Origin: a virus
Lineage: Duplodnaviria > Heunggongvirae > Uroviricota > Caudoviricetes
DNA: 7,834 bases
IMG/VR virus record: IMGVR_UViG_2681813313_000002
Strand: one strand, 5' to 3'
The notes beneath the pieces are model-generated. The model ran no database searches and was not told where the DNA came from. It saw only the letters and a program-made list of their open reading frames with translations. Both the position numbers and the translations under genes were made by a program. Shown one piece after another: positions 1 to 7,834 of the stretch (positions within the stretch are counted from its first letter, which is position 1; the number at the start of each line of letters is the position of its first letter).

Positions 1-1208
1 GTGTTGCCGCCGGGCGAGGGTTTGATTTCCGGTGCCTTACCACTGATGAAGGCTGAGGTGCGCCCGGCTGCGTTCAGAATAGCGGTTGCCAGACGATCCG
101 GAATAATGCTCCTGCGCGCCCATGAACTGAAATGTGTCGGGCGGTTTGATGATACCTGGTTTCCATTCGTTCTCGATGCCGCACCGTAATATCCTGATGC
201 CGGAATATCCGGATCTTCTGTCGGCGCGTTAGTGGCGGTATTGACGCCGTTACCGTCTGTCATGAAGGGTACAAAATAAACGCCATCACTCTCCCTGTTT
301 TTGTACGCCCCGTAAATGGTGTTGTACTGCGTGCCGTAGGTGTTTTTCCAGTAATACGTCGTGTCACCACAAATCCACGGCACATTTACAGCACTGCCAC
401 CATGACACTGCGCGTTAAACACAGTGAGGTCAGCACGAAACTGCTTCAGCATGGCTGTAAACAGCGCAGGTTGCTGTGCGTAGGTGGCGGCGCTCATGTC
501 AAACTCTCCCTGCATCCAGCACACCGCCAGCAACACATTTTTCGGGTTCTTCTGTAATGCAGCTTTAGTGCGCGCAATCAGGTCCTGATATAACGGTTTA
601 CCCACACCCCAGCGCGCCGAATCCTGGCTGGCCCCCGCGTCCGCACTGAATGTCCCCTCCGCGCCCTGGGTGAATGCCGAACCACCACGACAGCATGGTA
701 CCAGCAGGATCCCCGCGTTATTCGGGATATACGGAAGCAGTTTTTTGGCAATATGTAAGCCCTGGCCGACACAGCCATACTGCCCTTTGCTCAGGTCTGC
801 CTTCGGATGATTCAGCGTACTCATATCCTGCACATCATGCAGGCAGTGGTCGGCCGGAATAATATCGTTATATCTGCAGGCAGCCCCGCCCGGCGTCACT
901 GTACTGCGGCGCGCCAGCTGTTTAATGCGCGGATCCGGAGCATCGTATGAATCCGGCAGCGGAAGCCCTTCACCGTAAGCCATGGCATTGGACTGCCCGG
1001 CCAGTACGATGACGTAGTACCACTCCGGCTCAGTTGCACCACTGACGACCACATCACCTTCTGCTGCAATCGCCTGCATCAGGGTATAAGGGGTTATGGC
1101 CACCGGACTACCAAACGGCTGCCAGCCCTCTTTCAGTTTATGTGTCAGCTTTTCCGCAAGGTCTGACGGCGACGCCGCCCTGACAACATCATAATGTTTA
1201 ATCGACAT
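1..1208 (-). CDS. nanS: Prophage NanS-p-like sialate (9-O-acetyl-Neu5Ac) O-acetylesterase, N-terminal part; 3' end lies beyond the left window edge
   Basis: Minus-strand frame open from ATG at 1208..1206 to position 1 with no stop. SD GGGAG about 9 nt upstream. Translation begins MSIKHYDVVRAASPSDLAEKLTHKLKEGWQPFGSPVAITPYTLMQAIAAEGD, then the esterase-domain block EWYYVIVLAGQSNAMAYGEGLPLPD...LVPCCRGGSAF...CWMQGEFD...WICGDTTYYWK. This is collinear with E. coli NanS/YjhS as I recall it, including the GQSN motif. The ORF track omits it because its stop is outside the window. Confidence 0.85.
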   Translation of the reverse strand, partial: MSIKHYDVVRAASPSDLAEKLTHKLKEGWQPFGSPVAITPYTLMQAIAAEGDVVVSGATEPEWYYVIVLAGQSNAMAYGEGLPLPDSYDAPDPRIKQLARRSTVTPGGAACRYNDIIPADHCLHDVQDMSTLNHPKADLSKGQYGCVGQGLHIAKKLLPYIPNNAGILLVPCCRGGSAFTQGAEGTFSADAGASQDSARWGVGKPLYQDLIARTKAALQKNPKNVLLAVCWMQGEFDMSAATYAQQPALFTAMLKQFRADLTVFNAQCHGGSAVNVPWICGDTTYYWKNTYGTQYNTIYGAYKNRESDGVYFVPFMTDGNGVNTATNAPTEDPDIPASGYYGAASRTNGNQVSSNRPTHFSSWARRSIIPDRLATAILNAAGRTSAFISGKAPEIKPSPGGN

Positions 1209-1292
1209 CGAATTTCTCCCGTGTACAGGAACAGAGTTAAAAAGCCGGAACCGGAATCAAATTACAGGATGGCCATCTGCCAGTGGCAGGTC

Positions 1293-1321
1293 ATAAAAAA
1301 AAGGCCGCGCCATGCGCAGCC
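1293..1321 (-). terminator. Rho-independent terminator (minus strand) between the cargo region and nanS
   Basis: On the minus strand GGCTGCGCatgGCGCGGCC forms an about 8-bp GC-rich stem with a 3-nt loop, followed directly by TTTTTTTT (plus-strand A-run 1295..1302). On the plus strand the A-run precedes the hairpin, so it is strand-specific. Confidence 0.7.
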
Positions 1322-1507
1322 AGAACTCACAAGGAAAATGATAGAAGGAAATAACATTAGTGATGTACGCATGGCGCCTCCCGCTAAGTTCTGCAATGAT
1401 CAAACAGAACTCGCTACGTGCCCTTAAAACTCGATCATTTAGCCCCTCCAAGGAGGATTCACCATGCGGTTGATTTTTTAATAAACAGTAAACAAAAAAG
1501 TCAAGGA

Positions 1508-1618
1508 TTATTCATTCTGTTTTTTCATCATCGGCCACAGCAATACCACAATGCCGCAGACCAGAGCGCCATCAGTCAGTACCAACATTATCCTGCTGGT
1601 GAAATCCATCATCACCAT
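1508..1618 (-). CDS. Candidate small hydrophobic peptide (36 aa from ATG; up to about 50 aa from an upstream TTG); speculative
   Basis: Minus-strand ORF MVMMDFTSRIMLVLTDGALVCGIVVLLWPMMKKQNE between the membrane-protein gene and the terminator at 1293..1321. No convincing SD. The region is partly low-complexity (CAT/CAC repeats). Confidence 0.2.
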   Translation of the reverse strand: MVMMDFTSRIMLVLTDGALVCGIVVLLWPMMKKQNE

Positions 1619-1751
1619 CACTAAAAGCAGGATCACAACAGCAAGCAGACACAGTTTATAAAACAATGTTCAGAAAACGCATTCAGCATGCCTAAGGTTC
1701 TATTCCTACGAATAGCCAACTTGCAACTTAAAATATTATTTATGCAGCCAA

Positions 1752-2510
1752 TTAAATTCTGGTCCTTACAATATCAACCTGAAGATTCTTATCTTGTGCT
1801 GATTGATAAATGACAAACCTTTTACTACCTGCATTGAAAGAAGTAGACAAAACCAGACAATTATCATAACGAGCAAGAACATAATACCAACCATCATTAT
1901 AATTAATCATTTCATATTCTTTCTTAAACTGTGGTTTGTAATATCCTGTCAGAAATGAAAAAAGCCAGAAATATGCCACAAAAGCAATCATCACAATCTC
2001 AAAAAAATGTTTTTTTATAAATGGCTTATCATAGAAGCATGATACCGATAAAAATCGCCCATAAGATCTTATCGAAATTGTAACCGCCAGCGCAATCGCT
2101 GCTGACAGTAGCAAAAGAGGTACCTGAATCTTCTGTCTCAATATAGAAAACTCAATAATTGCCGGCACAAACAATAATTCCACAGCAAAATAAAGGCGAA
2201 ATACATTTAGCTCTTGCATAGAATGTTTTCTTTTCACTGCGAAAAAGAATACAACACCAATACCCCAACCGATAAGAAATATAGCAATGACGATAACTGC
2301 AAAAAATAAACTTCTGGCAACATCATCAACACCTGCACCTACAATCCACCATGGGAAGCCGTAGTAAAAAGAAGTACCCCATCCATAGAAATAAGCACTC
2401 CCCCATCCAAGGCATCCCATGTAGGCAATAAAAAGTGAAGAACTCCTGAGCAGCGCACCATCCTTCATAACCACCCCAATACAAGATGATAACATTGGCT
2501 TACAACTCAT
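1752..2510 (-). CDS. Polytopic inner-membrane protein of unknown function (about 5 predicted TM helices plus an about 60-aa Tyr/Trp/Asn-rich C-terminal tail); AT-rich cargo gene
   Basis: 252-codon ORF, the only long ORF in the interval. Hydrophobic stretches read from the translation: LFIAYMGCLGWGSAYFYGW, LFFAVIVIAIFLIGWGIGVVFFFAV, LYFAVELLFVPAIIEFSIL, VPLLLLSAAIALAVTISI, FFEIVMIAFVAYFWLFSFL. Marked drop in G+C relative to flanking phage genes. No SD before the ATG at 2510; the in-frame ATG at 2468 (MKDGALL...) is preceded by GGGGTGG, so the true start may be 2468. I do not recognise the family. Confidence 0.6.
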   Translation of the reverse strand: MSCKPMLSSCIGVVMKDGALLRSSSLFIAYMGCLGWGSAYFYGWGTSFYYGFPWWIVGAGVDDVARSLFFAVIVIAIFLIGWGIGVVFFFAVKRKHSMQELNVFRLYFAVELLFVPAIIEFSILRQKIQVPLLLLSAAIALAVTISIRSYGRFLSVSCFYDKPFIKKHFFEIVMIAFVAYFWLFSFLTGYYKPQFKKEYEMINYNDGWYYVLARYDNCLVLSTSFNAGSKRFVIYQSAQDKNLQVDIVRTRI

Positions 2511-2659
2511 AACAAAAGCAATTCAATGCCGTCAAGAGGTTACAGGCTAAAAAAACTCTATTACATTGCAGTCAGCATGTTTACTACACAAATACAATTC
2601 AGAGCATAAAAACTACTCGGCGGCAGGTTATTGAGACTCATCAATGACATGTAAAAAAC

Positions 2660-2705
2660 GCCCATTATTGATGTCAAGTTTCCCCAAAGTTATTCAAAAA
2701 GTCAA
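2660..2705 (-). promoter_or_regulatory. Late promoter pR' with qut / sigma70 pause-inducing element (lambda-like)
   Basis: Minus strand reads ATTGCCACGGATGGCAACATATTAACGGCA-TAATATTGACTTTTTGAATAACTTTGGGGAAACTTGACATCAATAATGGG. This is nearly collinear with the lambda Q-to-pR' interval as I recall it (TTGACT -35, 17-bp spacer, -10 at the TAAATT position, then a -10-like AATAAT element in the initial transcribed region). It starts about 45 bp downstream of the Q stop. Confidence 0.7.
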
Positions 2706-2747
2706 TATTATGCCGTTAATATGTTGCCATCCGTGGCAATCATGGCG

Positions 2748-3371
2748 CTAACGTGTGATCGCATTCAAAATGTTGTCTGCGATTGACTCTTCCTTGTGGC
2801 ATTGCACAACCAGAGCGTCATACAGCGGCTTAACAGTGCGTGACCAGGTGGGTTGGGTAAGGTTTGGGATTAGCATCGTCACAGCGCGATATGCGGCGCT
2901 TGCTGGCATTCTTGAATAACCGACGCCTTTACATCTTCCGCACTCTTTCTCAGCAACTATCCCCCACTGCTCTGTTTTGGCTATATCAACCGCACGGCCT
3001 GTACCGTGGCAATCTCTGCATCTTGCGCCCGGCGTAGCAGCACTACGGCAATAATCCGCATAAGCGAATGTTGCGAGCACTTGCAGTACCTTTGCCTTAG
3101 TATTTCCTTCGAGCTTTGCCACACCACGGTATTTCCCCGATACCTTGTGTGCAAATTGCATCAGATAGTTGATAGCCTTTTGTTTGTCGTTCTGGCTGAG
3201 TTCATGCTTACCGCAGAATGCAGCCATTCCGAATCCGGCTTGTGATTGCGCCATCCCCATAGCAGCCATCACATCAGTACCGGAAAGAGAGTCAGAAGCC
3301 GTAGCCCGTGGTGAGTCGCTCATCATCGGGCTTTTTGGCGAATGAAATTTAGCTACGCTTTCGAGTCTCAT
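2748..3371 (-). CDS. Q: Late-gene antiterminator Q (lambda-type Q)
   Basis: 207 aa. Translation MRLESVAKFHSPKSPMMSDSPRATASDS...CRDCHGTGRAVD...CGRCKGVGYSRMPASAAYRAV... matches lambda Q almost residue for residue from memory, including the Cys-rich zinc-binding motifs. ATGA overlap with ninH upstream. pR'/qut follows. Confidence 0.93.
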   Translation of the reverse strand: MRLESVAKFHSPKSPMMSDSPRATASDSLSGTDVMAAMGMAQSQAGFGMAAFCGKHELSQNDKQKAINYLMQFAHKVSGKYRGVAKLEGNTKAKVLQVLATFAYADYCRSAATPGARCRDCHGTGRAVDIAKTEQWGIVAEKECGRCKGVGYSRMPASAAYRAVTMLIPNLTQPTWSRTVKPLYDALVVQCHKEESIADNILNAITR

Positions 3372-3556
3372 CGTCTTCCCTTTTTGCCTGGCGTTACCAT
3401 CAGGACGCCGTTAACTATTACGTGACGCTCACCTTTGCTGTCTCGGTTGTACTTGAGCACTGTTCCTCTTGCGCAGGAAAGTATCCTTGCCACTTCGGTC
3501 TGATTACCTCGTGTCTGGATAAGAAGCTCTGGTATCGTTTGAATTGTGGCGTTCAT
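3368..3556 (-). CDS. ninH: NinH-like small DNA-binding protein
   Basis: 62 aa. IQTIPELLIQTRGNQTEVARILSCARGTVLKYNRDSKGERHVIVNGVLMV is collinear with lambda NinH (…KTIPDMLVEAYGNQTEVARRLKCSRGTVRKY…AIVNDVLMV). Start overlaps the rusA stop (ATGA). Confidence 0.85.
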   Translation of the reverse strand: MNATIQTIPELLIQTRGNQTEVARILSCARGTVLKYNRDSKGERHVIVNGVLMVTPGKKGRR

Positions 3557-3915
3557 ACGTTCTCCAGTTCGGTGATTTTTATTCCAAGCCGTCCGCCTGG
3601 TACTTTCACACCACGAATTACGCGAATGTCATCGAATTGCTCGTCGTCTTCCGCAAATCCGGCGTGGATAAGGGAGTCGAGTAAACCTTTCAGGATGTTA
3701 TCGAGGTCGCGGCGGCGGGAGTCTGGAACGTCTGCTATGACTTTGATGCGGAGTCGTGATTTGGTGAAAATATCTAACTTGAGTTGGTGGATGATTTGCT
3801 GAACGTCTTTTCGGTATTTCTGGCCTTTATCGCTGATGTAGTATTGGCTTCCCCGTCTTCGCCAGTAGGTATTCACCGACGGCGGGTATGGAAGCACAAA
3901 CTGATATTCGTTCAT
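3553..3915 (-). CDS. rusA: Holliday-junction resolvase RusA
   Basis: 120 aa. LPYPPSVNTYWRRRG, DVPDSRRRDLDNILKGLLDSLIHAGF and PGGRLGIKITE match the RusA family (E. coli RusA has …LPWPPSNNRYY…PDRRRRDLDNLQKA…KGGRL…). Coupled by ATGA overlap to the upstream gene. Confidence 0.9.
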   Translation of the reverse strand: MNEYQFVLPYPPSVNTYWRRRGSQYYISDKGQKYRKDVQQIIHQLKLDIFTKSRLRIKVIADVPDSRRRDLDNILKGLLDSLIHAGFAEDDEQFDDIRVIRGVKVPGGRLGIKITELENV

Positions 3916-4202
3916 GACTTAATCTTCCCCTCCTTCAGCAGTATCGCCTGCGTCCTGATTACGCCTTCGAGGTGGTAAAGTCTGGCGTCTTTGTTGTCGA
4001 GATTATGGGTGCGTCTGTCGATTTCATCGTGACACGCGCTACAAGCCCATGCGCCGATCAGGTCTTCAGGCTTCATTCCAGTTCCGCAAATTCCAGCCAT
4101 CCGGTAATGTGCCAGAACTGTAGTTTCAGGATTGCCATTGCATATGCCGTAAATACGAACCTGGCATTCTCTGCCGCGTGCTTCTTTGCGTAGGTTAGCC
4201 AT
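3912..4202 (-). CDS. ybcO: YbcO-like DUF1364 family protein (putative Zn-binding nuclease of the nin region)
   Basis: 96 aa with the cysteine pattern CQVR…CNGNPETTVLAH…CGTGMKP…CSACHDEIDRRTH, as remembered for DLP12 YbcO. Start and upstream stop overlap as TAATG. Confidence 0.7.
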   Translation of the reverse strand: MANLRKEARGRECQVRIYGICNGNPETTVLAHYRMAGICGTGMKPEDLIGAWACSACHDEIDRRTHNLDNKDARLYHLEGVIRTQAILLKEGKIKS

Positions 4203-4909
4203 TAAGCAGCCTCCCCTGTTACTTTCAGCATTCCGTTATCGAGCAGCTTTCTGGTCAGCCACTGTTGACCACGCCCGGTGATTTTTGTGGTGAACGATAT
4301 CTGTATTCCGTGATTTGTGTTGACCGCTGTTTCTTTCACTGTGAAATAGCCGCGCTCCATATATTCCTGCATTGGCACATTTCGCCGGGAACCTGAAGCA
4401 ATAAGGATTTTGTGATCACGCATCCACGCAAACAGTTTGTTTGGACCAATACCAACAACCTTTGCATAGTTTCCAATCAAAATTCCGCTGGCCTCGCCAA
4501 CGCGATCGGCAAACTCAACTTTAGGTGCGGCAATTGCGAGCTGGTTTTCTAGTTGCATTTTCTGCTCAGCAAGATCAGCAGCAAGGCGTAACGCTTCTGG
4601 TAGCGTTTTTGGGATATTAACCGCAGCTTCTTCAAGCTCTCGCCAACGGTCAACAAGACGAGCGGTGAATTCCGGCGACAACTGGGCAACGACAATAATG
4701 CTGTCGCGCTTACCTTGTTCTCCTTCGAAGATGTAATAGCTTACCGGTCGGCCTGCGGTGGGCTTCTCCCCCATTGGGGGAAAAGCTATTACACCTCGTC
4801 CCGCCAGTCGTTCAATAGATTGTTTCACCTTGTCATGACGACTTCCCACCAACTCAGCGATTTCAATGCTGGTCATTTTGATGGCGTTGCTATTTATCAG
4901 CTCATTCAT
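4202..4909 (-). CDS. roi: Roi-like phage regulatory protein / antirepressor (Rha-type N-terminal domain + KilA-C/ANT C-terminal domain)
   Basis: N-terminus IKMTSIEIAELVGSRHDKVKQSIERL resembles the Rha/pRha family. C-terminal half (…YAKVVGIGPNKLFAWMRDHKIL…GYF…) resembles the KilA-C/ANT domain. Position between ninB and Q matches roi in HK022-like phages. The ORF starts at 4915, but GAGAGG sits 8 nt before the second ATG at 4909, which is the more likely start. Confidence 0.7.
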   Translation of the reverse strand: MNELINSNAIKMTSIEIAELVGSRHDKVKQSIERLAGRGVIAFPPMGEKPTAGRPVSYYIFEGEQGKRDSIIVVAQLSPEFTARLVDRWRELEEAAVNIPKTLPEALRLAADLAEQKMQLENQLAIAAPKVEFADRVGEASGILIGNYAKVVGIGPNKLFAWMRDHKILIASGSRRNVPMQEYMERGYFTVKETAVNTNHGIQISFTTKITGRGQQWLTRKLLDNGMLKVTGEAA

Positions 4910-4942
4910 TGTCATGTCCTCTCATATTGAAAATTCAGCAAT

Positions 4943-4970
4943 AAAAAACCCAGCCGAAGCTGGGTTTGTT
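4943..4970 (-). terminator. Rho-independent terminator (hairpin with U-tract on the minus strand; weaker in the plus direction)
   Basis: CCCAGC-cgaa-GCTGGG stem at 4949..4964, flanked by an A-run (4943..4948) on one side and TTTGTT on the other. Lies between the 355-aa gene and the roi-like gene. Confidence 0.6.
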
Positions 4971-5032
4971 AAGTTGTCAATGGTCAGTAGTAATGCAGTG
5001 AAGGAGGTAAACTTACGCTGAAGGATTTGTAC

Positions 5033-5055
5033 AAAAAAACCACCTGAAGGTGGGT
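5033..5055 (-). terminator. Rho-independent terminator immediately 3' of the 355-aa gene
   Basis: Minus strand: CCACC-ttca-GGTGG hairpin followed by TTTTTTT, beginning 6 nt after the stop codon at 5061..5063. Confidence 0.65.
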
Positions 5056-5060
5056 TACTG

Positions 5061-6074
5061 TTACTTGTCTGAATCATCCAGTTCGTCTGTTTTCACATCC
5101 TCAAACCTTGGATGCAGGCGATTCATTTTTGCAATAAAATCTGAATAGTCGTTAGATAGCTTCATAATCGTAACGGTTGATGACAGATGCTCTCTTAATT
5201 TTTGATATCCAATATTTGGCGTCAGCCCCTGAAACAACTTTGTACCTTTTGAGGCCTTTACGTTCTGCTTTTTAAGCTCCTCAAGGATGTTTGGTGCCAA
5301 TCTCTTGTAGACGATATCATTTGTCAAAACGCCAAAATACTGAGGCCGGAAGCGGGGATTTTCCGGCGGGTATTCTAAGCCCCTTAACCTGAAAAGCTCT
5401 TCATAATAATCAGCAGGAAATGTTGTAATATAAGGTTGAATTTCCTTTGCGACAAAGGCCTCGAGTATTTTGGCGAGCGCATCTTTTTCTCTATCTCGCT
5501 GGTACCCCGTCGCTTCATCAACAAGCGCTATTATTCCGACTTTAGCTAATGAGCGCACCAGAATTTCAGCTTTCTTGGCTGTCTCTAACTGGTTTGGCCT
5601 GGTGATAGCGCCTGCCTCTCTTGCCTTTAAATAAACATCGCAGACAAGAGGTATTATGGATGCGTCATAACCTTCCTGGACGGAGCCAGTAATCGTCTTG
5701 TATTTGACCTTATTGATCACATCCATAACATCTTGATTTATATATTTTTTAAGGTTTGCAGCATCCATAAAAGCGGGCATATTGATCACCCCCTCTTCTT
5801 GAGGTGCTCTACCCCCTCTTTGTGGTCGGCCAAATGCTTTAAAAACAGAAGCTTGTGATATGATACGCCGTCCATTTTCGAGAACCGCGACATCTAATTC
5901 CGCATCACCGATCTTTAACTTTCCCTCATTCGCAGATACGGGCAATAAAGCTTTTTCTTTTTTTGCGGCAACAGCCTTTCTTGAGGATTCTTTTCTTTGC
6001 TCTGCTGTCATTTTTGCCGCGCGTGCCTTACCGCCTTTGGCCTTCCCACTAACATCATCATTTTTCATGAGCAT
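5061..6074 (-). CDS. Phage cargo protein, tentatively P63C-domain family, with a Lys/Ala-rich basic N-terminal tail; function unknown
   Basis: Long ORF whose body (…GRRIISQASVFKAFGRPQRGG…GIIALVDEATGYQRDRE…) recalls P63C-domain phage proteins; this is from memory, not a search. N-terminus KAKGGKARAAKMTAEQRKESSRKAVAAKKEKA is strongly basic. The ORF-track start at 6128 is rejected because 6100..6128 is a promoter/operator; translation probably starts at ATG 6074 (MLMKNDD) or 6068 (MKNDD). Confidence 0.6.
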   Translation of the reverse strand: MLMKNDDVSGKAKGGKARAAKMTAEQRKESSRKAVAAKKEKALLPVSANEGKLKIGDAELDVAVLENGRRIISQASVFKAFGRPQRGGRAPQEEGVINMPAFMDAANLKKYINQDVMDVINKVKYKTITGSVQEGYDASIIPLVCDVYLKAREAGAITRPNQLETAKKAEILVRSLAKVGIIALVDEATGYQRDREKDALAKILEAFVAKEIQPYITTFPADYYEELFRLRGLEYPPENPRFRPQYFGVLTNDIVYKRLAPNILEELKKQNVKASKGTKLFQGLTPNIGYQKLREHLSSTVTIMKLSNDYSDFIAKMNRLHPRFEDVKTDELDDSDK

Positions 6075-6099
6075 ATCTCGTGTTGTGATTGATAAGTCA

Positions 6100-6145
6100 A
6101 TCATACACATGCACGTTGTAACGTGCAATATTTAAATATGCACGT
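6100..6145 (-). promoter_or_regulatory. Sigma70-type promoter (TTGCAC-17 bp-TATGAT) overlapped by three copies of a 7-bp TGCACGT/ACGTGCA operator-like motif
   Basis: Minus strand: -35 TTGCAC (plus 6128..6123), a 17-bp spacer, -10 TATGAT (plus 6105..6100). TGCACGT occurs at 6110..6116 and 6139..6145 and its reverse complement ACGTGCA at 6121..6127. Sites 1 and 2 form a perfect 8-bp-arm inverted repeat, TGCACGTT-gt-AACGTGCA, covering the -35 and spacer. Confidence 0.55.
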
Positions 6146-6291
6146 AAATTGCGAATCAGATAATGAGGAGACTTTCTCCCCCTTGCACTGACATCATGGT
6201 ATTCTGCTCAAAACTAAATTTCTGGAGCGTTTCGTTGGAAGGTATTTGCAGTTTTCGCAGATTATGTCGGTGATGCTTCGTCGCTGTCGTC

Positions 6292-6702
6292 TCATTCGTA
6301 CCTCCTGTCGGTAAATCTGACACCCTGACCAATAGCCCAGGCTGTTGTGTACTCGATCAGACTTGCCATACGCTTCACGCTCATCTGCGCGCTGCTTTCG
6401 CGAATGTTGACGTATTCGCCTTCAAGCCCGGGCAAAACATCAGCTTCCTGCTTTGTTGCCACTGCATGACCGCTAATCAACAAAACCTTCCATTGTTCTG
6501 GTTTTAACCACTTATCGCACCATTGAACCTGACGTGCGATATCCGCCAGCATCGCGTGAAATTTTGCGTTCTGGTCAAGGTTGCGCTTGTAGTCAGTAAT
6601 GCGGATGGTGACTGGCTTGTCTTTATCGAGAGGAGTTGCGAGGATGGCGTTGATTGCGGCTTGCTGTTGTTGCTTAGTTCGGAGGAAGATTGTTTGCTTC
6701 AT
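6292..6702 (-). CDS. ninB: NinB (Orf-family recombination mediator)
   Basis: 136 aa. Architecture MK…QQQAAINAI…[33 protein letters not shown]…WLKPEQWK… parallels lambda NinB (…RSLDQNRKLWACLGDVSRQVEWHGRWLDAESWK…). AAGGAG SD 7 nt upstream of the ATG. Confidence 0.85.
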
Positions 6703-6704
6703 CG

Positions 6705-7037
6705 TTACTCCTTCACTTTGACTTCAGCGGCTATGATGGCTTTCATCACTGCAATTACCGTTTTGTCCTTCCCATCCTCATGCCCCATCGCATAAGCGCC
6801 TTCTTCGCCACCTTTCCAAAAGTTGTCATTCGATTCGGGCCAGTCGATATCCAGTTCAATAGCTGCTCGCGATGCCTGCCACGTTTGCCAGTGGCCTTGA
6901 ACATCGTCCATCACGTATTGACCACCAATATTACCGCTGCCAATTTCATGGTGATTTTCAGGGTAACGGATAAGGTCTGAGGATTCGCCTCCACGTCGCA
7001 ACCAACTTTCTTCAAACTGCTTTCTTGATTCGTCCAT
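6705..7037 (-). CDS. Hypothetical acidic phage protein (110 aa, Trp-rich, net negative charge)
   Basis: ORF with GAGGA SD about 11 nt upstream of the ATG. Its stop lies 2 nt before the ninB start, and the stop of the upstream 68-aa ORF is adjacent to its SD, an operon-like arrangement. By my count about 22 Asp/Glu versus 12 Lys/Arg. No family recognised. Confidence 0.55.
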   Translation of the reverse strand: MDESRKQFEESWLRRGGESSDLIRYPENHHEIGSGNIGGQYVMDDVQGHWQTWQASRAAIELDIDWPESNDNFWKGGEEGAYAMGHEDGKDKTVIAVMKAIIAAEVKVKE

Positions 7038-7054
7038 CGATACTTATCCTCAGT

Positions 7055-7261
7055 TCAACTCACAAAACGCCACGCCATTTTTGCTACAGCGACAGGCGCA
7101 ACACCGATAATCACCCACAGGAGAATGCTACCGAAAAGCACACCCACCAGGTCTTTACCTTCGCCTACCAACCGGACAAAACTTCCGACAACCGCAATGA
7201 ACGTCGACACCATCCACATAGCACCGAGAATCCTCAATGCAGAGAAAATTAACTCAGCCAC
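7055..7261 (-). CDS. Small two-helix membrane protein (68 aa, GTG start)
   Basis: GTG start preceded by GGGGGAGAG about 10 nt upstream. Two hydrophobic segments (LIFSALRILGAMWMVSTFIAVVGSFV and LVGVLFGSILLWVIIGVAPVAVA). Other genes are on the same strand; the overlapping plus-strand ORFs 7025..7252 and 7125..7316 are low-complexity and unsupported. Confidence 0.45.
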   Translation of the reverse strand: MAELIFSALRILGAMWMVSTFIAVVGSFVRLVGEGKDLVGVLFGSILLWVIIGVAPVAVAKMAWRFVS

Positions 7262-7275
7262 GATTTACTCTCCCC

Positions 7276-7308
7276 CAAATAAAAAGGCCTGCGATTACCA
7301 GCAGGCCT
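7276..7308 (-). terminator. Rho-independent terminator (tR2-like position in the early-right operon)
   Basis: Minus strand: AGGCCTGC-tggtaatc-GCAGGCCT, an 8-bp stem, followed by TTTTTATTT. Lies between the 96-aa gene stop (7334) and the 68-aa gene start. Confidence 0.7.
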
Positions 7309-7333
7309 GTTATTAGCTCAGTGATGTAGATGG

Positions 7334-7624
7334 TCATCTTTTAACTCCATATACCGCCAATACCCGTTTCATCGCGGCACTCTGGCAACACTCCTTAAAA
7401 ATCAGGTTCGTGCTCATCTTTCCTTCCCGTTCTTCCTTGGTAGCAAACCGGTAATACACCGTTCGCCAGACCTTACCTTCGATAACCAGAAGACCTGCCC
7501 GTGCCATTTTAGCCGCGGCCTGATTTATGCTGGTTACTGTTGCGCCTGTTAACGCGGCAACGTCCGGCGCACAGAAGCTATTATGCGTCCCCAGGTAATG
7601 AATAATTGCCTCTTTGCCCGTCAT
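7334..7624 (-). CDS. Hypothetical phage protein (96 aa), possible winged-helix DNA-binding fold
   Basis: ORF coupled by ATGA overlap to the upstream ORF. The segment PDVAALTGATVTSINQAAAKMARAGLLVIEGKVWRTVYY looks like a helix-turn-helix/winged-helix recognition unit. No confident family assignment. Confidence 0.5.
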   Translation of the reverse strand: MTGKEAIIHYLGTHNSFCAPDVAALTGATVTSINQAAAKMARAGLLVIEGKVWRTVYYRFATKEEREGKMSTNLIFKECCQSAAMKRVLAVYGVKR

Positions 7625-7834
7625 ACACTTGCTCCTTTCAGTCCGAACTTAGCTTTGATTTCTGCGATCTTCGCCAGAGCCTGTGCACGATTTAGAGGTC
7701 TACCGCCCATGACAGGAAGTTGTTTTACTGGTTGAACCGCCCCGGGTTTCCTGGAGAGTGTTTTATCTGTGAACTCAGGCTGCCAGATCATCGTTTCCGA
7801 TGGAAGCATAATAAGCTTTTTCTGCTTCTGCCGG
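7621..7834 (-). CDS. C-terminal part of a phage early protein (5' end beyond the right window edge); identity unknown
   Basis: The minus-strand frame stays open from the window edge (…RQKQKKLIMLPSETMIWQPEF…) to the stop at 7621..7623, so the ATG at 7809 given in the ORF track is probably internal. Confidence 0.4.
   Translation of the reverse strand, partial: RQKQKKLIMLPSETMIWQPEFTDKTLSRKPGAVQPVKQLPVMGGRPLNRAQALAKIAEIKAKFGLKGASV

Follow-up and report, generated by a model that had tools for sequence, protein, structure and literature searches.

A lambda-type late promoter with a decayed terminator, upstream of a prophage cassette that ends in the PasD small RNA

Organization of the locus

The window, by which is meant the whole 7,834-nucleotide stretch of DNA analysed here (IMG/VR record IMGVR_UViG_2681813313_000002, Caudoviricetes), carries on its minus strand a late-gene control region, a small cassette and the 5' part of nanS-p. 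In the direction of transcription the features are:

2748..3371, minus strand: lambda-type antiterminator Q gene (207 aa; ORF; Pfam PF03589 Antiterm, 1.2e-57; PHROG 127, Q-like)
2661..2705, minus strand: putative late promoter pR' with qut, aligned with lambda, HK97, P22, HK620 and epsilon34
2608..2626, minus strand: decayed terminator relic, a 4-bp hairpin CUGC/GUAG with a 6-nt loop (2626..2613) and U5 (2612..2608)
2486..2515, minus strand: promoter-like site upstream of the cargo gene (TTGTTA, 18 nt, TATCAT with an extended -10 TG; predicted start at about 2480)
1752..2468, minus strand: cargo gene for a 238-aa polytopic membrane protein (ORF; 'STM1630 family' by PGAP; PHROG 1521, 1.7e-154)
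2366..2401, minus strand: borderline intragenic hairpin with UUUUU, wobble-rich, about 70-100 nt into the cargo ORF
1508..1666, minus strand: gene for a 52-aa DUF3927 membrane peptide, 'TciB-like' (PF13064, 1.4e-14; PHROG 1470, 1.2e-17; RefSeq and phage 434 annotation)
1475..1504, minus strand: promoter-like site for PasD (TTGACT at 1504..1499, 18 nt, TAAAAA at 1480..1475)
1295..1467, minus strand: PasD sRNA gene, STnc100-like (seed UGUGAG at 1332..1327; terminator stem 1321..1303 and U8 at 1302..1295)
1..1208, minus strand: 5' part of nanS-p (DUF1737 and SASA sialate O-acetylesterase; PF08410, 2.1e-15; PF03629, 5.5e-13), running off the window

In the textbook lambdoid late switch a terminator lies directly after the late promoter pR'; the late control module of lambda comprises Q, pR', qut, tR' and the 6S RNA. 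Judged by sequence, the Q gene, pR' and qut of the window are intact and of the lambda type: the 3' end of Q and the promoter region can be aligned to lambda, HK97 and P22, and the module shares with those of lambda, HK97, P22 and HK022 the Q family, the -35 hexamer, a 17-nt QBE-like spacer and a pause element followed by GGG. The -35 (TTGACT, 2705..2700) and spacer are followed by a -10, GAAACT (2682..2677), that matches the consensus at three of six positions; the predicted start site lies at about 2670/2669, and the -10-like pause element AATAAT occupies 2669..2664 (+1 to +6), with GGG at 2663..2661. The module is nonetheless a variant, with two changes in the QBE and with GAAACT and AATAAT where the other aligned lambda-type modules have TAAATT and AACGAT, and its -10 is further from consensus than those of lambda, HK97 and P22. 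Its activity is suggested by this homology and by the presence of the same element in the deposited phage 2B8.

The start codon of the cargo gene is the one given for E2348C_1012 in RefSeq and EcoCyc, and the predicted protein has four hydrophobic segments. GC content is 32-39% in the cargo region as against 50-59% in the flanks. The protein has no match in Pfam, NCBIfam, PADLOC or PDB, and tblastn returned only three phage records, from 434 and 2B8; relative to phage 2B8, the gene carries seven synonymous and five conservative changes. No function was found for it in the literature on STM1630 and DUF3927, and the literature matches to 'TciB' are unrelated.

Between the cargo gene and the strong terminator downstream lie the DUF3927 gene and PasD, both overlooked in the first-pass annotation. 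Positions 1467..1295 are 100% identical to PasD1 of EPEC strain E2348/69 (NC_011601 1060260-1060432), seed and terminator included. PasD1 is an Hfq-binding sRNA validated by Northern blot and RIL-seq (PMC8550237 table S6), and it belongs with PasD2 of EPEC and EcOnc13 of EHEC to a group related to RF02076. Against that Rfam family (STnc100), PasD reaches 37.7 bits (E 1.5e-5) and so falls short of the gathering score, 47; PasD and STnc100 have been proposed to share an origin (bioRxiv 10.64898/2026.05.13.724894). Two ORFs of 64 and 44 aa overlap PasD, one of them recorded as 'membrane protein' in the phage 434 entry; since a validated sRNA is made from this region, neither was accepted as its primary product. 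The strong terminator (1321..1295; d +62, z -3.11) is thus the 3' end of PasD and not a dedicated late-operon terminator.

Absence of a terminator between pR' and the cargo gene

On the minus strand, from pR'/qut (about 2705..2661) to the cargo start codon (2468), there are zero credible intrinsic terminators. A consensus scan found no terminator-like site in 2704..2469, while recording 16 in the whole window against 7.9 +/- 3.3 in shuffled sequence. A second scan of our own, for a hairpin and U-tract scored by the d'Aubenton-Carafa d-score, gave a single positive site across 2720..1250, namely the PasD stem 1321..1303 with U8 (dG -14.0, d +62), and none with d > 0 upstream of +1367 from pR'. 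The same scripts scored the terminators of phage 434 at +42, E2348/69 prophage PP2 at +32, lambda tR' at +28, and HK97, P22, HK022, HK620 and HK140 at +19 to +39, so the method detects real tR' sites. The first-pass annotation, which had proposed terminator prediction on this leader, is thus borne out both in placing no terminator between pR' and the cargo gene and in placing the first strong one downstream of it.

This absence is unusual among lambda-type modules. A strong predicted terminator lies at +53 to +187 in six of seven others (at about +187 in lambda, and at +53/54 in HK97, P22, HK022, HK620 and HK140); in the seventh, epsilon34, the hairpin is still present but its U-tract is weakened. 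The first strong terminator of the window stands at about +1375, and the short constitutive pR' RNA that tR' delimits within about 50-260 nt in lambda-type systems is not predicted here.

The inverted repeat TGACAT/ATGTCA described earlier is real (2676..2671 and 2650..2645, with a 20-nt gap), but it is not the only one, as CATCAAT/ATTGATG occurs with a 21-nt gap. Both repeats need the T at 2671, where almost all related genomes have C; a 100% match to the window is found in only three genomes. The leader is poor in C (about 15%, with C/G below 1 throughout) and therefore has no rut-like region, and on composition a Rho-dependent stop seems unlikely. No Rfam family matched 2469..2704 at E <= 1, so no known RNA element accounts for the leader.

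A relic of a t82-like terminator

At about +44 to +62 from the pR' start site lies a small hairpin, CUGCCGCCGAGUAG (2626..2613), followed by UUUUU, which the first-pass annotation had overlooked. Its stem consists of two G-C pairs, one A-U and one G-U (dG -1.2, d -18.7), and the 41 nt around it fold no better than shuffles (z -0.31; 67/200). It lacks the stable GC-rich hairpin that, with a U-tract, defines an intrinsic terminator. Its homology to the t82-like terminator ACCCGCUGCCGAGUGGG plus U7-9, which is intact in phage 434, E2348/69 PP2 and prophage Sp3 of strain Sakai, holds position for position. Folding energies at this site run from -8.5 in 434 through -5.2 in PP2 and about -3 in Escherichia albertii, an intermediate form, to -1.2 in the window; the d-score falls from +42 (434) and +32 (PP2) to -18.7, and the fold z from -4.31 (434) to -0.31. 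By this alignment, the relic is what decay has left of the strong terminator found ahead of the identical cassette of phage 434. One recombinant genome has its crossover immediately past the relic's U-tract.

On another reading the cargo gene would still be insulated from pR' and loss of the canonical terminator would have no effect on expression, either because pR' RNAs stop at the relic, at the intragenic hairpin or by Rho on the 200-nt untranslated leader, or because pR' is simply too weak. The relic does retain U5 and a 4-bp stem, with one compensatory change relative to 434 (C-G to U-A), and the -10 of pR' has only three of six consensus positions; the folding values just given are nonetheless those of random sequence. 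The intragenic hairpin (2401..2366) might stop untranslated transcripts: it folds better than most shuffles (dG -8.6 to -12, d -4.1, z -2.55, with 4/200 shuffles folding as well), and a synonymous U-to-C change in two divergent loci strengthens it. It is, however, G-U-rich and lies within translated sequence. The C-poor leader disfavours Rho loading, and pR' presumably must work, since phage 2B8, which carries it, needs late gene expression. Continued insulation of this kind appears quite improbable.

Distribution and relatives of the cassette

Among 5426 complete E. coli genomes, 683 carry the cassette, at 1211 places. In the window it lies between Q and nanS-p/lysis; lambda, HK97 and P22 lack it. 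It is found behind two kinds of junction, each at least 99% uniform: a lambda-type junction with the relic (591 places) and a Q82-type junction with a terminator (633 places). The terminator-less lambda-type junction is present in 572/5426 genomes in nearly invariant form, in a lineage that includes O157, O26, O111, O145 and EPEC E2348/69, whose prophage PP4 has the arrangement of the window at 99.7% identity. In phage 434, as in 618 E. coli genomes, the identical cassette follows a strong terminator. Sakai prophage Sp3 has a Q82-type copy with an intact terminator; a lambda-type copy was sought in Sakai prophage Sp4 and not found there.

From window position 2564 downstream, the late regions of phage 434, PP2 and Sp3 are 98-100% identical to the window, and in 434 and PP2 this extends to nanS-p. 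Upstream they differ: phage 434 has a Q82-like Q and a phage 82-like promoter, whereas the window has a lambda-type Q and pR', and 434, PP2 and Sp3 have an intact terminator about 46 nt past the start site (d +32 to +42) where the window has the relic. A prophage remnant adjoining bioA, with neither Q nor pR', still carries the cargo ORF in intact form together with the promoter-like blocks and a PasD-type terminator.

The promoter-like sites themselves are conserved. That of the cargo gene was recovered by a promoter scan in the window, PP4, 434 and the MOD1-EC7003 remnant, in a scan where promoter-like matches showed no enrichment over shuffles. The block 2564..2469 is 100% identical across five loci, and in the remnant, at 94% identity, the differences fall in the spacer and 5'UTR, with no change in the -35 or extended -10 block. 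The PasD site lies at the right distance from the 5' end of PasD1 estimated by RNA-seq (1467), and it is kept in E. albertii and MOD1-EC7003, where the sRNA body differs. Its '-10' lacks the T at -7 and so is not a consensus -10, and the PasD 5' end could be produced by processing of a longer transcript.

As extra DNA of deviating composition, with a terminator of its own, the cassette has two properties of a moron in the sense of Juhala and Hendrix, and its GC dip is typical of such elements. The third, an own promoter active in the repressed prophage, is a prediction from the site TTGTTA-18-TGnTATCAT, which is conserved in every context, the pR'-less remnant included. The stx morons occupy the same slot, between Q/pR' and nanS-p/lysis, and both they and the window have an STnc100-family sRNA shortly 3' of the cargo (in the stx case, 75 nt past stx2B; PMC12370729). 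A functional tR', 258 nt from pR', precedes the stx genes, and termination there yields a short RNA that is itself an sRNA, StxS; no short pR' RNA is predicted in the window. The contrast with stx drawn in the first-pass annotation holds for the lambda-type lineage only, as about half of the cargo copies sit behind a tR'. A precedent cited in PMC7547250 is the orf45-anrP-isrK region of Salmonella Gifsy-1, where RNAs and ORFs including IsrK are expressed from an antitermination-controlled late-type prophage promoter; its sequences and mechanism differ from those of the window. The published PasD work, in the parts consulted, presents PasD as a prophage sRNA of intergenic position with links to Q and LpxR genes, and contains no discussion of the PasD terminator as the first stop after pR'. 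The single parts of the locus are all known already; their arrangement is a new variation.

Expression of the cassette in lysogens

Published RNA-seq of uninduced EPEC E2348/69 allows the two junctions to be compared (DESeq2 baseMean, PMC8550237 table S2). In PP4, which has no tR', the values are 6.0 for Q, 147 for cargo, 8652 for PasD1 and 5.4 for holin; in PP2, which has one and whose copy lies behind a Q82-type promoter, they are 69 for Q, 226 for cargo, 11017 for PasD2, 102 for nanS and 3.5 for holin, all per-copy values being suggestive only, because the two cargo genes encode the same protein and are 3 SNPs apart, so that reads may be blurred by multi-mapping, and the mapping rule is not stated in the paper. 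In EHEC Sakai, EcOnc13, the PasD homologue in its Sp3 copy, falls in the top-ranked Hfq-bound intergenic region (Tree 2014 supplement).

The cargo gene had been suggested to lie inside the constitutive pR' transcript and to be expressed in the lysogen. Expression itself is upheld: at 147 in PP4 against Q at 6 and holin at 5, the cargo gene is not silent without induction, and the lysis genes are insulated. The expectation that these still need Q agrees with the uninduced PP4 data as far as the holin goes, read density dropping from 8652 at PasD1 to 5.4 at holin across the PasD terminator. The origin of the transcript is another matter. Were cargo, DUF3927 and PasD expressed in the lysogen mainly from pR', this promoter would have been co-opted for lysogenic conversion, and PasD would be released from the 3' end of a 1.37-kb RNA. 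The PP4 profile fits an RNA that starts past Q and ends before holin, lambda-type pR' is established as constitutively active in lysogens (restated in PMC7547250), the leader has neither a credible terminator nor a rut-like composition, and 572 genomes share the junction in a fixed, nearly invariant form; the non-consensus '-10' of PasD and the AU-rich sequence before its 5' end are compatible with processing. Against this, expression behind an intact terminator is equal or better, both in PP2 and, for the PasD homologue, in Sp3; the cassette is intact in a remnant that has no pR'; the promoter-like blocks of cargo and PasD are conserved in divergent copies; and the pR' -10 departs more from consensus than those of lambda, HK97 and P22. 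That PP4 expression is not above that of PP2 also fits a cassette insulated from pR'. Since the terminator of PP2 is of no more than moderate strength (dG -5.2), some transcription leaking from pR'82 could reach the PP2 copy. On balance, an origin mainly from pR' seems unlikely, although it has more in its favour than continued insulation.

The explanation preferred here, with somewhat more confidence than doubt, is that window 2564..1295 is a self-contained moron in the Q-to-lysis slot, for which its own promoters are the main source of transcription and in front of which tR' has decayed. The cassette would comprise, in order, a promoter-like element, the 238-aa gene, the 52-aa DUF3927 gene, a second promoter-like element, and PasD with its terminator. 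The terminator normally found after pR' appears to have decayed to the 4-bp, U5 relic of a t82-like terminator, so that polymerase leaving pR' without Q would run for about 1.37 kb before any canonical intrinsic stop, and the terminator of PasD would act as a de facto tR'. Together with terminators further downstream, it would keep the lysis genes dependent on Q. Comparative and expression data suggest that transcription of the cassette in lysogens comes mostly, and probably, from its own predicted promoters; read-through from pR' is a possible extra contribution and probably not the main driver.

Implications for the late switch

A bolder proposal, which we hold as tentative and rather doubtful, starts from the roughly one in ten complete E. 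coli genomes, chiefly of EHEC and EPEC lineages, in which pR' has no tR'. Its constitutive transcripts would there form a lysogenic RNA of 1.37 kb, coding for two membrane proteins and with PasD at its end. One promoter would then serve both late expression and lysogenic conversion, part of PasD1 would derive from the 3' end of the late transcript, and Q would control the lytic switch at the PasD terminator. If read-through is significant, a constitutive phage promoter, two uncharacterised membrane proteins and a virulence-associated sRNA would be coupled in pathogenic E. coli, and mutations in the PasD terminator would affect prophage stability. If it is insignificant, the locus is a well-documented moron with its own promoters, and loss of the terminator is tolerated because the moron supplies a replacement. 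Since the cassette has apparent promoters of its own and is expressed equally behind an intact stop, the loss of the terminator appears to be a real but modest variant of the late switch. In a widespread lineage (572/5426 genomes), it leaves the terminator of PasD, an abundant sRNA that binds Hfq, as the first barrier ahead of the lysis genes.

Organization of the late region

The window has the layout of a lambda-type nin/late region, and E. coli prophages match it at up to 100% identity, prophage PP4 of EPEC E2348/69 at 99.7% and phage 2B8 at 98.6%.

Features of the window, in order of transcription
6702..6292, minus: NinB
6128..5061, minus: P63C-domain gene, terminators on its flanks
4915..4202, minus: KilAC antirepressor
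4202..3912, minus: YbcO
3915..3553, minus: RusA
between RusA and Q, minus: 62-aa ORF
3371..2748, minus: Q, followed by the region of interest
2468..1752, minus: cargo ORF, 238 aa, about four transmembrane segments, PHROG 1521
1666..1508, minus: DUF3927 gene, 52 aa, after the cargo ORF
1467..1295, minus: PasD, identical to PasD1 of E2348/69 (NC_011601 1060260-1060432)
from 1208, minus: nanS-p, 5' part

The DUF3927 gene and PasD were both missed by the first-pass annotation, and the cargo protein has no family match apart from PHROG 1521. The P63C-domain gene (ORF 6128..5061, probable ATG at 6068, PF10546 at 9e-24) is a second moron-like unit, in the nin region. On its 5' side (6145..6110) the half-site ACGTGCA/TGCACGT occurs three times, including the palindrome TGCACGTT-AC-AACGTGCA at 6127..6110, and two terminator-like hairpins lie on its 3' side, at 5053..5040 and 4967..4946 (minus strand).

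Absence of a terminator between pR' and the cargo gene

A consensus scan found zero terminator-like sites on the minus strand at 2704..2469, and matched GGCTGCGCATGGCGCGGCC + T8 at 1321..1303 (minus). In a second scan for relaxed hairpins with U-tracts, scored by a d'Aubenton-Carafa-type formula, this same terminator was the sole positive in 2720..1250 (d +62, dG -14.0). Identical code scored known or annotated terminators as positive throughout: phage 434 at +42, E2348/69 prophage PP2 at +32, lambda tR' at +28, and those of HK97, P22, HK022, HK620 and HK140 at +19 to +39. The earlier claim that no terminator separates pR' from the cargo gene is thus borne out by both scans. With 15% C and C/G <1 in all windows, the 200-nt leader is poor in C, and a Rho loading site is therefore not evident. 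A missing terminator is unusual among lambda-type modules: of seven others with a pR' of this type, six carry a strong one at +53 to +187 and epsilon34 retains the hairpin, its U-tract weakened.

The TGACAT/ATGTCA repeat with its 20-nt loop, described as the only inverted repeat in this interval, is present but is accompanied by a second, CATCAAT/ATTGATG. Both require T at 2671, where nearly all related genomes have C. Position 2671 is the -1/+1 position of pR', and is C in almost all of 572 related genomes, in phage 2B8 and in PP4; only three genomes match the window exactly, confining these repeats to a rare allele.

Within the cargo ORF, 70-100 nt from its start, a wobble-rich hairpin at 2401..2366 (minus) is followed by U5 (d-score -4, z -2.55). 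It is identical between lambda-type and Q82-type copies, and is strengthened in E. albertii and Escherichia sp. MOD1-EC7003 by a synonymous U-to-C change that turns a G-U pair into G-C. This hairpin may act as a translation-coupled attenuator.

A decayed terminator downstream of pR'

At 2626..2608 lies a weak hairpin, CUGCCGCCGAGUAG + UUUUU, that was absent from the first-pass annotation. Phage 434 carries the same cassette (cargo gene, DUF3927 gene and sRNA) behind a Q82-like Q, and its homologous positions read ACCCGCUGCCGAGUGGG + U8, annotated as a terminator by the depositors. That terminator is present with small differences in PP2 and in prophage Sp3 of EHEC Sakai, and E. albertii has an intermediate form. 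Hairpin energies fall from -8.5 (434) through -5.2 (PP2) and about -3 (E. albertii) to -1.2 (window), the U-tract shortens from 7-9 to 5, and the 41-nt window stretch is no more stably folded than its shuffles (z -0.31, against -4.31 for 434). Because of this homology and graded loss, the sequence at 2626..2608 is read as the remains of a terminator, not as a functional one. In the recombinant genome Z1323CEC0011 the haplotype switches from lambda-type to 434-type directly 3' of the relic U-tract, linking the relic to the lambda-type promoter.

The first strong terminator belongs to PasD

A strong terminator does lie downstream of the cargo gene (1321..1295), as first described, but since 1467..1295 is identical to PasD1 it is PasD's own. 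Northern blot and RIL-seq have validated PasD1 as an sRNA that associates with Hfq (PMC8550237); the Rfam STnc100 match at 1497..1292 (37.7 bits) is under the gathering score. The reported PasD 5' end is preceded, at a suitable distance, by a promoter-like TTGACT-18-TAAAAA that is conserved in divergent copies despite a different sRNA body. Because its -10 (TAAAAA) is without the -7 T, the 5' end may instead come from processing.

Inside PasD, GGGAGG (1382..1377), a strong Shine-Dalgarno sequence, precedes an ATG at 1372 (minus) by 4 nt. The 36-codon frame, MRTSLMLFPSIIFLVSSGC..., resembles a signal or lipoprotein leader and crosses the terminator to a stop at 1262, and thus lacks a stop codon on the terminated sRNA. 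Its translation might be limited to read-through RNA made under Q antitermination. The homologous STnc100_1 of EDL933 has a high ribosome coverage value in Ribo-seq (RCV 2.16; PMC5331693).

Expression without induction

Expression in uninduced EPEC (DESeq2 baseMean; PMC8550237, table S2)
PP4 (lambda-type, no tR'): Q 6.0; cargo 147; PasD1 8652; holin 5.4; nanS absent; DUF3927 without tabulated value
PP2 (Q82-type, tR' present): Q 69; cargo 226; DUF3927 36.7; PasD2 11017; nanS 102; holin 3.5

The suggestion that the cargo gene is expressed in the lysogen agrees with these values: in PP4, a prophage essentially identical to the window, the cassette is expressed uninduced while the lysis genes are silent, shielded well by two terminators, that of PasD and another before holin. 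Expression of the PP2 copy, behind an intact terminator, is no lower than that of the PP4 copy, which has none, with the caveat that the two cargo genes encode the same protein and differ by 3 SNPs and that PMC8550237 does not state its mapping rule. Independent support for expression behind an intact terminator comes from Sakai Sp3, where the intergenic region ECs0816-ECs0818, home to EcOnc13 (a PasD homologue of about 187 nt), ranks first among those bound by Hfq. PP2 nanS-p (E2348C_0688) also reads 102 though downstream of the PasD2 terminator, reflecting either about 1% read-through or its own promoter.

A moron-like cassette with predicted promoters

Upstream of the cargo gene, TTGTTA-18-TATCAT with an extended -10 TG was called in every context; promoter-like hits show no enrichment over shuffles, and the cassette promoters are predictions. 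Given this conserved promoter-like footprint, low GC (32-39% vs 50-59%) and its own terminator, the cassette fits the classical moron definition. At 2515..2502 (minus), TTGTtatgagTTGT conforms to the CII-box consensus TTGY-N6-TTGY. It overlaps with the -35 of the promoter-like site, and its spacing to the -10 looks shorter than in lambda pRE. The homologous site is annotated as a CII binding site in the phage 434 record. Conceivably, CII activates the predicted cargo promoter when lysogeny is being established.

Escherichia sp. MOD1-EC7003 carries the cassette within a prophage remnant adjoining bioA (2390..3800 of that locus) that has neither Q nor pR'. Its cargo ORF is full-length (94% identity), the PasD-type terminator intact and the DUF3927 gene broken; these, with the STnc100-type sRNA and the first nanS-p codons, are all that is kept. 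Homology to the window starts about 110 nt upstream of the cargo ATG, and in this stretch TTGACGGCATTGAATTGCTTTTGTTATGAGTTG and ATGTTATCATCTTGT are fully conserved, in contrast to a variable intervening spacer and 5'UTR. The content of the remnant suggests that cargo and sRNA were kept after phage decay.

Distribution

Of 5426 complete E. coli genomes, 683 carry the cassette, at 1211 places in total. The junction of lambda-type pR' and relic accounts for 591 places (572/5426 genomes; 545-547 at >=99% identity) and the Q82-type junction with terminator for 633 (618/5426 genomes); together they cover essentially every cassette copy, and both are present in many genomes. Among 50,697 phage records, the cargo gene is found only in 434 and 2B8. 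A 3-kb contig labelled MAG: Veillonella sp. has the E. coli lambda-type Q end, pR', relic and cargo (100% protein identity), and is almost certainly a binning contaminant.

Implications for the late switch

Because of its homology, and because phage 2B8 carries the same pR', the window's pR' is probably active and constitutive. Unmodified polymerase could then transcribe about 1.37 kb before meeting the PasD terminator, which would serve as the de facto tR'. Most lysogenic expression probably comes from the cassette's own predicted promoters rather than from pR'. All parts are known; their arrangement, which appears undescribed in the literature open to search, is a lambda-type late switch without tR' in which an sRNA terminator is the first gate.

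Follow-up and report, generated by a model that had tools for sequence, protein, structure and literature searches.

The closest described counterpart of the gene considered here is, by position, the toxin operon of the Shiga toxin (Stx) phages, in which stxAB occupies the slot between Q/pR' and nanS-p as an AT-rich cargo whose expression Q can drive. By sequence, it is a cassette of phage 434 (OL657226) comprising CPT_434_68 and CPT_434_69 (TciB-like), the former annotated as a "putative membrane protein". Outside of phages, relatives are found in Moraxella and Salmonella. The TfpB family (PF27470) was named after an ORF in the Moraxella pilin-inversion cassette, where tfpB lies between pilin segments (the tfpQ/tfpI inversion region) and, in M. 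lacunata, adjoins the Piv recombinase. Moraxella TfpB, too, is not known to have an assigned function. The name "TfpB" as used in the literature mostly denotes a PilB-like ATPase of Acinetobacter, which is unrelated to the PF27470 family.

The Salmonella relative, STM1630, is a chromosomal gene with the effector genes steB and sseJ on either side. It is bound by H-NS and expressed in SPI-2-inducing medium and in macrophages, and its promoter has been mapped, with SNPs in the -10 element silencing the gene in ST313. Signature-tagged mutants of STM1630 were attenuated in calves and chicks, and its deletion altered replication within macrophages while growth in LB was unaffected. A hypermotility of the mutant, seen in a screen, was not among the phenotypes reproduced by clean deletions and was therefore set aside as evidence. 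The TfpY/FimB-like proteins (P. aeruginosa, D. nodosus) offer a further point of comparison, by architecture: they, too, span the inner membrane several times and carry a periplasmic C-terminal domain, and their genes adjoin pilin genes, as Moraxella tfpB does.

All genes of the window (the whole 7,834-nt stretch of DNA that was analysed) are carried on the minus strand, as are all features described below. The late antiterminator Q (2748–3371; 207 aa) is of the lambda type (Pfam Antiterm PF03589, E = 1e-57), with 98.6–100% identity to its counterparts in phage 2B8 and in the E2348/69 prophage. It is followed by a pR' late promoter with qut (2655–2705), placed by alignment with the annotated PR'/qut of HK630 and lambda, which it matches nearly base for base to about +20 and from which it diverges beyond. 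The promoter hexamers (-35 TTGACT, 2705–2700; -10 GAAACT, 2682–2677) and a -10-like AATAAT pause element downstream of the start site are present, and by analogy with lambda the start site would lie near 2670. With a PF03589 Q and a promoter/qut that aligns with lambda PR', the locus carries a lambda-type late switch. The interval from pR' to the next ORF yielded no terminator in a terminator scan, and comparison with the counterpart preceding the cassette in phage 434 identified only a degenerate remnant of a tR'-type terminator (2607–2627; 4-bp stem, T5, -5.1 kcal/mol, z = -0.15), as opposed to the annotated terminator of phage 434 (-13.3 kcal/mol, z = -3.6). Overall, every element in the order given by the preliminary description (Q, pR'/qut, an AT-rich ORF, a terminator and an esterase gene) was found.

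The far end of the slot is formed by the 5' part of a NanS-p-type sialate O-acetylesterase gene (1–1208; Pfam DUF1737 and SASA), which extends past the window edge and is 97.3% identical at the DNA level to the yjhS/nanS-p located directly downstream of stx1AB in an Stx1a phage (LC567821). As nanS-p is common to Stx1a phages and stx1AB lies directly upstream of it there, the position is shown to be a "stx-equivalent slot". The cassette itself sits behind two different Q genes, lambda-type in the window and Q82-like in phage 434, and a 56%-identical allele occupies the same slot behind a PF06323-type Q. From pre-gene terminator to nanS-p, the phage 434 cassette is ~99% identical in DNA and its membrane protein is 100% identical; the two loci differ in that phage 434 has the Q82-like Q and an intact terminator, compared to the lambda-type Q/pR' and degenerate terminator of the window. 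Comparison of the interval from Q to nanS returned the same cassette in phage 434, the diverged allele after the PF06323-type Q, and stx1AB in the Stx1a phages, which together with the AT-rich composition upholds the view of a horizontally acquired cargo gene in the toxin slot. The locus shares with the Stx-phage-type cargo slot its position between Q/pR' and nanS-p, an atypical composition and replaceability by other cargo. It is unlike stxAB in its product, a membrane protein as opposed to a secreted toxin, and the two are unrelated in sequence and in function. The cargo gene was absent from all Stx phages of the phage collection.

The maximal cargo ORF spans 1752–2510 (252 codons) and the PGAP call is 247 aa, whereas full-length homologues are nearly all 236–238 aa, with a start that aligns with M15 (ATG 2468). 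The first ATG (2510) falls within a predicted -10 hexamer. Judged from this alignment, the family start is M15, giving a gene at 1752–2468 and a protein of 238 aa rather than 252. The 252-codon membrane-protein ORF described earlier does exist and encodes five hydrophobic helices, but its length as a protein does not hold. Its AT-richness was confirmed (36.3% GC, 30.5% GC3; 48.5–55.4% GC for the flanking Q, ninH, rusA, ybcO, ant and nanS). The ORF is intact, with a dN/dS of 0.05–0.20 relative to the copies in E. albertii, Escherichia sp. and phage 2B8, which speaks against a pseudogene fragment, and 103 homologues of the protein were recovered. On these comparative data, the ORF is shown to be a real gene and not a chance ORF.

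By sequence, the cargo protein is clearly a member of the TfpB family. PF27470 is assigned to the 100%-identical cluster as well as to each of the 103 homologues, and the protein matches PHROG 1521 (E = 2e-154, residues 31–252), an entry without function; the match is full-length and extends to the architecture (~240 aa, the N-terminal motif, five transmembrane [TM] helices and a C-terminal beta domain). A profile search recovered members from Neisseria, Pasteurellaceae and Moraxella. The M. bovis TfpB is 27% identical over residues 9–236 (tblastn, E = 2e-19), in addition to profile matches, and the Moraxella proteins are of the same length class with the same N-terminal AY.YGWG...YYG.PWW motif. 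STM1630 is also a TfpB-family protein of 238 aa (46% identity), encoded by a gene that is likewise AT-rich, stand-alone and self-promoted. Scans of the protein and 25 family members against Pfam (a model set without PF27470), NCBIfam and PADLOC returned nothing consistent. The earlier impression that no motif could be assigned to a known family is overturned by the PF27470/PHROG 1521 membership and the homology to Moraxella tfpB and STM1630. Both the gene and its family are already known, from phage 434, a named Pfam family and hundreds of genomes, and neither constitutes a discovery.

Members of the family are distributed well beyond prophages. Stand-alone homologues occur on 106 pINV plasmids of Shigella as well as on plasmids of ETEC, where they adjoin eltAB/STb, and other copies neighbour sseJ (Salmonella), lpxR (C. 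rodentium), cdtABC (G. parasuis, Glaesserella) and a YadA adhesin (M. haemolytica). Amongst the Pasteurellaceae and Neisseriaceae, homologues form orphan low-GC islets, and a Klebsiella subfamily is found in a prophage accessory region with an adjacent reverse-transcriptase gene. Most of the module present in the window was detected in 682 of 5426 complete E. coli genomes (~1 in 8), including EPEC E2348/69 and O26/O103 EHEC, at up to 100% identity in some genomes. The gene was present in just 2 distinct phage isolates among 50,697 phage records.

An AF2 model (pLDDT 79, pTM 0.73) consists of five TM helices and a C-terminal five-stranded beta domain; an earlier model, which drew on 31 close homologues, was of low quality with a pLDDT of 60 and was left out. 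The N-terminus is predicted to be cytoplasmic, and the TM1-loop-TM2 segment and the small C-terminal beta domain periplasmic; the family-wide charge bias is +1.0 for the N-terminus, -1.3 for loop1, +1.8 for loop2 and +1.7 for loop4. A fold search with the model matched no solved fold. Conservation is concentrated in an aromatic and glycine-rich TM1-loop-TM2 segment (SS..AY.G.LGWGSAYFYGWG.SFYYGFPWW), while the central TM3-TM4 region is variable. The top conserved positions in the family alignment are aromatic, Gly, Pro, Ala or Ser, with no Asp, Glu or His among them. R91 (0.94) is the sole charged residue conserved family-wide, whereas R52 (0.81) is kept by most members, the Klebsiella subfamily being an exception. 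No catalytic motif was found in the protein. Because the top conserved positions lack polar residues and only R91 is charged family-wide, an enzymatic modification of the envelope is weakened as an explanation. The best fit would be a role without enzymatic activity, either in the envelope or in the interaction with the host.

Downstream of the cargo gene lie a gene for a two-helix small membrane protein (1508–1666; 52 aa, "TciB-like"; Pfam DUF3927, E = 1.4e-14; PHROG 1470) and a structured RNA element resembling STnc100/PasD (1292–1497). The element was matched over its full length by Rfam RF02076 (STnc100; E = 1e-6), at 37.7 bits, below the gathering score of 47, and its 3' end is an intrinsic terminator with a stem at 1321–1303 followed by T8 and a T-run to 1293 (dG -17 kcal/mol, z = -2.85). 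The terminator that had been described after the cargo ORF is present, and it is the first strong one behind that gene, but the DUF3927 gene intervenes and the terminator is part of the sRNA element. An identical RNA element adjoins a holin gene in E2348/69, with a weak Esr41 match nearby, and this placement agrees with the published context of PasD. The element is a likely candidate for the Hfq-bound sRNA PasD. PasD is abundant in uninduced EPEC, and the genes upstream of it have so far gone undiscussed; the match would tie the cassette to this abundant sRNA.

The cargo gene is predicted to have its own sigma-70 promoter (2506–2535), with TTGACG, an 18-nt spacer and the extended -10 TGtTATGAG; a promoter scan gave TTGTTA-18-TATCAT (2515–2486) as an alternative, and the start site is likewise a prediction. 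The -35 and extended -10 are kept upstream of a 59%-identical ETEC plasmid copy, the flanks of which can no longer be aligned. In a lysogen, the gene may be transcribed from this promoter. Since the upstream terminator is degenerate, read-through from pR' probably also reaches the gene in this prophage, and Q would then raise its expression after induction. The good terminator ahead of the cassette in phage 434 means that such read-through is no general feature.

The reading to which we give about an even chance of being correct is that of a self-contained AT-rich moron cassette of a lambdoid E. coli prophage, which encodes a self-promoted, lysogenic-conversion envelope protein. The cargo protein would tentatively be a lysogenic-conversion factor and not a protein of the phage life cycle. 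It might bind, without catalysis, to a conserved partner on the outer side of the inner membrane, either embedded in the membrane or located in the periplasm, and such binding could conceivably change the behaviour of the envelope or surface appendages in ways relevant to host colonisation. A conversion role over a life-cycle role is favoured by the homologues outside phages that lie beside virulence loci and by the regulation and phenotypes of STM1630. The PasD-like RNA at the 3' end of the cassette, given the abundance of PasD before induction, points the same way. On the other side, the STM1630 phenotypes are modest, the fold search gave no match that would point to a mechanism, and the association with virulence loci may reflect a mere clustering of AT-rich acquired DNA. 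The cassette places a widespread, uncharacterised protein in the slot of Shiga toxin, and a single family unites "hypothetical proteins" scattered among the Shigella invasion plasmid, ETEC toxin plasmids and the SPI-2-coregulated set of Salmonella into one testable target.

Superinfection exclusion or abortive infection, in which the protein would block incoming phage DNA or kill infected cells in the manner of SieA, Imm, RexB or HK97 gp15, is the strongest of the alternatives, though it appears rather unlikely. Such a role would be in keeping with a prophage moron whose product crosses the inner membrane several times and has a periplasmic domain, and with diverged alleles (56–68% identity) that fill this slot behind different Q genes. 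The variable TM3-TM4 region and the reverse-transcriptase gene beside the Klebsiella subfamily in its prophage accessory region are also consistent with exclusion, as is the copy in the Moraxella pilin locus, since phages use type IV pili as receptors and some of the accessory genes of pilins protect against phages. However, PADLOC gave no match for the window protein and only scattered matches with E > 0.01 in 4 of the 25 family members, and PHROG assigns no function. The TM1-loop motif is near-invariant from Moraxella to E. coli, which favours a conserved host partner over a fast-evolving phage target. Further, many of the copies sit as orphans on chromosomes and share their regulation with virulence genes, and the scarcity of the gene among phage records (2 distinct isolates) is not what exclusion would suggest.

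A less probable alternative, which we consider doubtful, is that the protein is a pilin or pseudopilin accessory, in parallel to the TfpY/FimB-like proteins, which would contact the hydrophobic N-terminal helix of pilins (type IV) or of pseudopilins (type II secretion) within the inner membrane and tune filament assembly. The family's first member was described from within the pilin inversion cassette of Moraxella, and TfpY-like proteins, which interact with pilins, share with TfpB a polytopic build and a C-terminal domain in the periplasm. The ETEC copy adjoins eltAB, the product of which exits the cell via type II secretion. Beyond Moraxella, no pilin gene was present within 5 kb at the other 22 genome loci scanned. 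The Moraxella loci with enough flank, those of M. lacunata, M. equi and M. oblonga, were the only ones in the scan with complete pilin genes nearby, and the M. bovis copy is on a 1.9-kb contig with pilin 3' segments on its flanks. The window gene, in contrast to these copies, is in a prophage late-region slot, with no pilin-like ORF in the window. The architecture of TfpB also differs from that of the TfpY/FimB-like accessory proteins: these combine three TM helices with a mixed alpha/beta periplasmic domain, whereas TfpB has five TM helices and another fold at its C-terminus.

An extension of the lysogenic-conversion reading to the whole family, in which TfpB proteins are mobile, single-gene modulators of colonisation or virulence that act on a conserved inner-membrane partner, is likewise improbable as it stands. 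In this view the family would travel with the stx slot, eltAB, cdtABC, sseJ/steB, lpxR, YadA and tfpQ/I across four mucosal-pathogen families, and its partner could be, for example, the helices of pilins or pseudopilins, a platform for secretion or for appendages, or a sensor kinase. If this were true, the prophage copy would alter host-interaction traits of EPEC and EHEC lysogens.

The remaining explanations are very unlikely. A late-gene role in lysis, as a holin, an antiholin or a protein that sets lysis timing, with transcription from pR' alone, would fit a membrane-embedded product of the first ORF past pR', upstream of lysis genes in related phages, but no holin or structural family was matched in Pfam or PHROG, a protein of 238 aa with a folded periplasmic domain is unlike holins, a separate class II holin gene lies downstream in phage 434 and in the E2348/69 prophage, and most family members are outside phages. 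A decaying or silent remnant without function in this prophage is scarcely credible, as, although such AT-rich DNA is usually silenced by H-NS and STM1630 is silent in ST313 Salmonella, the intact ORF, its dN/dS of 0.05–0.20, the protein identical to that of phage 434 (DNA ~99%) and the modules of 100% identity in some E. coli genomes all argue against decay.

Several candidates concerning the downstream elements were rejected. The DUF3927 gene is not an obligatory partner of TfpB, because many TfpB loci have no DUF3927 gene. Nor is "tci" a colicin-tolerance locus of phage 434; the TciB name derives from tciABC of phage P1 and, resting as it does on the similarity of TciA to TerB, is uninformative on function. 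A 44-aa lipobox ORF at 1262–1396 was rejected as a gene in favour of the sRNA, which the Rfam match covers; the RNA element of phage 434 has a 1-nt indel that shifts the frame of this ORF and a compensatory change in the stem, so that the ORF is probably non-coding.

All genes of the window, a portion of a lambdoid E. coli prophage, lie on the minus strand, and along transcription Pfam matches give the order NinB, a P63C-domain protein, a KilAC/Rha antirepressor, YbcO, RusA, NinH and a lambda-type Q (2748–3371). The esterase gene comes last, after the cargo region, and runs past the window end; its DUF1737 and SASA domains agree with the NanS-p type proposed beforehand. The pR'/qut element behind Q (minus strand; -35 TTGACT, 2705–2700; -10 GAAACT, 2682–2677; then a -10-like AATAAT) aligned near base-for-base with the annotated PR'/qut of HK630 and lambda to ~+20 and diverged beyond, as expected of the lambda-like late switch in the preliminary description. 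That description had also placed an AT-rich ORF in an stx-equivalent slot among phage genes of higher GC. The ORF has 36.3% GC (GC3, 30.5%) compared to 48.5–55.4% for Q, ninH, rusA, ybcO, ant and nanS, and the position is a matter of fact more than of analogy, because the esterase DNA shares 97.3% identity with yjhS/nanS-p of Stx1a-converting phages, in which stx1AB directly precedes that gene. The 1.36 kb at 1400–2760 matches several E. coli chromosomes at 100% identity, and EPEC E2348/69 and O26:H11 11368 at 99.8%; of 5426 complete E. coli genomes, 682 contain at least 80% of it. Elsewhere in the window, the P63C-domain protein gene (355 aa; 5061–6128, minus strand), between ninB and the antirepressor gene, has a lower GC content (42.7%) and may be a second cargo piece of the nin region, and upstream of the nin region is a strongly hydrophobic 68-aa ORF (7055–7261, minus strand) that has two predicted helices and a marked GC skew.

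The cargo protein had no match in the Pfam, NCBIfam and PADLOC libraries searched, but the earlier view that it has no motif assignable to a known family does not hold, while the cargo-in-the-toxin-slot part of that interpretation stands: PHROG 1521 (unknown function) matches it at E 2e-154, and every homologue in a large protein collection carries a newer Pfam family, PF27470 ‘TfpB’. The family is small, as only 73 of 1.84 billion representative proteins were hit in a profile search, with members in the Enterobacterales, Moraxella, the Neisseriaceae (N. dumasiana, N. arctica, Conchiformibius) and the Pasteurellaceae (Actinobacillus, Gallibacterium, Avibacterium, Pasteurella, Aggregatibacter, Glaesserella, Mannheimia). 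In a direct tblastn comparison, the window protein was 27% identical to M. bovis TfpB (residues 9–236, E 2e-19). An AlphaFold2 model from a 63-sequence alignment (pLDDT 79, pTM 0.73) has helices at residues 3–36, 47–79, 84–111, 116–137 and 155–181 and a five-stranded beta domain at 187–232; among solved structures and viral models, nothing resembled it beyond generic helix bundles. Based on the family-wide charge bias (N-terminus, +1.0; loop1, -1.3; loop2, +1.8; loop3, +0.4; loop4, +1.7), the N-terminus is predicted to be cytoplasmic and the TM1–TM2 loop and C-terminal domain periplasmic. Conservation is highest in TM1 and the TM1–TM2 loop (SS..AY.G.LGWGSAYFYGWG.SFYYGFPWW), and the top-conserved positions of the family alignment are aromatic, Gly, Pro, Ala and Ser, with no Asp, Glu or His among them, a profile that argues for a binding or scaffolding role and against an enzyme. 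R91 (0.94) is the sole charged residue kept family-wide; R52 (0.81) is found in most members, though not in the Klebsiella subfamily.

The 252-codon ORF described previously is present as the maximal ORF (1752–2510, minus strand), but a 238-aa product is most likely, since nearly all full-length homologues have 236–238 aa and start at the position that aligns with M15 (ATG 2468), while the first ATG (2510) falls within the -10 hexamer of the predicted cargo promoter. This sigma-70, extended -10 promoter (minus strand; TTGACG 2535–2530, 18 nt, TGtTATGAG 2511–2506) has matching hexamers upstream of a 59%-identical copy on ETEC plasmids, where the flanking DNA is not alignable. A promoter scan gave a second candidate just downstream on the same strand (TTGTTA-18-TATCAT), and transcription from either would begin between the first ATG and M15. 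Phage 434 has a good terminator between pR' and the cargo gene (3482–3507 of the 434 region; -13.3 kcal/mol, z -3.6), whose window counterpart (2607–2627, minus strand) is degenerate (-5.1 kcal/mol, z -0.15), so that the first strong terminator past pR' is at 1321–1303. The pR' promoter of lambda is constitutive. Because the terminator ahead of the cassette is degenerate, pR' transcripts may cross the cargo genes in the absence of Q; if pR' is constitutive here as in lambda, Q-free transcripts could reach the TfpB-like gene, a DUF3927 gene and an sRNA, with Q required for nanS-p and the lysis genes.

Among 50,697 phage records, the gene occurred in only two distinct phage isolates and in none of the Stx phages. 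Phage 434, in which the cassette follows a Q82-like Q with lpxR just upstream, encodes a 100% identical protein in cassette DNA of ~99% identity, and a 56%-identical allele sits after a PF06323-type Q. The 434 copy is annotated ‘putative membrane protein’ and the homologue on Shigella plasmid record CP006737 ‘TfpB protein’; the gene is already catalogued. Outside phages, TfpB homologues are stand-alone, low-GC genes, and a neighbourhood of virulence or envelope genes recurs. The ETEC plasmid homologue lies in divergent orientation ~870 bp upstream of eltA (heat-labile toxin), adjacent to eltAB and ~3 kb from STb, all between IS elements (about 3000–5714 of the regions). Homologues are carried by 106 Shigella invasion plasmids, including S. 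flexneri pWR100 (57% identity; 6001–6717 of the region), where IS elements lie on both sides. Other copies adjoin cdtABC in Glaesserella parasuis (region 5001–8044), a YadA-type adhesin gene in Mannheimia, lpxR, within the same chromosomal islet, in C. rodentium, and, in a Klebsiella prophage, both umuDC and a reverse transcriptase; those of the Pasteurellaceae and Conchiformibius are orphan islets amid housekeeping genes. This brings together in one family many ‘hypothetical proteins’ from enteric and respiratory pathogens and draws attention to their recurrence next to toxin, effector and pilin genes.

The Salmonella homologue is STM1630 (717 bp), which adjoins sseJ and for which a published deletion primer encodes NSSMLLAYLGGLGWG. 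It belongs to the SPI-2 co-regulated gene set. Canals et al. 2019 (PMC6785131) report that it has the effector genes steB and sseJ on either side, is bound by H-NS and is expressed from its own promoter in SPI-2-inducing medium and within macrophages, with two -10 box SNPs silencing it in ST313. In calves and chicks, signature-tagged mutants showed attenuation, and deletion in strain 4/74 increased replication within macrophages (PMC6785131); hypermotility seen in a screen was not among the phenotypes reproduced with clean deletions.

A lysogenic-conversion role at the envelope, through binding and not catalysis, is favoured for the cargo protein, though unproven. This reading is preferred because conservation of the motif runs deep among hosts whose phages are unrelated, because a catalytic signature is lacking, because the gene stands alone with its own predicted promoter, and because colonisation and virulence gene neighbours recur and STM1630 is regulated with virulence genes. 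The main rival is superinfection exclusion. A more specific variant, an accessory role for pilins or pseudopilins, is less well supported; it draws on an analogy with TfpY/FimB proteins and on the Moraxella copies, the only ones with pilin genes nearby. The M. lacunata homologue has a partial pilin gene on one side and a complete one (MNAQKGFTLIELMIV...) on the other and adjoins a Piv-type recombinase, and that of M. bovis, on a 1.9-kb contig, has a pilin 3' segment on each side, in what we take to be the classical tfpQ/tfpI-tfpB-piv inversion region that gave the family its name. Pilin-cassette copies of tfpB may often be inactivated. The M. lacunata NCTC10359 gene reads as a truncated 195-aa ORF (5001–5588 of its region), that of M. 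bovis encodes 261 aa (491–1276 of its region), and the M. equi copy has in-frame stops. Unlikely alternatives to envelope conversion are a role in lysis and pseudogene status (dN/dS was 0.05–0.20 when compared with the E. albertii, Escherichia sp. and phage 2B8 copies).

Downstream of the cargo ORF, the terminator expected there is present and strong (intrinsic, minus strand, 1321–1303 plus T8, dG -17 kcal/mol), although a 52-aa, two-helix DUF3927 gene (1508–1666, minus strand) intervenes. Its ‘TciB-like’ label, nominal only, derives from phage P1 tciABC, and among TfpB loci it is partnered only with the 434-type cassette. The terminator forms the 3' end of a 206-nt element (1292–1497, minus strand) with a full-length but sub-threshold match to Rfam STnc100 (37.7 bits against a gathering score of 47, E 1e-6). 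An identical copy adjoins the holin gene in E2348/69, with a weak Esr41 match between the two (7646–7735 of the E2348/69 region, minus strand; 32 bits against a gathering score of 102). A 2026 preprint describes PasD1 and PasD2 as abundant Hfq-bound EPEC sRNAs, STnc100-like by cmscan and within 10 kb of a PF03589 Q and of LpxR, with PasD1 adjoining the holin operon, PasD2 upstream of a gene for a sialic-acid esterase and Esr41 often near; the E2348/69 match agrees with this co-occurrence. Given the STnc100 likeness and the fit of the holin, esterase and Esr41 context to that description, the window element is very likely pasD in a PasD2-type arrangement, upstream of the esterase gene. As the preprint reports PasD to be abundant in uninduced EPEC, lysogens transcribe the cassette's 3' end at the least. 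A 44-aa lipobox ORF overlapping the element (1262–1396) is probably not a gene, since the 434 copy carries a frameshifting indel of 1 nt together with a compensatory terminator-stem change.

Follow-up and report, generated by a model that had tools for sequence, protein, structure and literature searches.

Organization of the Locus

The window, a stretch of 7,834 nucleotides from a lambdoid prophage (IMG/VR record IMGVR_UViG_2681813313_000002), carries in its nin region a single gene for a P63C-domain protein, which is situated between a truncated ninE and roi. The features of this locus are as follows; positions are those of the window.

6194–6295, (−): truncated ninE of 33 codons, its ATG sharing bases with the stop codon of ninB (ATGA); the homology to intact ninE breaks off at 6218
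5011–6217, (−): inserted cassette, delimited by blastn break points against VT2-Sakai and by the GC profile
6139–6145, (−): repeat 1, ACGTGCA, placed immediately after an upstream terminator in relatives
6110–6127, (−): repeats 2 and 3, forming the 18-bp palindrome TGCACGTT-AC-AACGTGCA, which covers the −35 and most of the spacer
6100–6128, (−): candidate sigma-70 promoter, TTGCAC-17-TATGAT (8/12), with a predicted start near 6093
6086–6103, (−): a further perfect palindrome, TGATTGA-CTTA-TCAATCA, spanning the −10 and the predicted start
6077–6088, (−): leader box TCACAACACGAG, 8 nt before the ATG and containing a GAG Shine-Dalgarno sequence
5061–6068, (−): gene for the P63C-domain protein, 335 aa, based on Pfam, the PHROG profile and homologue N-termini
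5033–5053, (−): intrinsic terminator of the cassette, with a 5-bp stem (4 GC pairs), a 4-nt loop and T7
4940–4967, (−): backbone terminator upstream of roi, with a 9-bp stem and a T-tract

The limits of the cassette are defined by comparison with VT2-Sakai, in which homology breaks at 6218 and resumes at 5010 (blastn), both flanks being shared with other DNA between them. The intervening DNA of about 1.2 kb truncates ninE, the remaining fragment of which is annotated in RefSeq as NinE family, incomplete, and in its place VT2-Sakai carries the rest of ninE together with orf34 and ant. The GC content is 40–44% in the cassette versus 47–51% in the flanks. The P63C gene points the same way as the nin operon. 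Overlaps of 1–4 nt link the other nin genes, a chaining that an earlier reading made from the sequence alone (the sequence-only reading) had remarked, whereas the P63C gene is separated from its neighbours by 225 nt on the upstream side and 145 nt on the downstream side. The same reading noted a hairpin with a U-tract just after the stop codon, and the hairpin CCACC-TTCA-GGTGG followed by T7 (5053–5033) does begin 7 nt past the TAA. It also proposed a second terminator about 65 bp further on; this is present at 4967–4946 and is the stronger of the two, but it belongs to backbone DNA common to VT2-Sakai and other cassette-free phages and lies outside the cassette. The downstream neighbour, roi, encodes ANT and Rha domains (Pfam) and is of the KilAC/Rha class. 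By these comparisons of sequence, the description of the gene as a self-contained unit holds: it is discrete, foreign and portable, and brings a regulatory region and a terminator of its own.

The P63C-Domain Protein

The likeliest start codon of the gene is the ATG at 6068, which yields a protein of 335 aa and fits both the N-termini of homologues and the PHROG profile. RefSeq places the start at the ATG at 6110 (349 aa), within the repeats and 14 codons too far upstream, and public records label the protein hypothetical. The reading frame of 355 aa assumed originally was wrong; its TTG start at 6128 is the first base of the −35 proposed in the same reading, and the two are mutually exclusive because this TTG opens the −35 TTGCAC.

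The 335-aa protein begins with a basic helical N-terminus (residues 1–42), followed by a variable beta/alpha domain (43–135); its C-terminal half, with P63C at 201–291, is helical and conserved. Assignment to the P63C family, at first tentative, was confirmed by a Pfam profile search in which residues 201–291 align with positions 1–93 of the 93 in PF10546 (84.3 bits against a gathering cut-off of 26.1; E 9e-24). A full-length match was obtained to PHROG 2384 (E 1.8e-146; residues 3–334 against positions 2–337 of 338), whose function entry reads unknown. P63C is the sole Pfam domain found, the ANT/KilAC domain (PF03374) being absent. For residues 43–135, no Bro-N or KilA-N match was returned by Pfam even at E up to 10; there were weak fold matches only, to Bro, KilA, Dachshund and DdrC, with a model pLDDT of 84–90 in parts.

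Comparison of homologues identifies the basic N-terminus as a conserved module, with helices carrying the motif GKAKGGKARAxKMTxEQRKE..., to which Pfam has no match. When the first 48 aa were compared with 1.8 billion representatives, 14 matches came back, mostly fragments and none yielding an annotation; a few are proteins that contain the motif GG.ARA..LT.E.R.EIARKA twice, which marks it as a separable module. The suggestion that the basic N-terminus binds nucleic acid is borne out as regards a conserved basic module, and this part of the protein is putatively DNA-binding.

Repeats, Promoter, and Leader

Exactly three copies of TGCACGT/ACGTGCA occur in the window, all of them inside 36 bp upstream of the gene (6110–6116, 6121–6127, and 6139–6145), in agreement with the number first noticed. 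In the order ACGTGCA, N11, TGCACGT, N4, ACGTGCA, they overlap a weak candidate sigma-70 promoter. The 8+8 inverted repeat made up of repeats 2 and 3 is perfect, its arms separated by 2 nt (6110–6127); such a repeat had been described as lying over the −35, and it extends beyond this over the spacer. The promoter was thought to be near-consensus, which it is not. TTGCAC (6128–6123) and TATGAT (6105–6100) are 17 nt apart, the −35 agrees with TTGACA at only 3 of its 6 bases, and the site was not called by the promoter scanner because its total of 8/12 falls under the threshold. The block would be expected to have promoter activity. The spacing, judged by eye from the sequence, led to the rejection of TTGCACG...GTGCA as a sigma-54 site.

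Judged from the window by itself, the repeat cluster is no more than marginally unusual, since a triple 7-mer cluster arises in 6.3% of dinucleotide shuffles of the window (p about 0.06) and two or more 8+8 palindromes arise in 16%. The significance of the repeats derives instead from their conservation in relatives. TTGCACG and ACGT.CA are invariant in seven cassettes, and CACAACACGAG of the leader box is invariant in seven enteric cassettes, the first base being T in six of them. A different, additional palindrome covers the −10 in the window and 933W variants; relatives have a fourth half-site (TTGCTCGTA or TTGCACGTA) at this position instead. Comparative evidence of this kind supports the repeats as conserved operator-like sites.

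Distribution of the Cassette and Its Relatives

The protein is 99.7% identical to L0095 of 933W (ST933Wp35, NP_049495) and identical to ORF350 of Lahn1, and in both phages the gene is likewise found between a truncated ninE and roi. The surroundings differ in that 933W and Lahn1 have a methyltransferase directly upstream of ninE where this prophage has ninB, and in that this prophage has 434-type operators and ybcO/rusA instead of ninG; unlike 933W, it has no stx in the 19.4 kb fetched. The full cassette was found in 49 of 5426 complete E. coli genomes; of 2212 E. coli genomes matching any part of a 1451-bp query, the same number have at least 80% of the query, which corresponds to the cassette. 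The P63C family is far larger, numbering over 7600 relatives (E up to 1e-5) in phages of Proteobacteria, Firmicutes, and Actinobacteria.

Related cassettes share a common layout of TGCA-core repeats, an A/T-rich −10 at the equivalent place, a leader box, the gene and a terminator, the last at the same place 3′ of the gene in every case, and repeat 1 is immediately adjacent to an upstream terminator in several relatives. They occupy diverse sites, including a myovirus tail/baseplate module (locus L008), the rexAB slot directly after cI (L009 and ST104 orf23) and the arc/ant immI region (L011); in L011, L204, and L206 the P63C gene is beside arc/ant. In the nin region of SEN34 the gene is antisense, and in tail operons of P. 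aeruginosa it is placed antisense inside the operon, beside Imm_superinfect and Arc/ant morons. Such antisense placements mean that the gene must there have a promoter of its own. The cassette is also present in non-phage islands, beside pyocin and PAAR genes. In four unrelated genomic contexts every base of the regulatory block is conserved, and the block is also kept with proteins down to about 33–48% identity.

Across 55 non-redundant loci, TGCA occurs upstream of the family genes at 1.75 per 100 nt versus 0.39 in controls (p 2e-15), with a peak at −80 to −40. These TGCA-core counts replaced counts of exact 7-mer repeats, which were too crude (2.25 upstream versus 1.74 in controls). The flavour of the repeats varies by lineage (CGTGCA, GCTTGCA, TTAGCAT) and the arm spacing ranges from 1 to about 20 nt. 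The idea that operator type tracks the variable middle domain was rejected, as four loci (L101, L143, L163, and L164) have an identical palindrome and only 18–30% identity in that domain; this counts against the explanation favoured below.

Expression in a Lysogen and the Search for a Repressor

E. coli EDL933 has the cassette within 933W, and published Cappable-seq tables are available for this lysogen under eight uninduced conditions. Among the entries listed (canonical, internal and antisense, all subject to detection cut-offs), there is no start for the gene, RS06780 (1351015–1352064); the same tables do list pR (1346320) and the start before Q (1353622). Set against the expectation of a transcription start near 6092 in lysogens, this speaks against constitutive expression. 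An absent start is compatible with tight repression.

The sequence-only reading also proposed using further TGCACGT sites to identify a cognate repressor. No ACGTGCA/TGCACGT site was found beyond the cassette in the 19.4 kb of the same prophage, nor any separate cognate repressor, and the operators of the immunity region are 434-type. No neighbouring gene family is consistently linked to P63C, the maximum being a cI-like repressor at 13 of 57 loci. The lack of a family at more than 13 loci, and of another ACGTGCA site in the prophage, speaks for self-regulation. So does the observation that homologues without the basic N-terminus, at 16 Firmicute loci, are also without the repeats, a correlation that is confounded by phylum; at least some of these genes abut the upstream gene. 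The proposal of an autonomous, probably repressor-controlled gene gains from the portability of the unit and its conserved operator-like repeats, and loses from the missing EDL933 start and the lack of a separate repressor.

Origin and Role of the Cassette

With the anatomy, foreign origin, portability, family-wide repeats and family assignment established above, the locus can be explained, with moderate confidence, as a moron, a mobile accessory cassette of one gene, which inserted into ninE of a lambdoid prophage and is autonomous, autorepressed, and engaged in conflict. The promoter would give expression independent of the pR-initiated, N-antiterminated nin transcript, and the repeats would be operators that hold it tightly shut. 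The repressor would most likely be the product of the cassette itself, acting probably via its conserved basic N-terminal helices. A conflict function of the protein, possibly superinfection exclusion or abortive infection, would benefit the lysogen; such a function is suggested because of the positions that the cassette takes in other phages. As for the accessory or defence module foreseen originally, the slots are indeed typical of accessory or defence genes, and a defence role of the protein is our inference. No match was given by the PADLOC 2.0 defence models for the protein or 44 relatives, with only chance-level scores (E above 0.005).

A developmental role presents the main alternative, though an unlikely one. 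The protein would then be a phage regulator or anti-repressor of the Bro-N/KilA-N/Ant class with operator repeats of its own, used by the phage itself in lytic growth or induction, and would have no lysogen-protective role. P63C takes its name from p63 of Mx8, an anti-repressor according to RefSeq; the ant gene of VT2-Sakai in the same slot, the arc/ant neighbours of the three loci named above, the adjoining roi and the lack of a listed start for the gene in uninduced EDL933 are all in keeping with this. It is countered by the failure of Pfam to detect ANT, KilA-N, or Bro-N domains at the permissive threshold given above, and the non-phage islands and antisense tail-operon sites would be odd places for such a regulator.

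Somewhat less probable again is that the promoter and repeats are non-functional here, the gene being read only from pR under N antitermination and the terminators being of a nin type that N overrides. The weak −35 and its score below the scanner threshold, the marginal statistics within the window, the missing EDL933 entry and the co-orientation with the nin operon are what this would predict. It does not account for a regulatory block preserved base for base in four unrelated contexts and with such divergent proteins, for antisense placements that require a promoter, or for the upstream terminator against repeat 1 in several relatives.

Expression might also be switched by a repressor from another prophage or from the host that binds the repeats, which we regard as improbable. 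In viral contigs, TGCACGT-N4-ACGTGCA matched 103 stretches, and loci were fetched for 80 of them; 22 of these loci adjoin a P63C gene and 58 do not. In two unrelated viral contigs (L095 and L116), the same palindrome with extra half-sites is found between divergent or upstream XRE-type HTH genes. The palindrome is not exclusive to P63C, given that only 22 of the 80 loci adjoin the family and a few are XRE operator regions, and another repressor could act in trans because the same palindrome adjoins XRE-type repressors in unrelated phages. The different palindrome over the −10 in the window and 933W variants would likewise suit a foreign factor. Apart from the few XRE operator regions, however, the 58 loci are at about chance level by our own rough estimate. 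The repeats, moreover, are retained across phages of different immunity types and hosts, TGCA-core repeats extend to Pseudomonas and Gordonia phages, and the prophage has no other site in its 19.4 kb. An RNA role, in which the repeats would attenuate read-through transcripts or serve as a site of their processing, is very improbable: the 91-nt region including the palindrome hairpin folds with z = −4.0, but good RNA folding is to be expected of any palindrome, the predicted start is downstream of the repeats, a terminator precedes them in relatives, their arm spacing is highly variable, and Rfam has no match at the locus.

Comparison With Known Systems

Lambdoid morons are promoter-gene-terminator insertions, such as lambda bor and lom and HK97 gp15, and their usual description includes expression from the repressed prophage. 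The cassette resembles them in being a single gene, absent in close relatives, that lies between conserved genes with deviant GC content, and in having its own terminator at the sequence level and a promoter-like site. It differs in that its expression from the prophage is unseen among the EDL933 entries and in that its candidate promoter has a conserved multi-site operator travelling with the gene.

A second comparison is with BstA and its aba element. Shared traits are a single prophage gene with its own terminator, a putatively DNA-binding N-terminal part, a short, repeated DNA element that lies at the gene's 5′ end and is inherited with it and, for P63C homologues, the same cI-to-N slot (ST104 orf23, L009, 13 of 57 loci). 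The P63C protein has no sequence relation to BstA, as neither it nor the 44 relatives matched the PADLOC BstA model and no KilA-N match was found in Pfam; the gene of the window is in the nin region, only homologues (ST104, L009, and L036) being directly downstream of the repressor. The aba element consists of direct CCCGCC repeats spanning the start codon (Owen et al., 2021, PMC8585504), unlike the TGCA inverted repeats over the candidate promoter. Lysogens express BstA at a high level (Owen et al., 2021, PMC8585504), unlike the P63C gene with its lack of an EDL933 entry. By analogy, the TGCA repeats are a candidate for an aba-like self-immunity element. A broader conjecture, which we consider doubtful, is that P63C cassettes are widespread single-gene conflict modules of prophages and genomic islands, self-silenced via TGCA repeats that also mark their own phage as self; heterologous phages would be aborted or excluded and the own phage spared, as with BstA and aba.

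The lambda rexAB and P22 sieB/immI slots are classical positions of exclusion genes and are occupied by homologues of the cassette. The window cassette itself differs from rexAB and sieB in its nin location, and the proteins are unrelated.

Significance

The gene itself is a known one (933W L0095). L0095 has been labelled hypothetical since 1999, and no discussion of P63C function or of L0095 was found in the literature searched. Besides 933W, which is the Stx2 phage of E. coli O157:H7 EDL933, many Stx1 and Stx2 phages carry the gene, and the family recurs in the slots of exclusion and abortive-infection genes. If it is a defence or self-recognition module, a common new family would be added, with a bearing on competition among Stx prophages; in 933W, a conflict module could affect induction of the Stx2 phage or competition between lambdoid prophages. 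Should it be no more than a silent regulator, the result would be an ordinary one. The cassette is short and defined, and its conserved, portable operator-promoter block makes the function directly testable.

The P63C cassette and its setting

All genes of the window lie on the (-) strand; together they make up the early-right/nin region of a lambdoid prophage and follow one another in this order.

7334-7624, (-): ren, followed by two small ORFs
6292-6702, (-): ninB
6194-6295, (-): truncated ninE
5061-6068, (-): P63C-domain gene
4202-4915, (-): roi (KilAC and Rha)
downstream of roi, (-): ybcO, rusA, ninH and then Q (2748-3371)

The gene between ninE and roi had been placed tentatively in the P63C family, an assignment that Pfam PF10546 confirms (E 9e-24). 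The domain takes its name from p63 of Myxococcus phage Mx8, and the family has more than 7600 members (E up to 1e-5), usually of 320-345 aa. Proteins identical or 99.7% identical to that of the window are Lahn1 ORF350 and those of BP-4795 and 933W (L0095/ST933Wp35), publicly annotated either as hypothetical or as "P63C domain-containing"; the gene has been catalogued before, yet is unstudied. In comparison with VT2-Sakai, homology breaks at 6218 within ninE and restarts at 5010, VT2-Sakai carrying between these points the remainder of ninE, orf34, and an ant gene. The cassette is therefore delimited as 6217-5011, with a GC content of 40-44% against 47-51% in its surroundings, and is present complete in 49 of 5426 complete Escherichia coli genomes, including EDL933. 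Accessory genes seem to be exchanged repeatedly at the ninE-to-roi junction, which holds P63C in the window and orf34 with ant in VT2-Sakai. Gaps of 225 and 145 nt flank the P63C gene, whereas the remaining nin genes overlap by 1-4 nt, a contrast correctly drawn in the sequence-only reading.

Control region

Exactly three copies of TGCACGT/ACGTGCA occur in the 7834 bp, as originally noted, all within 6110-6145, and copies 2 and 3 form a perfect palindrome, TGCACGTT-AC-AACGTGCA (6127-6110). Judged from the window alone the cluster is marginally unusual, a comparable one arising in 6.3% of shuffles of the window. The proposed promoter is present as TTGCAC (6128-6123) and TATGAT (6105-6100) at 17-nt spacing; its description as near-consensus was an overstatement, since the -35 shares three positions with TTGACA and the total of 8/12 falls under the scanner's threshold, leaving the site unlisted. 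The gene had been read as 355 aa, from a TTG at 6128 that falls within this -35; alignment of 34 homologues instead supports ATG 6068, giving 335 aa, and the PHROG 2384 profile agrees. RefSeq WP_000335901 (349 aa) and 933W NP_049495 start at ATG 6110, within repeat 3, and the annotation of orf23 of Salmonella phage ST104 also begins at an ATG belonging to a repeat. Both terminators assigned to the unit exist (5053-5033, after the stop, and 4967-4946). Only the first lies inside the cassette, the second being backbone DNA upstream of roi.

A second perfect 7-4-7 palindrome, TGATTGA-CTTA-TCAATCA, lies over the -10 and predicted start (6103-6086, (-)) in the variants of the window and of 933W, and may serve as a further operator of a different kind. 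In related cassettes it is replaced by a fourth TGCA-type half-site (TTGCTCGTA or TTGCACGTA). The backbone segment 4968-5010 (-), upstream of roi and also found in phages without the cassette, carries a consensus TTGACA just ahead of the backbone terminator.

Conservation and portability

Across 55 non-redundant regions upstream of P63C genes, TGCA has a density of 1.75 per 100 nt, with a peak at -80 to -40 relative to the start codon; the density in 439 control segments from the same loci is 0.39 (Mann-Whitney p 2e-15). The form of the repeat varies with lineage: enteric cassettes have ACGTGCA; many others, among them those of Pseudomonas phage Lodos and of ST104, have (A)TGCTTGCA/TGCAAGCA(T); TTAGCAT-T-ATGCTAA marks an AT-rich group; and a Gordonia phage carries GCACGCA/TGCGTGCA. 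These counts indicate that TGCA repeats are a property of the P63C family. The arrangement is kept in non-coding DNA across proteins just 45-60% identical, which argues that the repeats are under selection.

Homologues of 83-90% identity occupy quite different sites: a myovirus tail/baseplate module (locus L008), the rexAB slot directly after a cI-like repressor and before N (L009, L010), and the arc/mnt/ant immI region (L011, L012). The 100 nt ahead of the gene follow one order throughout, namely (in several) a terminator, ACGTGCA, N10-11, TTGCACGT, N4, ACGT(G/A)CA, a hexamer that is A/T-rich and -10-like, in many cases a fourth half-site, TCACAACACGAG, 8-10 nt, and ATG, and an intrinsic terminator directly follows each of these genes. 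More distant placements include ST104 orf23 (33% identity; between cI and gene 24, with repeats ATGCAAGCA/ATGCTTGCT), an antisense position within the nin region of SEN34, antisense positions inside the tail operon of P. aeruginosa prophages, adjoining Imm_superinfect and Arc/ant morons, and, in some Pseudomonas genomes, a non-phage island adjoining pyocin and PAAR genes. The commonest neighboring family, a cI-like repressor directly upstream, is found at 13 of the 57 loci with distinct proteins, and no family is common to more. With the above corrections, the original observation is real.

The leader box TCACAACACGAG lies at 6077-6088 (-) in the window. Its 11-nt core CACAACACGAG, 8-10 nt ahead of the start codon, is invariant in the window and eight other enteric cassettes (L008, L009, L011, L036, L038, L046, L101, and L164), including those with a protein identity of about 33-55%; the first base of the box differs in one of these, and the ST104 version is TCACAACAAAGAG. 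Such conservation far exceeds a Shine-Dalgarno requirement.

Candidate binding partners of the repeats

The immunity region of the prophage has 434-type operators (ACAAGAAAGTTTGT and relatives) between cI and cro (locus L002, 5366-5471), so its immunity differs from that of 933W although both carry this cassette; the same cassette is present in phages of other immunity types. No other exact ACGTGCA occurs in 19.4 kb of the prophage, and the sole protein always co-inherited with the repeats is the cassette's own product, which would autoregulate by binding them through its basic N-terminus. The N-terminus is near-invariant at G12, G13, and R25 across the family. In Firmicute phages, homologues whose sequence starts directly with the middle domain show TGCA at background frequency (about 0.25 per 100 nt; 16 loci), and at least some start a few bases past the preceding gene; basic N-terminus, repeats, and free-standing promoter therefore co-occur, a pattern consistent with autoregulation, if confounded by host phylum.

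Alternatively, a trans-acting repressor other than the cassette's protein may bind the repeats, as the identical palindrome is placed like an operator next to XRE-type repressors in unrelated phages. TGCACGT-N4-ACGTGCA with extra half-sites was observed at or between XRE-type HTH genes in five unrelated viral contigs lacking a P63C gene (L095, 677-694; L116, 4245-4262; also L122, L133, and L160), which could reflect either convergence or a shared operator.

If the cassette's protein does bind, its middle domain (residues 43-135; 19-100% identity, against 45-100% in the C-terminal half) does not set operator specificity: the exact palindrome stands 51-70 nt upstream in four cassettes whose middle domains are just 18-30% identical to that of the window. 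Common to all of these are the basic N-terminus (GKAKGGKARAxKMTxEERKE..A.KAAxAKKE) and the regulatory block. The N-terminal motif, as (K)GG.ARA..LT.E.R.EIARKA..ARW, occurs in tandem duplicate in the otherwise unrelated proteins P0130, P0133, and P0134; it is a separable, unannotated small basic module.

Use of the putative promoter in EDL933

Primary 5' ends of EDL933 (NZ_CP008957) have been reported for eight uninduced conditions (Zehentner et al.; PMC10469882). The cassette gene is RS06780 (1351015-1352064), and the predicted start maps to 1351032. In the portions of the tables covered, the canonical list passes directly from RS06735 (1346320, pR) to RS06800 (1353622, upstream of Q), and RS06780 is absent from the internal list, which extends past 1.40 Mb, and from the antisense list (PMC10469882). 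The start expected in a lysogen is thus not reported there under those conditions, an outcome that the sequence-only reading had named as one that would refute it. Comparative evidence upholds the self-contained unit, whereas autonomous expression of its gene in the lysogen finds no support. Tight repression of the promoter would account for the missing start, and so would a dead promoter; conservation of the control region and the antisense placements in relatives favor a real promoter that is shut.

Possible function

In the AF2 model (mean pLDDT 74), a pair of N-terminal helices precedes a beta/alpha domain, and the C-terminal half is long and helical. Among viral models, Foldseek picked out Mx8 p63, along with weak matches to Bro-N, KilA, and antirepressors; no sequence relative was found in the PDB, and 44 family members gave no match to any PADLOC model. 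An active or interaction site might be formed by the invariant residues D184, E185, T187, G188, Q190, R193, E203, N250, Y254, and R256. The rex slot, immI, tail-operon morons, antisense placements, and competition islands together make the pattern of genes for lysogen-benefiting exclusion or abortive infection, and we infer such a role from this context. In logic the nearest analogue is BstA, the product of one gene placed after cI; it has a KilA-N-like N-terminus, and aba, a DNA element inherited together with it, exempts the carrier phage (PMC8585504). BstA and the P63C protein have no sequence relationship. Neither the mobility of the cassette nor its conserved operator architecture is described in the literature open to searching.

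Other features of the window

Directly after Q, 1752-2510 (-) encodes a hydrophobic 252-aa protein (PHROG 1521, without a Pfam family), probably a multi-pass membrane protein and likely another accessory gene, in the Q-to-lysis gap. Downstream of Q and two ORFs, in the late-leader region, 1292-1497 (-) matches the Rfam model of the sRNA STnc100 below threshold (37.7 bits against a gathering score of 47; E 1.5e-5), the match ending at a strong terminator (1321-1303).
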